A DNA stretch of 64,000 nucleotides from Candidatus Marinacidobacterales bacterium (GTDB lineage Bacteria; Acidobacteriota; Vicinamibacteria; Marinacidobacterales; SMYC01), in contig OZ250169.1 in assembly GCA_965237955.1 (NCBI GenBank), forward strand, positions 3,968,001 through 4,032,000. Reading direction: 5' to 3'. Positions within the stretch are counted from its first letter, which is position 1. Every line of letters starts with the position of its first letter. The notes beneath the pieces were generated by a model. It had not been told where the DNA came from. It saw only the letters and a list, made by a program, of their open reading frames with translations, and made no database searches. Both the position numbers and the translations under genes were made by a program. Positions 1 to 64,000 of this stretch are shown here, piece after piece.

Positions 1-741
1 AAAAACGCGCTCGTCGCCAAAGTGCCCGTTCCGATCGGGGAGGAATACGAGCGCGGCGTCCAAATGTCCGAGGCGTTTCGAAAAGGGTATCACGATTTCT
101 ACGTCGGCTATCACGAGGATACCGCCGAGGATCGCTTCTATGGTGGCGGCACCGGTGGCTACTACGTCTACAACATCACCGACCTCGAGCAGCCGGAGCT
201 TCTCGTCCCGCTCACCGGCATCTCCGGCGTGCGCCGTGGGCACACGTTTACCCCGACGCCAGACGGTCGCTATGTCATCGCCGAGACCGAGTATCAGTAC
301 GCTCCGCTCCGCATCTTCGACCTCAAGCCGGGTCTCGACGGCGAGGTCGAGAGCATTTCGCGTCCGATCGGCGCGTGGACGGCCGACTGGCGACATCTCG
401 TGCACAACCACGAGGTCCGCTGGCCCTACGTGTTCGTCTCCGGCTACCTCGACGGGCTTCAAGTGTTCAGCTTGATGGACCCGACGAACCCGACGACGGT
501 GGCGTACTACGATACCTACACCGGTCCGCCGGCGAGCGACTCAGTGCTCGACGGTGCTTTCGGGGTCGACGTCCGAAACGAAGACGGGCTAATCGTCATC
601 AGCGACATGACGACTGGGTTTTGGGTGTTTCGCATGGAAGGCTTCCAGGGTTGGAACGGTGAAGACTGGGGTATGCCGAACATCTCGAGCGCCCAGGACT
701 GGGACAAGACGCCGGCTGAGGGGACGGACTCGAACCCATGA
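1..741 (+). CDS. LVIVD-repeat / choice-of-anchor-B-like beta-propeller protein (5' end outside window)
   Basis: Open frame from window start; repeats such as 'HNHEVRWPYVFVSGYLDGLQVFSL', 'AFGVDVRNEDGLIVISD'. Confidence 0.65.
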   Translation, partial: KNALVAKVPVPIGEEYERGVQMSEAFRKGYHDFYVGYHEDTAEDRFYGGGTGGYYVYNITDLEQPELLVPLTGISGVRRGHTFTPTPDGRYVIAETEYQYAPLRIFDLKPGLDGEVESISRPIGAWTADWRHLVHNHEVRWPYVFVSGYLDGLQVFSLMDPTNPTTVAYYDTYTGPPASDSVLDGAFGVDVRNEDGLIVISDMTTGFWVFRMEGFQGWNGEDWGMPNISSAQDWDKTPAEGTDSNP

Positions 742-1325
742 GAGCTCTCTCTGCCATACTCTTTTTCGCCGCTTCCGCGTCTTCGTCGACGTCCGCGGGT
801 GAGGTGCGCTCATCGCCTTGGAACGTGCCGTTCGGGTTCTCGGGCTCGTGCACCGCGGCGTCGACCATCGCCATCCCGGACTTGCCGTCGAACTACTACG
901 GCATTGACATGGTTCCGACGAAGCGCGTTCCGGGGACCGGCGCCGGGGTCGGGATCGGTGTCGTCACGTTCTCGAAATCGCCCTACGGAGTCTCGGTTAC
1001 ACCGGATGGAACCTACGTCGTCGACGTGCACTTGGCGCTCGATCGCATCAAACAACCGAAGCGAGGGGTTCTGACCGCGTGGGCGACCAAGGACGATCTG
1101 ACGGAGGTCAAACGTCTCGGCACGTTGGACGCATCTCTCCGCGCGTCGGGGCAAGTACGCTGGAACAAGTTTCTGCTCGTCGTCACCCTCGAGCCTTCTG
1201 CGGAGCCGACCGACATTTGGAGTGGGCCCGTAGTGATGCGGGGGATGTCTCGAAGCGGGCTCATGCACACGCTTGCGGGGCACGGCCCGTACGAAAAAGA
1301 GCCCTGCGCGAAGTACGGGTTCTGA
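738..1325 (+). CDS. Secreted hypothetical protein
   Basis: ATGA overlap with upstream stop; signal-peptide-like N-terminus; C-terminal 'GLMHTLAGHGP..PC'. Confidence 0.7.
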   Translation: MRALSAILFFAASASSSTSAGEVRSSPWNVPFGFSGSCTAASTIAIPDLPSNYYGIDMVPTKRVPGTGAGVGIGVVTFSKSPYGVSVTPDGTYVVDVHLALDRIKQPKRGVLTAWATKDDLTEVKRLGTLDASLRASGQVRWNKFLLVVTLEPSAEPTDIWSGPVVMRGMSRSGLMHTLAGHGPYEKEPCAKYGF

Positions 1326-1330
1326 TCCTC

Positions 1331-3010
1331 GTGAAACGTCTTTTGTGGGTATTGGTGTTGGCGTGCGCGCCGGCGTGGGCGCAGCACGAGGACCACGGCA
1401 TGCCGGTTGATGCCGCCGGCGATCCCAAAGCGTGGCGCATGCCGCCCCACGATTTTCCGATGCCGCCCCTTCCCGGCATCGCCGGCGCGGTGCCCATCGT
1501 CGGACCGTTTCTCGCCAAGATGGACGCGATGGATCTCACCGCGTTCCCCGAAGCACGGCCGAGCGAAGTCGTCGAGATGGCCGACGGCGAGAGGCTCGTC
1601 ATGAACGCGAGCGTCGTCCGCCGCACCATCAACGGCAAGACGTTTCTCATGTACGGCTACAACGGCCAGTACCCGGGGCCGCTTATCAAAGCGGAGCGGG
1701 GTGCCACCGTCATCGTCGAGCTCAAAAACGAGATCGAGATGCCGACGACGGTGCACTGGCACGGGCTCCGGCTCGATAACCGCTTCGACGGCGTGCCCGA
1801 CATCACCCAGCCGCCGGTTCTCCCGGGGGAGAGCTTCACCTACGAGGTCTATTTCCCCGATACCGGCATCTACTGGTACCACCCCCACGTGCGGGAAGAC
1901 ATCCAGCAAGATCTCGGCCTCTACGGCAACATGCTCGTTGCCTCGCCCGAGCCCGACTACTACAGCCCGGTGAACCGCGAAGTCGCGCTCATCCTCGACG
2001 ACATCCTCATGGATGATCTCGGACCGATTCCGTGGGGCGACCGCGCGCCCACGCACGCGCTCATGGGCCGGTTCGGAAACGTCATGCTCGTCAACGGGGT
2101 CACCGACTACGAGCTTTCCGTCGATCGCGGCTCGGTGGTCCGCTTCTATCTCACCAACGTCGCCAACACGCGAACGTTCAACGTCGTCTTCGGCGGCGCG
2201 ACCATCAAAGTCGTCGCCTCCGACGTGAGTAAGTACGAGCGTGAAGAGTGGGTCGAAAGCATCGTCATCGGCCCTGCGGAGCGCTACGTCGTCGAGGTGC
2301 TCTTCGACGAGCCCGGCGAGCTCGCGATCGATAACTCGATCCAGGCGATCGACGACTTCATGGGCCGGTTCCACCCTCATGTCAAAAAGCTCGGGACGGT
2401 GCGAGTATCGGACACGCCCGTCGCGGTTAGCCATGCCGAAGCGTTCCGTAAGCTGCGCGATAACGCCGACGTTCAGGAGGACATCGAGTCGTTTCGTCAG
2501 TACTTCGACAAGCCGGTGGACCACACTCTCGAGCTCACGCTCGAGCTCGAGAACCTGCCGATGCAGATCGTCCAGGCGATGCAGTTCGAGGCGGGTCTGT
2601 ACGCGCCGCCGATCGAGTGGAACGATGCGATGCCGGTGATGAACTGGCTATCGAGTGCCGAGCAGGTGCACTGGATACTGCGAGATCCCGATACCGGCAA
2701 GAAGAATATGGATATTGGCTGGAAGTTCCAGGTGGGCGACGTCGTCAAGATCCGCATCTTCAACGATCCCGAAACGATCCACCCGATGAACCACCCGTTC
2801 CATATTCACGGTCAACGCTATCTCGTGCTCTCCCTCGACGGCGTTCCCAACGAGAACCTCGTATGGAAAGACACCGCGATCGTTCCTGTGGGGACCACAA
2901 TGGATATCCTCGTCGACATCACCAATCCGGGTGAATGGATGATGCATTGTCACATCGCCGAGCATCTTCACGCGGGGATGATGACGTCGTTCACCGTGAC
3001 CGAGCGCTAG
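1331..3010 (+). CDS. Multicopper oxidase (CueO/laccase-like)
   Basis: Cu motifs HWHG, WYHPH, HPFHIHG, HCHIAEHLHAGMM; GTG start with signal peptide. Confidence 0.92.
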   Translation: MKRLLWVLVLACAPAWAQHEDHGMPVDAAGDPKAWRMPPHDFPMPPLPGIAGAVPIVGPFLAKMDAMDLTAFPEARPSEVVEMADGERLVMNASVVRRTINGKTFLMYGYNGQYPGPLIKAERGATVIVELKNEIEMPTTVHWHGLRLDNRFDGVPDITQPPVLPGESFTYEVYFPDTGIYWYHPHVREDIQQDLGLYGNMLVASPEPDYYSPVNREVALILDDILMDDLGPIPWGDRAPTHALMGRFGNVMLVNGVTDYELSVDRGSVVRFYLTNVANTRTFNVVFGGATIKVVASDVSKYEREEWVESIVIGPAERYVVEVLFDEPGELAIDNSIQAIDDFMGRFHPHVKKLGTVRVSDTPVAVSHAEAFRKLRDNADVQEDIESFRQYFDKPVDHTLELTLELENLPMQIVQAMQFEAGLYAPPIEWNDAMPVMNWLSSAEQVHWILRDPDTGKKNMDIGWKFQVGDVVKIRIFNDPETIHPMNHPFHIHGQRYLVLSLDGVPNENLVWKDTAIVPVGTTMDILVDITNPGEWMMHCHIAEHLHAGMMTSFTVTER

Positions 3011-3093
3011 GGGCCGGATCGAGCCTGACACCGCCGCCGGACAGGTGTACCCTTGCGGCCACCAAAACGCTGCAGGCGTCAGGGGGTTAGGCA

Positions 3094-4097
3094 ATGAGGT
3101 TGACGGGTCTTCTGGCAGTCGTGGTGATCACGGCTGGCTTCGCTACCGACGCGCGCGCGCGAAATGATGCGCCCAATCGCTATCGCACTCTCGAGGACTG
3201 GGCGAAGTTGCCCGACGGCAGAACTTGGGGCGCGACGAGCGCGGTCGATGCAGCTCGGGACGGGTCCGGGAATATCTGGGTCGCCGAGCGCTGTGGTGAG
3301 AACAGCTGCCTCGGCAAGGACGACGTGGACACGGTTCTCCTGTTCGACCCGTCCGGGAAGCTCATCAGAAGCTTTGGGGCGGGGATGTTCGAATGGCCCC
3401 ACGGGATTCACGTCGACGCGGACGATAACGTCTGGGTCACCGACGCCCGGGGAAGTAACGTCGTGGGCATCAGATCATCAAGTTCAGCCCGGAAGGTAAG
3501 GAGCTCATGCGTCTCGGCAAGGCCGGGGTCGCGGGCGACGGGCCGGGTGAGTTCAACCGTCCGTTCGACGTGCTGGTTGCGCCCAACGGCGACATCTTCG
3601 TCGTCGATGGACACGGTAGCGACGGCAACAACCGCGTCCAGAAGTTCTCCAAGGACGGGAAGTTCATCAAAATGTGGGGGAAGACGGGGACGGGCCCAGG
3701 TGAGTTTCTCGACCCGCATGCGCTAGCGATGGATTCCCAAGGGCGGCTTTTCGTCGGCGACCGGAAGAACAATCGCGTCCAGATCTTCGATCAGGACGGG
3801 AACCACATCGCGAGCTGGACGCAGTTCGGTCGCCCGAGCGGGCTCTATATAGATGATAACGACATCCTGTCCTCCGCCGATTCCGAGTCGAATTTCAGCG
3901 CCAATGCAGGCTGGAAGCGCGGTATTCGGATCGGGAGCGCGAAGGACGGCATGGTCTTCGCGTTCATCCCGGATCCGGAGTGGACCGGCGACGTGCGCGG
4001 CACGACTGCCGCAGAAGGGGTCGCGGTGGATGCCGACGAGAATATCTACGGGGCGGAAGTAGGTCCGCGAGCTCTGAGAAAGCATGTGAAGCGGTAA
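3094..4097 (+). pseudogene. NHL-repeat (PAL-like) beta-propeller, frameshifted near 3465
   Basis: ORFs 3094-3726 and 3507-4097 join into one NHL protein (WPHGIHVDADDNVWVTD; PHALAMDSQGRLFVGDRKNNRVQIFD). Confidence 0.8.
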
Positions 4098-4115
4098 GAA
4101 AAAGGAGAGGGAAGC

Positions 4116-6055
4116 ATGACCAGTTTTAAGCGATCGCTGTGGTTGGTCGCGGTGGTGCTGTGTTTGACGCAGCCTCTCGCGGCGCAAGAGTGGACCCACT
4201 GGGGCGCGGATTCGAGAAGCTCTCGCTATTCACCCGCGGATCAGATCAATCGAGAGAACTTCGAGGATCTCGAGGTCGCGTGGGTATGGCGCGGTGACAA
4301 TTTCGGGCCGAGCGTCGACTACATCCTGCGGGCGACGCCGATCTACGTCGACGGCAAGCTCTACACCGTTGCTGGACAGCGCCGCACCGTTGTCGCCATC
4401 GAGCCCGCGACCGGCGAGACACTGTGGACGTTCCGCGAGCCAACCACCAAACGGTGGGAGTACTCGATGCGGGAGAACTATGGCAAAGGCGTCGCGTTTT
4501 CCGAAGTCGACGGCCAGGGCCGGATTTACCTCGTGAGCCCGGCGTTCAACCTCCACGCGCTTCACGCCAACAACGGTCGTCCCGTCGAGCAGTTCGGTAA
4601 CGAAGGCATGGTGGACATCCTCGACGACTTCGGGTACCCACATGATCCGAACCTGGGTATCCCGCTCGAGACCGGCTACATCACGAGCTCATCGCCGGCG
4701 ATTGTCGTGAACGGCGTCATCGTCATCGGGAACACGCATCAGCAGGGCTATTACCAGACGCGTCGGGAGAACGTCCCGGGGCACATCATGGCGTACGACG
4801 CCAAGACGGATGAGTTCTTGTGGAAGTTCAACATCATCCCGCAGCCGGGCGAGTTCGGGCACGACACGTGGGAGAACGACGCGTGGTCTTACACCGGGAA
4901 CGTATCGACGTGGGCGCCGTTGTCGGCAGACCCCGAGCTCGGGCTCGTCTACTTCGCGACCGATCCGCCGACGAACGATTTCTACGGGGGCTTTCATCCC
5001 GGAGCCAACTTGTTCTCGACGACCATCATGGCGGTCGACGTGAAGACCGGCAAGCGCACGTGGCACTTCCAAACCGTCCATCACGACATCTGGAACTACG
5101 ACAATCCGACCGCACCCACGCTCGTCGACATCACTCAGAACGGAGAGAAGATTCCGGTGCTGGTGCAGACGACGAAACAGGCGTTCGCGTACGTGTTGAA
5201 CCGTAAGACCGGTGAGCCCATCTGGCCTATCGAGGAGCGGCCGGTGCCGCAAACGACGGTTCCGGGCGAGAAGACGTCACCGACGCAGCCGTTTCCGACG
5301 AAACCTGCAGCGTACGACAAGCAGGGCCTCACCGAAGACGACTTGATCGACTTTACTCCCGAGCTTCGCGCGGAGGCAGTCGAGGTCATCAAGAAGTTCA
5401 AGACCGGTCCGCTTTTCAATCCGCCCTTGCACCGCGATAACAGCGACGGCTATGTCGGTTCGCTCCATTGCCCGGGTGGCGCCACCAACATCATGGGCGG
5501 AGCTGCTGTGGACCCGGAGACGGCGATCCTCTACGTCGCGTCCGTCGCGGGCTGTTCCTCGCCAAATCTCGTTCCCGGTGAAGAAATGGACGATCCCGAC
5601 ACAGGGAAGACCGTCATGCGATGGGTCAGCGGGCCTTCGGCCGGATGAGCGTTCAAGGATTATCGATTCTCAAACCACCCTACGGCAAGATCACGGCGAT
5701 CGATCTGAACACGGGGGAGCACCTGTGGTGGATTCCGAACGGTGATACCCCGGATTTCGTGAAGAACCACAAAGCGCTCCAGGGAGTCGATATCGGAAAC
5801 ACCGGCCAACGCGCCCACGCCACCGCGCTCGTCACCAAAACACTCCTCATGTACGGCGAGGGAAGAAACGGCGAGCCGCGGTTCCACGCGGTGAACAAGA
5901 AGACCGGTGAGCACATCGGTGTCGTGGATATCCCGGCCCCGACCAACCAGGCGCCGATGAGCTACGTGCACGACGGCAAGCAATACATCGTCGTGGCGAT
6001 TGCCAGCAACACCCATCCAGGCTCGTTGGTCGCGCTCGCGCTGGCGGAGGAGTAA
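4116..6055 (+). pseudogene. PQQ-binding quinoprotein (glucose dehydrogenase-like), frameshifted near 5640
   Basis: ATPIYVDG, WHFQTVHHDIWNYD; C-terminal KPPYGKITAIDLNTGEHLW and APMSYVHDGKQYIVVA lie in a second frame. Confidence 0.8.
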
Positions 6056-6078
6056 CAGCAAGACCCCGCCGTCGAAGC

Positions 6079-6435
6079 TCAAGTGCTTCGGCGGCGGGAG
6101 CGTAACTGTGCGAGCCCGTCCTCGACTTCTTCGCGCGGTAGCTTGCCCCTTAGCGAGCTCGTCATCGCTTTTCGCGAGCAGGCGCTGGTAGAGCTCGATG
6201 CCGGGGACGATGACGTCTTCGTGTCCCGCGTCGACGAGCTCGAAGAGAACGTCCTCCGCGTCCGCGAAATCACCTTGTCGCTCGTAGTGGAAGACCAGTT
6301 TCTTTTGAACGGCGGGTACGGGGAGATAAGCGGACAGAGCCTCGGTGAGAGCTTCGATCCGGCGCAAGTAACGGCCGGCGTCAGGAATGCGATCGAGGCT
6401 CTCCCGACCCGAAACCTCGAGCAGCAACGAGAAGG
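6079..6435 (-). pseudogene. DUF6483-like protein C-terminal remnant, truncated by IS5
   Basis: 'FHYERQGDFADAEDVLFEL..YQRLLAKSDDEL' plus 'LPREEVEDGL' in a shifted frame; 5' end cut at the IS boundary. Confidence 0.5.
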
Positions 6436-7526
6436 TGCCTTGGTGCACAACTCCGATAGAGGCCGAGAGCTCGCTTGGCCCCGACTCCCATCATCCGGTC
6501 ATCTCGCTATCAGGCATCCCGAGCGCCGTCATCGTGTTGAGAATCTTGCACCCGATCCTTGCCTCGACTCTCTGTGCCGCCAACCCTCTCGCTCGCATCG
6601 CTGAGCCCACGATAGCCTTGTAGCGATGGAACGTTGTCTCGACTTTGCTCCGTTTGCTGTAGCCCGATTCTGTGTGCCACTTTCGTTTGCCGAGCCGAGC
6701 TTGTGCTGCAATGTTGCGATTGCGCTGTCGGCTGCTCGCCGGCCCCGATGCGAGCTGGGCGCCCTTGCGCGGCGGTATCAGCACCCTCGGCGAGCAATGA
6801 GCGCTGTGATTCTCGATCGCCTCATAGACGCCGCCGGCGTCGTATGCGGTGTCAGCTCTGGCCGATGAGATGGGACTGTCGATCTGTCCGACAAGCGATG
6901 CAACCCGCGATGAATCGCGGGCTCTTTTGCTCGTCAGCTCGCCGGCGACGACTTCGCCACTCTGCTCGTCGACACACAGATGGAGCTTGCGATAGTCCCT
7001 GCTCTTTGGTGCTCTGCGCAGCTGGCCGGCGTGGACAGCGAGACCGCTGCTGTCGATCAAGATGTGCAACGGCGTCTTCTGCTTGTCTTGGTAGAAGGGG
7101 GGGGACCTTACCCAGCTTCGCCTTGCGCCTCGAGATCGTGGTGTGATCGGGCACATCATTGTCTAGCTTCATCAGAGCGAACAACGATCGCAGTAATCCC
7201 TCGCTCTGCCTAGATGACAGATGAAACACCATGCCCAGGGTGACAGCCGTCTCGATGGCGTGGTTCGAGTACTTGCGTTGACGGCCCGGTTTCCTCCTCC
7301 TCGGCCGGGGCGCGTCCCAGTTCATAAGCTTGCCGGCGGTGAGCGAGATCCAGACGGTCAGGCTCCCACGGTTGCGTAGACCCGCCTCATATTCACGCCA
7401 ATTCCTCACGCGATAGGCCTTCTTCACATACTTCCGCTGAGTGCGTTTGAAAATGCTCATGGGGAACCTCGAATCCGTGAGTAAAGGACAATTGTGGACC
7501 GAGATCGCGAGTTGTGCACCAAGGCA
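6436..7526 (-). mobile_element. IS5-family (IS903-like) element copy 1; transposase 6491-7460 frameshifted
   Basis: 18-bp TIR TGCCTTGGTGCACAACTC at both ends; 1091 bp versus 1087 bp in other copies, due to a G8 run at ~7097-7104 where others have G4. Confidence 0.93.
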
Positions 7527-7617
7527 GTCCCAGGTCAAAAATATTCGACCCGAGGCCAGCTCGCCGAGCTTGCTTTCTGCTTTGCTTCCGATATTCTGCG
7601 CTCTTTGGAGGATCGTC

Positions 7618-9135
7618 ATGACTCGACTCATGTGGTCCGGAGTCCTGTTGGCGTGGGCGGCCTGCACGACGTCGCAGCCGGAAGCGCCTGCCGAGCCCGA
7701 CCGCCCCAATGTTCTATTCGTCTTCTACGATCAATACCGCCCTGACATCATCGGGGCGTATGGCGGCGGGAAGAACATCACGACGCCCAATCTCGATCGC
7801 CTCGCCCAAGAAGGCGTGCTGTTCACCAACGCGCTCTCGACCACGCCGGTGTGTACGCCGTATCGAGGCATGCTCATGACCGGTCGCTACCCGACCCACA
7901 CGGGGATCATGCTGAACTTCCTCGAAGCCAACACGTCGCAAACGAATATCGCCGATGTGTTCTCCGAGGCCGGCTACCGAACCGCGTTCATGGGTAAATG
8001 GCATCTCGCCGCCGGCGGCTTCAAGAAGGCGTGGGTCGGTGAGGAAGACGGCTCGTGGGACTACGCGAGGCCTTACATGGAAGAGAACCCCGACTATGAT
8101 TTCGTACCACCGGGACCAGCGCGACTGGGTTTCGAGGACTGGGCGGCGTACAACTTCCACATCGATTTTCTCGCCGCGCCCTATTACAAGAACGAGCCCA
8201 AAAAGCTCATCATGGACGGCTACGAATCGAACGCGCTGACCGATATGGCGATCGCGTACATGGAAGAGGCACGAGGCGCGGGCGAGCCGTTTTTCATCAT
8301 GGTCGCGCCGCATCCACCCCACCCGCCGTTCGATCGACTACCGGAAGGCTACCTCGAGCGGGTGCCCGAGACGCTTCACTGGGACGACAACGTGCCGGAG
8401 GAAATGAAGACCGGCAAGAACCTGGCAGAAGCCCGCGCCTACTACGCAATGGCGAAAAACGCCGAAGACAACATGGGACGTCTGCTCGACTATCTCGACG
8501 AGTCGGGATTGACCGACGACACGATCGTCGTGTTCACGTCCGATCACGGCGAGATGCTGGGAAGCCACGGACGCCGCAGCAAGAGGGTTCCCTATGACGA
8601 GGCGGTGCAGGTGCCGCTTCTCATCCGCTGGCCGGGCCATCTGGCGTCGGGCTCTCGCACCGACACGCTCCAGACGCCGCTCGACCACATGCCGACGCTC
8701 ATCGCGATGGCCGGGCTGAGGGCACCACAGGGACTCGACGGGATCGATCTCAGCGGCGAGCTGCTCGATGGCCAGACCGTCGAGCGGAACGCGGCGCTGA
8801 TGAGCAACTACACCGCGGATTGGGACTTCTTCACGACGGCGTCCCAAGCGAACGCCAACCGGCCGGAGTGGCGCGGGGTGAAGACGAAGCAATACACCTA
8901 CGCGCGATGGATCGACGGCGAGACCGCGCTCTACGACGACCTGGCCGATCCCGATCAGCTGACCGACCTGAGTGACGATCCAGCCAATGAGGAGTTGGTG
9001 GACGAGCTGGAGGCGACGCTCCAGAAACTCCTCGCCGAGGCCCACGACGAGTTCCTTCCAGGAAACGCCTACGTCGAGTGGGTGGACCGGGAGCGCAACA
9101 TTATTAAGACAGGCCTGGGACCCGTCACGGAGTAG
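7618..9135 (+). CDS. Sulfatase (Cys-type FGly), probable lipoprotein
   Basis: RPNVLFVFYDQ, CTPYR motif, GKWHL, TSDHG. Confidence 0.9.
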   Translation: MTRLMWSGVLLAWAACTTSQPEAPAEPDRPNVLFVFYDQYRPDIIGAYGGGKNITTPNLDRLAQEGVLFTNALSTTPVCTPYRGMLMTGRYPTHTGIMLNFLEANTSQTNIADVFSEAGYRTAFMGKWHLAAGGFKKAWVGEEDGSWDYARPYMEENPDYDFVPPGPARLGFEDWAAYNFHIDFLAAPYYKNEPKKLIMDGYESNALTDMAIAYMEEARGAGEPFFIMVAPHPPHPPFDRLPEGYLERVPETLHWDDNVPEEMKTGKNLAEARAYYAMAKNAEDNMGRLLDYLDESGLTDDTIVVFTSDHGEMLGSHGRRSKRVPYDEAVQVPLLIRWPGHLASGSRTDTLQTPLDHMPTLIAMAGLRAPQGLDGIDLSGELLDGQTVERNAALMSNYTADWDFFTTASQANANRPEWRGVKTKQYTYARWIDGETALYDDLADPDQLTDLSDDPANEELVDELEATLQKLLAEAHDEFLPGNAYVEWVDRERNIIKTGLGPVTE

Positions 9136-9149
9136 AATTCTACCGACGT

Positions 9150-9210
9150 CCCTATCCCCCGGAGCCAAGCTCGGTCCGTACGAAATCCTCTCGCTGCTCG
9201 GAGCCGGCGT
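9150..9210 (+). pseudogene. Ser/Thr protein kinase N-terminal fragment
   Basis: Encodes 'SLSPGAKLGPYEILSLLGAG' and then breaks off. Confidence 0.6.
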
Positions 9211-9257
9211 ACATTGTAATCTTCTGATGCTTCGAAACCTGCAGGCCGAGCCCGAGC

Positions 9258-9690
9258 TCACGCGTTTGGTCGAGCTCGCTCGCGAAAAATCGAAACAACT
9301 CGACGCCTGAGTCGATGGCCTACCTGAGAAATCGGCGAAGCCCTAATCCTCCGCGTCGGCGACGAGGCTTCTAGCAGCGGCATAGCTTTCGAGGTAGTCG
9401 TCTCCTTCTCTGCAAGCTCGCGAAGACGCTTCATCGATTGCTCACCTAACCTGACGCTCAAAACGTTCTCACTGTTTCTCTCCGTTCAAACCAGCTGCCC
9501 GGACACGGAGCGCGGCATCTTCCAAGATTCGAGAATGGTAACGTCCAAAACGCTCGAGCTTTCCGAGCCGCTCCGAGGCCAGTTCCCGGTCCAGTTCACG
9601 TGCTTCCGTCAAGGCAACCAGCAGGCCGATCGCCGTCGTGAAACGGATGCCGAGCACTTTGCAGCAGCGTATGTACTACATTCGTATTCG
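9258..9690 (-). pseudogene. Fragments of a PIN-like toxin C-terminus and a ribbon-helix-helix antitoxin-like ORF
   Basis: 'CKVLGIRFTTAIGLLV..LGKLERFGRYHSRILEDAA' followed by 'SVRLGEQSMKRLRELAEKE'. Confidence 0.4.
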
Positions 9691-9784
9691 TCAAACCACT
9701 CCAACTTGCCACTGCGCGTTCAAGCACAGGTTTTCGTGCGCCCCTGATGCTTCTGATATCCTCGACGAGACTGAAGGAGGAGTG

Positions 9785-10195
9785 ATGCGGTCTACGCTCG
9801 AGCCCGGAACTTCCCGAACAGAGCGCATTACCATCGAACGGGATCGAACCATCGGCTTTCTCGGCGAGGAAATGCGCCTCTACAGCACGCCTTCCATGGT
9901 GCGCGACATCGAGTACACCTGTTTGAATCTCATCCAGGAGCACCTGGACGAGAGTGAAAGCTCGGTCGGAATCCACGTCGCGGTCGACCACTTGGCGGCG
10001 ACACCTCTCGGGCAATGGGTCGACGTCGAGGTCACGGTCTCGGAGGTCGACCGGCGCAAGGTCACGTTGCTCGCAAGCGTGCGCGATGCCGTCGAGGAGG
10101 TCGGGCGTGGCGAGCACGTTCGCTTCGTCATCGACGTCGAGAAGCATCGAAAGCGCTTGCAGAAGAAGCTCGCGCAACTCGGTCCCGGCGATTAA
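9785..10195 (+). CDS. Hot-dog fold thioesterase (FlK-like)
   Basis: 'YSTPSMVRDIE', 'SVGIHVAVDHLAATPLG', 'GRGEHVRFVI'; AGGAG RBS. Confidence 0.85.
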   Translation: MRSTLEPGTSRTERITIERDRTIGFLGEEMRLYSTPSMVRDIEYTCLNLIQEHLDESESSVGIHVAVDHLAATPLGQWVDVEVTVSEVDRRKVTLLASVRDAVEEVGRGEHVRFVIDVEKHRKRLQKKLAQLGPGD

Positions 10196-10229
10196 CGCTT
10201 GCCCGCCGGAAATAATCTGACGAGGGGCG

Positions 10230-10686
10230 CTTACGCGGAGTTATCGATGGAGTCGGAATGGTCGAGCGGGTGCTGCCACTTGAGACCGGGAAATCACGCG
10301 AAATCGCGATCCGTTGTGATCCAGGTACATCCTGATTCGACCGCAAGAGGAGCAAACCAGGCATCTGTAACAAGATTGGCTCTCGCGTTCGTAGCCTCAC
10401 AGAGGCGAACGAAGAGCGACCACTGGTGAGGTGACGGGCGTACGACGCGGCAGTTCGGGTGCTCTCGTATCGATTTCGTGAAAGCGATCGCTTCTTTGAG
10501 CGTCGTCGGCTCCCTGAAGATCTTCGGATGCGTCGTGATGCGAATGACGCTTGTGAGCACGTGTTCGGAAATCGCGAAAGCCGCGTCCCCATTCAACAGC
10601 TCGAGCATCCAGGCGCGGAACGCATTGCCCCGCTCCGCGTCTCGACTGAAAGAGTAGATAAGGACGTTGACGTCGAGAAGGTTCAC
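10230..10686 (-). pseudogene. vapC: VapC PIN-domain toxin with premature stop at 10294-10296
   Basis: 'LLDVNVLIY..NLVTDAWFA..TTDRDFA*FPGLKWQHPL'; the conserved tail continues past the TGA. Confidence 0.8.
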
Positions 10687-10800
10687 CCGCGGTCTTCCAT
10701 GACGTCTTCGAGTCCCGCGTTCGAGTCTAGATCGACGCCCGGGCGCAAGCCACCCCTACCTGAAACGGGGAGCGTGAACCGGCGCGAGCGGGTTTTTGCT
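10683..10800 (-). pseudogene. VapB antitoxin C-terminal remnant
   Basis: 'FTLPVSGRGGLRPGVDLDSNAGLEDVME' overlaps the vapC start; N-terminal DNA-binding part is absent. Confidence 0.6.
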
Positions 10801-10869
10801 GGTTTGTGTCGATACATGGAAGCTGCACTTGCCGCACAAGTACGCCTCGATCCGACTCTCTCACCCGAG

Positions 10870-11457
10870 TTAGCGGCTGGGGCCAATCAGGATTGAGATG
10901 GGGTGCTCGGTGCCGGGCCAGTGGGGGCCTCTGGAGACGTCGACGCCACCGTCGCGGAAGGCGTTGAAGATCGAGTTGCCGAATGTGTCCGGCACATCCG
11001 AAGAGATCCCCAAAATCACTCCGGCGGGAACGGTCTCCTGACCGGGCTGCAGCACTGGGCGGTACATCATGCCGAACGACGGTGGGACTTCCCAACCGGC
11101 GTCGTTCAGGATGGAAACGATCTCGCGGGCGTACTCGGTCGTCTCCAAATCAGACGAGTTGGCAAGAACGAACGCGGTCGGGCCGACGAAGTCACTGAGT
11201 GCCCCGACCAATTGCGCACGAGCCTCGGCGGTGAAACCGCGTTGCGCGGGCGCCGCCTCGAGCTCGGCGATTTTCTCTTGGCTCGCCCGAAGCTCATCCT
11301 CGAGCCGGTCGCTTTCCCGAGCGCCGAGAAACCACACGCCGAACACCGCCGCGGCGAGCACAACCGATGCACCGGCGCCAGCACGGTCCTCGTGCCGGAG
11401 AAAAACGTAGAGCCCGAGAAGCAGGATACCGGCACCGACAACGAGTGTGAAAACCAT
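10870..11457 (-). CDS. Hypothetical membrane protein (2 N-terminal TM helices)
   Basis: 195-aa ORF with two hydrophobic segments and a coiled stretch. Confidence 0.6.
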   Translation of the reverse strand: MVFTLVVGAGILLLGLYVFLRHEDRAGAGASVVLAAAVFGVWFLGARESDRLEDELRASQEKIAELEAAPAQRGFTAEARAQLVGALSDFVGPTAFVLANSSDLETTEYAREIVSILNDAGWEVPPSFGMMYRPVLQPGQETVPAGVILGISSDVPDTFGNSIFNAFRDGGVDVSRGPHWPGTEHPISILIGPSR

Positions 11458-11730
11458 TCCTGACAGAATACCCGACTCCTTTGTGTTCTACCATGTGCTC
11501 GTGCGTCCTTTGTTCCAGATCTACCGAGACGCGTTCTCGGGACTGTCGAGAGAGCTCTAGGTTCTCGGCATTGCCGCGCTCCTCACCACGGAAAGAGGTT
11601 TCATCGTCGCGCCGATCACTGGCACGTACGTCTACGAACTGTTCGGACCGCTCACGTTGTGGCACGGGATGGGTGTTGTCGGGGTCGGTCTTTGGGTGAG
11701 CTCCGTCGTGCTGAAACCCTACTTGAGAGG

Positions 11731-12099
11731 CTAGAACCCTCGTTTTCTGCCGCGGATGTTGCGCCGGCTTCCCTTGGGCTTTCCGCCTTTGCCTCGGGGT
11801 GGGCCTGCTCCGTAGCCACCACCAGCGTCCGAGTAGCTGGGCGGACGGCGCTGCCGCTCTTCGGCCTCGCTCACGCGAAGGTTTCTGCCTTGCACCTCGT
11901 GACCATCGAACTTTTCGATGGCTGCTGCTGCGGCGGTTTTCTCGGTAAACTCGACGAACGCGAAACCTCTCGGGCGACCCGTGCTGCGATCCGTCGGTAC
12001 GAAGATCTCGACGACCTCACCGACTTCAGAAAAGATAGTTTCGAGCTCGGCGCTCGTCGTGTCGTAGCTCATGTTCCCAACGAAGACTTTGCTAGTAAT
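11731..12099 (-). CDS. RRM RNA-binding protein, probable ATT start
   Basis: RNP2 'KVFVGNM', RNP1 'RGFAFVEF', Gly/Arg tail; SD TAAAGGAGGT just upstream of ATT at 12099. Confidence 0.88.
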   Translation of the reverse strand: MTSKVFVGNMSYDTTSAELETIFSEVGEVVEIFVPTDRSTGRPRGFAFVEFTEKTAAAAAIEKFDGHEVQGRNLRVSEAEERQRRPPSYSDAGGGYGAGPPRGKGGKPKGSRRNIRGRKRGF

Positions 12100-12266
12100 G
12101 ATGGACCTCCTTTATCGAATCATTGTACACGTTTTGAAATACTCATGCGGTCATCTCAAGATCGCTTCGGGTGCGAGCTCGCCGTTTGCGAGCCGAAGCT
12201 CGATGAGGCCGGTTGCGTCCGTTTAACATCAGTCAGCCTGTCAAGTTTTGGCCGGCTGCGGGTGGC

Positions 12267-13353
12267 GGCCTTGGTGCACAACTCCGATAGAGGCCGAGAG
12301 CTCGCTTGGCCCCGACTCCCATCATCCGATCATCTCGCTATCAGGCATCCCGAGCGCCGTCATCGTGTTGAGAATCTTGCACCCGATCCTTGCCTCGACT
12401 CTCTGTGCCGCCAACCCTCTCGCTCGCATCGCTGAGCCCACGATAGCCTTGTAGCGATGGAACGTTGTCTCGACTTTGCTCCGTTTGCTGTAGCCCGATT
12501 CTGTGTGCCACTTTCGTTTGCCGAGCCGAGCTTGTGCTGCAATGTTGCGATTGCGCTGTCGGCTGCTCGCCGGCCCCGATGCGAGCTGGGCGCCCTTGCG
12601 CGGCGGTATCAGCACCCTCGGCGAGCAATGAGCGCTGTGATTCTCGATTGCCTCATAGACGCCGCCGGCGTCGTATGCGGTGTCAGCTCTGGCCGATGAG
12701 ATGGGACTGTCGATCTGTCCGACAAGCGATGCAACCCGCGATGAATCGCGGGCTCTTTTGCTCGTCAGCTCGCCGGCGACGACTTCGCCACTCTGCTCGT
12801 CGACACACAGATGGAGCTTGCGATAGTCCCTGCTCTTTGGTGCTCTGCGCAGCTGGCCGGCGTGGACAGCGAGACCGCTGCTGTCGATCAAGATGTGCAA
12901 CGGCGTCTTCTGCTTGTCTTGGTAGAAGGGGACCTTACCCAGCTTCGCCTTGCGCCTCGAGATCGTGGTGTGATCGGGCACATCATTGTCTAGCTTCATC
13001 AGAGCGAACAACGATCGCAGCAATCCCTCGCTCTGCCTAGATGACAGATGAAACACCATGCCCAGGGTGACAGCCGTCTCGATGGCGTGGTTCGAGTACT
13101 TGCGTTGACGGCTCGGTTTCCTCCTCCTCGGCCGGGGCGCGTCCCAGTTCACAAGCTTGCCGGCGGTGAGCGAGATCCAGACGGTCAGGCTCCCACGGTT
13201 GCGTAGACCCGCCTCATATTCACGCCAATTCCTCACGCGATAGGCCTTCTTCACATACTTCCGCTGAGTGCGTTTGAAAATGCTCATGGGGAACCTCGAA
13301 TCCGTGAGTAAAGGACAATTGTGGACCGAGATCGCGAGTTGTGCACCAAGGCA
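12267..13353 (-). mobile_element. IS5-family element copy 2; intact transposase 12322-13287
   Basis: Same TIRs (one terminal base is G); 1087 bp; 321-aa DDE transposase. Confidence 0.95.
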
Positions 13354-13520
13354 GTATCGAGCTCGGTGAGCGCGCTCGCCCCTATTTGGACCGCTTGGCC
13401 GAGCGCGGTGTTCTTGCGCTGACAGCAGGCAAGAAAGTCCTTCGCCTCCTGCCACCATTGATCATCACCCGCGACGAAATTGAGCGCGCGGCCGAAGCGG
13501 TCCGGACCTCAAGTGCTTAA
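13354..13520 (+). pseudogene. Class III aminotransferase (ArgD-like) C-terminal remnant
   Basis: 'LTAGKKVLRLLPPLIITRDEIERAAE'; upstream part lost at the IS5 boundary. Confidence 0.6.
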
Positions 13521-13551
13521 TGCTCGTGATGCTAAAACAAAGAAAGAGACG

Positions 13552-13635
13552 ATGAAAGAAAGCAAATTCCCGCCAGGCTGGGACGAGGCTCGGGTCCGAA
13601 GAGTGCTTGCGCATTATGAGCGAACAATATCTTAG
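13552..13635 (+). pseudogene. Small antitoxin-like fragment
   Basis: 'MKESKFPPGWDEARVRRVLAHYE', truncated. Confidence 0.35.
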
Positions 13636-13637
13636 TT

Positions 13638-14792
13638 TCACGCTGGCGCCTCGGGCTCGAGCGGTGGCGCGAGTGCACGGAATGCCGTCGGTGCAATCGT
13701 CGCAGTGACCGCAGCGAGCAGAATGGCGATGGCGCGATCCTCGTTCGTTAGAAAACCGAGCTCTACGCCGACCGTCGCCACCGCGATGATCAGGCTCAGC
13801 CTGGCCGATAGGAGCATGCCGGCCGCCAGTACTTCCCGAAGCGAGAACCCGCGCAGTGCGAAGACGAAGCTCGGAACTATTTTGACGATGAAAGCCGCGC
13901 CGATGATCGCGAAGGCCTTGACGAGAACATCTAGGTCCTGGAGAAGGGCAATCTCGAACCGAAGACCGACATTGATGAAGAAAATCGGGATCAGAAATCC
14001 GTACGAGAAACCGTTGAGTTGGTGCTCGAGAACGCCGCGACTTCGAAAGACAAGGGCGAAGACGGTTCCGGCAAGGAACGCGCCGAGGATGGGCTCGATG
14101 TCGAGCGCGATCGACAGCCCGACGAAAGCAAGCATCAGCGCCAGGCTCGCCCGCATCCCGAGCTCTTCCGGGTCGTCGGTCGAGAACAGACGGCGAAACC
14201 GCTCCGGAAACCACCAAACGGCGAGCCTCAGACTGCGCAGTACCATGATCACGGCAAAGAAGAGCGCCGGCATCTGCAAGAGATGGAGGCTCACGCCGTG
14301 GCGCTCGACGAGCGCAAGGATGGCGACGAGCACGAGCGTGAGAAAGTCCGCCATGATCGCGGAAATCAAAACATATTGGCCGAGTCGGGTCGCCGTCCTC
14401 CGGGTGTTGCGGAGCGTCGGCACGACCAGACCGACCGAAGTCGTTGCGAGCACGAGGGTCATGAACGCGTTGTAGCCGAGCTGCACGGTAAACCAGTGCG
14501 CGGCGACGAGCGTCAAAGCGAACACCCCGACCAGCATGAGAAGGCGCTCGCGGCCTTGTCGTTCGAGTGCGCGGAAATCGATCTCGAATCCGGCGAGGAA
14601 CATGAGCAGAAACAACCCTAGTCGCGCGAGAAGATCGAGAAGCTCCGAACCCTCGATCCATCCGGTCATGGGTCCAATGAAAATGCCGAATAGAAGCTCG
14701 AGGACGACGGCGGGCGTGCGGAGACGGGTTGTGAGGAGCGGCAGGCAGAATGCAGCCGCTGCAATGAGGATGAGAGAAGTTGCTTGCTCCAC
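13638..14792 (-). CDS. CPA2-family cation/H+ antiporter
   Basis: Multi-TM protein; 'LLMFLAGFEID', 'ILGAFLAG', 'LIPIFFINVG'. Confidence 0.88.
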   Translation of the reverse strand: MEQATSLILIAAAAFCLPLLTTRLRTPAVVLELLFGIFIGPMTGWIEGSELLDLLARLGLFLLMFLAGFEIDFRALERQGRERLLMLVGVFALTLVAAHWFTVQLGYNAFMTLVLATTSVGLVVPTLRNTRRTATRLGQYVLISAIMADFLTLVLVAILALVERHGVSLHLLQMPALFFAVIMVLRSLRLAVWWFPERFRRLFSTDDPEELGMRASLALMLAFVGLSIALDIEPILGAFLAGTVFALVFRSRGVLEHQLNGFSYGFLIPIFFINVGLRFEIALLQDLDVLVKAFAIIGAAFIVKIVPSFVFALRGFSLREVLAAGMLLSARLSLIIAVATVGVELGFLTNEDRAIAILLAAVTATIAPTAFRALAPPLEPEAPA

Positions 14793-15173
14793 GCTCGAAA
14801 GAGAAAGAGAAAGTTTCGCTACTGGTTATAGGGGATTGCGGGTTCGTTGACAACTCCGAAGGCTTGGTGAAACTTCATGCACGCTCGGTGAGAACGACGT
14901 CCGCGTACTGTGCCCACGCACTTGTACATCGCTCCTCGCGAACCGCACGGATGGCGGGAGCTCTACCACGAGCTCTTCAAACTGAACGTCGAGCTGGAGT
15001 GGTTCGAAAAAGCACGTACGGGGCCGCGACTATGTCTGGGAGGGCGCCCCGGGCGATGAGGAGGAAGAAGAGGCGAAGACAACGGAGAATCCCTAGCGGG
15101 CTGAACCTCCGTAACCGAATCAGAGCAGCCGATCGAACCGCTACTGCGCCTCGCTTCACACGATCGAAAAGAA

Positions 15174-15210
15174 ATGATAGGATCCTGTCATGAGAGACAG
15201 GATTCTATCT
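15174..15210. promoter_or_regulatory. Tandem palindromic operator-like sites at the regulator start codon
   Basis: ATGATAGGATCCTGTCAT (15174-15191) and AGACAGGATTCTATCT (15195-15210). Confidence 0.6.
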
Positions 15211-16251
15211 AGCCAGGTCAGCGCCGCGCGTCGCGAGCGCGGGTGGTCTCAGCAGGAGCTGGCGGCGAAAAGCGGTGTGTCGCGGGCCGAAATAAGCGCA
15301 GTGGAGACCTCTCGCCAGGCGCCGTCGACCGCGACGGCGCTCGGTCTCGCCGCCGCGCTCGGGCGGACGGTCGAGGAGCTTTTCACCCTCGCGCCGGCGG
15401 GTGAGCATTCGCCGAGGTGGGCGTGGGCGCCCGAGCGTGAGGCAGGACGCTTCTGGGAAGCCGGCGTCGGAGCGCGGCGGCTGCTTTTTCCGGTGGAGCC
15501 GACGGCGCGGGGAAGTCTTCCGCACGACGGATGCTTCGGTCCGGAGGGATTGGTCCGCAGGGCCTGGGCCGAGCCAGAGAGGACCCTGGTGGTGGCGGGA
15601 TGCGACCCCGCGGTCGGCCTTCTCGCCGCCGAGCTCGCCCGGCACCATGGGATACGGCTTCTTCCTCTGACGCGGGGAAGCCGCGAGGCGCTCGAGCTTC
15701 TCAAGCGCGGCCTCGTCCACGCCGCCGGCTTGCACTGGTCGGACGATTCGGGCGAGGACGCGAACGCCGCGATGGTCGCGAGCGTTCTTGGAAGCGGGTT
15801 TCGTCTCGTTCATGTCGCGAGATGGCAGGAAGGCGTTGCGCTCGAAAGCTCAGTGCGGGCTCGCTCGGCGGCATCGATCGCGCGCGCGAAGCTCCGTTGG
15901 ATCGCACGGGAGGAAGGCTCCGGCGCCCGTCACGTGCTCGACCGTCTTCTCGGTGCGCGGTCGCGTCGGTTTCGCCACGAGGTGCGCGACCATCGTGCGG
16001 TCGCGCTTGCCATCCGAAGCGGCTACGCCCAGGCGGGGATTGCGGTGAGGTTGGCCGCCGAGGAGGCAGGGCTCGACTTCGTGACACTACAGCAAGAGGA
16101 TTATGAGCTCTGCTACCGCAACGATCTCCGTGGCGATGAGCCGCTCGCGGCCCTTCGAAAAGCGCTCAAACGAGCGGAGCTCAGACGCCTCACTCGAGAT
16201 CTTCCGGGCCTCGAAGTCGCCCGGATGGGCGAGGAGCGCTCCGTTGCCTAG
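15190..16251 (+). CDS. XRE-HTH plus periplasmic-binding-protein (molybdate-type) transcriptional regulator
   Basis: 'WSQQELAAKSGVSRAEISAVET' HTH; 'VAGCDPA', 'REEGSGAR' PBP domain; precedes modABC. Confidence 0.85.
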   Translation: MRDRILSSQVSAARRERGWSQQELAAKSGVSRAEISAVETSRQAPSTATALGLAAALGRTVEELFTLAPAGEHSPRWAWAPEREAGRFWEAGVGARRLLFPVEPTARGSLPHDGCFGPEGLVRRAWAEPERTLVVAGCDPAVGLLAAELARHHGIRLLPLTRGSREALELLKRGLVHAAGLHWSDDSGEDANAAMVASVLGSGFRLVHVARWQEGVALESSVRARSAASIARAKLRWIAREEGSGARHVLDRLLGARSRRFRHEVRDHRAVALAIRSGYAQAGIAVRLAAEEAGLDFVTLQQEDYELCYRNDLRGDEPLAALRKALKRAELRRLTRDLPGLEVARMGEERSVA

Positions 16252-17032
16252 CCTTGTGCTGCTTCTCGTCGGGCTGTCTGCTTCGGCGGAGGCGACGCGA
16301 CCGACTGAGCCGACTGAGCCGACTGAGGATGCGGAGCTGATTCGCATCTTCGCCGCTGTGAGCTTGACCGACGCGCTGTCCGCGGTCATCGTGGATTTCG
16401 AGAAGGCGCACCCCTCGTCTCGCGTCGTCCCTCAGTTCGGCGGGTCGAGCGATCTCGCGCGTCAGATTCTCGCCGGGGCGCCCGCGGATCTGTTCTTCTC
16501 GGCGGACCAGCGGCAACTGGACCGCGTCGCTCGAGAAGGCTTCATTATTAATAATGATGGCGCGCGCGCGGACGTCCTGTCGAACGAGCTCGTCGTCGTG
16601 CGCCATCGCGACCAGCCGGACATGGTGGACGAGCCCGGAGACCTCGAGGCGCTCGGCCGCATCGCGATGGCGGATCCCGAAGCCGTCCCCGCCGGCGTCT
16701 ACGCCCGACAGTACTTGGAAAGCCAGGGCCTGTGGTTACGCCTTCGGAACAAGATCGTCCCGACCCTCGACGTTCGGGGGGCGATGGCGGCGGTGGCGAG
16801 CGGCAACGTCGACGCGGGCTTCGTCTACCGCACCGACGCCGCCATCGAGGATCGCGTCAAGATCGTCTATACGGTGCCGCGAGAGGAGGGCCCGCCGATC
16901 TTTTACACGCTCGGCATCATCGAAGGTCGAGAACGACAAGACGTCCGGGGGCTGTACGACTACTTGAGGTCGGAGGCCGCAGGTGAGGTCTTCACGGGAT
17001 TTGGATTCGTTTTTCTCGAGTTAGGGCGATGA
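16244..17032 (+). CDS. modA: Molybdate ABC transporter substrate-binding protein
   Basis: 'FAAVSLTDAL', 'GGSSDLARQI..GAPADLFFSA', 'VPAGVYA', 'GFVYRTDA'. Confidence 0.92.
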   Translation: MPSLVLLLVGLSASAEATRPTEPTEPTEDAELIRIFAAVSLTDALSAVIVDFEKAHPSSRVVPQFGGSSDLARQILAGAPADLFFSADQRQLDRVAREGFIINNDGARADVLSNELVVVRHRDQPDMVDEPGDLEALGRIAMADPEAVPAGVYARQYLESQGLWLRLRNKIVPTLDVRGAMAAVASGNVDAGFVYRTDAAIEDRVKIVYTVPREEGPPIFYTLGIIEGRERQDVRGLYDYLRSEAAGEVFTGFGFVFLELGR

Positions 17033-17715
17033 CGATCGATCTAGGGCACCTCCTCGCTTTCAGCGTACAGATGGCTCTCGCCGGCGTGCTTCTCACGCTT
17101 CCGTTGGGCGTGACGCTCGGTTTTTGGCTGGCCCGCACCCGCCGCCGCGGCAAAAGCCTCGTCGAGACCCTGGCCACGCTTCCTCTCGTCTTGCCGCCCA
17201 CGGTGGTCGGGCTCTTTCTTCTCGAGCTCTTCGGCCGCAACCGGCCGCTCGGGCGCTTCCTGTACGAGAGCTTCGGGCTCTCCGTTGCCTTCACCTGGCG
17301 CGCCGTCGTCGTGGCGAGCGCGGTCGTGGCTTTTCCGCTCCTGGTTCGCACGGTACGGACGTCGTTCGAGGACATCGATCCGCGCCTCGAAGCCATCGCG
17401 CGTACGCTTGGAAAAAGCCCGCTCGTTGTTTTCGCCACGGTGAGCCTTCCGCTCGCCTCCCGCGGGATCCTTGCTGGCTTCATTCTCGCGTTCTCGCGCG
17501 CCCTCGGCGAGTTCGGCGCGACGATCATGGTCGCGGGTAACATCCCGGGAGAGACCCAGACGCTCTCGCTCGCCATCTTCCAGCTCGTGCAACTCGGCCG
17601 CGATCCCGAGGCCTACCGTCTTGCGGCCGTCACCGTGCTCGTGGCTTTGGCCGCGATCTGGCTCGCCGAGCGGCTTGCAAGACGGCCTCGCTCGAATCAA
17701 CCCGCACTCGGATGA
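17029..17715 (+). CDS. modB: Molybdate ABC transporter permease
   Basis: 'LPLVLPPTVVG', 'RALGEFGATIMVAGNIPG'. Confidence 0.95.
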   Translation: MTIDLGHLLAFSVQMALAGVLLTLPLGVTLGFWLARTRRRGKSLVETLATLPLVLPPTVVGLFLLELFGRNRPLGRFLYESFGLSVAFTWRAVVVASAVVAFPLLVRTVRTSFEDIDPRLEAIARTLGKSPLVVFATVSLPLASRGILAGFILAFSRALGEFGATIMVAGNIPGETQTLSLAIFQLVQLGRDPEAYRLAAVTVLVALAAIWLAERLARRPRSNQPALG

Positions 17716-18785
17716 TCGTTATTAACGTCCGTCTTCCTCTCGACGCGTTCGAGCTCGACGTCTCGCTCGATCTGAACGAGCCGGTCACGGCGCTCTTCGG
17801 CCCCTCCGGTGTGGGCAAGACGTCGCTTCTCGAGACGATCGCCGGCCTCCGGCGTCCCGCCGAAGGAGAGATCGGGATCGACGACGACGTGCTGTTCTCG
17901 TCGCAGCGCAAGGTCTCTCTACCTCCTGAACGGAGGCGCGTCGGTTACGTGCCGCAGGATGGTCTGCTCTTTCCTCACATGAGCGTTCACCGCAACCTGC
18001 GCTACGGTGTGCGAGGGGGCGATGGCTCGATCCCGGTGGACTCGGTCGTCGAAGCCCTCGAGATCCAGCATCTGCTCGAGCGCAATCCCTTGACGCTCTC
18101 TGGAGGCGAACGCCAACGGGTCGCTCTCGGCCGCGCGCTCGTCAGCGGACCGCGACTTCTGCTGCTGGACGAGCCGCTGGCGGCGCTCGACGTTGGGTTG
18201 AAAGAGCGCATCCTTCCTTACCTCCGCCGGGTCCGCGAGCGGTACGGAATTCCAGCTCTTGTCGTCAGCCACGACGTCTTCGAGGTCTTGACGCTATGCG
18301 ACGAAGTGGTCGTCCTCGAGCGCGGCCGTGTCGTCGGCCGGGGAGCGCCGCGAGCGGTGCTGACCCGTCCGGGTGCTGGGGGCGAGCTCTTTCGCGGCCG
18401 CTTCGAGAACGTGCTCGATGTGCGCGTTACTGCCCACGAGCCGGAAGAAGGGATCACCCGCGTCGAGACGCTAGGCGGACTCGCGCTCGCCGTGCCGTAT
18501 CGGCCCCATCGACCTGACCCCAAGGGAGGGCGCGCGCTCGTGGGGATCTTCGCCGAGGACGTTCTCCTTGCGCGAAAACCTCCCGAGGGGATCTCGGCGA
18601 GGAATGTCTTCGCCGGCACCGTGGAGTCCATCGACGAGAGCGGGGGAGTTGCGATGGTGCGCGTGGCGACGCCGGAGCCCGTCTATGTGAAGCTCACCCA
18701 TCGTGCCGTCGTGCAGCTCGGGCTCGAAGCTAGCACCCCGGTGCATCTGATCGTCAAGACGCACTCGATCCACCGTTTGGGCTGA
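17712..18785 (+). CDS. modC: Molybdate ABC transporter ATP-binding protein
   Basis: GPSGVGKT, LSGGERQR, LLLDEP, C-terminal TOBE domains. Confidence 0.93.
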   Translation: MIVINVRLPLDAFELDVSLDLNEPVTALFGPSGVGKTSLLETIAGLRRPAEGEIGIDDDVLFSSQRKVSLPPERRRVGYVPQDGLLFPHMSVHRNLRYGVRGGDGSIPVDSVVEALEIQHLLERNPLTLSGGERQRVALGRALVSGPRLLLLDEPLAALDVGLKERILPYLRRVRERYGIPALVVSHDVFEVLTLCDEVVVLERGRVVGRGAPRAVLTRPGAGGELFRGRFENVLDVRVTAHEPEEGITRVETLGGLALAVPYRPHRPDPKGGRALVGIFAEDVLLARKPPEGISARNVFAGTVESIDESGGVAMVRVATPEPVYVKLTHRAVVQLGLEASTPVHLIVKTHSIHRLG

Positions 18786-18808
18786 TCTTCCCTATAGAAT
18801 GATGCGTC

Positions 18809-19370
18809 ATGGTGTGGGTTGTGCTCGGGCTCGTCATCGTCCTCGGGGGGGCGCTCGTCGTCTTCAACCGTCTCGTTCAGCTGAGGAATCGTGCGGCGGG
18901 GTCGTGGTCGGACATCGACGTCCAGCTCAAGCGACGTCACGATCTGGTGGGAAACCTCGTGGAGGCCGTGAAAGGCTATGCCTATCACGAACGGCAGGTG
19001 CTCGAGAAAGTTGCCGCGGCGCGCTCGAGCGCCGAGGGCGCCCGCACCGAAGGCCATCCCGGCGCCGCGGGAGCAGCCGAGTCGACGCTGTCAGGGGAGA
19101 TGGGAAAGCTCTTCGCGCTCGCGGAAGCTTATCCTGACTTGAAGGCAAGCGAGCAGTTCTCGAGCCTGCAAGCGCGCACTGACGAAAGTCGAGGACGATT
19201 TGCAGAACGCCCGTCGCTACTACAACGCAATCGTGCGCGATCTGAACACGCGCATCCAATCATTCCCGGCTCTCGTCGTCGCCCGCTCACTCGGGTTTCG
19301 GGAACGGGAGTTCTTCTCGCTCGAGGACCGGAGTGAGGCCGCTGCGCCGCGCGTGGAGCTCGGATCGTGA
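18809..19370 (+). pseudogene. lemA: LemA family protein, frameshifted near 19170
   Basis: 'WSDIDVQLKRRHDL', 'AEAYPDLKAS'; 'ARRYYNAIVRDLNTRIQSFP' lies in a shifted frame. Confidence 0.85.
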
Positions 19371-21095
19371 GAGCTCGACTTCTTCTTCTTCTTCTTCTTC
19401 TTCTTCTGCTGCTGCTGCTGGCGTGCGTGCTCGTGGCCGCGCCGCTCGCCGCCGATCGCGGCGGATATCGCATCGCAAGCTTCGACGTCGAGCTCACGGT
19501 GGAGGCGAATGCCGATCTCCTCGTGCAAGAGCGCCTCGTCGTCGACTTCTCGGAAGCTCGACACGGTATCTATCGCACCATCCCCGTTCGCTATACCGAT
19601 CCCCGCGGCTATCTCTACTCACTCGAGTTTCGTCTCCTCGATGTGGTTGACGACAGCGGCGGTGCTCACACGACCCACGTCACCCGCGAGGGGAAATACG
19701 TGAAGATCGGGATTGGGCACCCGAACCGAACCGTCCACGGCCGTGTGGTCTACGTCGTGCGCTATCGGGTTCGAGACGCGGTAGCGCATTTCGCGGAGCA
19801 CGATGAGCTCTACTGGAATGCGACCGGCAACGAGTGGCAGGCTCCGATCGATGCGGCTTCTGCGCGCGTCGAGCTACCGGCGCCCGTTGCTCGAGACGAG
19901 ATCGAGGCGGTCGCTTACACGGGTGCCTTTGGCAGCCGCGAGCAAGAAGCCATCGTCGATTACCCCGAAGAATCCGTTATCACCTACTGGGCATCGAGCT
20001 CTCTCGCTCCGCTCCGGGGGTTGACCATCGTGGCCGCTTGGCCGCACGGAGTCGTCACATTTCCGGGCACCGCCGGAAGAACAACGCGATTTGTCGCCGA
20101 CAACTGGATCGTCCTCGCTCCGCTCTTGGCGCGTCGTTATTGGACGGCAGGCCGCGATCCTCGAGGGCCGGCGTCGGTCGTCGTGCGCTACGAGCCGCCG
20201 CCCGATCTCACCCCCGGTGAAATCGGCGCTCTCGTCGACGAGCGTGTCGATCTCCGAGACCTGACGGCGACGGTCGTCGATCTCGCGATCAAAGGCTATT
20301 TGCGGATCCGCGTGGACCAGAAGGATCGCCTTTTTGGTCTTCTCAAGAAAGACGAGACCTGGTTCGAGCGAAGCGATCGCTCGTGGGACGATCTACGCGA
20401 CTACGAACAGAAAGTGCTCTCGGGAATCTTCGCGAGTGGAAGCCTTGTTTCGACGGATGACCTCGAGGAAAAGTTTCTACAAGCAGATCCAGGGAATACG
20501 AGACGCGCTCTGGGAAGACCTCGCGAACCGTCGCTATGTCGCCGGAAAGCCGAACGCGGTGCGGCGCCTATGGAAGATCCTCGGTGTCGTTGCCGGTGTA
20601 CTCACCGTGGCCATCGGCTACGGGTGGGCGGCCTTTCGAGGCGCTATCTTCCCGCAGGCGCTTGTTCTGCCGATCGTAGCGGGCGTGGTCGTGGCTTTTC
20701 TCTTTCTCGTCTTTTCGCGTGGGATGCCGCGACGTACACGCAAAGGCGTGGAGCTCCGGGCGTGGGCTCTCGGGTTCGAGGAGTTCGTCGATCGTGTCGA
20801 GCGCGAAAACCTCGAGGCTCAACGTCAGAGAAACGTCTTCGAAGCTCTTTTGCCGTACGCCATGGCCCTCGGCGTCGCCGCGGCGTGGGCCCGCCAATTC
20901 GAGGGGATTTACGCGACCGCTCCTCCGGTGTGGTTTCATGGTCATTCGGCATCGACATCCGGATTCTCCACACCGAGGTTCGAGCGCACTTTGAGCACCG
21001 CGATGTCGCGGGCAGGAACCGGCATGACCGCCGCCCCGCGCTCACAAGGCTCGAGTGGCTTCGGTGGCGGCGGCGGAGGTGGTGGCTCCTGGTGA
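19367..21095 (+). pseudogene. DUF2207 membrane protein, frameshifted near 20470
   Basis: 'HGIYRTIP', 'DELYWNATG', 'FEALLPYAMALGV', terminal 'GGGGGGGGSW'. Confidence 0.85.
19379..19420 (+). repeat. (CTT)9(CTG)5 microsatellite encoding 14 Leu
   Basis: Read directly; lies in the signal peptide of the DUF2207 gene. Confidence 0.95.
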
Positions 21096-21279
21096 GCGAT
21101 CGACCGATATGTTGCAGATAAGCAGCATGACGGCGAGGTATTTCCCGAAAAGGACAGCGACGATTGCGATCGCAGCGGCGATGCTTCCCGGGCCGATCTG
21201 ATCGGATTCGGCCTGAAGCTCGTTATCCGTGTGCCTCTTTACACCAAAAGCCGATTCTTGTGAAGAGGATACAGGTAGT

Positions 21280-21870
21280 TCAAGCCCGAAGCCGCGACAG
21301 GAGAACGTCGGCGTCCGGTGGTCTCTGTACACGCGCGGTCGCGGACAGAAGATTTTTGGGATCGGCATCGGCCTCGAGAGTGAGCCGCTCGCACCCTTGA
21401 TACAACCTGTCGAGAAACGGGTGCAGCGTTTCCTCCAGCGTGTTCGCGCAAGCGGTCGTGCTCGGAGCGAGAAGACGGTTGCGGATGCGGAACGACACCT
21501 CGTCCACGCGAAACTCGAGAGCGCCTTTCAAGGTTGGCTCCTCTTCGAGAAACCGGCAGGCGGTGAGCGCGGCGCGAAAAGCGGCGCCGAGGCGGGTCAC
21601 CGGGTCGTCGTCGGACGCGCGCTTGCGGGAGTAGACAAGACTCGGACGGCCGTTCTGCCTCAGAGCGTAGTCTGCGGCGTGGCAAACGAGGACGACACCG
21701 GGGCCGTGGCGGACATGCCGGTAGTCCGCGACGTCGATGGGGATCTCGTCTTTCAGGCGGTCCTCTTGAATCCAGCGATGAAATATCGTGACCACGGCGT
21801 CGGGGTCGACGCGGGACGACTCGTCGGCGTAGAACTTCACCGTAATCTGGTGGGCATCGAGTGGTTGCAT
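21280..21870 (-). CDS. Hypothetical protein directly downstream of sulfite reductase
   Basis: 196 aa, 10 bp after the sir stop; 'IFHRWIQ..IDVADYRHVRHGPGVVL'. Confidence 0.7.
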   Translation of the reverse strand: MQPLDAHQITVKFYADESSRVDPDAVVTIFHRWIQEDRLKDEIPIDVADYRHVRHGPGVVLVCHAADYALRQNGRPSLVYSRKRASDDDPVTRLGAAFRAALTACRFLEEEPTLKGALEFRVDEVSFRIRNRLLAPSTTACANTLEETLHPFLDRLYQGCERLTLEADADPKNLLSATARVQRPPDADVLLSRLRA

Positions 21871-21880
21871 GGGCTCCTGG

Positions 21881-24133
21881 CTAGACTTCGGCCATACGCC
21901 CGTAACAGGCGTGCGTGGCTTCGATGAACAGTTGCGCTTCTTCGATGAGGTGATGCGCAGCGTCCGCGCTCACGTCATCGAGAATCTCTTTGTGAGTTCG
22001 GAACAGGTAGTGGGCGAACTTTCCGCCGGCGAAGCGGTCGAAGAAGAGTTTGGTGTCGTAGAACCGGCTTTTGAACTCGTCCACGATCCGCGAGGGGTCG
22101 CCGTTCACGTCCGTACTCTGGGTGTGCACCAGCGCTGCTGCGGCGGACACCATGGCATCGTAGGCGCCCCCGGCGGCGCCTTGGGCATCTCCACGTTCCA
22201 GTTGAAGCTGTGCTTCGAAAACGCGCCTCTCGCTCGCCGCGACCTCGAACGCGAACCGGGAGATGACCTCGCCCGCGCACTCGCCACGACCCATGTCCCC
22301 GATGGTGAACTCGCGCGGGTCACCCCAGTCGGAGTAAAGAGACGAGTCCTCCTCGTAGGCGGGAACATTCATCAAGTCGTCGAGCAGGACACGAACTTTG
22401 TCTTTGCCCATGCTCCGAATCAACGAGGAGAACGTCTGCCCCGACTGCGCCTCTCGCCGGTAGAGATCCGTGAGCCTGGTGACGACCTCGGGGATGCGTT
22501 TCGAGGGCACGGCGCCAATGGCTAAACCGAACGATTTTGCGTTCTCGGTCCATTGCCCGCCGAGCACGACCTGGAAGTGCGGGACCGTTCGTCTGTCGAA
22601 CTGGCGGCTCACGCCATAGAAGCCCACGTCGGCAACATGGTGTTGGCCGCACGAGTTGAAACAGCCACTCACTTTGATGTGAAGGTCTTTCACGGCGGTG
22701 TCGGAGGCCAGGTCCTGCGCCAGGAGGCGGTCTCTGAGCTGGGAGGCGAGGCCGCGCGACGAGGCGATGCCGAGCTTGCAGGTATCGGTTCCAGGGCAAG
22801 CGGTAACGTCCACGATCGTGCCGGCGCCCGGTTGTGCGAGCCCGATGGAATCGAGCGCGGTGAAGAGCTTCGGAAGATGCGCTTCGGCGACGTAGCGAAG
22901 CACGAAGTTCTGTTCCACGGTGGTGCGAAGCGTGTCGCCGCTGGACTTGCCGAACACTCGCGCGACCTCGGCGAGTGCCCTCGCCTGGTGGGCCGAGATG
23001 TCTCCGAGCGGAAGCGTCACCACGGCCACGGCATAGCCCTCTTGGCGCTGCGGACGGACGTTCGTCGCTTTCCATGCGTCGAATGCTGGCGGCACGTCGG
23101 GTGCGTCAACGTCGAGCGTTAACGGCGGCGGCGTCACGAGCTCGCCATCGCCTTCGCTCAGGTACTCCGTCCAGCGAGAATCTCCCGGCAATTTCCTTCT
23201 TTCTTCGAGAACGAGACGCCGGAGCTCGTCGATGCCCAGTTTTTTGACGAGAAACTTCAGCCGGGCCCGCGCGCGGTTTTTCTTCTCACCGAGGCGGGCG
23301 AAAACGCGGCAAATGGCCTGGGCGATCGGAAGGATCTCCTCTTCGGGGAGGAACGGATCGAACAACTTCGCCGGATGCGGAACCGCGCCGAGGCCGCCAC
23401 CAACGTAGAGCTCGAATCCGCGCCGTGTGCGGCCGTCTTCGGTTCGGGTCCGTGCGATGAAACCGAGATCGTGAAACGTGGTGAGCCCGCACGGCTCGTC
23501 CTTGCAGCCGGAAAAAGCAACTTTGAACTTGCGACCAAAGTCCTGGGCATCCGGATGACCCAACAGGAAGTAGGCCATGGCTCTCGCGTAGCGGGTCACG
23601 TCGAACGTTTCACCGCAGCAGACGCCGGCTAGAGGACAGGCGGTCACGTTCCTCACCGAGTTGCCACAGGCTTCGCGGGTGGTGATGCCAACCGCGGCGA
23701 GACGACGCATGACGTCGGGTGTGTCCTCGATGTGGACGTAGTGAAGCTGAAAATCCTGGCGCGTGGTGACGTGGAGCACGCCGGCGGAATACTCTTCGGA
23801 GAGCTCCGCGAGGACGTCGAGCTGATCCGGTGAGACCGACCCGAACGGGATCTTGATGCGTTGCATCCCCGGCGCGTCCCAGAGCGTTTGCAGGCCCTTG
23901 GTGAGCGCCGCCGAAGGGTAGGTGAGTGTGCGCGACTCGTTGCCGTCGTGCCGGTGGCCGTTGTCGTAGCGTTGCCCGTAGACACCTCGGCGAAGGCGGC
24001 TCTCGCCGAAGATCTTCTCGTCGAGCTTTCCCTGCCGGCGAAGCTCGAGCTCGGTCTCGTAGATGTCGATCTCGCGACCGAGATCGGGCGGGATCTGCGC
24101 CCCGAGTTCTTGTTTCCAGGTGAGGATACTCAT
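21881..24133 (-). CDS. Siroheme-[4Fe-4S] nitrite/sulfite reductase with C-terminal extension
   Basis: 'LRRGVYGQR', 'HVTTRQDFQLH', 'TACPGTDTCKLG', 'SGCFNSCGQH'. Confidence 0.9.
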   Translation of the reverse strand: MSILTWKQELGAQIPPDLGREIDIYETELELRRQGKLDEKIFGESRLRRGVYGQRYDNGHRHDGNESRTLTYPSAALTKGLQTLWDAPGMQRIKIPFGSVSPDQLDVLAELSEEYSAGVLHVTTRQDFQLHYVHIEDTPDVMRRLAAVGITTREACGNSVRNVTACPLAGVCCGETFDVTRYARAMAYFLLGHPDAQDFGRKFKVAFSGCKDEPCGLTTFHDLGFIARTRTEDGRTRRGFELYVGGGLGAVPHPAKLFDPFLPEEEILPIAQAICRVFARLGEKKNRARARLKFLVKKLGIDELRRLVLEERRKLPGDSRWTEYLSEGDGELVTPPPLTLDVDAPDVPPAFDAWKATNVRPQRQEGYAVAVVTLPLGDISAHQARALAEVARVFGKSSGDTLRTTVEQNFVLRYVAEAHLPKLFTALDSIGLAQPGAGTIVDVTACPGTDTCKLGIASSRGLASQLRDRLLAQDLASDTAVKDLHIKVSGCFNSCGQHHVADVGFYGVSRQFDRRTVPHFQVVLGGQWTENAKSFGLAIGAVPSKRIPEVVTRLTDLYRREAQSGQTFSSLIRSMGKDKVRVLLDDLMNVPAYEEDSSLYSDWGDPREFTIGDMGRGECAGEVISRFAFEVAASERRVFEAQLQLERGDAQGAAGGAYDAMVSAAAALVHTQSTDVNGDPSRIVDEFKSRFYDTKLFFDRFAGGKFAHYLFRTHKEILDDVSADAAHHLIEEAQLFIEATHACYGRMAEV

Positions 24134-24891
24134 ACAGGAACTCCCTTCGATGAAACTTGGCCTTCCGAGCCTTTGGAGATTGTCGCGCCGAGACTGACGA
24201 CGTCGCCGACGATGATCACGCCCGGCGCTCCAGGGAGAGGAACGGGCGTGCGCGCGAGCGTTGCGATGGTCCCGGTCCAAGTGGCGGTGTCGGGCGACGA
24301 GGCGTTGCAGGTGATAGCGGCTGGGGTCTCTCGGCTCCATCCGCGCTCTATCAAGAACTCCGCGAGCGTCGTGCGAGTCGAAAGACCCATCAGCACGACG
24401 AGGGTCACCGAGTGAGGATCGATCGAGCCGAGGACCGTGCCGAGGGCTTCCGGGCTGTGGCCGGAAAGCACGACGAAAGCCGAAGTGAGGCCGCGGTGGG
24501 TCACCGGCATGCCAGCGAGCGCGGGTGCGGCAAGCGCCGAGCTGATGCCGGGCACGATCTCGTAAGGCACACCGGCTCTCGCCAGAGCGAGCGCCTCTTC
24601 GCCGCCTCGACCGAGAACGAACGGGTCGCCGCCCTTGAGGCGGACGAGACGATCGCCTCCGCGCGCAAATTGGATCATGAGCTCATGAATGGCTTCCTGC
24701 TCGATCCTCCCGCAACCCTTCCGTTTCCCGACGTCGAAGCACTGCGCGTCTCGAGCGAGCTTCAACACTTCGTCCGATACCAGCGCGTCGTACAGGACGA
24801 CGACCGCCTCTTCGAGGCGCTTCACCGCCTTCACTGTCAAAAGCTCGGGGTCGCCGGGTCCCGCACCGACGAGAGAGACTAGACCCGTCAT
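24130..24891 (-). CDS. cobA: Uroporphyrinogen-III C-methyltransferase
   Basis: 'LVGAGPGDPELLT', 'RLKGGDPFVLGRGGEE', 'PGISSA'. Confidence 0.93.
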   Translation of the reverse strand: MTGLVSLVGAGPGDPELLTVKAVKRLEEAVVVLYDALVSDEVLKLARDAQCFDVGKRKGCGRIEQEAIHELMIQFARGGDRLVRLKGGDPFVLGRGGEEALALARAGVPYEIVPGISSALAAPALAGMPVTHRGLTSAFVVLSGHSPEALGTVLGSIDPHSVTLVVLMGLSTRTTLAEFLIERGWSRETPAAITCNASSPDTATWTGTIATLARTPVPLPGAPGVIIVGDVVSLGATISKGSEGQVSSKGVPV

Positions 24892-25457
24892 CCGCGCGCT
24901 GCCTTTTCGTAGAGCTGGTTCACCGCTTGGAGGAGCAGAGGATAGCGGCGCTCCATCGGAACGCCCGCGGCCCGCCACTCGCGACGCTTCTCGACCGCGA
25001 GACTCCTCCATCGATCGAGATCGGCAGGGAGGAGCTCGGCGAGAGCTTCGCGCAATAGTCGCGACAGCGCCGGAGCGGCTCCACCGGTCGAGATACTCAC
25101 GGTGACGCCGGAGCGGCGCACCACGGCACCAGCGTAGGCGCTGCAAGACGCTTTGTCGTCTACGGCGATCACGAACCGCCGCCGTTTCTCCGCGACGTTT
25201 GCGACCAGGTGGTTGATCGCAGGCGTCGCCGCGGCAATCACGAACCAGGCGTTTTTGAGATCGCGAGCGTGGAAGGCGCGCCGATGCAACGTGAGGTTCG
25301 GGTGCGTCCAGGCGAAGCCGATCGACGGCGCGACGACGGTGACGCGGGCCCCCGCGTCCAGAAGACTCTTGGTCTTGGACTCTGCCACGGCGCCGCCGCC
25401 GACCACGACAGCGTCCCGTCCGTCGAGGTCGAGAAAAACCGGAAACAGTGCCGGCAT
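24888..25457 (-). CDS. Precorrin-2 dehydrogenase / sirohydrochlorin ferrochelatase (CysG N-terminal type)
   Basis: 'FPVFLDL', 'VVGGGAVAESK', 'ISTGGAAPALSR'. Confidence 0.88.
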   Translation of the reverse strand: MPALFPVFLDLDGRDAVVVGGGAVAESKTKSLLDAGARVTVVAPSIGFAWTHPNLTLHRRAFHARDLKNAWFVIAAATPAINHLVANVAEKRRRFVIAVDDKASCSAYAGAVVRRSGVTVSISTGGAAPALSRLLREALAELLPADLDRWRSLAVEKRREWRAAGVPMERRYPLLLQAVNQLYEKAARG

Positions 25458-25474
25458 GTTCGTGCTCCTAAAGT

Positions 25475-25511
25475 AAAAAAGGCCCGGCTCCCTTCACAGG
25501 AAGCTGGGCCT
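25475..25511 (-). terminator. Intrinsic terminator (attenuator) just upstream of the cysG-N start
   Basis: AGGCCCAGCTTCC-loop-GGAGCCGGGCCT followed by a T-run, 17 nt before the ATG. Confidence 0.8.
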
Positions 25512-25534
25512 GGATTGCCGCTTGGGCTAACGAT

Positions 25535-25678
25535 CTACATAGCTACCCCGAGGCTCAGGCTCGCCACTTGGCCGCCCGGCCCGTCGGTCCCGTTCCTATC
25601 AACGCGATGCAGCAATTTCTTGAAGCAAGGCCCAGTCCCGCTGGGCCGGATACACTCGCAATAAATGGAAACTGTCAT
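25535..25678 (-). CDS. Cys-containing leader peptide, 47 aa (MTVSIYCECIRPSGTGPCFKK...)
   Basis: Hand-translated sORF between promoter and terminator; 3 Cys. Confidence 0.65.
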   Translation of the reverse strand: MTVSIYCECIRPSGTGPCFKKLLHRVDRNGTDGPGGQVASLSLGVAM

Positions 25679-25704
25679 CGCAAAACTCTCGAATCAGACA
25701 ACCC

Positions 25705-25733
25705 AATATGACAAAAACCATAGGAGTTGTCAA
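25705..25733 (-). promoter_or_regulatory. Sigma70-type promoter
   Basis: TTGACA-17-CATATT with extended TG. Confidence 0.7.
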
Positions 25734-25744
25734 GTTCGAAGGTC

Positions 25745-25773
25745 TTGACAAGCGTGCCGGATTGCGCCATGCT
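25745..25773 (+). promoter_or_regulatory. Sigma70-type promoter
   Basis: TTGACA-17-CATGCT. Confidence 0.65.
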
Positions 25774-25783
25774 GTGTCGAGCG

Positions 25784-25906
25784 ATGAGTTTACTGGCGTG
25801 TACCAACTGCGCATGTAGCGGGCCCGCTCGCACGGGCCAACATGCCACCATGCCAAGATACGCGGGATCGTATCTTGGCCGAGAGGAACTAGCGATTAGC
25901 CGCTAA
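25784..25906 (+). CDS. Cys-containing leader peptide, 40 aa (MSLLACTNCACSGPARTGQ...)
   Basis: Hand-translated sORF about 10 nt after the -10 box; Cys at codons 6, 9 and 11. Confidence 0.68.
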   Translation: MSLLACTNCACSGPARTGQHATMPRYAGSYLGREELAISR

Positions 25907-25934
25907 AGCCCAGGCAATCTCACACGGCGTATTG

Positions 25935-25970
25935 GCCCAGGTCGAAAAAGGACCTGGGCTTTTTGCTTTT
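25935..25970 (+). terminator. Intrinsic terminator (attenuator) upstream of cysH
   Basis: GCCCAGGTC-GAAAAAG-GACCTGGGC then TTTTTGCTTTT. Confidence 0.85.
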
Positions 25971-25985
25971 GTGGCGGAGGTAGAA

Positions 25986-26711
25986 ATGGAAACGGAAACT
26001 CAGTCGGAGCGCCTCGACGAGTTGCACCGAGAGCTGAAGTTACGAGCAACGGTGGAAGTGCTTCGCGTCGTCACGGAACGATTCCGCGACCGAGTGACGA
26101 TGTCCACCGGCTTCGGTGTCTCGGGCTCGGTTCTTCTCGATATCGCCGCGCGCAACGCGATCCCGCTCGACGTCTTCACGCTCGATACCGGACTTTTGTT
26201 CCCCGAGACGTACGCGCTCTGGGAGCAGCTCGAGACCCGGTACGGGATGACGATTCGCGGCGTCCGACCGGCCATGAGTGTCGATGAGCAAGCTCGAAAG
26301 CTCGGCGAGGCGCTCTGGGAGAGAGAGCCGGACGCGTGCTGCCGGCTCCGGAAAGTCGTTCCGCTCGAAGCGGCGCTGAGCGGATTCGATGCGTGGATCA
26401 CGGCGATCCGCCGCGATCAGACCGCGGATCGCGCCGATAGCTCGTGGGCCGAGATCGACGAGCGTTTCGGTGTGGTGAAGGTCAACCCGCTCATCGAATG
26501 GACGTCGGACGACGTCTGGCACTACGTCCGCCGCTACGACGTGCCCTTCAACCCTCTTCACCTGCACGGCTTTCCGAGCATCGGCTGCGGTCCATGCACG
26601 ACGCCAGTCGCTTCGGGCGAGTCGCGCCGCGCCGGTCGATGGCGAGGACGCGGCAAGACCGAGTGCGGGCTCCACGGCCGGCCTCGCTCGGAGACTTCAC
26701 GCGAGAGTTAG
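25986..26711 (+). CDS. cysH: APS/PAPS reductase (Fe-S type)
   Basis: 'LDTGLLFPETY', 'CCRLRKV', 'SIGCGPCT', 'KTECGLH'; GGAGG RBS. Confidence 0.92.
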   Translation: METETQSERLDELHRELKLRATVEVLRVVTERFRDRVTMSTGFGVSGSVLLDIAARNAIPLDVFTLDTGLLFPETYALWEQLETRYGMTIRGVRPAMSVDEQARKLGEALWEREPDACCRLRKVVPLEAALSGFDAWITAIRRDQTADRADSSWAEIDERFGVVKVNPLIEWTSDDVWHYVRRYDVPFNPLHLHGFPSIGCGPCTTPVASGESRRAGRWRGRGKTECGLHGRPRSETSRES

Positions 26712-26769
26712 GCGGCCGGTCACCGGCCCATGGTATCGTGCGCCGTCGCGCGGGGATTAGAGTAAACGA

Positions 26770-26910
26770 TGTGACGGTATCGTCGAGCTGATCGCTTTGC
26801 TCGAGGTAATCCACGACGCGTCCGATGTGGAAATCCATGTTCTCGACCATGGCTGCGTAGAGCTCCATCGCGCGCGCATACGTTTGCTTCGACTCTTCGT
26901 CGAGGTGTGG
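26770..26910 (-). pseudogene. Arylsulfatase internal fragment
   Basis: 'ARAMELYAAMVENMDFHIGRVVDYLEQSDQLDDT'. Confidence 0.6.
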
Positions 26911-28223
26911 AGGGAGACTCGAGTTGCATCGGCGCTCCCGTGGACGGGCTATACTCGGCACACTCGATGTCTGCACTGTGGCGCCAACTTCGCCGACGCG
27001 GCAACCGTACTCTCGTGGAGCTCGGGTCGCAGTCGGAGAGAGCGGTCGAGACTTCGTTTCGAATACTGCTGCTCAGAGCGCCCGATGCAACCGAGCGTCG
27101 CGACCGCTCACGCGTGCTCGAGGGCGGGCAATCGCCAGACGAGCTCAACCGAAGCCTTTTTGGCTCGGCCGAGTTTCGCCAGGTGCACGACGGACTCACT
27201 GGCAGCGGCGATCTCGGCCGCAATCCCGACGTGGTCGCACGGGAAGTACTTGCGCGCGTCGGCGACCGCGCTACATTCGTTGCGGCTGCCTACCGTTGTC
27301 TTCTTGGACGTGACGCGGACGCGGCCGGCCGTGCGTACTACCTCGAACGTCTCTCCCAGGGCGCGTCTCACCTGAGCGTCATCAAAGCGCTTGCGCTGTC
27401 GGACGAGTTCGATGCGCGGTACAAGGAGATCTGTCCTCAGGTCGGTCTCATTCCCTACGACGCTCAGCTTTGCGAGCTCGCCAATCCTGCGAAGTGGGAC
27501 AACCCCGAGTGGGTGTCCTTGCTGCGATCGGTCGGTACGGTGCCGCCCGACAAGCTATCGATGCATCGCAAAGCCTACGAGTTCACGCAGACGCTCTTCG
27601 GTCTTTCTCGGCTGGACCGGCTGCGGGACGGCGTGCGCATTTTGAGCGTTGGTGCCGGCCATGAAGCCATCCTCTACTGGCTAGCCAACCGCGTCGGTTG
27701 CGTCGTCGCTACGGACATGTACGACACCGAATGGAAAAACGCTCGTGCCGGCGAGGGCGACGAGAACGTCGCTAGACGACCCGAGGAGTTCGCCCCATTT
27801 CCCTACAGACAGGACCACCTAGTCTTTTCGGAGATGAACGGGCGGACGCTCGGATTCCGTGACGAGTCGTTCGACGTCGCCTACTCGCTGTCCTCGATCG
27901 AGCACTTCGGCGGCTTCGAGGGGGGGCGGGATGCGATCGACGAGATGGCGCGCGTCGTCAAGCCTGGCGGGCTAGTCGTGGTCGCGACCGAGTATCTCCT
28001 TGCTGGACCAAGAACCGACGAGACGTTTCCGCCCGACGAGATCCGCGCGCTTGCCGACCGCCCGGGGCTCAAACTCTTGCAGCCCATCGATGAGCACATT
28101 TACGAACGCTACCAGCTGGAGGCCGTCGATCTCCTGACGAACCCGTACCAGACACCGCAGATGTTGGTACGAAATGGCGACACCGTGTTCACGTCGGTGA
28201 TGCTGTTTCTCGAGAAGGCCTAA
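26907..28223 (+). CDS. DUF4214-like repeats fused to a class I SAM methyltransferase (start uncertain)
   Basis: 'FVAAAYRCLLGRDADAAGRAYY..SDEF'; 'ILSVGAG', 'FDVAYSLSSIEHFG', 'RVVKPGG'. Confidence 0.7.
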   Translation: MEGDSSCIGAPVDGLYSAHSMSALWRQLRRRGNRTLVELGSQSERAVETSFRILLLRAPDATERRDRSRVLEGGQSPDELNRSLFGSAEFRQVHDGLTGSGDLGRNPDVVAREVLARVGDRATFVAAAYRCLLGRDADAAGRAYYLERLSQGASHLSVIKALALSDEFDARYKEICPQVGLIPYDAQLCELANPAKWDNPEWVSLLRSVGTVPPDKLSMHRKAYEFTQTLFGLSRLDRLRDGVRILSVGAGHEAILYWLANRVGCVVATDMYDTEWKNARAGEGDENVARRPEEFAPFPYRQDHLVFSEMNGRTLGFRDESFDVAYSLSSIEHFGGFEGGRDAIDEMARVVKPGGLVVVATEYLLAGPRTDETFPPDEIRALADRPGLKLLQPIDEHIYERYQLEAVDLLTNPYQTPQMLVRNGDTVFTSVMLFLEKA

Positions 28224-28228
28224 CAACC

Positions 28229-28349
28229 ATGAGCAGCTCGGTCGAGGTTCCGCTCGTCGCCATCATCGGGTTCAAAGACGGCAAAGTCGCGCACGAGCGC
28301 ATCTACTGGGATCAGGCATCGGTGCTGGTTCATCGTGGGATCCGTGTAA
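28229..28349 (+). pseudogene. SnoaL-like ester cyclase C-terminal fragment
   Basis: 'VEVPLVAIIGFKDGKVAHERIYWDQASVL'. Confidence 0.6.
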
Positions 28350-29201
28350 GCCCGTAAGCCCGTCCCTCTGCTCTTCCTTTTTGAGAAACAAGAACGAATC
28401 GAGCCGCTCCAGGCGATCGGTGTTGATGAGATCGACACCCGCGCGGTAGAGCTCTTCCCAGACAGCGGCGTTGTCCGGTGCGGCCCAAAAGCGGACCATG
28501 CGGCCAGAGCGATGGGCCTTCCGAACAATCTCTCGCAGCCTCGTCCTCTCTTCCTTTGGCATCGTCCCATCACCTCGCCACTCGAAATGCTCTTCCCAGT
28601 TGTCGCTGATGAGCGGCATCACGTGGCTGGGTATCCTGGAGTCCAGGTCCGAGAGCCGTCCGTCGATGCCGGCACAACGTAGCTTGTCGGCCGAAATACG
28701 ATCGATTGCCCGGTTGCCGCTAATGACCGCCGTCATGGCGCCCGCTGTCATCCGGTTATCCTGCATGCAGCCGAGGATATCCTTGTATTCGGTCAAAACC
28801 TGACGCAACGCTCTGTAGGTCTCCGAACCGTCGGATTTGATATCGATCAACAGAATTAGCGGCCTGCCTTCGGACCTGCCTTCGGAAAAGACGCGACCGC
28901 CATGAATTTCGATTCGACGACGAAGTGGTTCCAGATACATTGTCGTGAGGGTTTCTTCGGCATGAAGCTTCTCTCGCTCATGGCCCACTAGCAATCTACC
29001 GTCCACGAGAAAGATGTCGACTTCAACGCTGCAGGCGCCGTACTCTAGCGCATCGAGTAGCGGCCTATCATTCAAGAAGTCATTGTGTGCATGAGCACAA
29101 GGCTTTGGTCCGGCCGCGCCCTCCACGCCCCTGGCGAAGTTGAGAAGCGTCAAGGCCGAGACCGCCACCAAAACCGATGAGCAAGAGAGCTTTCGTGTCA
29201 T
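28272..29201 (-). CDS. PLC-like / glycerophosphodiester phosphodiesterase (Aim6-like), secreted
   Basis: 'AHAHNDF', 'SVEVDIF', 'LLIDIK', 'VRFWAAPD', 'GVDLINTD'; C-terminus probably reads past the original stop. Confidence 0.75.
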   Translation of the reverse strand: MTRKLSCSSVLVAVSALTLLNFARGVEGAAGPKPCAHAHNDFLNDRPLLDALEYGACSVEVDIFLVDGRLLVGHEREKLHAEETLTTMYLEPLRRRIEIHGGRVFSEGRSEGRPLILLIDIKSDGSETYRALRQVLTEYKDILGCMQDNRMTAGAMTAVISGNRAIDRISADKLRCAGIDGRLSDLDSRIPSHVMPLISDNWEEHFEWRGDGTMPKEERTRLREIVRKAHRSGRMVRFWAAPDNAAVWEELYRAGVDLINTDRLERLDSFLFLKKEEQRDGLTGLHGSHDEPAPMPDPSRCARARLCRL

Positions 29202-29256
29202 CCTAATGAAGGATGGTACACTGCTTCGCTAATCGGGAAAGATTCTCCGGCGGCTG

Positions 29257-30213
29257 CTACGGTAGATAACGCTTGGGATACTTCGCGACGACCGTATAGG
29301 CGGGGTCGACGATGTTGGCCACGGTGTTCTCGGCAAGCTGCCCGAGAAGCGCATACGCGTCCAAGCGGTCGAAACCATAATCCGCCTGGAGCCATTCGAC
29401 CAGCTCTACGTGCGCCAGACGGAAGGCATCGATGAGAGGCCGTGCGCTCCCCGCCACCATGATGTAGTCGTCGTCCTCGAGGCGCGGCCAGTCGATCGTC
29501 TTGCCCTTGATGAGGTCGATCCGGAGCTCGACGTCCATCGACGTTTCAAGGCCGGTGCCGCCAACCTCGCCTTCACCCTGCCGCGCGTGACCGTCGCCGA
29601 AATAGAAGTAAGCGCCGTCGTGAAAAATCGGAAGATAGACCGTCGTACCTTCGCGTACTTCGGGGGCATCCATGTTTCCCCCGAAGTCCCCGGGCCATAA
29701 TCCGCCGAAGGCCTCCTCGCCACGCGGCGCGACCGCGACCCGTCCGAGCATGGGTTGTAGATCGACGGTAATGGACCCCATGCGGCTACCGGGAAGCTCG
29801 GTGGTTCCGGTCATTTCTTCTCGATCGAGCCGCCAGACGTAGCGGCGCTGCCCGATCGGATCGGCGAGAAATCGTACCCGGCTCTCGCCCGCGAGCCCCC
29901 CGAACGAGGACGAAACCTGGGCGGCAGCGATAGTGTGATTGGGCCGGACTTTCAACACCTCCACCACGAGCGTGTCTTCCGTAGTCGCGCCCTCGATGTA
30001 GAACGGACCGACCTCGCCCGGAAAGGCGCCGCCCTGCTCGGTGTAGTAGGGCCCCATCATCGTGTTGGAAACGAGGATCGTGTTCGGCCGAATGCGCAGG
30101 ACGGGCTCGCGCACCGCGAACGTCGGGTAGCCGATTTCGGGCGTGAACTCGACACGCTCCTGCGCTGCCGCGCCCGCGGCGACGAGAAGAATGGTCCACA
30201 AAGGCATACGCAT
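29257..30213 (-). CDS. Acetamidase/formamidase family protein
   Basis: 'GGNMDAPE', 'FGDGHARQGEGEV', 'GLETSMDV'. Confidence 0.88.
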   Translation of the reverse strand: MRMPLWTILLVAAGAAAQERVEFTPEIGYPTFAVREPVLRIRPNTILVSNTMMGPYYTEQGGAFPGEVGPFYIEGATTEDTLVVEVLKVRPNHTIAAAQVSSSFGGLAGESRVRFLADPIGQRRYVWRLDREEMTGTTELPGSRMGSITVDLQPMLGRVAVAPRGEEAFGGLWPGDFGGNMDAPEVREGTTVYLPIFHDGAYFYFGDGHARQGEGEVGGTGLETSMDVELRIDLIKGKTIDWPRLEDDDYIMVAGSARPLIDAFRLAHVELVEWLQADYGFDRLDAYALLGQLAENTVANIVDPAYTVVAKYPKRYLP

Positions 30214-30294
30214 GGCTTGACCTCCTAGCGCTTTCGTTGCGGCAGCAACCAGAGAACGAATTCTACTTCCCGGTACGCTTTGTCCCACGAAAAG

Positions 30295-30600
30295 GATAGG
30301 AAATTTCAAAGCCCGCCCGGCGTGTTCCACTGCAGTTTCTCCAGCTTGAACGAGGTGACGACACCTCACTAAATGTCGGTGACACTAGCAAAGAGTACGG
30401 AGCAAGACAAGCCGGTTTTCGGAAGACGACAACGGTAGCCTGCCGTGAGCGACGCGGCGGAGTTCTGCAGTATGACTATCGTGCCGCTCCCGTCGTAGAC
30501 GACTGGGCTCGGTGCGTAGCCGCCGACCCCGCCGAGCCGTGCCGTTGGGCAGAGGGCTGGCCCGCGCGAAGCGTGGGCATCTCCAAGGCGCTGCCTGGTG
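30295..30600 (-). mobile_element. IS91/ISCR-like rolling-circle element 3' remnant
   Basis: Minus strand ends TTGAAATTTCCTATC, resembling the ...CTATC ends of the other two IS91-like remnants here. Confidence 0.45.
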
Positions 30601-30741
30601 GATCTCAGTTAGGGTGCGGAGGGGTTCTGAGCGGCGCGAGAACTCCGTGTAAATCTTTGACTTCACAGGCGGACGGGTATTGACGAGGGACAGGGGAGAT
30701 GCCAGTTGACGAACGGTTAGTGGCGGGGTAACGATGCGCAG

Positions 30742-32566
30742 ATGATGGCCTTCGTGTTTTTGTCGTTACTCTCGACCGTCGCGCCTTTCGACGTCGTTCA
30801 GTCCGAGCACAGCCTGATGATCCCCATGCGCGACGGTGAGCGGCTCGCGACGGACGTTTTTCGCCCCGCGCGCGACGGACAAGTCCTCGACGAGAAGCTT
30901 CCGGTGCTTCTCCAACGCACGCCGTACGACAAGACGGGGCGATCGCTCGTGGAGCGGGCCAAGTATTTCGCTTCGCACGGCTACGTCGTGGCGCTTCAGG
31001 ATCTGCGGGGCACCTACGCGTCCGAGGGCGAGTTCACGAAGTACATTGGCGAAGGTCAGGACGGCTACGACGCCATCGAGTACCTCGCGAAGCTTCCTTA
31101 CAGCAATGGCCAGGTGGGCATGTGGGGAACGTCGTACGCCGCTCACGTTCAGGCGAACGCCACGAAGCTGAGACCACCTCACCTCGCCGCGATCGTTCTC
31201 AACATGGGCGGCATGTCGAACGGCTGGGACCACAAGATTCGCAATCACGGCGCTTTCGAGCTGCAGCAGCTCACGTGGGCGTTCCGTCAGCTCCACAACG
31301 AGACGAAGGACCCCATCGTGAAAAAAAGCCTCGAGCTCGAGCCGGTGGACAAGTGGCTCTATGCGCTCCCGCTGAGAAAGGGCCTCAACCCTCTGTCCGT
31401 CGCGCCCAACTTCGAGGACTACATCCTCACGATGATGAGAAGCGGCGACTACGACGAGTACTGGCAGCACCACGACATCAACTGGCAGGAGCACTACGAC
31501 GAGACGGCGGACATCCCGATGGTACTCGTGTCGGGCTGGTACGATTCCTACGCGGGCGGAACCGTTTCAAACTACGTCGAGCTCGAGAAAAGGCTGACGT
31601 CACCCGTGTCCCTCGTCATGGGTCCCTGGACTCACGGCGGCAACACCCGGAGCTATGCCGGCTACGTTTCGTTCGGTGAAGCCGCTGCGGTTTCCGACTT
31701 CCATGACGCGTTCCATCTGAGGTGGTTCGATCGCGTCTTGAAGGGCAAAACCACCGGCGATGCCGAGGCGCCCGTTCGCGTCTTCGTGATGGGAACGGGC
31801 GACGGCCACCGAGACGAAGACGGCCGCATGTTCCACGGTGGGTACTGGCGGGACACCGATTCGTGGCCGCTGCCAGGAACACGGGAGGCCCGTTTCTATT
31901 TCCGCGCGGACGGGTCGCTGTCGGAGAGCCCGCCTCGTCGCGCCGTCGCGCCCACGACCTATACGTTCGACCCCGAAGACCCGGTGCCGACCATCGGCGG
32001 TGCGTTCTCGAGCACGAGCCCGGTGTTCGAGCCGGGCGCCTACGACCAGCGCGAAACGGAAGCGATCTTCGGGGCGAAGGAGCCTTACCTTCCGCTCGCG
32101 GCGCGACCCGACGTGGTGGCCTTCCAGACCGCGCCTCTCGACGAGGCGGTCGAGGTCGTTGGGCCGATTGTCGTAAAGCTCTATGTTTCATCGACCGCGG
32201 TCGACACCGATTTCACCGTCAAGCTCGTGGACGTTCATCCACCTTCGGAGGACTACCCGCGAGGTTTCGCCATGAACCTCACGGACGGTATTCTCAGAAC
32301 GCGCTATCGGAGCTCGGCGGAACGCCAGGAGCTCATGACGCCGGACGAGGTTTACGAAATCACGGTGGAGCCTTTTCCCACTGCGAACGTTTTCGGCAAA
32401 GGTCACCGCATCCGGCTCGACGTATCGAGCAGCAACTTCCCGCGGTTCGACGTGAACCCCAACACGGGCGAGCCGCTCGGCGCCCATCGACGCTCAATGT
32501 CCGCGGACAACGCCATCTATCACGACGACGCCCACCCCTCGCACGTCGTGCTGCCCATCGTGCCTG
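30742..32566 (+). CDS. CocE/NonD family hydrolase; native stop removed by IS5
   Basis: 'RTPYDK', 'WGTSY', 'GWYD', 'GPWTH', 'SSSNFPRFDVNPNTG', 'SHVVLPIVP' then the IS TIR. Confidence 0.88.
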
Positions 32567-33088
32567 TGCCTTGGTGCACAACTCGCGATCTCGGTCCACA
32601 ATTGTCCTTTACTCACGGATTCGAGGTTCCCCATGAGCATTTTCAAACGCACTCAGCGGAAGTATGTGAAGAAGGCCTATCGCGTGAGGAATTGGCGTGA
32701 ATATGAGGCGGGTCTACGCAACCGTGGGAGCCTGACCGTCTGGATCTCGCTCACCGCCGGCAAGCTTGTGAACTGGGACGCGCCCCGGCCGAGGAGGAGG
32801 AAACCGGGCCGTCAACGCAAGTACTCGAACCACGCCATCGAGACGGCTGTCACCCTGGGCATGGTGTTTCATCTGTCATCTAGGCAGAGCGAGGGATTAC
32901 TGCGATCGTTGTTCGCTCTGATGAAGCTAGACAATGATGTGCCCGATCACACCACGATCTCGAGGCGCAAGGCGAAGCTGGGTAAGGTCCCCTTCTACCA
33001 AGACAAGCAGAAGACGCCGTTGCACATCTTGATCGACAGCAGCGGTCTCGCTGTCCACGCCGGCCAGCTGCGCAGAGCACCAAAGAGC
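32567..33088 (+). mobile_element. IS5-family copy 3, 5' half only
   Basis: TIR at 32567; transposase broken at 'RRAPKS' by copy 4. Confidence 0.92.
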
Positions 33089-34175
33089 TGCCTTGGTGCA
33101 CAACTCCGATAGAGGCCGAGAGCTCGCTTGGCCCCGACTCCCATCATCCGATCATCTCGCTATCAGGCATCCCGAGCGCCGTCATCGTGTTGAGAATCTT
33201 GCACCCGATCCTTGCCCCGACTCTCTGTGCCGCCAACCCTCTCGCTCGCATCGCTGAGCCCACGATAGCCTTGTAGCGATGGAACGTTGTCTCGACTTTG
33301 CTCCGTTTGCTGTAGCCCGATTCTGTGTGCCACTTTCGTTTGCCGAGCCGAGCTTGTGCTGCAATGTTGCGATTGCGCTGTCGGCTGCTCGCCGGCCCCG
33401 ATGCGAGCTGGGCGCCCTTGCGCGGCGGTATCAGCACCCTCGGCGAGCAATGAGCGCTGTGATTCTCGATTGCCTCATAGACGCCGCCGGCGTCGTATGC
33501 GGTGTCAGCTCTGGCAGATGAGATGGGACTGTCGATCTGTCCGACAAGCGATGCAACCCGCGATGAATCGCGGGCTCTTTTGCTCGTCAGCTCGCCGGCG
33601 ACGACTTCGCCACTCTGCTCGTCGACACACAGATGGAGCTTGCGATAGTCCCTGCTCTTTGGTGCTCTGCGCAGCTGGCCGGCGTGGACAGCGAGACCGC
33701 TGCTGTCGATCAAGATGTGCAACGGCGTCTTCTGCTTGTCTTGGTAGAAGGGGACCTTACCCAGCTTCGCCTTGCGCCTCGAGATCGTGGTGTGATCGGG
33801 CACATCATTGTCTAGCTTCATCAGAGCGAACAACGATCGCAGCAATCCCTCGCTCTGCCTAGATGACAGATGAAACACCATGCCCAGGGTGACAGCCGTC
33901 TCGATGGCGTGGTTCGAGTACTTGCGTTGACGGCCCGGTTTCCTCCTCCTCGGCCGGGGCGCGTCCCAGTTCACAAGCTTGCCGGCGGTGAGCGAGATCC
34001 AGACGGTCAGGCTCCCACGGTTGCGTAGACCCGCCTCATATTCACGCCAATTCCTCACGCGATAGGCCTTCTTCACATACTTCCGCTGAGTGCGTTTGAA
34101 AATGCTCATGGGGAACCTCGAATCCGTGAGTAAAGGACAATTGTGGACCGAGATCGCGAGTTGTGCACCAAGGCA
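33089..34175 (-). mobile_element. IS5-family copy 4; transposase 33144-34109
   Basis: 1087 bp with both TIRs; 321-aa ORF. Confidence 0.95.
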
Positions 34176-34267
34176 CCGGCTCGGTGGTGACCGCGGTCAG
34201 CTCGACAACGAAGAGCACCCGCTACCGCCGCCCGGACCGCAGCTCAAGTGCCCGGTATGCGTGAAGG

Positions 34268-35911
34268 TTACCGAGTAACCGCACCCTCCGACGCCGACGC
34301 CACCAGCTTCGCGTACTTGGCGAGCACACCTTTGTTGTAACGTGACTCACGAATCTCGAGCGAGTCGCGGCGCGCTTCGAGATCGGCATCGACGTCGAGC
34401 CGCCGCGCATCCACGTCAAGAGTGATGGTGTCGCCGTCTTGGACGAGTGCGATCGGGCCGGAATCCGCCGCCTCGGGCACGATGTGCCCGACCATGAATC
34501 CATGCGTCGCGCCGCTGAAGCGGCCATCGGTGATGAGCGCGACGTCATCGCCAAGACCTTGTCCAATGAGCGCGGCGGTGACACCGAGCATCTCCCGCAT
34601 GCCGGGACCACCCTTGGGACCTTCGTAGCGGATCACGACGACGTCACCCGCGACGATCTTCTTGTCTTGAACCGCGGCGAACGCGTCTTCCTCGCAGTCG
34701 AAGACTCGAGCCGGGCCCGAATGCTTCACCCGATCATGGCCGGCAAGCTTGACGACCGAGCCGCCCGGCGCGAGCGAACCGCGTAGGATCGCAATGCCGC
34801 CCCGAGGTTTGATGGGCTGGTCGAGCGCACGGATGACTTCCTGACCGGTGCTCTCGGCTGCTGATTCCGCTTCCTCTCTCAGCGTTTTGCCCGTCACCGT
34901 CAGCTCGTCGTTCACGTAGCCGCCGTCGAACAACCGCTTCGCGAGAAGCCGCAGCCCGCCGGCGCGATCGACGTCGGGTGCGGTGAAACGGCCGCCCGGC
35001 TTCAGGTCAGCGAGGACAGGAGTTTTCTCCGAGATGCGGTCGAAGTCGTCGATCGAAAGATCCACCTCGGCTTCCCTCGCGATCGCGAGCAAATGCAACA
35101 CTCCGTTCGTCGACCCCGCCGTCGCGGCGACCGATGCGATGGCATTCTCGAGCCCCGTCCGCGTGATGATCTTGCGCGCCGTGGTTCCGTCTTCGACGAG
35201 CTTCATCACCAGCTCGCCGCACCGATAGGCCGCTGGTCCCTTGCGCTCGTCGACGGCCGGGATATCGTTGGCACCCATCGGTGAGATGCCCAAAAACGTC
35301 ATGGCTGTCGACATCGTGTTCGCGGTGAACTGCCCGCCGCACGCTCCCGCACCCGGGCAAGCCACGTCTTCGAGAGAACGCAGCTCTTTGTCGGTGATGA
35401 GCCCCGCGGCGCAAGCGCCCACCGCTTCGAACACGTCCTGGATAGTGACGTCTTTGTCCCGGAAGCGGCCCGGCATGATGGAGCCGCCGTAAAGCATCAG
35501 CGACGGCAGGTCGAGCCGCACGAGGGCCATGACCGTTCCCGGGATCGTCTTGTCGCATCCGGAGAGCGCCACGACGCCGTCCATCATGTGCCCGTTCACG
35601 ACGAGCTCGATCGAATCCGCCACGATTTCACGTGACACGAGTGAAGCGCGCATGCCTTCCGAGCCCATGGCAATGCCGTCGGAAACCGTGATCGTGTTGA
35701 ACTCGATGGGCGTTCCGCCCGCGGCACGGATGCCTTTCTTCACGTGAACGGCGAGATCCCGCAGGTGCACGTTGCACGGCGTGACTTCGCTCCAGGTGTT
35801 GGCCACACCGATGAGCGGCTTTTCCAGATCCGCGTCGGTGAGCCCCATGGCTTTGAACATCGCCCGCGCAGGAGCGCGCGAGGCACCTTTTTTGATGGCG
35901 TCGCTTCTCAT
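34268..35911 (-). CDS. ilvD: Dihydroxy-acid dehydratase
   Basis: 'TPCNVHL', 'SDGIAMG', 'GCDKT', '[12 protein letters not shown]', '[12 protein letters not shown]', 'TDGRFSG'. Confidence 0.95.
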
Positions 35912-36021
35912 GGTCTTTTGAGCTCCAGGAGGATTCATGACAAACTTCTATCACAAACTCATGATTTCGGCCGGAGGGAATAAATTCTGCGTTGCGACGT
36001 AGTTCTATAGTTCGGGGCGAA

Positions 36022-36633
36022 ATGCACGAAACGCATGGACAGGTTCGAGCTCTATCAACGGCGCGCCTTCTCCTCGTCCCGGCCCTCATCACGTTGGCGC
36101 TCACCCAGCTGCGCCTAACCGGCGATTTACTAGGCATTTCGGGGTTCGGACCCTATGAAATCGCCTGGCTCGTGCCTATTTTCGGGGCCTATTTCGCCTT
36201 GCACCTGGCCAAGGCCGGGGAAACGGCGCCGCTCCCGGGGAGCCTCTTCAAGAACTCTCTCTTGCCGATGGGGCTCTTCGGCGCAGGCCTTTTGCTGTTC
36301 CACCCCACATCGGGAGGTATGGCCGCAGTCTCGCTCGTCGCCATCGTGTTGATCCGCCGCGCCTGGCCGCGTCTCGGCACCCTGCTCCTGGGCTACGCCC
36401 TCGCCGCCCGGCTGCCCGTCATCATCACGATGCTCGGAGCGACGCTGAACGGGTGGGAAACGGTCTACGACGTGTCGCCCTACAGCGTCCTGGCGGGGCT
36501 CCTCCCCCAACTCACGGTCTGGATCGGTTTCACCGTCGTCGCTGGAAGCTTGGCGGGCTCGATCGCCCTGGCGCTCCGGGGCTGGCTGCGGGACGAGACC
36601 GATCCGTTCGGCGGCTCGGCAGCCACACGCTAG
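36022..36633 (+). CDS. Hypothetical multi-pass membrane protein
   Basis: About 6 hydrophobic segments. Confidence 0.65.
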   Translation: MHETHGQVRALSTARLLLVPALITLALTQLRLTGDLLGISGFGPYEIAWLVPIFGAYFALHLAKAGETAPLPGSLFKNSLLPMGLFGAGLLLFHPTSGGMAAVSLVAIVLIRRAWPRLGTLLLGYALAARLPVIITMLGATLNGWETVYDVSPYSVLAGLLPQLTVWIGFTVVAGSLAGSIALALRGWLRDETDPFGGSAATR

Positions 36634-36741
36634 CCTGCGCACACGCGTGCGCAGCCACTCCCGAGCCCGCCCGTTGAGCTTGTCCCCCTCTCGAGCGACG
36701 GATATCATGCGTTCCGTCGTTACCTTCAAGGGGAGTCCAAT

Positions 36742-39159
36742 TTGCAACCCACAAACTCCACTCTTTTCGCGCTCGTTCTCGTTTTCCTCTCCTCGCTGGC
36801 GAAGGCCGATGAGCGTCTCGGCATCCCCGGCTTGAAAGCCGACGTCGAGATCCTCACCGACCGCTGGGGCGTCGATCACATCTACGCCGAGAACGAGCAC
36901 GACTTGTTCTTCGCGCAGGGTTACGCCGACGCTCGAAACCGTCTCTTTCAGTTCGAGCTCTGGCGCCGCCAAGCGACGGGAACGGTCGCGGAGATCCTCG
37001 GACGACGCGAGCTCGACCGGGACATCGGAACGCGGCTTCACATGTTCCGCAAGGACATGAGCCAGGAGCTCGCGCACTACCACCCGCGCGGCGAGCTCAT
37101 CATCAATTCCCACGTCGATGGCATCAACGCCTATATCGAGGAGACTGAGCGCAATCCGGGTCTTCTGCCGATGGAGCTCGAGCTCCTCGGGATCAAGCCC
37201 GGCAAGTGGACGCCCGCGGTGGTGATCTCGCGACACCAAGGACTTCTATCAAACGTAACGACCGAGCTCCGTCTCGGCCAAGCGGTCGCCGCGATTGGCG
37301 CGGAGAACGTCAGAGAGCTCGACTGGTTCCGCCCCGGCGATCCCGTGCTCGAGCTCGACCCCGCCATCGATGGAAGGCTTTTAACGGACGACATCCTGCA
37401 CTACTACCGTGCGTTTCGTCGCTCCGTCCAGTTCGAGCCGAGCGACATCGTGGCGGCCTATCGAAGCGAGCCCGCGTCGTACGAGCGTTTGGCCGCGGCG
37501 ACGCGCCAAAGCATCTCGACGGGTGACGGCACCGATGGCACCGGTTCCAACAACTGGGTCGTGAGCGGACGCTACACGCAGTCGGGCTACCCGTACATCG
37601 TCAACGACCCTCATCGGAATCTCAACGCGCCCTCGCTTCGGTACTTCGTTCAACTCCACGCCCCCGGTTGGAACGTGATCGGCGGCGGCGAACCGGCCTT
37701 GCCTGGTATTTCGATTGGGCATAACGAGTACGGCGGCTGGGGGCTGACCGTTTTCGGTCAGGACAACGAAGACCTCTACGTCTATGATACGAACCCGTCC
37801 AATCCGAACCAGTATCGCTACCTCGGCGGCTGGGAGGACATGCGCATCATCGAAGAGACCATCGCGATCCAAGGTGAGTCTCCGGAGACGGTCGAGCTCA
37901 AGTACACGCGTCACGGACCCGTTCTTTACGAAGATCGCACGAACCACAAAGCGTACGCACTCCGAGCGGCGTGGATGGAGATTGGAAACTCTCCCTATCT
38001 CGCAAGTCTGCGCATGAATCAGGCGACGACCTGGGAAGAGTTCGTCGAAGCGTGCTCCTATAGCCGCATGCCCGCCGAGAACATGATCTGGGGCGACGTG
38101 AACAAGAACATCGGCTATCAGGCCGTGGGCATCTCCCCCATTCGTCCCAACTGGAGCGGGCTCGTGCCGGTACCCGGAGACGGGCGCTACGAATGGGAGG
38201 GATATCTGCCTATCAACGCGCTCCCGAGCGTGAAGAATCCCGAGAGAGGTTACTGGGCCACTGCCAATAACTACATGGTGCCCGACGACTATCCATATCC
38301 AACGGCGCTCCATTACACCTGGGGCGACGAGATGCGAGGGCTTCGCGCGGATGAGCTCTTATCGTCCGGGCGCCGGTTCACGATCGTGGACATGATGCAG
38401 TTCCAGCATGATGAGCTTTCGATCCCGGCGCGATCGATTGTGCCCTTGCTCGAGCACGTCGAGCTGACGAGCGCGCTCGATCAAAAAGCAGCGGTTGCGC
38501 TCTCCGATTGGGACTTCGTTCTCGATAAGAGCTCGACCGCTGCGGCCATCTACGTCAGCTTCGAGAGGCGCCTTCTCGAGAACGTGCGGAACACCGTGGT
38601 TCCGGAAGAAGCTCGTGCACTCATCCCGAGGATGAACAAGAAGCGCGTCATCGACTGGCTCGTCGCCCCCGACGGCCGCTTCGGCGATGATCCGATCGCG
38701 GGCCGCAACGAGATCCTGCGTCAGAGCCTGTCGGAAGGCGTCGCCGACCTCGTCGAACGGCTCGGCCCGGACAGGTTGCACTGGCAATACGGACAAGAAA
38801 AGTTCAAGCACGTTCTCATCCACCATCCTTTGAGCCCCGCAGTCGACGATGACACGCGCGCGATGCTCGATGTCGGTCCGGCGCCACAGGGCGGGTACGA
38901 TTCCACGCTCAACAACACAGGGGCGGGAGACAACCAGACCGGAGGTCCAAGCTTCCGCGTCATCCTCGATGCGGCGAATTGGGACAACTCCGTTGCCACG
39001 AACGCGCCCGGGCAGTCGGGTGATCCGAGAAGCCCCCACTACTGCGATCTTTTCGATCTCTGGATCGACCACCAGTACTTTCCGCTCTTCTACACGCGAG
39101 CCAAGATCGAGTCGGTCACCGAATCCCGTCTCGTGCTCGAGCCCGCAACCGATCACTAG
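36742..39159 (+). CDS. Penicillin acylase family Ntn-hydrolase (S45)
   Basis: 'DRWGVDHIYA', 'GSNNWVV', 'NDPH', 'PGQSG'. Confidence 0.92.
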   Translation: MQPTNSTLFALVLVFLSSLAKADERLGIPGLKADVEILTDRWGVDHIYAENEHDLFFAQGYADARNRLFQFELWRRQATGTVAEILGRRELDRDIGTRLHMFRKDMSQELAHYHPRGELIINSHVDGINAYIEETERNPGLLPMELELLGIKPGKWTPAVVISRHQGLLSNVTTELRLGQAVAAIGAENVRELDWFRPGDPVLELDPAIDGRLLTDDILHYYRAFRRSVQFEPSDIVAAYRSEPASYERLAAATRQSISTGDGTDGTGSNNWVVSGRYTQSGYPYIVNDPHRNLNAPSLRYFVQLHAPGWNVIGGGEPALPGISIGHNEYGGWGLTVFGQDNEDLYVYDTNPSNPNQYRYLGGWEDMRIIEETIAIQGESPETVELKYTRHGPVLYEDRTNHKAYALRAAWMEIGNSPYLASLRMNQATTWEEFVEACSYSRMPAENMIWGDVNKNIGYQAVGISPIRPNWSGLVPVPGDGRYEWEGYLPINALPSVKNPERGYWATANNYMVPDDYPYPTALHYTWGDEMRGLRADELLSSGRRFTIVDMMQFQHDELSIPARSIVPLLEHVELTSALDQKAAVALSDWDFVLDKSSTAAAIYVSFERRLLENVRNTVVPEEARALIPRMNKKRVIDWLVAPDGRFGDDPIAGRNEILRQSLSEGVADLVERLGPDRLHWQYGQEKFKHVLIHHPLSPAVDDDTRAMLDVGPAPQGGYDSTLNNTGAGDNQTGGPSFRVILDAANWDNSVATNAPGQSGDPRSPHYCDLFDLWIDHQYFPLFYTRAKIESVTESRLVLEPATDH

Positions 39160-41196
39160 ATGCCCACGGCCCCCGTCGCCAAAAAAGTCCCGCGGAAGCT
39201 CGAAGCACACGGCGACGTCCGCGAGGATCCTTACTACTGGCTCAACCAACGCGAAGACCCCGAGGTCATCGCCTACCTCGAGGCGGAGAACGAGTACACG
39301 CGCTCGGTGATGGCCCACACCGAAAAGCTCCAGGAGACGCTCTTCGAAGAAATCAAAGGGCGACTCGATCCCGTTGACAGCTCGGTTCCCTACCGCAAAG
39401 ACGATTTCTACTATTACTACCGCTTCGAAGAGGGCAAGGAGTACGCGATCCACTGCCGCAAACGCGGCTCTCTCGACGCTGACGAGGAAATCCTCGCGAA
39501 CGGGAACGCCCTGTCCGAAGGTCACGAGTATTTCTCGCTGCACGTCTCCGGTGTGAGCGTCGACCACAACCTTCTCGCGTACGCGATCGACACGAAAGGC
39601 CGCCGCATCTACGACATTTATTTCAAGACCCTCGGGACCGGCAAGCTTCTCGACGACGTGATCGGAGACGTCACCGGAAGCGTGGCGTGGGCCAGCGACA
39701 ACCAGACGGTCTTCTATTCCAAGCAACACCCCGAGACCCTGCGCGCCCACCAGGTGTACCGGCATCGCCTCGGAACGGACCCTGCGAACGACGTTCTCGT
39801 GTTCGAGGAAACCGATGAGACGTTCCACGTCGACGTGTTCAAAACGAAGTCGAAACGTTTCATCATGATTTCCTCCGATCAGACGCTCACGAGCGAATAC
39901 CGGTTCTTGCCGGCCGACGAGCCGGACGGCGATTTTCGAGTGCTGCAGCCGCGGGAGCGCAAACACGAGTACTCGGCGAGCCACTTCGAAGACCACTTCT
40001 TCATCCTCACCAACGACGACGCCGTGAATTTCCGGCTCATGAAAACGCCGGTCAACAAGCCGGGCAAAGAGCACTGGGAAGAAGTCATCCCTCACCGCGC
40101 CGATGTCCTGCTCGAAACGTTCGCGATGTTTCGTGACTACCTCGTGCTCGTCGAACGACACGAGGGTCTGCGGAAGATTCGCATCCGGCCTTGGGACGGC
40201 TCCGACGAGCATTATCTGGAGTTCGATGAGCCGGCGTACTACGCGTACCTGACGCAGAACGTCGAGTTCGACACGACCCTATTGCGGTTCGCGTATACGT
40301 CGATGACCGTACCGCGATCGACGTATGACCACGACATGAAGACCCGAGAGAGAACGCTTCTGAAGCAGGACAAAGTTCTCGGGGACTTCGACCAGAGCCG
40401 CTACGTCACCGAGCGGCTCGCGGTGAGGGCCGAAGACGGCGTCTCGGTCCCAATCTCTCTCGTCTATCGAAAAGACACCGAGCTCGATGGCAACGCGCCG
40501 CTCTTGCTCTACGGCTACGGCTCCTACGGCATCAGTATGGAAGCGACGTTCGCGGCGGCGCGGCTCAGCCTTCTCGACCGCGGCTTCGTGTACGCGATCG
40601 CTCACATCCGAGGAGGTGAGGATCTCGGCCGGCCGTGGTACGACCACGGCAAGCTTCTCGAGAAGAAGCACACGTTCACCGATTTCATTGCCTGTGCCGA
40701 GCACCTCATCGCGAAAGGTTACGCGGACCGCAAACGACTCTTCGCCTCGGGTGGAAGCGCCGGCGGGCTCTTGATGGGGGTGGTCATAAACTTGCGGCCC
40801 GAGCTCTTCTCGGGGATCGTCGCCGAAGTTCCGTTCGTCGACGTCGTCACCACGATGCTCGACGACACCATTCCTCTCACGACCGGTGAGTACGACGAAT
40901 GGGGCAACCCGAACGACAAGAAGTTCTACGACTACATCCTGTCGTACTCGCCCTACGACAACGTCGAGCCGAAGGCTTACCCTAATCTTCTCGTAACAAC
41001 AGGTCTTCACGACTCCCAGGTTCAATATTGGGAGCCCGCGAAGTGGGTCGCCAAACTGCGCGCGATGAAAACCGACGACAACCGTTTGGTGATGAAAACG
41101 AACATGGACGCCGGGCACGGCGGCGCCTCGGGCCGCTTCAAGCGGTATCGCGAGACGGCGCTCGCCTACGCGTTCCTGCTCGATTTGGTGAAATGA
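39160..41196 (+). CDS. ptrB: Oligopeptidase B (S9A)
   Basis: 'DPYYWL', 'YGYGSYG', 'GGSAGG', 'EYDEWGNP', 'DSQVQYWEPAKWVAKLR', 'AGHGG'. Confidence 0.93.
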   Translation: MPTAPVAKKVPRKLEAHGDVREDPYYWLNQREDPEVIAYLEAENEYTRSVMAHTEKLQETLFEEIKGRLDPVDSSVPYRKDDFYYYYRFEEGKEYAIHCRKRGSLDADEEILANGNALSEGHEYFSLHVSGVSVDHNLLAYAIDTKGRRIYDIYFKTLGTGKLLDDVIGDVTGSVAWASDNQTVFYSKQHPETLRAHQVYRHRLGTDPANDVLVFEETDETFHVDVFKTKSKRFIMISSDQTLTSEYRFLPADEPDGDFRVLQPRERKHEYSASHFEDHFFILTNDDAVNFRLMKTPVNKPGKEHWEEVIPHRADVLLETFAMFRDYLVLVERHEGLRKIRIRPWDGSDEHYLEFDEPAYYAYLTQNVEFDTTLLRFAYTSMTVPRSTYDHDMKTRERTLLKQDKVLGDFDQSRYVTERLAVRAEDGVSVPISLVYRKDTELDGNAPLLLYGYGSYGISMEATFAAARLSLLDRGFVYAIAHIRGGEDLGRPWYDHGKLLEKKHTFTDFIACAEHLIAKGYADRKRLFASGGSAGGLLMGVVINLRPELFSGIVAEVPFVDVVTTMLDDTIPLTTGEYDEWGNPNDKKFYDYILSYSPYDNVEPKAYPNLLVTTGLHDSQVQYWEPAKWVAKLRAMKTDDNRLVMKTNMDAGHGGASGRFKRYRETALAYAFLLDLVK

Positions 41197-41564
41197 CTAT
41201 CGAGCCCGATCACGAACGCTACGTCAACCTCGCGACGTTGCGAAAAGACGGCACCGAAGTGAGAACGCCGGTCTGGATCGCCGCCGCCGAAGGCGTGCCT
41301 GTCGTCTACACGAACGCGACATCGTGGAAAGTAAAGCGAATCCGCAACAACGCACAAGTTCGCCTTGCACCATGCACCGCGCGCGGAGACATTCGCGGCG
41401 ACTGGGTGGACGCGACCGCACGGATCGTCGACGACGACGCGGGCCGCGACCGTGGCATCCAGGCTTTCGTCAAGAAATACGGCTGGCAAATGCGTCTAGC
41501 ACTTTTCATGTCGCGCCTTTCGGGCCGCTACGACGATAGAGCCATCATCGAGTTCGAGTTCTAG
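41193..41564 (+). CDS. PPOX-class F420-dependent oxidoreductase-like protein
   Basis: 'YVNLATLRKDG..TPVW', 'KVKRIRNN..VRLAPCTARG'. Confidence 0.8.
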   Translation: MTIEPDHERYVNLATLRKDGTEVRTPVWIAAAEGVPVVYTNATSWKVKRIRNNAQVRLAPCTARGDIRGDWVDATARIVDDDAGRDRGIQAFVKKYGWQMRLALFMSRLSGRYDDRAIIEFEF

Positions 41565-41721
41565 CATAATAATCAACTTGACATAACATTCCGATGGGCA
41601 GAGCGTTCTCCTCACGGTTTTCGAGGGCCATCGCCGGCTGCTTGACTCCGCGATCCAAAGCTCTCGACTCCCCGGAAGAGTCATCGGTTCCGTCCAAAGC
41701 GCCCGTCGACGACCGGGTATA

Positions 41722-42200
41722 ATGCCCGGCATCGTGCACAACGACCTGGTTCACGCCAACCAATTGCAAGCGAATCTCGGGCGTGAGGACTGGGCCATCG
41801 TCGACACGCGCTTTTATCTGCCGGAACCCGACCGGGGCGCTGCCGAATACGTCGAGGCCCACATCCCTGGTGCGATCTACGCGCATCTCGACCGCGATCT
41901 TTCCGGACCTCCAACTGGCACGAACGGACGTCACCCCATGCCGAGCGTCGAGCAGATGGTCGACCGCTTCTCGAAGTGGGGCATCGACGACGACGTTCAA
42001 GTCGTCGTCTACGACAACGCCGGCGGTCAGATCGCGTCGAGGCTCTGGTGGATGCTCCGTTATCTCGGCCACGACGCGGTGGCGGTGCTCGACGGCGGAC
42101 TACCGGTGTTCGGCAGAGAGCTACGCGGAGGACACGAGGAGCGCACGCCACGGAGCTTTACTCCGCAGGTGCAAGACGCCATGCGTATCGACATCGACGC
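41722..42200 (+). pseudogene. Two-domain rhodanese/sulfurtransferase truncated by IS5
   Basis: 'HIPGAIY', 'GRHPMP', 'RLWWMLRYLGH..LDGG'; second, catalytic domain missing. Confidence 0.85.
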
Positions 42201-43288
42201 TGCCTTGGTGCACAACTCCGATAGAGGCCCGAGAGCTCGCTTGGCCCCGACTCCCATCATCCGATCATCTCGCTATCAGGCATCCCGAGCGCCGTCATCG
42301 TGTTGAGAATCTTACACCCGATCCTTGCCTCGACTCTCTGTGCCGCCAACCCTCTCGCTCGCATCGCTGAGCCCACGATAGCCTTGTAGCGATGGAACGT
42401 TGTCTCGACTTTGCTCCGTTTGCTGTAGCCCGATTCTGTGTGCCACTTTCGTTTGCCGAGCCGAGCTTGTGCTGCAATGTTGCGATTGCGCTGTCGGCTG
42501 CTCGCCGGCCCCGATGCGAGCTGGGCGCCCTTGCGCGGCGGTATCAGCACCCTCGGCGAGCAATGAGCGCTGTGATTCTCGATCGCCTCATAGACGCCGC
42601 CGGCGTCGTATGCGGTGTCAGCTCTGGCCGATGAGATGGGACTGTCGATCTGTCCGACAAGCGATGCAACCCGCGATGAATCGCGGGCTCTTTTGCTCGT
42701 CAGCTCGCCGGCGACGACTTCGCCACTCTGCTCGTCGACACACAGATGGAGCTTGCGATAGTCCCTGCTCTTTGGTGCTCTGCGCAGCTGGCCGGCGTGG
42801 ACAGCGAGACCGCTGCTGTCGATCAAGATGTGCAACGGCGTCTTCTGCTTGTCTTGGTAGAAGGGGACCTTACCCAGCTTCGCCTTGCGCCTCGAGATCG
42901 TGGTGTGATCGGGCACATCATTGTCTAGCTTCATCAGAGCGAACAACGATCGCAGCAATCCCTCGCTCTGCCTAGATGACAGATGAAACACCATGCCCAG
43001 GGTGACAGCCGTCTCGATGGCGTGGTTCGAGTACTTGCGTTGACGGCCCGGTTTCCTCCTCCTCGGCCGGGGCGCGTCCCAGTTCACAAGCTTGCCGGCG
43101 GTGAGCGAGATCCAGACGGTCAGGCTCCCACGGTTGCGTAGACCCGCCTCATATTCACGCCAATTCCTCACGCGATAGGCCTTCTTCACATACTTCCGCT
43201 GAGTGCGTTTGAAAATGCTCATGGGGAACCTCGAATCCGTGAGTAAAGGACAATTGTGGACCGAGATCGCGAGTTGTGCACCAAGGCA
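42201..43288 (-). mobile_element. IS5-family copy 5; transposase 42257-43222
   Basis: Both TIRs; 1088 bp. Confidence 0.95.
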
Positions 43289-44857
43289 CCCCGCTACCGC
43301 TAACCCACACCTCCAGTTTTTATATGTCGCTCTCGAGGGAGGTTTCGCTGAGGGATTTCGTCTCCATCCCCTATGGACACGGTGGCGGCCACGCCTGCCC
43401 TCGTCCCGCCAAGGGACGACTGTCCGCCCATGTATCGCCCGCGCAACCCGCACGCGAGCCCTCTATTCCAACTCTTCGAAACACACTACGAAACCGTCAA
43501 GACCGTCTGGGAAGAGCGATTCGAGCGCCAGTATGGATTTTGGCAAGACGCTGGGATCGTGCCGTGGCCGCTTACCTTGACTGTGGCTTGTTCGAATCCG
43601 GTTTCGCCCGCGTCCAGTGCCCGAACTGCAAAGTCGAGTTCCTCGTCGCCTTTTCGTGTCGGTGTCGGGGGCTTTGTCCATCGTGCAGCGCCAAGCGCGC
43701 CGCCATTTTCTCCGAGTTGCTGCAACACAAGATTCTCGCGGACATGCCTCACGCTCAATGGGTTTTCTCGATCCCAAAAATGTTGCGCCCCTACTTTCTC
43801 TACCATCAAGAGCTTCTAGGGGATCTCGCAAGACTCGCCTACGAGACCGTGCGTGAGACTGATGGCGGCCGCTGTCGAGGAGCCCGACGCGCGGCCGGGA
43901 ATGGTCGCCGTCATCCAGACCTTTGGGTCGTCGTTAAAATTCAATCCTCATATCCATGCGATCGTCACGCGTGGGGTCTTCCTCTCTAACGGACAGTGGC
44001 ATCCCATTCCCTACGTCGATGCCCACAAAGCCGAGCTTGTCTTTCGCCATAAGCTTCTCCGATTTCTACGAGACCGGACCTCATTTCCGAAGACCGCATC
44101 GACTTACTCTTATCTTGGCGCCATTCAGGTTTCAGCGTTCACAATCACACCACCGTCTATCCCAGCGACACTGAAGGGCTCCATCGCCTCGCTTGCTACT
44201 TGCACCGCGCCCCCGTGAACTTGTCCCGACTTCGCTATCATCCGGAATCCGGCATCCTTATTAATGAGCCCAAGCCCGGACACGATGTCGGCGACACCGA
44301 GCCTATCGACCCGCTCGAATTTCTCGCCCGAGTGCTCATCCACATCCCTGAGCCCAACAAGCATCTCGTCCATTTCTATGGCGCCTACGCCAACCGCGTT
44401 CGCTCCTCGACAACGCGTCTTTGCGACTCTGCGCAAAAGCAGGGAGAGGATCGACCGGCACCTACGCAACGCTCGGTGCGAAAACGATGGGCTGAGCTCA
44501 TTTACAAAATCTACGACGTCGACCCTTTGACCTGCCGATGCGGGGCCCAGATGAAGATCGTCGCTTTCGTCACTGAGCCCGCTTCCATTCGTCGTATTTT
44601 GGCGCACCGTAAGAACAACCCCTCGCGACAAAGAGCTCCTCCAAAGCCGACGCTCAACCTCCATTGACGCCTACCCCACTAAACGCTCTTCCTGTGTCTT
44701 GAACCTCGTGAACGGTCTTCGACGCCCCATACCGTCCCCGCGACGATCCCTTTTTCTCTCGCAATGCGTCCGGCTTAATTCAAAACGCCCACCTTGAAAG
44801 GAAATTTGCCTCAATCTTGCCTCCCAAGGACTGGCCCTCGGGATAGAAACGGCTATC
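43289..44857 (+). mobile_element. IS91/ISCR-like rolling-circle element; Zn-finger plus HUH transposase (43373-44667) with several frameshifts
   Basis: 'YLDCG..GFARVQCPNC..AFSCRCRGLCPSC', 'QTFG..FNPHIH', 'HLVHFYGAYAN', 'RAPP'; ends GAAACGGCTATC. Confidence 0.8.
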
Positions 44858-45041
44858 TGTTCCGATTCTCGCCGGGCGACATCCTCGACCTCAGAAGCGA
44901 CGGGATGGCAATCGCGGCCAGGACGAGCGCGAGTATGGTGAGAACGAGACACCCGGTTCCACCAAAGCTGGACGTTTCTCGGGCTGTCTCGTGACTGTCT
45001 GGTTCCTCTCGCTGCTCTCGAATCACCTTTCGCGCCGCCAA
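44858..45041 (-). pseudogene. Type IV pilin-like N-terminal fragment
   Basis: 'LVLTILALVLAAIAIPSLLRSRMSPGE', cut at the element end. Confidence 0.5.
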
Positions 45042-45087
45042 ACGAGCTCGCCCGTCCCCTCTTGCGGCCGAAGCGCGATCCGATCCT

Positions 45088-45188
45088 CAGTAAGCTCGAC
45101 TTTCGCTTCATCACCCTTTCGCGGAGTCCCTCAGGTTCATTTCTAGGCGCCACTGAGTTACGATCTCCTATCAGTATCTCCTATCAGT
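45088..45188 (+). repeat. 88-bp copy of a rolling-circle element terminus plus a 13-bp tandem duplication
   Basis: 45088-45175 matches 47904-47991 with 4 mismatches; ATCTCCTATCAGT occurs twice. Confidence 0.9.
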
Positions 45189-45304
45189 CCTCGGGAGGCA
45201 GACCCTTCGCGTCGGACGGCTTCTCGCTCATGAGCGGGACACTTATAACACCGTCGCCGGCTGGAGGTCCCGATCAATCCCCGGTAGAATCTTCGACCAA
45301 AAAT

Positions 45305-47044
45305 ATGCGCCTGACCTCGGGATCGCGCAAGCTCTCGGCACTTCTCGCCTCGGTGGCGTTCGTTGCTTGCGAGGCGCCCGAAAGTCAGCGCCCCAACATC
45401 ATCCTCGTCATGACCGACGACCAGGGGATCGGGGATTTGGCTGTCATGGGGAACCCCGTGATCGACACCCCGAACCTCGACCGCCTCGCCGCCGAGGGGG
45501 CGCAGATGACGACGTTCTACGTCAGCCCCGTGTGCGCGCCGACGCGCGCGAGCTTGATGACGGGCCGCTACAACTATCGCACGCGCGTCGTCGATACCTA
45601 CATCGGCCGCGCGATGATGGAGCCGGAGGAAGTGACGCTCGCGGAAGTGCTGCGCGATGCCGGCTACGCGACCGGGCTCTTCGGTAAGTGGCACCTCGGT
45701 GACAACTATCCGATGCGGCCGCAGGATCAAGGATTCGAAGAGGTCCTCATGCACCGCGGCGGGGGTATCGGCCAGCCGTCGGATCCACTCGCGGGCGAGA
45801 ACAGGTACACCGATCCGGTGTTGTTCGAGAACGGCGTCGAGAAGAGCTTCGAAGGTTATTGCGCGGACCTCTATTTCGATCACGCGATGAAATGGCTCGA
45901 GCGCGAGCACCGTGCCCGCCGGCCCTTCTTCGCTTACATCTCGAGCAACACCCCTCACAGTCCCTATCACGATGTGCCCGAAGAGCTATATCGCAAGTAC
46001 CGAGAGCGTGACCTGTCAGAGGTCATGCTGAGAGGTGGCGACGATCCCGATACGCTCGCGCGCATCTTCGCGATGGTCGAGAACATCGACCAGAACATGG
46101 GCCGCTTGCACGATCGGCTCGGCACGCTCGGCATCGCCGAGAACACCATCGTCATCTTCCTCACCGACAACGGGCCGAACACGATGCGCTATGTCGGCGA
46201 TCTGCGAGGCATGAAGGGGCAGGTTCACAGCGGCGGCATACGGACGAGCTTCTTTTGGCGCTGGCCCGCACGTGTCGACGCCGGACGCAGGATCGACACC
46301 ATGGCGGCGCACATCGACGTCATGCCCACGTTGCTCGAAGCGGCGGGAGTTGCGTCACTGGCAGGCATGGACGGTGTGAGCTTCTTGCCGGAGCTCGAGG
46401 GAGATGTCCGCGAGCGAGACGATCGTACGCTTTTCATCCAAACGCACCGTGGCGATGTGCCGCAGCTGTATCACCACGTGTCCATCCACACCGAGCGATG
46501 GAAGCTGGTCAACCCGAGCGGCTTCGGGCTGGACGCGATGGAGGGCGAGCCCGAGTGGGAGCTCTACGATCTGAGCGTCGACCCGGGCGAGAGCAACAAC
46601 GTCGCCGAAGAGAATCCGCAGCAGCTCGAGCTACTGAAGAAGCAGTACGAAGATTGGTTCCGCGACGTGAGCTCGACGCGAGATCACAACTACGCTCCGC
46701 CGCGCATCATCGTCGGCTCCTCGCACGAGCCGATCTCGGTGCTCACGCGGCAGGACTGGCGGCATTTTCAGGATCGACCGTGGGCGCCGCGCTCCAACGG
46801 GGTTTGGAAGATTGACGCCGCGGAGGGTGGGACATATCGGGTGACGGTGCTCTTAAAGACCGAGCCCGAGAGGGTGGAGCTGCGCTGGGGCGATCGATCG
46901 TGGACTCAAAGCGTCGGCGACGGCGCGACCGAGGTCGTCTTCGATGTCGACGAAATCCAGGCCGGTCCCGCTGATCTCATGGCCGTGGCTCGAGAGGACG
47001 GGGCCGAGTATGGCCCTTGGCAGGCGGAGGTGGAGAGGAGGTAG
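45305..47044 (+). CDS. Arylsulfatase
   Basis: 'RPNIILVMTDDQG', 'CAPTRASLMTGRY', 'GKWHLG', 'TDNG'. Confidence 0.92.
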   Translation: MRLTSGSRKLSALLASVAFVACEAPESQRPNIILVMTDDQGIGDLAVMGNPVIDTPNLDRLAAEGAQMTTFYVSPVCAPTRASLMTGRYNYRTRVVDTYIGRAMMEPEEVTLAEVLRDAGYATGLFGKWHLGDNYPMRPQDQGFEEVLMHRGGGIGQPSDPLAGENRYTDPVLFENGVEKSFEGYCADLYFDHAMKWLEREHRARRPFFAYISSNTPHSPYHDVPEELYRKYRERDLSEVMLRGGDDPDTLARIFAMVENIDQNMGRLHDRLGTLGIAENTIVIFLTDNGPNTMRYVGDLRGMKGQVHSGGIRTSFFWRWPARVDAGRRIDTMAAHIDVMPTLLEAAGVASLAGMDGVSFLPELEGDVRERDDRTLFIQTHRGDVPQLYHHVSIHTERWKLVNPSGFGLDAMEGEPEWELYDLSVDPGESNNVAEENPQQLELLKKQYEDWFRDVSSTRDHNYAPPRIIVGSSHEPISVLTRQDWRHFQDRPWAPRSNGVWKIDAAEGGTYRVTVLLKTEPERVELRWGDRSWTQSVGDGATEVVFDVDEIQAGPADLMAVAREDGAEYGPWQAEVERR

Positions 47045-47046
47045 TC

Positions 47047-47247
47047 GTGAGAGACAAATTGGAGCTCGTTGGGAACGCGGCTGGGCTCCTTGGAGTGGTG
47101 CTCTGTCTTGGAGCGGGGCTAGGAAGGGTCGCGGGCTTCTACATTCTCGCGGGGTTCGAGCCGATGAGCCTGTACTTGGGAGGGATGGGCTTCATGCTCG
47201 GCGCTTGCTTGGCCAAGCTCCATTTGTTGGGCGCTGCCGAGCGTTGA
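47047..47247 (+). CDS. Small 2-TM membrane protein
   Basis: GTG start 2 nt after the sulfatase stop; hydrophobic. Confidence 0.55.
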   Translation: MRDKLELVGNAAGLLGVVLCLGAGLGRVAGFYILAGFEPMSLYLGGMGFMLGACLAKLHLLGAAER

Positions 47248-47364
47248 GGGACGGAGACGTCGCTAGACGCGACGTCTCCGCCTTCGCTCAGACGCCGTGG
47301 TCGTCAATGAGGGCTTGGCCCAGGGCCGCGGACTCCTCGTCGTCCAGCACCGGGGTGCAATCCA

Positions 47365-47991
47365 AATCGAGAGACGGGTTCACCCAGACTCCCAGCTCAT
47401 CCTCTACGAGTCCAAAGCTGGGCACGAGGTCGACGATGAGTCCCACCTCAACCCCTTGGAGTTTCTGGCTCGAGTTCTTATCCACATCCCCGAGCCCAAC
47501 AAGCACTTGGTTCATTTCTACGGCGTCTATGCCAACCGCGTTCGTTCCACGTACCGGAAAAGAAGATACGGCTCCACCCGACGAAGCGACGGACGCCACG
47601 CCTCCCCGGCGCGTTGTGAGCAAGCGATGGGCCGAGCTCATCTACCGAATCTACGAGATCGACCCTTTAACCTGTCGGCAATGTGGCGCCCCAATGAAGA
47701 TTCTCGCTTTCATCACCAAGCCCTCCGTCATCCGCCGAATCCTCGATCACGACGCCAGGAGTCGACAACGAGCTCCCCCCTGCCTACTCGACTCGAGTCC
47801 ACTAAACCCAACGACTCATGCCGACACTCGACGTCTGCCTACCAGCCGTCGACTCCGAATCCACCAACCTGAACTCGAGCTTTCCTCTAACTCGAGCCTA
47901 CACCAGTAAGCTCGACCTTCGCTTCACCACCCTTTCGCGGAGCCCTTCAGGTTCATTTCTAGGCGCCACTGAGTTACGATCTCCTATCAGT
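47365..47991 (+). mobile_element. Second IS91/ISCR-like element, 3' part only
   Basis: 'PLEFLARVLIHIPEPNKHLVHFYGVYANR', 'RWAELIYRIYEIDPLTCRQCG', 'RAPP'; ends CTCCTATCAGT. Confidence 0.8.
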
Positions 47992-48031
47992 CGATTGGAC
48001 CACTGGGATGCAACTCTGCCGTCAGAATATG

Positions 48032-49840
48032 TCAAACAAGGGAAGACGCCGGTCCCGGACGACCCAACCGAACCCGCCTACCGCCCGCAATAGAAGCCGC
48101 GGCTGCGCCAAGCAGTAGCAGCGCAGCCGGGAACCCTCCGAAATTGCTGCGCTGGCCAGGAACGCTGCAGTCGCAGCCCGACTCCTGATCGGTATTGCTG
48201 ACACGCGTGGAGGCGTCACCATCCTGTGTGCCGCCCGCGTCCATTGGATCAGACTCCATCTGCTCCGTGCCATCAGGCGGATCAGTCGAGTCCATGGCGC
48301 TTCCTGCGTCGGCTCCCATCATCATATCCGGGCCAGGTTCACCACCTCGCGGAGGCGGCTGGTCACCAAACGCGAACGAATAGACCTTTGCGTCTCCCGT
48401 GATCTCAAAACGAATCCGCGTTTCATGTCCCACGCACCTGTCGTAATTGTAGTCGTTCATCCAGGTGAGACCGGAATCCACCCCGCTAGCCGTCATGGGT
48501 TCGCTCTCAGCGATCACAGCACCTTTGGCATCAAGCAACGTCACCTTGACGCTGCCGCCCGCCTCGATGTCGGCCGTGACTTCAAGGTTGCTGCCCCGGC
48601 AGATCACCGGGACCGTATTGACCTCCGCGGGTGCGTCAGAAGCTGGCTCATAGCCCGCCCAGTGATCGGGTTTGATGGTGGCCAGGCCCAAGAACCCTTT
48701 TCGCCAATCGAAAAAGTACCAATCGCCAGCGCCGTAATAGATGCGCACCTCGTCCTCCAGAAACACCGGCGCCGACGCGAATATCACCCCGAAGTCATGG
48801 GCCATTTTTCCGAATTCGGGGGGAGTGGGACCGCTCGTGCCGTTTGGAATGAAGGGGGTGCCCGGCTCGATCCGGTGCCAGGTTGTGCCGTCCGGGCTCC
48901 AGGTTAACTCAACATGCTGCGTGACATTATCCATCACCCCCTGATCTGGCGTGGCTCCCTCTGGGAAATGCATGGATCCCAAAAGCCCAATGTAGATGCC
49001 CCCGGTCGGGAACACGATCATGTCATGAGCCTGCTCCAACGGGTCCTCGCTCGCAGCAAAGACCTCAGTGTGCTTCGTCCAGGTCAAGAAATCTTTCGAC
49101 TCGGTGAACGTTACCACGCGTCCCTGCGGTCCCTTCTCGCGCGTGTAGCCCATGTACCTCCGCGTTCGTTCATCCCAAAAAGCGTTGTTGTGCGTGTCAC
49201 CTGGGGACTCAATGGTGGCCGCGTTTACCCAGTCTGACCAGTTCACACCATCGGGAGAGTAAGCGATGGTCATGTCCTTGGTGCCGCGGAAGTCAAAGCT
49301 TGAGAAGAACGCCTTGTAGCGCTTCTTAGGGTCTGCATCATGGGGATCGACGAAAATGCCCACACCGTGAGGTTCATGCATCACAAAGTTGTTGGCAGTG
49401 TTGCCTTCAAACTCGAGCAGATTCAGATCAGGTTTTTCCCAAACCAGGCCGTCTGCGCTGGTGGCGTACAGCAGTGAGATCACCCGATCATTGGGCTTCT
49501 TCCTCATGTAGTCGGTGTCCGTAGGGTTTCGCTCCGCCTCCGGCGTCGACGTCGTCCGCATATCTACGGTGAAGGGGTTGTACCAACACTTGTAAACACC
49601 TTGTTCAAACACGACGTTCGCGTAAACGTTGTCGAACCGAACCTCCCACGGCTTGTCCTCCCCAAACAGTGGCTCCGGATGTTTGTCGATTTCTCCGACT
49701 GTCAGCTTCGCCCCCGTCTCGGACTCCACAAACCCGAGGAGCATGTACCGTTCATAATCAGGCGTTTGCGCGAAGGCGCTCTCGATAGTGAACGCGCCTA
49801 CGAGCAGGGCCAAACAGGCGCGTCGAACGATGGTATGCAT
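48032..49840 (-). CDS. Five-bladed beta-propeller glycosidase-like protein (GH32/43/130-like) with a MYXO-CTERM-like anchor
   Basis: Asp-box-like 'SADGLVW', 'SPDGVNW', 'SKDFLTW'; C-terminus 'SGCDCSV..ALLLLGAAA..RRVR'. Confidence 0.7.
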   Translation of the reverse strand: MHTIVRRACLALLVGAFTIESAFAQTPDYERYMLLGFVESETGAKLTVGEIDKHPEPLFGEDKPWEVRFDNVYANVVFEQGVYKCWYNPFTVDMRTTSTPEAERNPTDTDYMRKKPNDRVISLLYATSADGLVWEKPDLNLLEFEGNTANNFVMHEPHGVGIFVDPHDADPKKRYKAFFSSFDFRGTKDMTIAYSPDGVNWSDWVNAATIESPGDTHNNAFWDERTRRYMGYTREKGPQGRVVTFTESKDFLTWTKHTEVFAASEDPLEQAHDMIVFPTGGIYIGLLGSMHFPEGATPDQGVMDNVTQHVELTWSPDGTTWHRIEPGTPFIPNGTSGPTPPEFGKMAHDFGVIFASAPVFLEDEVRIYYGAGDWYFFDWRKGFLGLATIKPDHWAGYEPASDAPAEVNTVPVICRGSNLEVTADIEAGGSVKVTLLDAKGAVIAESEPMTASGVDSGLTWMNDYNYDRCVGHETRIRFEITGDAKVYSFAFGDQPPPRGGEPGPDMMMGADAGSAMDSTDPPDGTEQMESDPMDAGGTQDGDASTRVSNTDQESGCDCSVPGQRSNFGGFPAALLLLGAAAASIAGGRRVRLGRPGPASSLV

Positions 49841-49971
49841 GTTCACTAGTACCCCCTTCTTGCGCTCGCTTGGCCAACGCTTGGGCGGCCTCAAGCACCT
49901 GCCTTAACGGGCGTTCCTCAAGGAATTTCACGCAGGCAGGCTAGCACATCCCTTCGTTTCTGTTTCGCCAC

Positions 49972-51159
49972 TTGATCCCAAGACCGATTCGGCAGAAATT
50001 ACCCGTTATGACCAAGACCACCTCGGACGCGAAGACAGGCCGGAAGCGGTACAAGTGGACGACGGCCAAGGGCTCGCGCCAGGACGCAGAGAAGGCGCTG
50101 ACGGCCCAGCTCGCCGAGGTCGATGCCGGTACGAACGTCGACCCGTCCACCATGAAGGTAGGCGAGTGGCTCGACACGTGGATCAAAACGGTCATCGAGC
50201 CGGACGAGCGGAAAGAAGGCAACGACGAAGGCATCGCCCCGAGAACCGTCGAGACATACCGGGCCGTCGTCAATCACCATTTGAGGCCCGCGCTCGGCAG
50301 GCATCGGCTCCAGAAGCTAACGGCGATCCACGTGATGGACTACTACGCGGCGAAGGGCGCCGAGCTTTCGAAGACGACCCTGCAACAGCATCAGGCGGTC
50401 TTCCATCGAGCATTGAAGGACGCGAAGAGTATCAAGCTCGTCTCTCAGAACGTCGCGGCCTCCGTGCCCAACAAGCCGCGAAGGAAGAAGGGCTATCGAG
50501 CGGTCGATCCCGACGAAGAGGTATGGACCGTTGCCGAGGTACGCAAGGTCCTCGAGGCCGCGCGGAAGATGGGTAAGCAACCGGCAGCGTTCTATACCGT
50601 CGCCCTGGAGACGGGTATGCGAAAGGCGGAGCTCTGCGGGCTCAAGTGGCAGGACATCGACCTCGACGAAGGCCGGATCTCCGTCGTCCGCCAGCTCCGA
50701 AAGCCCGGAGCCGATCCCGTGTACGGTCCTCCGAAGAACGGCCGCACGAGAAAGCTCGAGATCAGTAAGACGGTCGTCGAGCTCCTGCTCAAGCACAAGA
50801 GGTCCCAAGCGGAACAGAAACTAAAGAACCGGATCGTCTATCGAGATCATGGTCTCGTGTTCAGTAAGGAATGGTCGGAGCTCGGACGCAATGATCGACT
50901 GGATGAGCCTCTCCAGATGAACAACATCGGTCAGAGAGAATTTGCGACGCTCATCGAGAAAGCGGGCGTCAAGACGATCACCTTTCACGGGATGAGGCAC
51001 ACGTGCGCGACCTTGGCGCTCGAGGCCGGAGTGCCCGCGAAGGTGGTTCAAGAGCGGTTGGGTCATAAGGATATTTCCATCACGCTCGGTATCTATACGC
51101 ACGCGCTGAAGTCGATGCAGCAGGACGCGGCAGAGAAGTTGTCGAAGCTGATGCGATAG
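49972..51159 (+). CDS. Tyrosine recombinase/integrase (phage/ICE type); N-terminus probably truncated
   Basis: 'TGMRKAEL', 'FHGMRHT', 'LGHKDISITLGIYTH'. Confidence 0.9.
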   Translation: MIPRPIRQKLPVMTKTTSDAKTGRKRYKWTTAKGSRQDAEKALTAQLAEVDAGTNVDPSTMKVGEWLDTWIKTVIEPDERKEGNDEGIAPRTVETYRAVVNHHLRPALGRHRLQKLTAIHVMDYYAAKGAELSKTTLQQHQAVFHRALKDAKSIKLVSQNVAASVPNKPRRKKGYRAVDPDEEVWTVAEVRKVLEAARKMGKQPAAFYTVALETGMRKAELCGLKWQDIDLDEGRISVVRQLRKPGADPVYGPPKNGRTRKLEISKTVVELLLKHKRSQAEQKLKNRIVYRDHGLVFSKEWSELGRNDRLDEPLQMNNIGQREFATLIEKAGVKTITFHGMRHTCATLALEAGVPAKVVQERLGHKDISITLGIYTHALKSMQQDAAEKLSKLMR

Positions 51160-51173
51160 CGCTGGAACCGACG

Positions 51174-52206
51174 TTGACAAAACGGATCCTAATATTTGGA
51201 GCCGGTGCATCTAACGCGGCAGGCTACCCGCTTGCGAACGACCTCCTCCCCTCAATCAAGGATTTTCAGACAACAAACACAGCGCTTGTCCAGCTACGCG
51301 ATGCATGGGAAAAATGGGAAGGCGCGAGGAATGCGCTATCGGAAACGTACACCAAAGATCTATTGTCGAATCCGAATCCAGAAGTAGCCCTTTCTCTACT
51401 TGAACTAATTGAAATCGGCGCGACTTCCAGTTCTAACCTCCACGAGCAGACTGCCAAGGTGCGCTCAGCCAAAGCAGCATTATTTGAGTGCCTAAAGTGG
51501 TATTTCACGTTCAAGAATCGTGACGATGCCGAGGATCCAAGTCGGCGTGACTACCTTCGTGATCTACTGCGCTCCCTGGACGAGGGCGATGTCGTTCTTA
51601 CTCTGAACTGGGACACAGTTGCTGAAAGAACTCTTTGTGAACTGGGCGGGAAATGGAACCCGACAACAGGATACGGTCTTGACTGCCCTCTCCATTTCCT
51701 CGGGTCTCCACATTATTCCGTTCCAGACGCGGCTATACCGCGAACGCAACCCTCTCAAGTAACAGTTCTAAAGCTTCATGGTTCCTTCGGATGGTACGAG
51801 ACGTATGGCGATTTCTACATCAGCCGGCAGGTCCTAGACGACTTCCGATTTCAGTACGAGGGTGACAACGTGTTCCCACGCCACCTACGGGAGCCGCTTG
51901 TTGGTCCTGACATGGACCCTGTGCTTTTGTACCCTTCATTCCTGAAACGCTTGAGTAGAATCGAACTGCGAGAGATCTGGCACAAAGCCAAGATCGCTCT
52001 AGACAATTGTGACCGCGTGGAGATCTACGGCTACAGTCTTCCAGAGACAGATATTGCCGTTCGTGCGCTTCTAAATGACCTTCGGTTCCGCCTTCAAGAG
52101 GGGCACCGTTACTGCGCATGTGTCAAACCCCAATGAGGAGGCGCAGAGCCGATGGCGAGATCTGTTGGGCGAGCGCGCGCAGATTGATTCGTCACGCTTA
52201 GAGTGA
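51174..52206 (+). CDS. SIR2-like domain protein, apparent frameshift near 52105
   Basis: 'ILIFGAGAS', 'TLNWD', 'LKLHGSFGW', 'IYGYSLPETD'; lower GC than flanks; tail 'HVSNPNEEAQSRW' in a shifted frame. Confidence 0.75.
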
Positions 52207-52500
52207 CGACTCGGTGAGTCTCCTCGCCCCCGGCGGGCTCGCCCTCCCTCCTCCCTGGATATGCTGACCAAGTAAGCCGAGCCCGCCCCTCACTCCCCGG
52301 CGAGCCCGGCTTCCTTGCCCTTCACGCCAAACACCCATGTAAGACGAAATTCGGGGCGGGAAACCTCCCTCGGGCGCCCCCGTTTCATCCAAAGAACTTG
52401 CTTTTGCAGGTAGCCTCCCGAGCTGGTATAGCTTCAGCTGGTCTCTGGTTCTCTATATTTCGGCGGCGGGGTGAGTGTCGCCTGCAAAGGAGGTCCGTCA

Positions 52501-52653
52501 ATGTTTTTCAAAAACATGAAATACAAGACACAAGCTGCGGCGTTCACGCCTGCCCCGAGGTCAAAAGCAAAAGTCTGGCGCGCGGAGTCCGGGGGGAAAG
52601 AACCGCCGCCGGAGGTTTGGAAGCTTTGGGACGACGAAAGGGATAAAGACTGA
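52501..52653 (+). CDS. Small hypothetical ORF, 50 aa
   Basis: Strong SD AAAGGAGGT 6 nt upstream of the ATG. Confidence 0.35.
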   Translation: MFFKNMKYKTQAAAFTPAPRSKAKVWRAESGGKEPPPEVWKLWDDERDKD

Positions 52654-52812
52654 AGGTATTATTTATAAAAAGTATATTAAATTATCGTGGTTAACATAGG
52701 AGGTATGAAATATGAAAACATATAAAATATTGGTCTTTTGTGTATCCGTCGCGTCAATATTATTGCTCTCGTGCAGAAAGACAGATACGAAGAGGGAACC
52801 TGTTGTTTTTAA

Positions 52813-54528
52813 GCCTCTCCTGCCATTTCAGTGGATCCTCTCGAGGGTGAGACCGCCACAGTTTAGGTAGACGAGACTGATGAGAGCTTCGGCAGAGTGG
52901 AGTCCAAAGCTGCGGTGGCTCAGCAGCCGGATTTTGTTGTTCATTCCTTCGAGTCGGCCGTTGCTGAGTCTCCACGTGACCCACGCGATGACGCCATCGA
53001 AGTGGCTGCTCATCTTCGCCGCGCGTTTGACGGGCTCTATCCTCGAGCTCATAGCGCGCCGCAGCCATCCTCGGAGAAACTTCTTGGCCCATGTCTCGGT
53101 TTTGTAGGTGTAGAGGTCCATGAAGTTGTCGCGCAGAAGCATGGCGCGGTAGAGGCGACGATTAGCTCGCACCTGCTCGCGGAGCACCCGTTTGTCTTTC
53201 GCGCTGCGGTTGTGTTTGGCCTTGAGAAGGGGAAACTTGGTGTTCTTGAGGTTGCGCCGGGCAGTCCCTTTGAGCTCGCGCACCAGCTCGCGCCGGGTCT
53301 TATCCACGGCCTCGTTCAGATGCTTGACGATGTGGAAGCGGTCAAAGATCACCCGTGCCTGAGGAGCCTTTTTGCCGACGACAGTTATGTACGGCTCCCA
53401 CATGTCCATGCTGACCGCTTCGAGCTCCGCGGCTCTTTGTGGTCCGAGCTTGCGGAAAAACCGCAGCAGCGTCTTGGCCTTGCGCTCCTTTCCCGCCCAG
53501 ACGACCCGGCCGCTGAGATGGTCTATTACCACTGTTAAGTACTTGTGGCGTTTGCGGTAGCTGATCTCGTCCATCCCAATCACCCGCAATCCATCGAGCT
53601 CGCGCCGCTCATCCCGCTGCTCGGCAACCACTCGCTGGATGATCCGTCGCACCGAACGCCACGTCACTCGGAAATAGTTCGCTACGGCGCTGACGTCCGT
53701 CCTCTGTGCCAGCCACGCTACCTCTTGTTCGAAGCTTTTGGTAAAGCGGCTTCCCTTGTCGGCCCAAGGCACCTTTTCTCTGACCACTCCACACCGCCGA
53801 CATACCACTCGTCGGATCGAGTAGCGAAGATAGGTCCGGACTCCGAACAGGTCCAAGTGCCGCCAGTAGCGATTGTAGCGATCTTTGTTCTTGCGGACCT
53901 TTCGTCCGCAAATCCCGCACAGAGGCTTCCTCCTCCGTGGTACTACATCCACCACCACTCTGGCTTTGTCCGCCTGGAAGTGGAAACCTCGGACCCACAG
54001 GCCTTGCAATCCGATGAGCTTGTTGACTAACGTAGTAACGCGCATCGCGGGAACGCTCTTTTCTCTTTCGGAAAAAAAGATTCTAGCGTTCTCGCCGATG
54101 CGCATCTACACATGGCTTACCCTCTCAACCCACGGGCCTCACCAAATGCCACTGCCCCTCAGCGGGAGACAAGGCTGTGGGAAACGCCCCCACGGTTCTG
54201 GTCGTTCAGACCTTGCTCACGACTGAGTTCTCTTCGAAGCCTGGAAGGGCGTTTTCCATAGCCTCCACTAATCGAGCCCCCCCTTCCTTATTCCATATGA
54301 ATTAATCTTTCTTGTATATATATCAGGAGGGGCCTGTGGGCGCTCGTGGGAAACGCGAAGCGTTTCCCAAGCGATTGTGGAAAACGCCGCTCCACGTTTG
54401 TACGTGCTCACAACCTTTCCCTAAACGCCTCTCTCGCCCGGAGTTTCCGGCGTTTTCCACAATCGCGGCAGCGTCCATAGGCCATGCCCTCCAACACAAA
54501 TCAGATCCCCCGAAACGACAGGAGAACC
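52813..54528 (-). mobile_element. ISL3-family element; transposase 52828-54045
   Basis: IRs GGTTCTCCTGTCGTTTC / GCCTCTCCTGCCATTTC; 8-bp TSD GTTTTTAA; 'GMDEISYRKRHKY', 'SMDMW', 'FDRFH', 'EGMNNKI'. Confidence 0.93.
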
Positions 54529-54719
54529 GTTTTTAATTCATCCTGGGAATCTCTGGAACAATACAAGTGTCCAGAGTGGTTCCGCGATGCGAAATTCGGG
54601 ATTCAGTCACAATGGAGTGGTTACGTAGTGCCTGAAACCGGCGATTGGTATGCCCGCAATATGTATATCCAGGGAAGCAGGCAGTACAAATACCATCTGG
54701 AGAATTACGGACACCCGTC

Positions 54720-56164
54720 GGAGGTGCCCCCACCATAGTTGAAGGTTCGAGGTGGTGGCGGCTCCTGACACATGGTTTACCCGACTTTGGCGTGCTTGTC
54801 GAGCGCTTGATTCTCAGTGACCTCCGCTAACTTCGCTTCGAGGATCGGTAGCGATTGGTATCCAATGATACGACGGAAATTTTTCTCCGTGGCGAGCAGA
54901 GCCGAAGCGGCCCATCTCAGAACCATCTTGCCATTGCGCCAGCGGGTGACGCGACGGGTACGACCTCGCGCACCGCTGAAGCACGACTCGATGATGTTCG
55001 TCGATCCAAGGCAGCGTTTCAGAGATGCGGGGAGGTCGAGCTCGTTGATGGTGAACATCTCGTCGAGCCCCTCCCGGATGCTCTCCGCCGCCGAGGGGTA
55101 GTCGTCCTCGAGCCACTTCGCCTGTTGCTCCAACCGCGCTTTGCCCTTCTTTGCTGGGAGCTGCCAGGCCGAACGCAGGCTCGCTTGCACTTGCGGCTTC
55201 AGCTCCTGCGGCAGATAACCGAGCACATTGCGCTCCTTGTGCTTCCTGCAACGCTGGACCTTGTTGTGGGTACCGAACACAGCGTCGACGGCGACCCGTA
55301 GCGCCTTGGAGCCATCGATCACGAACAGCCGACACCGCTCTGGGCTCAGGCCTCGTTCGACCAGGTCCTCCAGCAGCGCCTTGCACACTATCTGGTTCTC
55401 CGATGCTCCATCCCGAAGCCCCAGAACATGCTTGTATCCCTCTGTATCTACGCCGATTGCCGCCAGCGCGTGGTGCTCGCCGAAGCGAATCCCGTCCAGG
55501 TACACGACCGCGATCTCCAGCTCGTCCAGCGGACGCTCCATCAGCCCCTGCAACTGCTCCGCGCTTGCTTCCACGAACTCACGGCTCACCTCGCTCTTGC
55601 TAACCCCTACCGTCTCCGCCATCTCGGGAAGAACCGACGCGTACTTGCGCGTCGACACACCCAGCATCAGGATTTCCCAGATGCGTTGGCTCAGCCGAGA
55701 CGAGTTGTTCACCGCTTCGTAGGCAGGAATCGCAACCTCCCCTCCCTCTGCCTTTCCCTTACGCCGCAGACGTGGCCGGCTCACTCTCAACTTCCGCTCC
55801 GCAAGGCTTACTACGCCACCCTGCCGGCCGTGCCAGCGAACATCGCTACCCTTCTTCCCCGGGTGTTTCTCCCCAGCCACACTTTTGGCTGACAGATCCA
55901 AGACCGCTTCGATCGTCGCTCGGCCAGCAACGTCGATCACTTCGTCGATCGCTATCTCGGTTCGCTCAATCGCATCCAAGAACGGCAACAGAGCTTGCCC
56001 CTTCGAGCTCAGTATCTCTCGAAGCTTCTTCCTGTTCTTCGCATCGATGATTTGGTAATTTGACATCGTGGTGGCTCCTTTCTTTTTCCTTCACAGCCGG
56101 ATTCTATCGAACCCGGCCTTAGGAGCCGCCACTCCTAACCTTCAACTATCTCAGGGGCATCTCC
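54720..56164 (-). mobile_element. IS256-family element; transposase 54777-56066
   Basis: Imperfect IRs GGAG(G/A)TGCCCC..ATAGTTGAAGGTT; 8-bp TSD CACCCGTC; 'GVSTRKY', 'YLDG', 'IDG', 'QRCRKHK', 'STNIIES'. Confidence 0.95.
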
Positions 56165-56293
56165 CACCCGTCCAAATTCGGATATAAGGATGTCATAGAG
56201 CTTTGGAAGGCCGATAAGTTTCATCCCGACAGCCTGGTAGCCCTCTTTAAAGAGGCCGGGGCAAAATACATTGTGTCATTAGCCGCACACCAC

Positions 56294-57380
56294 TGCCTTG
56301 GTGCACAACTCGCGATCTCGGTCCACAATTGTCCTTTACTCACGGATTCGAGGTTCCCCATGAGCATTTTCAAACGCACTCAGCGGAAGTATGTGAAGAA
56401 GGCCTATCGCGTGAGGAATTGGCGTGAATATGAGGCGGGTCTACGCAACCGTGGGAGCCTGACCGTCTGGATCTCGCTCACCGCCGGCAAGCTTGTGAAC
56501 TGGGACGCGCCCCGGCCGAGGAGGAGGAAACCGGGCCGTCAACGCAAGTACTCGAACCACGCCATCGAGACGGCTGTCACCCTGGGCATGGTGTTTCATC
56601 TGTCATCTAGGCAGAGCGAGGGATTGCTGCGATCGTTGTTCGCTCTGATGAAGCTAGACAATGATGTGCCCGATCACACCACGATCTCGAGGCGCAAGGC
56701 GAAGCTGGGTAAGGTCCCCTTCTACCAAGACAAGCAGAAGACGCCGTTGCACATCTTGATCGACAGCAGCGGTCTCGCTGTCCACGCCGGCCAGCTGCGC
56801 AGAGCACCAAAGAGCAGGGACTATCGCAAGCTCCATCTGTGTGTCGACGAGCAGAGTGGCGAAGTCGTCGCCGGCGAGCTGACGAGCAAAAGAGCCCGCG
56901 ATTCATCGCGGGTTGCATCGCTTGTCGGACAGATCGACAGTCCCATCTCATCGGCCAGAGCTGACACCGCATACGACGCCGGCGGCGTCTATGAGGCAAT
57001 CGAGAATCACAGCGCTCATTGCTCGCCGAGGGTGCTGATACCGCCGCGCAAGGGCGCCCAGCTCGCATCGGGGCCGGCGAGCAGCCGACAGCGCAATCGC
57101 AACATTGCAGCACAAGCTCGGCTCGGCAAACGAAAGTGGCACACAGAATCGGGCTACAGCAAACGGAGCAAAGTCGAGACAACGTTCCATCGCTACAAGG
57201 CTATCGTGGGCTCAGCGATGCGAGCGAGAGGGTTGGCGGCACAGAGAGTCGAGGCAAGGATCGGGTGCAAGATTCTCAACACCATGACGGCGCTCGGGAT
57301 GCCTGATAGCGAGATGATCGGATGATGGGAGTCGGGGCCAAGCGAGCTCTCGGCCTCTATCGGAGTTGTGCACCAAGGCA
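56294..57380 (+). mobile_element. IS5-family copy 6; transposase 56360-57325
   Basis: Both TIRs; 1087 bp. Confidence 0.95.
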
Positions 57381-57420
57381 CCTCATTTGAAGTACTTCTT
57401 CAGAACTCGTCTCTCTTCGG

Positions 57421-58371
57421 GCGTCAACGTCTGGCTCCACACGAGCTCGCCTCCCTCTCCCGTGGCCGGCCTTCTCGCAACCAACGAGCCTCGTGCCCGA
57501 GCTCGACGAGACCTACTCTTTCGACCATGACACCACGTTCGCGATTCTCGCCGGCTTCGCGTACAACCGCCGCGTTCTCATCCAGGGCTACCATGGCACA
57601 GGCAAATCGACGCACATCGAGCAAGTCGCCGCACGTCTGAACTGGCCGTGCGTCCGCGTCAACCTCGACAGCCACATCAGCCGCATCGACCTCGTCGGGC
57701 GAGACGCCATCGTCATCCAGGACGGACGGCAAGTCACGGAATTTCGTCAGGGGATGCTCCCCCGCGCACTTCAATCTCCGACCGCGCTCGTCTTCGACGA
57801 GTACGATGCCGGGCGGCCCGATGTGATGTTCGTGATCCAGCGAGTGCTCGAGGTGCGCGGCAAGCTGACGCTTCTGGACGAGAACAAAGTCATCTGGCCC
57901 CACCCGGCGTTCCGCCTGTTCGCGACGTCGAACACCGTCGGCCTCGGCGACACCACCGGACTCTATCCAGGAACCCTTCAGCTCAACCAGGGTCAGCTCG
58001 ATCGGTGGAACGTAGTGGTGACGCTCAACTACATCGAGCCGGACGTCGAGTCCCAGGTCGTGATCGCGAAAGTTCCCGTCTACGACAACGAGCCCGGAAG
58101 GAAAATCGTACAGCAAATGGTATCGCTCGCGGCGTTGACCCGAGAGGGATTCGCGGCGGGCGACTTGTCCACGGTCATGTCTCCCCGGACGGTGATCACC
58201 TGGGCGGAGAACACGGTGATCTTCGACGACGACATCGCCTTCGCTTTCCGCGTAACCTTTCTCAACAAGTGCGACGAGTCCGAGCGCTCTATCGTAGCCG
58301 AGTACTACCAGAGAGTGTTCGGCGCCGAGCTTCCCGAATCCGCAGCCACTCCCCGAGACCCGACTGCCTAA
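57421..58371 (+). CDS. cobS: CobS-like AAA+ ATPase (N-terminus damaged next to IS5)
   Basis: '[21 protein letters not shown]', '[20 protein letters not shown]', 'TFLNKCDE'. Confidence 0.85.
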
Positions 58372-58375
58372 ACCG

Positions 58376-60073
58376 ATGGCGCCTAGATCGATGGGACCTA
58401 GATCGATGGGAGAAGACACGTTCCGACGCGCGGTCGCGGCGGCGGCACGCGCTTTGGCGCGGGAACAGAATCTGAAGCTCAACCTTCCCCCGGCAACGCC
58501 TGCCGACCCCACGCAAGTCGCGCGGGTCCGCGGAGCCGCGGACGCGACGGCGATGAAGGAACGCTTCCACGATCCCGACACCCACGCGCGCACGTTGCCC
58601 GCGTTCGAGCCCGCACGCTCCATTCTCGAAGCGGCGGAGCAGGCGCGCGTCGAAGCACTCGGCGGAAGCGAGTACGACGGCGTCCGCGTCAACTTGGACA
58701 CCGAGCTGACGTTGCGCTACCGTGCGCTCGGGCTCGAGAACATTCGTGAGCGCGACCAGGCGCCACTCGCCGATGTCGTACGCCTCATGGTGCGCGAGTG
58801 GCTCACCGGCACGCCGCCGCCGCCGTCGACTCTGGTGATGATCGAGCTGTGGCGTCCGTGGTTCAACCAGCACGCGAGAAGCGAGCTCATGGAGATGACC
58901 CGCCAGGTCAGAGACCAGGAGGCGTTTGCGGATCAGGCATTGAAGCTCATCGCGCGCCTTCCCGAGTCTCGACTGGCGACGCCGCCCAAGGTCGATCCCA
59001 CCCCGCACGATCCCGAGCGCGGGCAGGACTACTTCAAAGAAGGCGACCCCATGGACGCCGATACGCTCGTTCACCATCCCAAGCGTCGCTGGGAAACGCG
59101 ACCGAAGCTCAGCCTGCCCGATGCCGAAGCTCTCGAAGCCGAGAGCGCTCGCTATCGAGTGTTCACGCGCGAGTTCGACGAGATCATCGACGCTCACCGC
59201 TTGACGACGCCCGAGGATCTGCTTCGTCTCCGCCGCAAGCTCGACGCTCTGCTTCGCAAGCTCGGCGGCGGGATAGCTCATCTCGCCCACCGGCTGCAAC
59301 GTCAACTGCTCGCGCGGCAGACTCGTTCGTGGGCGTTCGACCAGGAAGAAGGCATCCTCGACTCCGGCCGGCTGGCGCGCATCGTCGCCAGCCCGCATCG
59401 GCCGTTGTCGTTCAAACGCGAGCGGCAATCCGAGTTCCCCGACACGGTCGTCACCCTTCTCGTCGATAATTCGGGCTCGATGCGCGGTGTCCCGATTACG
59501 ACCGCCGCGCTTTGTACCGACATCCTCGCGCAGACGCTCGAGCGTTGCGGCGTGAAAGTCGAGATCCTCGGCTTTACGACGAAAGTGTGGAAAGGGGGCG
59601 ACTCCCGCAAGAAGTGGACCGAGCTCGGAAAGCCGGCGAATCCAGGACGGCTGAACGACCTGCGGCACATCATCTATAAATCGGCGTCGGTTCCGTGGAG
59701 GCGCGCACGCCGTCGACTGGGCGTGATGCTGCACCCGGACCTGCTCAGAGAGAACATCGACGGCGAAGCGCTCCTGTGGGCGCACGCGCGCCTCGTTGCT
59801 CGAGCGGAAGCCCGGCGGATCCTGATGGTCATCTCCGACGGCGCGCCCATCGACGACAGCACGATCTCGGCAAACGATCGGGCCTTCCTCGACGACCATC
59901 TCCGGACAGTGATCTCGGCGCTCGAGGCGTATTCGCCCATCGAGCTCGTCGCCATCGGCATCGGCCACGACGTGACTCGCTACTACCGCCGCTCCATCAC
60001 CATTGCCAGCCCCGAAGATCTGGGCGCGGCCATGGTCGAGCAGCTCGAAGAGCTATTTCTCCGCCGAAGTTGA
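58376..60073 (+). CDS. cobT: CobT-like VWA-domain protein
   Basis: '[10 protein letters not shown]', '[13 protein letters not shown]', '[10 protein letters not shown]', 'ENIDGEAL', 'ISDGAP', '[11 protein letters not shown]'. Confidence 0.87.
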
Positions 60074-60080
60074 CCCAGGG

Positions 60081-60109
60081 TTGACAACGCCCGGCCCCGC
60101 TCATATGTT
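60081..60109 (+). promoter_or_regulatory. Sigma70-type promoter before the dioxygenase genes
   Basis: TTGACA-17-TATGTT. Confidence 0.55.
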
Positions 60110-60136
60110 GCGGTTCTGCGGCAAGGAGGGGCACCC

Positions 60137-60637
60137 ATGTCAGAGTATGTCACCGAATTCGGTTCGCTCAACGACTTCAAGAAGGGTGGCGTCGAGATCA
60201 TCGACGACGATCCCAAAAACTACGTCTTCTCGAACGTCTTCGAAGTCGCCCGTGCCAGCGCACCCTACGAGCGTGTCGCGGTGGGCAAGAACTTCGAGTA
60301 CGTCATCGAAGCGGTTCGCGCCGAGGGGACGTCGCCATGGTACACGGCGGCGCACGACGAGTTCGCCCTCTGCATGGACGGCACCATCAACGTACACCTG
60401 GTGAAGCTGGACGATCCGAGCATAATAGGGCGCGAGACCGAAGGCGCCATTCGCCTGCCCTTCGATCCAAAAGGCCCAAAAATGGGGCGCATTACCCTCG
60501 GGCGCGGCCATATGGCGCTTCTTCCCACCGGCGCGGCCTACCGTTTCCACGCGGACGCACCAAGCGTTGCCATCGTCCAAACCATGGAAGGCGACGTGAC
60601 CGTCCAAAAGTGGGCCGAGATCTGTCAGACCACATGA
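60137..60637 (+). CDS. Hydroquinone 1,2-dioxygenase small subunit (HapC/HqdA type)
   Basis: 'FGSL..KGGVEIIDDDPKNYVFSNVFEVA', 'HDEF', 'GHMALLP', 'KWAEIC'. Confidence 0.85.
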   Translation: MSEYVTEFGSLNDFKKGGVEIIDDDPKNYVFSNVFEVARASAPYERVAVGKNFEYVIEAVRAEGTSPWYTAAHDEFALCMDGTINVHLVKLDDPSIIGRETEGAIRLPFDPKGPKMGRITLGRGHMALLPTGAAYRFHADAPSVAIVQTMEGDVTVQKWAEICQTT

Positions 60638-60647
60638 AGGTCATGCG

Positions 60648-61631
60648 ATGACGACCCAAGAGCACTACCACGTCAGCGACCGCGACAACTACTCCGGCTA
60701 CAAATCGTTCGAGGCCGGCTCCTTCGGCTTCACCCGTGATGAATACTTCGCGCACATCACCTGGCCCAAGGGATCGCACATCATGGCCATCGACGCGTTC
60801 TTGCGCGCCTTGATGCGCGACGTCGCCTGGGGATTCTTCTATGGCACCGTGAACTTCGACGCGGTTTTCGGCACCACCAACCGCTACGGCACCGTCGAGA
60901 TGTTCGCGGGCACCTACAACGAAACATACAAGAACGCCGGGTGCGACACCCTCGAGACGTTCCACTCCGAAGGGCTCTTGAAGATTTTCAAAGAGATGGT
61001 CTCCGATTGGACGAACGACGGCTACGATCCGTTCGCCGCGCCTGCCGAGACGGCGGTGCCGTGGGGGAAAAAGAATGGAAGCAAGGACGACGCAATAGGC
61101 CGACTTCGAGTGACGGCCAAGCGGATGGTCGGCGTTGCCGACGATGCTCCGCGGCGCTCGGACGCAAACGGCTACCCGGTCAACCGCATGTTCGCGGACG
61201 TTCCCCAGGACGAGCCCGTCGTCGAGGCCGAGCCCGGCTTCGAGAACGACGTCGCCGCGTTCAATCTCTACGCGTACTTGTCCCGCTCCGATGTCACTTG
61301 GAACCCATCCGTGTGCTCGGTCGTGCACGAAAGTCTCTTTTGTCCTACGTCGGAAGAGTTCATTTTGCCCGTCGAGCACGGAAACGATCGCGTGGAGTGG
61401 TTCGTCCAGCTCTCCGACGCGATTATTTGGGACGTCAAGGACAAGGAGACGGGCCGTGCCCGCGCGAAAGTCACCATGCGCGCCGGCGACGTGGCGGCGA
61501 TGCCCGCGGACATCCGGCATCAAGGCTACGCGCCCAAACGCTCCATGCTCCTCGTGTGGGAGAACGCATCACTGAAGATTCCCGAGCTGATCCAAAAGGG
61601 TGAGGCCCCAATCGTGCCCGTCAAGTTTTAG
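60648..61631 (+). CDS. Hydroquinone 1,2-dioxygenase large subunit (HapD/HqdB type)
   Basis: 'FLRALMRDVAWGFFYG', 'SRSDVTWNPSV', 'LPVEHGNDRVEWF', 'MPADIRHQGY'. Confidence 0.87.
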   Translation: MTTQEHYHVSDRDNYSGYKSFEAGSFGFTRDEYFAHITWPKGSHIMAIDAFLRALMRDVAWGFFYGTVNFDAVFGTTNRYGTVEMFAGTYNETYKNAGCDTLETFHSEGLLKIFKEMVSDWTNDGYDPFAAPAETAVPWGKKNGSKDDAIGRLRVTAKRMVGVADDAPRRSDANGYPVNRMFADVPQDEPVVEAEPGFENDVAAFNLYAYLSRSDVTWNPSVCSVVHESLFCPTSEEFILPVEHGNDRVEWFVQLSDAIIWDVKDKETGRARAKVTMRAGDVAAMPADIRHQGYAPKRSMLLVWENASLKIPELIQKGEAPIVPVKF

Positions 61632-61649
61632 AGGACTCTATCCGCGCTG

Positions 61650-62657
61650 ATGGAGTTCGTTTACGAACCGATTGGAACGCGTGTGGTTTTCGGAAGCGGT
61701 ACCGCTTCGAAGATCCGCGCTGAGGTTGAACGGCTCGGCATCGAGCGTGCCTTTCTGATCACGAGGCGACGCGAACTCGCTTCCGATTGGGCGGCGGGTG
61801 TTTTCGAAGACGCGGCGATGCACGTGCCGACCGACGTTGCCGAGCGGGCGCGTCAGCAAGCCTCGCAACTAGGCGCAGACGGGCTCGTCGCTGTTGGCGG
61901 CGGCTCCACCATCGGTCTCGCGAAGGCAATCGCGCTCGAGACGTCCCTTCCCATCGTTGCGGCGCCCACCACGTACTCGGGCTCCGAGATGACATCGATA
62001 TGGGGACTGACGCGAGCCGGCAAGAAGACGACCGGCCGCGATCTCAAAGTCTTGGCCAAGACCGTGGTCTACGATCCCGAGTTGATCAAAACTCTGCCGC
62101 CGAACATCGCCTCCGTGAGCGGGATGAACGCCATCGCCCACGCGGTCGAAGCCCTCTACGCCGAGAACAGAAATCCAGTCGTGTCGTCCATGGCGGAAGA
62201 AGCGATCCGCTCTCTCGCTGCCGGCTTGCCCCAAAACGCTCACGCGCAGTGCCTCTACGGCGCATTCCTCGCGGGCGCCGCGCTCGGCTCCGTGGGGATG
62301 GCGCTTCACCACAAGCTTTGCCACGTGCTCGGCGGTAGCTTCGGTCTCCCGCACGCCGAGACGCATACCGTGATCCTGCCGCACGCGACGGCCTACAACC
62401 GTGATGCCGCCTCCGACGCGATGGCGCGGGTCGCGCGAGCGCTCGGAGCCGAGAGGGCACCCGAGGGACTCTTCGACTTGGCCCTCACGATCAGCGCACC
62501 CACTTCACTCGATGCACTCGGGATGAAAGAAACCGACCTCGACCGCGCGGCTGAGATTTCGACGGAGAACCCGTACTACAATCCGCGCCCAGTCACTCGT
62601 GAGGGCGTTCGCACCTTGCTCGACGACGCGTTTCACGGTCACCGGCCCCAGACATGA
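61650..62657 (+). CDS. Maleylacetate reductase
   Basis: 'AAMHVP', 'GGGSTIGLAKA', 'PTTYSGSE', 'MALHHKLCHVLGG', 'HAETH'. Confidence 0.92.
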   Translation: MEFVYEPIGTRVVFGSGTASKIRAEVERLGIERAFLITRRRELASDWAAGVFEDAAMHVPTDVAERARQQASQLGADGLVAVGGGSTIGLAKAIALETSLPIVAAPTTYSGSEMTSIWGLTRAGKKTTGRDLKVLAKTVVYDPELIKTLPPNIASVSGMNAIAHAVEALYAENRNPVVSSMAEEAIRSLAAGLPQNAHAQCLYGAFLAGAALGSVGMALHHKLCHVLGGSFGLPHAETHTVILPHATAYNRDAASDAMARVARALGAERAPEGLFDLALTISAPTSLDALGMKETDLDRAAEISTENPYYNPRPVTREGVRTLLDDAFHGHRPQT

Positions 62658-62669
62658 GCATGACATAGC

Positions 62670-63038
62670 ATGCAATGGAAGGATCATGACGGCGCTCCCG
62701 AAGAAGGGATCGAACTGTGCACGCTCGACGAAATTGAAAATGAAGCCGGGAAAGAATTGGTCATTGGTGAAGGCGACACAAAGTGGCCGTTCCGTATGTT
62801 CGTCGTGCGCCGGGGTGGCGACGTGTGGGGCTACGTCAACACCTGCCCCCACCAGCACATTCCGCTGAACTATTTTCCCGACCGTTTCGTCAGCGCGGAC
62901 AAGCAGTTCATCATGTGCGGCAATCAGGCAGCGCTTTTCAATTTCGACGACGGCTACTGCGTCTCGGGACCGTGTGCGGGCCAAAGCCTGCAACGTGTGC
63001 CCGTCACCGTTCGTGATGGGGTGGTGCGCGTCGGATGA
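62670..63038 (+). CDS. Rieske-type ferredoxin
   Basis: 'NTCPH' ... 'CGNQAALF..G.CVSGPC'. Confidence 0.8.
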   Translation: MQWKDHDGAPEEGIELCTLDEIENEAGKELVIGEGDTKWPFRMFVVRRGGDVWGYVNTCPHQHIPLNYFPDRFVSADKQFIMCGNQAALFNFDDGYCVSGPCAGQSLQRVPVTVRDGVVRVG

Positions 63039-63368
63039 CGACCCTCAGGCGACAGCTCGGGCTTGCCGCGGTCATGGCCGTCGTCATGGGCGACATACTC
63101 GTTCCCCTGCAGCTCATGAACGTCGCGACCGTCGCCGCCGTTCCGCCTACGAAAGCGCGCTCTGGAAAATCGCCACAACGATCAGTATTTGACGCCTGGC
63201 TATCCCGTCGTGCCGCTCGTTTTCATCGTCGTGATGACGCTTTTAATGGTGAACACGGCAATCTATAACCCGCAGGATACGTTCATCGGGCTCGCGCTGA
63301 CCGCGCTGGGACTACCCGTGTATCTTTGGATACGAGAAGGCTACGATTCGTCTGAACAAACGCCCTGA
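63035..63368 (+). pseudogene. APC amino-acid permease with a large internal deletion
   Basis: N-terminal 'LRRQLGL..VVMGDI' joined to C-terminal 'TPGYPVVPLVF..GLPVY'. Confidence 0.7.
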
Positions 63369-63385
63369 TGTAGACTCGCCGGGCT

Positions 63386-64000
63386 ATGACGTATCTCAGA
63401 CTTTGCCTCGTTTTGATGCTGGTGGTCGCCGGCTGCGGCGGTGAGACGGGTCCCGAGCCAGCGGACCTCGTGCTCTTACACGGCAAGATCGTCACCGTCG
63501 ATGACGATAGGCCCGAGGCGCAGGCGCTCGCCGCGAAAGGCGGCGTGATCCTCGCCGTCGGAAGTGACGCCGATATCGAGCCCTACATCGGTGACGACAC
63601 CCGCGTTCTCGACCTCGAAGGCTTGCTCGCCGTTCCCGGCCTCATCGAAGGCCACGGCCACTACATGAGCTACGGCGCGTCTATGATGGAGCTCGACCTT
63701 CGCAATGCACGCGATTAGGATCATATCGTGTCGATGGTCGAAAATGCCGTCGCCGAAGCCGAGCCGGGTGAATGGATCGTGGGCCGCGGGTGGCATCAAG
63801 ACAAATGGGAGTCGCGGCCGGAGCCGAGCGTGGAAGGCCTGCCGACGCACGACACGCTGAGCGCGAGCCCAGAGAATCCGGTTTTCTTGAGCCACACGAG
63901 CGGTCACGGCGTTTTCGTGAACGCCAAAGCTTTGGAAGCAGCCGGGCTCACGCGCGACAGCAAAGACCCGTCCGGTGGCGAGATGGTTCGAGACGCCGAC
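63386..64000 (+). pseudogene. YtcJ-like amidohydrolase (lipoprotein) with in-frame TAG at 63716; runs off the window
   Basis: 'LDLEG..VPGLIEGHGH', then * and 'WIVGRGWHQDKW', 'HTSGH..VNAKAL' in the same frame. Confidence 0.8.

Follow-up and report, generated by a model that had tools for sequence, protein, structure and literature searches.

The window analysed here is a stretch of 64,000 nucleotides from a Candidatus Marinacidobacterales bacterium, whose genome is assembled as one contig of 8.13 Mb. Within it, a gap of 528 bp separates cysH from an operon of opposite orientation that starts with cysG, and this gap carries two outward-facing modules, a left and a right one, with their two -35 boxes 11 nt apart (Table 1). 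A preliminary description of this DNA had proposed that each module consists of a promoter, a short ORF, a hairpin and a terminator, and both sequence inspection and folding bear this out. Directly 3' of the sulfite reductase gene lies an ORF of 196 aa (21280-21870, minus strand) that matches no Pfam or NCBIfam family. Elsewhere in the window, a membrane-protein gene contains apparent frameshifts (19367-21121), which may be assembly errors or gene decay, and a transposase-like ORF (33144-34109, minus strand) is opposed by a shortened version of its 5' portion (32633-33112, plus strand). The segment 15190-18785 (plus strand) encodes a regulator with an HTH and a periplasmic-binding-like domain followed by genes that, by ORF reading, are molybdate ABC transporter-like.

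Table 1. Genes and predicted regulatory features around the cysG/cysH gap, in window coordinates
Feature	Position	Strand	Details or basis
Nitrite/sulfite reductase family gene	21881-24133	-	score under all equivalog cut-offs
cobA/cysG C-terminal gene	24130-24891	-	
cysG N-terminal domain gene	24888-25457	-	
Left operon (cysG-N, cobA, nitrite/sulfite reductase family)	21881..25457	-	
Left intrinsic terminator (predicted)	about 25511-25480; with U tract 25475..25511	-	-24.6 kcal/mol, z -4.25
Left leader ORF	25678-25535	-	47 aa, Cys7/9/18
Left segment 2 and second arm (25616-09)	25609..25635	-	predicted antiterminator strands
Left 1:2 hairpin	25647-29	-	segment 1 25647-41, segment 2 25635-29; -14.3 kcal/mol
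Left regulatory codons	25652..25660	-	Cys7-Glu-Cys9 (UGC, UGU); invariant in 4/4 aligned orthologous leaders
Left sigma70-type promoter (predicted)	25705..25733	-	TTGACA-17-CATATT, TG before -10 box
Left -35 and -10 boxes	TTGACA 25733-28; CATATT 25710-05	-	spacing 17 nt
Right sigma70-type promoter (predicted)	25745..25773	+	TTGACA-17-CATGCT; sequence, equal spacing in relatives
Right -35 and -10 boxes	TTGACA 25745-50; CATGCT 25768-73	+	spacing 17 nt
Right leader ORF	25784-25906	+	40 aa, Cys6/9/11
Right regulatory codons	25799..25816	+	Cys6 UGU, Cys9 UGC, Cys11 UGU
Right 1:2 hairpin	25821..25838	+	-13.6 kcal/mol
Right segment 2	25834..25846	+	predicted antiterminator strand
Right intrinsic terminator (predicted)	25934-60; with U tract 25934..25970	+	-20.6 kcal/mol, z -3.8
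cysH, APS/PAPS reductase	25986-26711	+	

Predicted promoters of the form TTGACA-17-CATnnT, as first described, are present in both modules (CATGCT right, CATATT left). The left one has 10 of 12 consensus matches, is kept in the related genomes G015, G018 and G012, and was the sole promoter reported by a consensus scan (1 found, 0.1 expected). The right -10 box is weak, with 3 of 6 consensus matches. The right leader ORF is predicted to be nearly leaderless, as its start lies 10 nt past the -10 box and no Shine-Dalgarno (SD) sequence precedes it; a weak SD-like GAGAG stands upstream of the left one. Three Cys codons had been attributed to each ORF and are indeed there, but the left Cys18, just 3' of segment 2, is absent from 3/3 orthologues, and the left switch may be a weak one, having just two Cys codons that are conserved. 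The early Cys codons are followed in both modules by the expected 1:2 hairpin, though its stability is modest (z about -2; 7/200 shuffles each), and the arrangement of CxC followed by a GGCCC hairpin seen in the right leader recurs in related loci (L002-L009). Both terminators fold well beyond shuffles, the right one alone being reported by a consensus terminator scan, and their U tracts end 15 nt before the cysH ATG and 17 nt before the cysG ATG, within the 15-20 nt first estimated. The predicted antiterminator partner of right segment 2 is 25926-25938 (12 of 13 pairs), and the partners predicted for the two left antiterminator strands are 25511-04 and 25521-14; the second of the left helices is also predicted in G018 and G012, not in G015.

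Two RNA contigs from two studies span the right leader. Their first positions, 25793 and 25788, are close to the predicted start, a place that DNA contigs run through, and both extend beyond the right terminator into cysH. Since these are assembled contigs, they carry no strand, end or level information and their uncovered parts are uninformative; their starts are a weak hint that the right leader is transcribed and are silent on regulation.

Rfam covariance models found no family at gathering score in the window or in 10 related loci, and at a relaxed E-value there was no credible match in the window to any riboswitch, T-box or amino-acid leader family, in agreement with the preliminary description, which had read the locus as leader-peptide attenuators. 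Neither leader peptide matched Pfam. A motif AGCCCA..GGCAATC, which had been described as shared by both modules at or just after the stop codon, did not hold up as a common element or binding site: in the right module it directly follows the stop, in the left it lies 6 nt past the stop and just before the terminator, so that the two copies are out of register, and it is not kept in G018 or G012. Genome-wide, there are 6 matches to a more relaxed form, AGCCCA-N0-4-GGCAAT. In the left module, GCGGCAAT is one arm of the predicted extension of helix 2:3 and pairs with 25616-09 in the stalled fold; this pairing of GCGGCAAT is also predicted in G018 and G012, not in G015.

Conservation of the Cys codons in related genomes, a check proposed at the outset, was found at cysH, at cysG and in the CxC of the left leaders (Table 1). 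Near full-length cysH was recovered from 14 of the 61 genomes searched. In 12 of the 13 close relatives other than the genome itself, the sequence directly before cysH contains TTGACA, a short ORF that has CxC or poly-Cys, and a terminator; the thirteenth cysH locus, that of G059 (about 40% identity), has no Cys leader module. A uniform detector was applied to 177 cysH loci (13 own or close, 80 named GTDB, 84 from the phylum). An ORF with at least two Cys in five codons before a terminator was found on the same strand in 64 of the 177 loci, while the opposite strand gave 5, including the window's own left leader; with at least three Cys, the counts were 48 versus 0, against an opposite-strand control that is poorer in terminators (93 versus 205). 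Eight other residues gave at most 6 positives at the three-residue level and up to 37 at the two-residue level. Among the named loci, 12/14 from Acidobacteriota and 0/15 from Myxococcota were positive, and because the flanks extended no further than 4-7 kb, in many cases less, misses of the detector are not absences. A Cys-rich ORF with a terminator was also seen at cysH at two positions outside Acidobacteriota (L050:969 and L075:3778), one in Neomarinimicrobiota and one in Eremiobacteraeota.

For statistics 60 modules were kept, after dropping L025 (a duplicate of L011) and the doubtful L045, L059, L089 and L193; 46 of the 97 own-phylum loci hold one of them. In 43/60 (counted from the listing), TTGAC precedes the first Cys codon by about 50-100 nt. 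Before cysG, a Cys-rich ORF with a terminator was found in 52 of 60 class members (taken from 91 rows), 50 of them with at least three Cys, although L292 looks spurious. A single-copy Cys leader before these genes is the rule in the class, and the element is lineage-wide.

Codon choice within the leaders differs sharply from that in the genes behind them. The ratio of UGU to UGC is 193:72 in the 60 leaders, compared with 54:290 in the cysH genes of these loci and 1399:3613 across long ORFs of this genome; the UGU share of the leader exceeds that of its own cysH in 59/60 loci, and the last leader Cys codon is UGU in 54/60. Decoding of UGU relies on wobble, and ribosomes may stall at this codon more readily. 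ARAGORN called a second tRNA-Cys, with anticodon ACA, beside the usual GCA (G000:C1:1295353-1295426, minus strand). Such a tRNA is unusual in bacteria and the call is possibly false; if real, it bears on the UGU bias of the leaders. The reading frame of the left ORF is preserved as well. Indels within it in three orthologues total multiples of three (-1 and -2; -3 and -12), those 3' of its stop do not, and in G015 one indel pair scrambles about 13 residues with frame and stop retained. The distance from stop codon to terminator is 19-53 nt, with a median of 29, across the 60 modules. Judged from sequence, frame-keeping indels, codon bias and stop spacing are more in keeping with a ribosome track than with a functional peptide, and the first two, together with the covarying antiterminator extension described below, point to sensing at the codon level.

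The layout had been likened to trp/his-type attenuation, and every feature of a classical attenuator that we examined is present: a leader ORF with codons for the end product, regulatory codons that are conserved and Cys-specific, and a predicted, conserved intrinsic terminator between leader and first gene. We consider it very probable that the back-to-back Cys-codon leaders are a pair of classical ribosome-mediated transcription attenuators sensing cysteine. When charged tRNA-Cys is scarce, the ribosome would stall at CxC and mask segment 1. The freed segment 2 would capture the 5' arm of the terminator, which lies some 90-120 nt further downstream, ahead of synthesis of the 3' arm, and transcription would read through. 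When cysteine is plentiful, the ribosome would pass segment 2 and the spacer and halt 24-28 nt before the terminator, which would form, and if the leader were not translated the 1:2 hairpin would form first, again leading to termination. As a consequence, cysH and the cysG-cobA-sulfite reductase operon would be transcribed mainly when charged tRNA-Cys is low.

The 2:3 helix has support in the clade of the window. In the window as in L002-L009, segment 2 begins 18-19 nt past the final CxC codon and is able to pair with the 5' arm of the terminator. The proposed check for stem covariation gave a positive result for the antiterminator extension in this clade: at two positions, pairing was found in 15 of 22 cells from 11 sequences versus 7.2 after permutation (p about 0.001, overstated as the sequences are related), with A:U, U:A and G:C pairs; L008 was left out as near-identical to L006, and L011, L013 and L028 are unanchored. 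Duplexes between a leader and its own terminator arm were also better than swapped ones (order group 7/5000, class group 66/5000). The same test gave no signal in 20 modules with CCCAC-type terminators (2050/5000). Compared with their own shuffles, just 18 of 60 modules succeeded in finding a 2:3 partner (at most 5/100), and for the left module the figure was 12/100, its best duplex partner being another segment. In folding snapshots with the ribosome at the Cys codons, before the 3' arm is made, 2:3 occupancy was 0.65-0.75 (right) and 0.99 (left), and with the ribosome at the stop codon the terminator forms. At full-length equilibrium with a stalled ribosome, the window's terminators dominate (left 0.84-0.86, right 0.71-0.98), so that read-through here would need kinetic trapping, whereas L002, L003, L012 and L110 switch even at equilibrium. 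An antiterminator that excludes the terminator and would be freed by stalling at Cys codons is supported in the window's clade, not in the CCCAC group.

Other explanations of the same features were weighed against the attenuator pair. CxC and poly-Cys motifs are able to bind metals, and the ORFs might encode small metal- or sulfur-binding peptides made from short RNAs that the terminators just end, a reading with which the RNA contigs over the leader region would agree. We regard it as very improbable: the peptides have no Pfam match, diverge between relatives and are frameshift-scrambled in G015, a synonymous bias towards UGU is not explained by peptide function, and the terminators would cut off the sole operon promoters found. 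Less probable still is a switch in which the RNA binds a ligand or protein (SAM, a sulfur intermediate, or in a T-box-like manner) and governs the terminators, the ORFs being incidental. A few nucleotides near the stop are conserved in close kin, as such a switch would predict, but the stop codon and the 2:3 extension account for them, the middle of the leader varies in sequence and length, and no Rfam family matched the window or the 10 related loci at gathering score.

Somewhat less remote, though still unlikely, is that stalling does sense cysteine while the switch works through something other than helix 2:3, such as another antiterminator, coupling or pausing, or added control of translation initiation. 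The weak 2:3 signal of single modules, the lack of a swap signal in the CCCAC group and the equilibrium preference for the terminator in the window all lean that way, as does the mycobacterial locus that has been dissected, which works on translation according to the accessible part of 10.1101/834739. In this clade, the covarying extension and the fixed spacing of 18-19 nt argue against it and for the classical attenuator mechanism.

The origin of the pair was addressed through gene order and leader similarity. All five relatives that were checked carry cysG downstream of cysH and in the same orientation, immediately adjacent in at least four, with a single leader ahead of cysH. In the window, cysH stands apart and inverted, and a leader precedes each of the two halves. 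One ancestral cysH-cysG arrangement with a single leader may thus have been split into two operons with a leader each. The preliminary description had called the attenuator duplicated. The two leaders are related, being 62% alike and above shuffles, but each scores higher with leaders of family f2, which rules out a recent duplication; since each resembles leaders from other families more closely than it does the other member of the pair, any duplication must be old. For the origin of the pair, duplication within the lineage and gain from a close relative are indistinguishable. A distant import of cysH was considered and is unsupported, as it groups with relatives from the order in a quick tree (SH-aLRT 99). 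Named taxa next to its phylum-mates in this cysH tree make the genome a likely member of the Acidobacteriota. In G015, which is 95% identical over the left operon, the left module is retained, there is no cysH match above the family cut-off, and the right module is reduced to a stub of about 55 nt, in which the -35 box is mutated and the first Cys codon is missing and which by reading gives way to foreign, transposase-like sequence. G018 and G012 have the left module alone, and G017 has mostly lost it.

A second divergent pair was found in family f7 (L231, L267, L300 and L259), with cysG on one side and cysteine synthase-cysD-cysN on the other, the cysteine synthase being profile-confirmed in G059 alone. 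Its Cys leaders stand back to back in G059 (L231:4200-4700), G468 and G446; in G433 they are separated by 1.6 kb. As this pair is separate, back-to-back Cys leaders likely arose more than once.

Beyond the two leaders of the window, a scan of the genome for promoter-ORF-terminator units (62 in total) revealed no convincing Cys attenuator; upstream of sat and of both cysteine synthase genes it called none. One cysteine synthase gene is preceded (G000:C1:1181714-1181820, plus strand) by a TTGACA promoter that a GAC-N7-GTC inverted repeat overlaps, and by a 23-codon ORF whose two Cys codons overlap what is probably the gene's GUG start codon; this may be chance, and no terminator was called for the ORF. 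A GAC-N7-GTCATAT site also lies about 25 nt upstream of the cysH -35 box in L003-L006, L008 and L009, and the left promoter (25705-25722) holds just its GTCATATT half. The site resembles Rrf2/IscR-type operators, and the genome encodes three Rrf2 genes. As a general feature the GAC-N7-GTC operator was rejected (9/60 modules versus 6.3 expected).

A candidate Met-codon attenuator was also observed, at about G000:C1 4946680-4946910 on the minus strand (L204:6680-6910), with orthologues in L315-L320 and L322. Built like the Cys modules, it comprises a TTGACA promoter, a short ORF with M-x-M and further Met codons, a GC hairpin and a terminator, followed by genes for aspartokinase and a cystathionine lyase/synthase-type enzyme; apparent frameshifts in this operon (L204:5037-6676) may be assembly errors or gene decay. 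A Met-rich leader with a terminator-like hairpin was present in 7 of 15 other matching genomes (in G018 the terminator was seen), and seven family-f3 matches had neither a Met leader nor a terminator-like hairpin within the 330 nt read.

On balance, we lean towards a broader reading in which Acidobacteriota place sulfur amino-acid synthesis mostly under leader-peptide attenuation, with a phylum-wide, UGU-tuned Cys attenuator, a leader regained at each split of the pathway, and a sister Met attenuator on the aspartokinase-cystathionine lyase operon of this genome and its relatives. The Cys attenuator would be one in which a long ORF unwinds a long-range antiterminator, with back-to-back pairs in at least two families. 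This suggests how an abundant, mostly uncultured phylum may control sulfate assimilation, through a regulon assembled from leader copies instead of operator sites. The locus offers two short, testable examples, for which the decayed copy in the sister genome, the frame-keeping indels and the compensatory pairs are natural controls.

The E. coli leaders trpL, hisL, leuL, thrL and pheL are the classical leader-peptide transcription attenuators. The modules resemble the trpL/hisL type in having end-product codons in a short ORF, 1:2, 2:3 and 3:4 helices and a terminator before the first gene. They differ in that Cys is sensed, that sulfate-reduction and siroheme genes are the predicted targets, that an ORF of 40-47 codons traverses segment 2 and the spacer with a long-range 2:3 helix, and that two units stand back to back. 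The classical mechanism is summarised in the part of 10.1101/834739 available to us. Among Cys leaders, the nearest is uORFC-8-2, a terminator-type Cys uORF predicted before cysS in Rhodobacterales (Brewer 2021, PMC8632094, as far as accessible), which likewise combines a Cys-codon uORF with an intrinsic terminator in a stall/read-through model, predicted in both cases. According to the same accessible text, it is alphaproteobacterial and restricted to cysS, with tandem Cys codons 14-15 and UGC dominant; here we find none of the location upstream of cysS, the tandem codons or the UGC dominance, and instead biosynthetic genes, CxC or poly-Cys and mostly UGU, a comparison made by description and not by alignment. 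The preliminary description had placed Cys-rich leaders mainly in Actinobacteria. The novelty is lower than assumed there, given the Rhodobacterales prediction and the single copies that are the rule in the class.

On the one hand, the mycobacterial poly-Cys systems share with ours the placing of Cys codons before cysteine-pathway genes, within an ORF that is leaderless or has a short leader (10.1101/834739 and PMC1262725, available parts). On the other hand, in those parts the Cys run lies near the stop, terminator hairpins are lacking (Seliverstov 2005, PMC1262725, describes Cys leaders in Actinobacteria without terminators) and the dissected locus hides its Shine-Dalgarno sequence. Here, the Cys codons are early and a strong predicted intrinsic terminator follows, so that neither a terminator-free leader nor a Cys tract pairing with the SD region is found; in minimum-energy folds, the leader Cys codons are unpaired with the SD. 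In the accessible text, Canestrari (10.1101/834739) demonstrated cysteine-responsive translational attenuation in mycobacteria and stated that no uORF attenuation for cysteine was known earlier. Two 2026 papers build on it, PMC13236596 with translation attenuation and PMC13402693 with transcriptional attenuation, neither giving a terminator for the mycobacterial loci in the parts available; PMC13096801, in its available part, lists the same mycobacterial Cys ORFs, and PMC2965389 and PMC11109978 describe no Cys attenuator in theirs. In the literature searched, whose coverage excludes most subscription journals, we found no report on Cys attenuators for sulfate assimilation in Acidobacteriota or on a back-to-back pair and, in the portions accessible, no experimentally shown terminator-type Cys attenuator, only the cysS prediction and the mycobacterial translational version. 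Compared with these systems, the principle is textbook and the surprise correspondingly limited; what this locus adds is another pathway, a spread across the phylum, a bias towards UGU, a long-range antiterminator and an arrangement in pairs.

Follow-up and report, generated by a model that had tools for sequence, protein, structure and literature searches.

Two divergent leaders in a window of 64,000 nt (the whole stretch of DNA analysed here) are real and conserved, and are probably functional cysteine attenuators. The leftward leader precedes cysG-N, cobA and a sulfite reductase gene and would probably act as a ribosome-mediated transcription attenuator that senses charged tRNA-Cys and gates these three genes. 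The anatomy of the region, its gene context, the twin leader before cysH, and a layout that is conserved with compensating changes can all be read in this DNA and in that of its relatives. The leftward leader has the following elements.

25705..25733, minus strand: sigma70-type promoter of the leftward unit (TTGACA-17-CATATT), with 10/12 matches (0.2 expected in shuffles) and conserved in orthologues
25686..25690, minus strand: weak Shine-Dalgarno-like GAGAG, 7 nt 5' of the leader ATG, recognised by sequence and of putative function
25535..25678, minus strand: leader ORF MTVSIYCECI...VAM, 47 codons, from the ORF listing
25641..25647, minus strand: segment 1, GGCCCAG, the 5' strand of the 1:2 protector hairpin (-14.3 kcal/mol)
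25628..25640, minus strand: 1:2 loop and segment 2 (CTGGGCCT at 25635-28), from folding and covariation
25609..25616, minus strand: 5' strand of the inner antiterminator helix, AUUGCUGC, from folding
25514..25521, minus strand: 3' strand of the inner antiterminator helix, GCGGCAAU, from folding
25475..25511, minus strand: intrinsic-terminator-like 3:4 hairpin (segment 3 25511-04, segment 4 25487-80) and U6, from sequence and folding

The sequence-only reading had described a leader ORF with Cys7 and Cys9, four segments and a terminator, and every element that it named (the ORF, segments 1-4 and U6) is present on the minus strand. So are its two complementarities: segment 1 pairs with segment 2, and segment 3 (AGGCCCAG at 25511-25504), the 5' arm of the terminator, is the exact complement of segment 2. 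Transcription is predicted to start at about 25698, and GAGAG or GGGAG occupies the Shine-Dalgarno position in the three closest orthologues. The ORF contains Cys7 (TGC, 25660-58), Cys9 (TGT, 25654-52) and Cys18, the last of which was rejected as a control codon because it is absent from the orthologues. Segment 1 begins 4 nt past the Cys9 codon, and the stop codon comes 91 nt after segment 2 ends and 24 nt 5' of the terminator. The terminator hairpin (25511-25480, -24.0 kcal/mol, followed by T6 at 25480-25475) includes one A.C mismatch, at 25486, which is also present in DNA run X3. A simple terminator scan missed this hairpin, which was recovered by folding and by a separate hairpin/uORF scan. 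The leader RNA folds with a z score of -3.26 relative to shuffles, 1/200 of which are equally good.

Three genes follow the leftward leader.

24888..25457, minus strand: cysG-N (siroheme synthase N-terminal domain), the first gene of the putatively regulated set; TIGR01470 above cut-off
24130..24891, minus strand: cobA, or the C-terminal part of cysG, uroporphyrinogen-III C-methyltransferase; TIGR01469 and PRK06136 above cut-off
21881..24136, minus strand: NirA/SirA-type sulfite (or nitrite) reductase, by profile match, with sulfite specificity suggested by context

The cysG-N gene starts 18 nt past the T tract, and its Shine-Dalgarno sequence, AGGAG (25469-65), lies outside the terminator hairpin. 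This placement argues against translational control as in mycobacterial poly-Cys leaders, in which the leader RNA would hide the cysG-N Shine-Dalgarno sequence. The fold of the free RNA does pair 25627-22 with GGAGCA around that site, but the pairing is absent in loci L123 and L124, and a GC hairpin and U tract stand upstream of the Shine-Dalgarno sequence in nearly all members of the leader family. Sequestration was rejected because the pairing is not conserved, and translational control has, in our view, only a very slim chance of being the explanation.

Directly after the sulfite reductase gene, and on the same strand (21280-21870), lies a gene for a 196-aa conserved hypothetical protein that is also found in the relatives G015 and G018. 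This protein has no match in NCBIfam and none above cut-off in Pfam, its Atlas look-alikes are unnamed clusters, and it is possibly an unrecognised member of the pathway. At 18809-21121 on the plus strand, what is presumably a LemA-like gene and its membrane-protein neighbour are apparently split over several frames, possibly by frameshifts.

On the other side of the leftward promoter, the same layout is repeated in the opposite orientation.

25745..25773, plus strand: promoter of the twin rightward unit (TTGACA-17-CATGCT), called from sequence, below the promoter-scan threshold and with the same spacing to the ATG as in relatives
25784..25906, plus strand: twin leader ORF of 40 codons with Cys6, Cys9 and Cys11 (segment 1 at 25821-26, segment 2 at 25833-46), from sequence and folding
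25926..25968, plus strand: twin segment 3 (25926-39), intrinsic-terminator-like hairpin (25934-25960) and U tract, from terminator scan and folding
25986..26711, plus strand: cysH (APS/PAPS reductase), behind the twin leader; PRK02090 and TIGR00434 above cut-off

The two promoters stand back to back with 11 nt between their -35 boxes. The twin 1:2 hairpin likewise begins 4 nt past the last Cys codon, and the twin 2:3 helix is predicted to have 12 bp (25834-46 with 25926-38). The pattern TGY-NNN-TGY-N4-GGCCC-N5..14-GGGCC has 2 occurrences on both strands of the 8,134,597-base genome, and these are the two leaders, 150 nt apart; because the pattern was derived from them, the count shows rarity and carries no p-value. 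Contigs from DNA runs X3 and X5 extend across 25632-27531 and 24857-25566 with few differences, showing that both halves of the divergent region exist in other samples, with no listed piece spanning the whole of it. Both runs have one extra base at 26745 (past cysH) and at 27080 (inside a methyltransferase ORF, 26907-28223), where the window may contain indel errors or differ by strain. The genome encodes a normal tRNA-Cys(GCA) at 1732929 and a tRNA-Sec at 7659714. ARAGORN also calls a second tRNA-Cys at G000:C1:1295353-1295426 on the minus strand; its ACA anticodon and mismatched stems make it look like a decayed copy.

We modelled the structure that would form at each ribosome position. The antiterminator had been proposed as an 8-bp pairing of segments 2 and 3 spanning about 110 nt, and folding replaces this with a long interrupted stem. 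Its outer helix of 13-14 bp pairs the 1:2 loop and segment 2 with 25511-25497, and its loop is closed by an inner helix of 8 bp (25616-09 with 25521-14), which is also predicted in L123 and L124 and is absent from the prediction for L122. In such a stem the distance of about 110 nt is no obstacle to 2:3. With the ribosome stalled at Cys9, P(2:3) is 0.74-0.98 in the interval between the emergence of segment 3 and the near completion of segment 4. The predicted capture of the terminator arm depends on segment 2, dropping from -13.1 to -3.5 kcal/mol when that segment is blocked. A stall at Cys9 opens 1:2 with any ribosome footprint of 11-15 nt. The sequence-only reading had treated Cys7 as an equivalent stall site, but a ribosome there leaves 1:2 intact with a footprint of 11-13 nt (P(1:2) 0.98-0.99) and opens it only with a 15-nt footprint. 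Its core idea, that a stalled ribosome frees segment 2 to disrupt the terminator, is supported by conservation, covariation and co-transcriptional folding, with Cys9 in place of either codon.

Co-transcriptional folding with the ribosome at Cys9 versus at the stop codon had been suggested as a check. The 2:3 pairing does dominate at Cys9, but it also does so at the stop codon at most transcript lengths (P 0.77-0.98), and it remains dominant there until segment 4 is out, so that the proposed formation of the terminator after full translation does not emerge as an equilibrium result. Once the terminator is complete, P(2:3) at equilibrium is 0.00 at every ribosome position. Equilibrium folding of the complete, ribosome-masked leader, which is the wrong model for an attenuator, shows no switch in the leftward copy and counts against a thermodynamic one. 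Under the stall 3:4 is better than 2:3 by 2.9 kcal/mol, with an estimated barrier of 14.7 kcal/mol, and before segment 4 exits 2:3 wins at equilibrium even without a ribosome. Because the terminator wins once complete and 2:3 forms earlier without a stall, the switch must be kinetic.

The modelled energies indicate what such a kinetic switch would require. In the leftward copy, masking of the 5' RNA brings capture at the Cys9 stall to -13 to -14 kcal/mol. Capture is -8.4 kcal/mol when the RNA upstream of the stalled ribosome can pair freely, compared with -8.0 for naked RNA, and it is only -3.0 to -4.0 kcal/mol when 1:2 is held closed. The barrier to 2:3 is 13.6 kcal/mol from the closed 1:2 hairpin and 9.3 kcal/mol from the stalled state. 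These barriers and masking results suggest an ON state that would be kinetically trapped and an OFF state that would need the 1:2 hairpin to close again once the ribosome has passed, both of which are usual for attenuators. Across 83 parsed leaders of the family, mean capture before segment 4 exit is strongest for a ribosome on the last Cys codon (-13.2 kcal/mol); it is -8.0 kcal/mol with no ribosome or a ribosome at the stop codon, and -5.2 to -5.7 kcal/mol with the ribosome over segment 2. In 75/83 the ribosome position that gives the best capture is no more than 2 codons from the last Cys codon.

From these elements we infer that the leader is translated, that ribosomes stall at Cys9, that transcription terminates at the U tract, and how these events are timed. 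When Cys is scarce, the ribosome would wait at Cys9 (UGU) and cover segment 1, leaving the 1:2 loop and segment 2 free. The inner helix would then bring the loop and segment 2 to the emerging segment 3, allowing the outer helix to capture the 5' arm of the terminator before segment 4 is synthesized, and polymerase would pass the U tract and transcribe the downstream genes. When Cys is ample, the ribosome would run over segment 2 and through the antiterminator loop to the stop codon, with 1:2 re-forming behind it and 3:4 folding locally. Both states would depend on the order of folding rather than on equilibrium. The 1:2 hairpin could also be a candidate polymerase pause hairpin.

To place the two leaders among relatives we searched for cysH in 61 related genomes and in a set of 401 from the class, 132 of which (the genome of the window included) have a match at 1e-40, and examined the DNA upstream of 90 of the best-scoring cysH loci. 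A Cys leader and hairpin lie upstream of cysH at 80/90 of these best-scoring loci of the class (12/12, 17/18 and 44/60 by strict rules, plus 7 with weaker U tracts). The 10 cysH loci without a leader comprise 3 at contig ends and 7 with another gene directly upstream; in addition, the weaker cysH match L014 has no Cys leader upstream. Those cysH relatives that have a taxon name and leaders of the same family are Acidobacteriota, one of them in the Vicinamibacterales. In another set, also of 80 loci, three (L098, L062 and L096; one from the Planctomycetota, Phycisphaeraceae, and two Eremiobacterota-type) have a similar layout of Cys-ORF and terminator upstream of cysH, and such switches may occur in several phyla.

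In the nearest families the gene order is leader, cysH, cysG-N, cobA. Where cysG-N comes first, a Cys leader precedes it at 5/7 loci: G015, G018 and G012 have the left-type leader, G008 has a right-type one, and the leader of G059 is of another kind. The loci without one are that of G017, where the leader was lost together with operon integrity, and a weak match in G055. The G059 leader belongs to a second divergent Cys-leader pair (L127:3760-4200), whose sequences are unlike those of the window. One leader of that pair precedes cysG-N, cobA and the reductase gene, and the other precedes what we take, from the sequences, to be a cysteine-synthase-like gene with an additional fused domain, and a cysD-like gene. 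No Cys leader was seen directly upstream of the ATP sulfurylase gene. Of 1452 hairpins in a genome-wide terminator and uORF scan, 175 were loose candidates, many of them belonging to a single repeated element, and those listed contain no convincing Cys attenuator besides the two leaders. The scan also gave Trp, His and Phe candidates.

Several relatives show signs of decay, any of which could be an assembly error: in G017 (L125) the leader is deleted, half of the terminator remains and the operon is fragmented; in G015 (L122) the right arm is lost and only a remnant of the rightward promoter persists; and in G018 (L015) a broken cysH lies far from the operon. Such losses bear on the possibility that the family consists of Cys attenuators of which the leftward copy is a degraded or leaky member, responding weakly or not at all. 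That copy has its A.C terminator mismatch where the three closest orthologues pair perfectly, shows a small equilibrium gap at Cys9 and has a single well-placed Cys codon. Its four segments, inner helix, open frame, stop position and downstream genes are nevertheless intact, its capture is strong when the 5' RNA is masked, and 16/83 leaders have only two Cys codons. The mismatch would moreover favour the ON state rather than abolish it. We consider a degraded leftward copy unlikely.

The features kept by selection were examined in the set of 83 leaders, obtained from 101 sequences of which 89 could be parsed; a further 6 were removed because they were atypical, mis-anchored or came from other phyla. 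These leaders are mutually related and their counts are not independent, so that no p-value is claimed. All 83 have a Cys cluster, which was part of the selection rule; Cys makes up 0.6% of codons in the genome. Clusters hold 2-8 Cys codons with free flanking residues, and the last Cys codon is UGU in 79/83 leaders, compared with 751/2671 (28%) of Cys codons in long ORFs of the genome. That codon lies 4 nt from segment 1 in 14/14 order-level leaders. It is followed by 9-39 codons across the family, and many members have a leader that starts at or near the predicted transcription start.

The stop codon falls 20-45 nt 5' of the terminator in 80/83 leaders, whereas the first stop in the other two frames does so in 24/83 and 13/83, a comparison biased by the choice of leaders with a terminator within 150 nt after the stop, although this bias is insufficient to account for so narrow an interval. 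Beyond the Cys codons and the residues forced by GGCCC/GGGCC, the leader peptide is unconserved. The G015 leader (L122) has -1 and -2 shifts relative to that of the window and yet reaches the same stop, and the leaders of L007 and L009 share a stop through compensating frameshifts. This locus and its relatives thus give evidence, at the level of sequence, that the position of the stop may be under selection.

Pairing of segments 2 and 3 shows covariation. Both positions next to the GGGCC core pair in 10/14 order-level leaders, through U-A, A-U and G-C at one and U-A, U.G, C-G, G-C and A-U at the other; one position on the other side of the core is a C.A mismatch in 9/14. Cognate 2:3 duplexes average -29.2 kcal/mol, compared with -25.4 for non-cognate and -20.6 for shuffled ones, and the cognate duplex is better than its row median in 66/83 leaders. 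For the leftward leader of the window the cognate duplex ranks about 22nd of 83, with 21 non-cognate partners scoring better.

Assembled RNA contigs, from which strand, ends and level are not readable, match parts of both leaders. Run X18 has one exact 206-nt contig over 25793-25998, in the twin leader (depth 28.9). Run X17, from the same study, has an exact match to 25587-25688, the 5' half of the leftward leader (depth 42.8), which forms the last 102 nt of a 1037-nt contig that is probably a chimera, as its other 935 bases are unrelated. Run X16 has a contig over 25788-26054 at depth 4, and run X15 covers gene bodies only. These contigs fit abundant leader RNA, as a weak hint.

The contigs, and a frame kept open to a conserved stop, would also be expected if the leader encoded a functional Cys-containing micro-protein and the hairpin were a constitutive terminator. 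Compensating frameshifts, however, scramble the peptide between close relatives, a Pfam search with both leader peptides gave nothing meaningful and no family above cut-off, and no other promoter-like site is listed between the terminator and cysG-N. A micro-protein would also leave the 2:3 covariation unexplained, and we regard it as extremely improbable.

A real RNA switch with another driver (nascent-peptide arrest, an RNA-binding antiterminator protein or a ligand-binding riboswitch) would be compatible with a leader far longer than sensing requires and with conserved words beyond the pairing core, for example CCAAGCGGC 5' of segment 3. That word, however, is the 3' strand of the predicted antiterminator. 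In the window, Rfam gave 0 matches at gathering score and three at chance level (E 1.5-3.6), with T-box, SAM and other leader families unmatched. Variation in the number of Cys codons and in their flanking residues, together with a switch optimum that tracks the last Cys codon, also argues for tRNA-Cys charging as the driver, and we judge a different one decidedly improbable.

Given a ribosome-driven Cys attenuator, a broader proposal, which we advance as possible though doubtful, is that the Acidobacteriota have a cysteine regulon of RNA switches with a geometry of its own. The frame would stay open far past the Cys codons, and the ribosome would strip the antiterminator and park in its loop at a fixed distance (23-45 nt) from the terminator, and the OFF state would then depend on close ribosome-polymerase coupling. 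The promoter-leader module would have been doubled back to back upon splitting of the operon, here and, with different sequences, in G059.

The principle of attenuation is known and would not surprise specialists; for this leader family we found no published description. In the open-access main texts searched, no Cys terminator/antiterminator leader before sulfate-assimilation genes of Acidobacteriota was found. The available portions of PMC2965389, PMC11109978, PMC4833913, PMC13236596 and PMC13402693 contain no description of the family, which could be present in motif tables of PMC8632094, PMC11109978 or PMC2965389 or in subscription papers. This locus adds the back-to-back pair of Cys leaders (also present in G059) and the evidence of selection on stop position. 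If the mechanism is correct, the pathways under classical terminator-based attenuation would come to include cysteine and sulfate assimilation, in a phylum that is large but has received little study, and the >80 natural variants would supply a covariance model as well as a compact sensor of Cys-tRNA. The fixed distance from stop to terminator would offer a handle on transcription-translation coupling in the Acidobacteriota.

The Cys attenuators found in print, in the portions of the papers available, are a tested translational one in mycobacteria and a predicted terminator-type one before cysS. The latter, uORFC-8-2 of the Rhodobacterales (Brewer et al. 2021, PMC8632094), is a predicted Cys uORF with an intrinsic terminator, so that a terminator-type Cys attenuator is not unprecedented. 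As far as the available text of that paper goes, it shares with the present leaders two Cys codons, stems, the intrinsic terminator and the logic of stalling and read-through. It differs in phylum, in its target (cysS rather than cysG, sir and cysH) and in its tandem Cys codons 14-15, which are mostly UGC, whereas here Cys-x-Cys or runs of Cys end in UGU; its description there includes no antiterminator.

The mycobacterial polycysteine leaderless sORFs (Canestrari et al., 10.1101/834739) act on translation by hiding the Shine-Dalgarno sequence, with which the Cys tract pairs, and the available part of that paper states that Cys uORF attenuation was previously undescribed. Earlier predictions of actinobacterial poly-Cys leaders, as given in part of PMC1262725, come without terminators, and the accessible sections of PMC13236596 and PMC13402693 discuss the mycobacterial leaders. 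According to these partial sources, the Cys codons of a 5' ORF report tRNA-Cys charging to cysteine-synthesis genes in both systems, and the mycobacterial leaders likewise begin at or near the transcription start, as many of the present family are predicted to do. They have Cys runs near the stop and no intrinsic terminator in those accounts, whereas the present leaders have early Cys codons and a terminator and antiterminator.

The classical leader-peptide transcription attenuators include trpL of E. coli and the hisL, thrL, leuL, pheL and ilv leaders. Their scheme is also outlined in the available part of 10.1101/834739. Like the leaders described here, they have a leader ORF in which the pathway's end product is encoded, three pairings (1:2, 2:3 and 3:4) that exclude one another, and a U tract before the first gene. 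At this locus, a promoter and a short ORF with the regulating codons precede genes that make Cys (with sulfite specificity suggested by context), a terminator recognised by sequence and folding stands before the first of them, the exclusive hairpins are conserved, and a modelled stall masks segment 1 and spares segment 2. The window leader differs in sensing Cys, in gating sulfate assimilation and in forming part of a back-to-back pair. It also departs from the geometry of trpL, where a ribosome at the leader stop covers segment 2: here the ORF continues for 38 codons after the control codons and crosses both segment 2 and the antiterminator loop, so that its stop is too far downstream for a ribosome there to cover segment 2.

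Follow-up and report, generated by a model that had tools for sequence, protein, structure and literature searches.

The leader upstream of cysH in the 64,000-nucleotide stretch of Candidatus Marinacidobacterales DNA analysed here (the window) is most likely a transcription attenuator of the trp type, in which a ribosome translating a short upstream open reading frame (uORF) would sense charged tRNA-Cys and control transcription of cysH; the assignment is a prediction drawn from sequence comparison and RNA folding models. The ribosome would begin translation almost at the transcript's 5' end. At low levels of Cys-tRNA it would stall at the Cys codons, here mainly at Cys11, and cover the 5' arm of a first hairpin (1:2), so that the freed segment 2 would capture the 5' arm of the terminator (2:3) and RNA polymerase would read into cysH. 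With ample cysteine, the ribosome would pass segment 2 and reach the stop codon, which lies 28 nt before the terminator core; the 1:2 hairpin would then re-form behind it, the terminator hairpin (3:4) would form and transcription would end near position 25965. The leader peptide itself is probably irrelevant.

Results

Architecture of the cysH leader

All of the elements listed in a first-pass annotation of this DNA were found where it had placed them (Table 1). In the promoter, the -35 hexamer TTGACA (25745-25750) is separated by a spacer of 17 nt from the -10 hexamer CATGCT (25768-25773). As had been noted from the letters alone, the start codon follows closely, with exactly 10 nt between the -10 box and the ATG at 25784 and no Shine-Dalgarno (SD)-like motif between them. 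A consensus scanner scored this rightward promoter below its threshold and listed only a leftward one. The Cys codons of the uORF start at 25799, 25808 and 25814, and its TAA stop codon occupies 25904-25906. The Cys peptide described in the first-pass annotation is thus present, but its 12 residues are only the first part of a 40-codon reading frame.

The 1:2 hairpin GGCCCG/CGGGCC does follow Cys11, as proposed, and its 5' arm starts 4 nt beyond the last Cys codon, a gap that is kept in all ten leaders of the closest subfamily. The proposed pairing of GGGCCAA with TTGGCCC, which would prevent termination, is borne out as 7 bp between 25834-25840 and 25932-25938, and it is extended by a further 5 bp between 25842-25846 and 25926-25930 that had been overlooked. 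Perfect pairing was likewise confirmed for the 11-bp hairpin inside the uORF. This hairpin appears to be private to the cysH copy and is not conserved in relatives; it captures the motif CTTGG, which the relatives use in their antiterminator, and a T25875G variant in runs X2, X12 and X14 disrupts one of its pairs. The predicted terminator stem spans 25934-25960 (-20.1 kcal/mol) and is followed by a T-run at 25960-25970, so that by sequence and folding a GC-rich stem with a U-run lies between leader and first gene, as in classical attenuators. The fold of the leader exceeds chance expectation, with a z-score of -2.6. About 6 nt downstream of the T-run lies the SD of cysH (GGAGG, 25976-25980).

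Table 1. Features of the two divergent leaders and their genes (window coordinates)
Feature	Position	Strand	Basis or remark
Predicted sigma-70-type promoter	25745..25773	+	sequence; transcription start inferred at ~25780-25781
Nearly leaderless 40-codon uORF, Cys codons 6, 9, 11 (TGT, TGC, TGT)	25784..25906	+	sequence, conservation
1:2 hairpin (anti-antiterminator), GGCCCG/CGGGCC, 6 bp	25821..25838	+	sequence, folding
Segment 2, 5' strand of predicted antiterminator (7 bp, 1x1 mismatch, 5 bp)	25834..25846	+	pairs with 25926-25938; folding, flank covariation
Perfect 11-bp hairpin within uORF	25852..25879	+	sequence
AAAGCCCAGG, overlapping the stop codon; second antiterminator of the first-pass annotation	25905..25914	+	not conserved
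3' strand of antiterminator (25926-25938) overlapping predicted intrinsic terminator	25926..25970	+	sequence, folding
cysH, (P)APS reductase	25986..26711	+	NF002537, E=1.4e-75, above cut-off
Paralogous leftward attenuator (predicted)	25470..25733	-	promoter, uORF, 1:2 hairpin, terminator
Operon behind the leftward attenuator	21881..25457	-	NCBIfam/profile matches
Siroheme synthase N-domain	25457-24888	-	
cobA/cysG-C	24888-24130	-	
Sulfite/nitrite-reductase hemoprotein	24133-21881	-	NirA/sir-type models matched below cut-offs

A paralogous leader and the genes of the pathway

The leftward copy is arranged in the same way. Its promoter (TTGACA-17-CATATT, 25733-25705) is followed by a uORF of 47 codons (25678-25535) with a Cys-x-Cys motif, a 1:2 hairpin (25647-25629) and a terminator at about 25511-25475. 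Translation of this uORF is predicted to start at a later ATG, preceded by a weak SD-like sequence (GAGAG), since a 4-nt insertion apparently broke the ancestral leaderless ATG. Downstream of the two leaders lie cysH on one side and siroheme synthase and sulfite-reductase-type genes on the other; as in classical attenuators, the controlled genes serve to make the amino acid that would be sensed. In relatives from the same order, cysH, cysG-N and cobA form one operon behind a single leader, with the reductase next; this genome therefore has the operon split into two parts, with a separate leader ahead of each. G015, the nearest relative judging from the reductase (95%), retains the left leader. 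No cysH turned up in G015, whose rightward promoter, with both hexamers mutated, and uORF start have decayed to a remnant at about 1750-1820 of locus L233.

Two genome-wide pattern scans, which also covered cysS, located in this genome, revealed no third Cys leader with a terminator. One of them returned just the two copies, while the first failed to pick up the left copy owing to its longer 5' UTR. The sat gene lies elsewhere (G000:C1:1270494), and neither these scans nor inspection of the sat and cysK-like loci for ORFs revealed a leader there.

Several other features of the window were recorded. A sulfatase fragment (PF00884; 26548-26976, minus strand) overlaps the end of cysH, which has no obvious operon partner. 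Directly after the reductase lies an ORF of 196 aa (21280-21870, minus strand) with no NCBIfam match and no significant Pfam match. Further away we observed two inverted transposase-like ORF copies, one of them truncated (32633-34109), which we take to be IS5-like, and two apparently frameshifted ORFs on the plus strand (18809-21095) that are presumably LemA-like and DUF2207-like.

Conservation of the leader at cysH loci

Among 401 genomes of the class that were searched, 98 carry a close cysH homolog, and the upstream DNA was read for all of these. A uORF with a Cys cluster, in most cases directly behind a TTGAC promoter, is present at 87 of the 98 loci together with a terminator or hairpin of the GCCC type. 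A script that chose the nearest terminator first and then ranked uORFs by promoter match, then by Cys count, found 78 of them; inspection of the remaining 20 loci by hand added 9, among which one stops early and the U-tracts of about five are atypical. At 10 of the 98 loci no leader was found in the upstream DNA that was read (four of these are at contig ends), and one further locus is truncated. Leaders L145, L147, L161, L201 and L212 have an early stop or a weak U-tract, the U-tract being poor in about four of them (L147, L161, L201 and L212), and are possibly degenerate or act differently.

The statistics that follow refer to 79 leaders, namely the 78 found by script and the left copy. The uORFs are 23-53 aa long, contain 2-7 Cys in the cluster and are conserved at the peptide level only there; conservation follows the reading frame, with synonymous TGT/TGC variation. 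Cys accounts for 12.9% of leader codons, compared with 0.67% across 969 long ORFs from the genome analysed here, and codon usage is inverted (TGT:TGC 238:99 in leaders versus 1311:3288 in the genome); the last Cys codon is TGT in 74/79. An SD-like motif precedes the uORF start in only one of the 79. A TTGAC motif is present in 72 leaders, and in 60 of these it is placed 34-41 nt upstream of the leader start. Many members of the class have runs of Cys and a gap of 5-7 nt after the -10 box. The distance from the uORF stop to the terminator core is 25-52 nt, and never less.

Beyond the class-level search, 80 cysH loci from titled records were examined by script output and manual reading, and in 15 of them the strand that carries cysH also has a leader resembling these. 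Twelve come from records whose title names Acidobacteriota or one of its classes or orders, one is untitled, one is Neomarinimicrobiota and one Eremiobacteraeota; no convincing leader was seen in the Myxococcota and Bacillota rows of this set. Judged by their N-termini, the first genes behind the leaders in titled records resemble cysH, cysD, sulfite reductase, cysG or cobA. The Cys leaders noted at L078, L103 and L041-L051, which come from Neomarinimicrobiota, from Eremiobacteraeota and from further classes within the phylum, have different terminator sequences, and L050 has two tandem terminators.

Covariation and folding of the predicted antiterminator

We compared the two strands of the 2:3 helix at the three positions flanking the GGGCC/GGCCC core. 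Across the 10 leaders of the closest type, 21 of 30 flank positions form Watson-Crick pairs against 11.5 after permutation (p=0.0002, with a permutation that ignores relatedness), and three to four pair types occur at each of the first two flank positions. RNAalifold applied to 8 relatives predicts an interrupted antiterminator of 21 bp that reaches across the stop codon. Both partners have changed at 2 flank pairs, and the covariation term is small (-0.16); most of the other antiterminator pairs are invariant and for this reason uninformative. The predicted antiterminator, which would exclude the terminator, is in this way backed by covariation, as expected of a classical attenuator. Over all 79 leaders, native segment pairs average -20.4 kcal/mol versus -17.9 kcal/mol for swapped ones; the native pair ranks in the best tenth of its row in only 17/79, and when segment 2 is shuffled for comparison, the native 2:3 duplex is better at z<-2 in only 36/79. 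A post-stop motif, AGCC-AAGC-GGCT, considered as a mini-hairpin, was rejected as such: it is the 3' strand of the relatives' long antiterminator.

Folding was then constrained by ribosome position. Scoring whether segment 3 had any partner at all proved uninformative, and other measures took its place. With the ribosome on the last Cys codon, the 1:2 hairpin is removed and 2:3 pairing of 5 bp or more arises in 75/79 leaders; the terminator is weakest with the ribosome at offsets -5 to 0 from that codon in 63/79, and its mean probability is 0.96-1.0 once the ribosome is at least 3 codons beyond. For the cysH copy, a stall at Cys11 shrinks the advantage of the terminator from 6.0 to 1.9 kcal/mol, and only this stall shifts the balance much. 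With RNA up to 25968, P(2:3) is 0.76 under the Cys11 stall versus 0.02 with the ribosome at the stop codon; with RNA up to 25960, it is 0.09 under the stall. In near-full RNA of the same copy the terminator stays ahead even under the Cys11 stall (P 0.69-0.93), and in the left copy it prevails in every equilibrium state. When the RNA reaches only the 5' arm of the terminator, a ribosome at the stop codon permits 2:3 as well in 45/79 leaders, including the cysH copy (P 0.98-0.99). The shift between stall and stop exceeds 1 kcal in only 35/79 leaders and is reversed in 19. These effects run in the expected direction, and across the family the scan of ribosome positions favours control codons placed so that a stall helps the antiterminator; in the cysH copy, switching at equilibrium is partial. 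Equilibrium folding gives no clean switch, and the switch would therefore depend on the order of folding, which attenuators usually need for full switching.

A second pairing at the stop codon

The first-pass annotation had proposed two routes to antitermination. The route through segment 2 and the 5' arm of the terminator is upheld by the conservation, covariation and folding described above. For the other, AAAGCCCAGG is indeed complementary to the 3' arm of the terminator and its U-tract, with 25905-25914 matching 25953-25962 over 10 bp. A working second route would have AAAGCCCAGG pair with the 3' arm, pseudoknotted with 2:3, in place of the lost outer helix, and be masked by a ribosome at the stop codon. 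The complementarity is strong (10-11 bp, -18.6 kcal/mol, p<1/300 by shuffling), the 2:3 duplex of this copy (-14.9) is weaker than those of its eight closest relatives (-15.4 to -25.0), and the logic runs in the right direction, as AAAGCCCAGG sits under the terminating ribosome. We nevertheless consider this reading unlikely. A complement of this type occurs at p<0.05 in only 1/77 leaders, and in nested folding the pairing has P=0.00 in every ribosome state; when imposed, it lies 8 kcal above the terminator under the Cys11 stall. Of its 10 pairs only 7 avoid the U-tract, which would be in the grip of RNA polymerase, and part of the match comes free, given that AAAGCCCAGG looks like a 3-nt-shorter form of the left-paralog motif. 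In close relatives, the homologous post-stop CCAAG pairs with CTTGG of the uORF within one long antiterminator. The lack of conservation, the absence of a nested population and the sequestration of CTTGG in the 11-bp hairpin together suggest that the second pairing is a by-product or a private compensation.

A more elaborate history can be drawn, which we regard as speculative and rather improbable. An ancestral cysH-cysG-cobA-sir operon would have been split with two back-to-back Cys attenuators kept, and the cysH copy would have been rewired into a pseudoknotted double antiterminator: the inserted 11-bp hairpin would have taken a strand from the ancestral long antiterminator, and that strand's former partner, at the stop codon, would have become a new strand directed against the 3' arm, which the terminating ribosome itself would switch off. 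If this were true, the cysH copy would be an attenuator in the midst of an architectural change, in a family of leaderless cysteine attenuators that is widespread and undescribed.

RNA and likely DNA runs over the leaders

Eight of 15 listed sequencing runs were compared, six of RNA and two of unrecorded kind that are likely DNA. RNA contigs over the right leader start at 25788 (X2) and 25793 (X4), from two studies and without loose ends, and those over the left leader end at 25688 (X3 and X6, one study). These ends lie 8-13 nt from the predicted starts, and the likely DNA runs X12 and X14 span the gap, which gives a weak hint of divergent transcription starts. None of the RNA contigs listed covers 25689-25787, a gap that by itself proves nothing. 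Both right-leader RNA contigs extend beyond the terminator, to 25998 and 26054, and so display no 3' end there. RNA runs X1 and X5 have no contig on either leader. In one low-depth RNA contig (depth 4) the right uORF lacks 2 nt, which may be an error, and in run X3 a contig joins the 5' part of the left leader, at 25587, to 935 nt of unrelated sequence.

Alternative readings of the leader

Translational attenuation of the kind described in mycobacteria, in which the Cys uORF would gate access to the SD of cysH rather than termination, has a precedent in leaderless Cys uORFs (accessible text of 10.1101/834739), and the SD does lie close behind the T-run. It is very unlikely to apply here: the mycobacterial arrangement has a sequestered SD and no terminator, whereas in the present family a strong hairpin and T-run are conserved while their distance to cysH varies widely (26 to ~1000 nt, the long cases with other genes between), and the covariation falls on the terminator arm and not on the SD.

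That the uORF encodes a functional Cys-rich peptide, either metal-binding or a RiPP precursor, on a transcript that simply ends at a constitutive terminator is highly improbable. The CxxCxC pattern and the RNA contigs over the leader would fit such a peptide. Against it, the length is variable and conservation is limited to the Cys cluster, frameshifts of the left paralog (mid-ORF, in G015 and in one strain variant) alter the peptide yet keep the same stop, a Pfam search with both leader peptides gave no meaningful match, and no space remains after the terminator for cysH to have a promoter of its own. A metabolite riboswitch (SAM-type) or T-box with an incidental ORF is scarcely plausible, for although such elements govern sulfur genes through terminators in other phyla, an Rfam covariance-model search of the leader returned only unrelated models (best E=1.9), no T-box motif was found in it, and its conservation tracks the reading frame.

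Discussion

Ribosome-controlled attenuation at the cysH leader would place it beside trpL of Escherichia coli and hisL, leuL, thrL and pheL, the classical leader-peptide transcription attenuators. Shared with these are a uORF rich in codons for the end product, the set of 1:2, 2:3 and 3:4 helices and an intrinsic terminator before a biosynthetic operon. In contrast to them, the cysH leader family would, judging from sequence, sense Cys and starts nearly leaderless without an SD; its uORF also continues far beyond segment 2, ending 25-52 nt ahead of the terminator, and the antiterminator spans the stop codon. The classical mechanism is summarised in the legend to Figure 1 of 10.1101/834739.

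Related Cys-containing leaders have been described elsewhere, and the comparisons below follow the accessible parts of those sources. One is uORFC-8-2 before cysS in Rhodobacterales, for which a tandem-Cys uORF and an intrinsic terminator were predicted and stalling was proposed to allow read-through (PMC8632094); compared by description, this prediction and ours concern different phyla and targets, the former an aminoacyl-tRNA synthetase. In the polycysteine leaderless sORF attenuators of mycobacteria, which act translationally, a stalled ribosome unmasks the SD (10.1101/834739; cited again in PMC13236596). They resemble the cysH leader in having a leaderless Cys uORF ahead of cysteine-pathway genes and ribosome stalling as the sensor. 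They differ from it in that here a conserved intrinsic terminator would be the target, and in that the Cys codons of the present subfamily are spaced (CxC). The mycobacterial uORFs start with RUG at +1 and carry consecutive Cys codons; the right copy has a predicted leader of 3-4 nt, and runs of Cys do occur in many other members of the class. Actinobacterial leaders with Cys runs before cys/cbs operons likewise resemble the cysH leader in having such a uORF before cysteine genes; no terminator hairpins were found for them and Rho dependence was weakly proposed (PMC1262725, accessible text).

As far as its accessible text goes, the 2020 preprint 10.1101/834739 states that attenuation by a cysteine uORF was previously undescribed. 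In the literature searched, a Cys attenuator was unreported for sulfate-assimilation genes or for Acidobacteriota; the motif tables of PMC8632094 or PMC2965389 could list such leaders. Going by the accessible portions of these sources, what is likely new is textbook attenuation on the sulfate-assimilation pathway, the translational form having been known before and the terminator form having been predicted for cysS only. Control of sulfate assimilation is usually ascribed to transcription factors, S-box riboswitches or T-boxes. If the prediction is true, classical attenuation would be extended to sulfur: in records titled Acidobacteriota it would act ahead of genes for sulfite reductase and siroheme as well as cysH and cysD. 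The predicted attenuator would constitute a small switch that can be tested with a reporter, and the strong bias towards TGT may tune its sensitivity.
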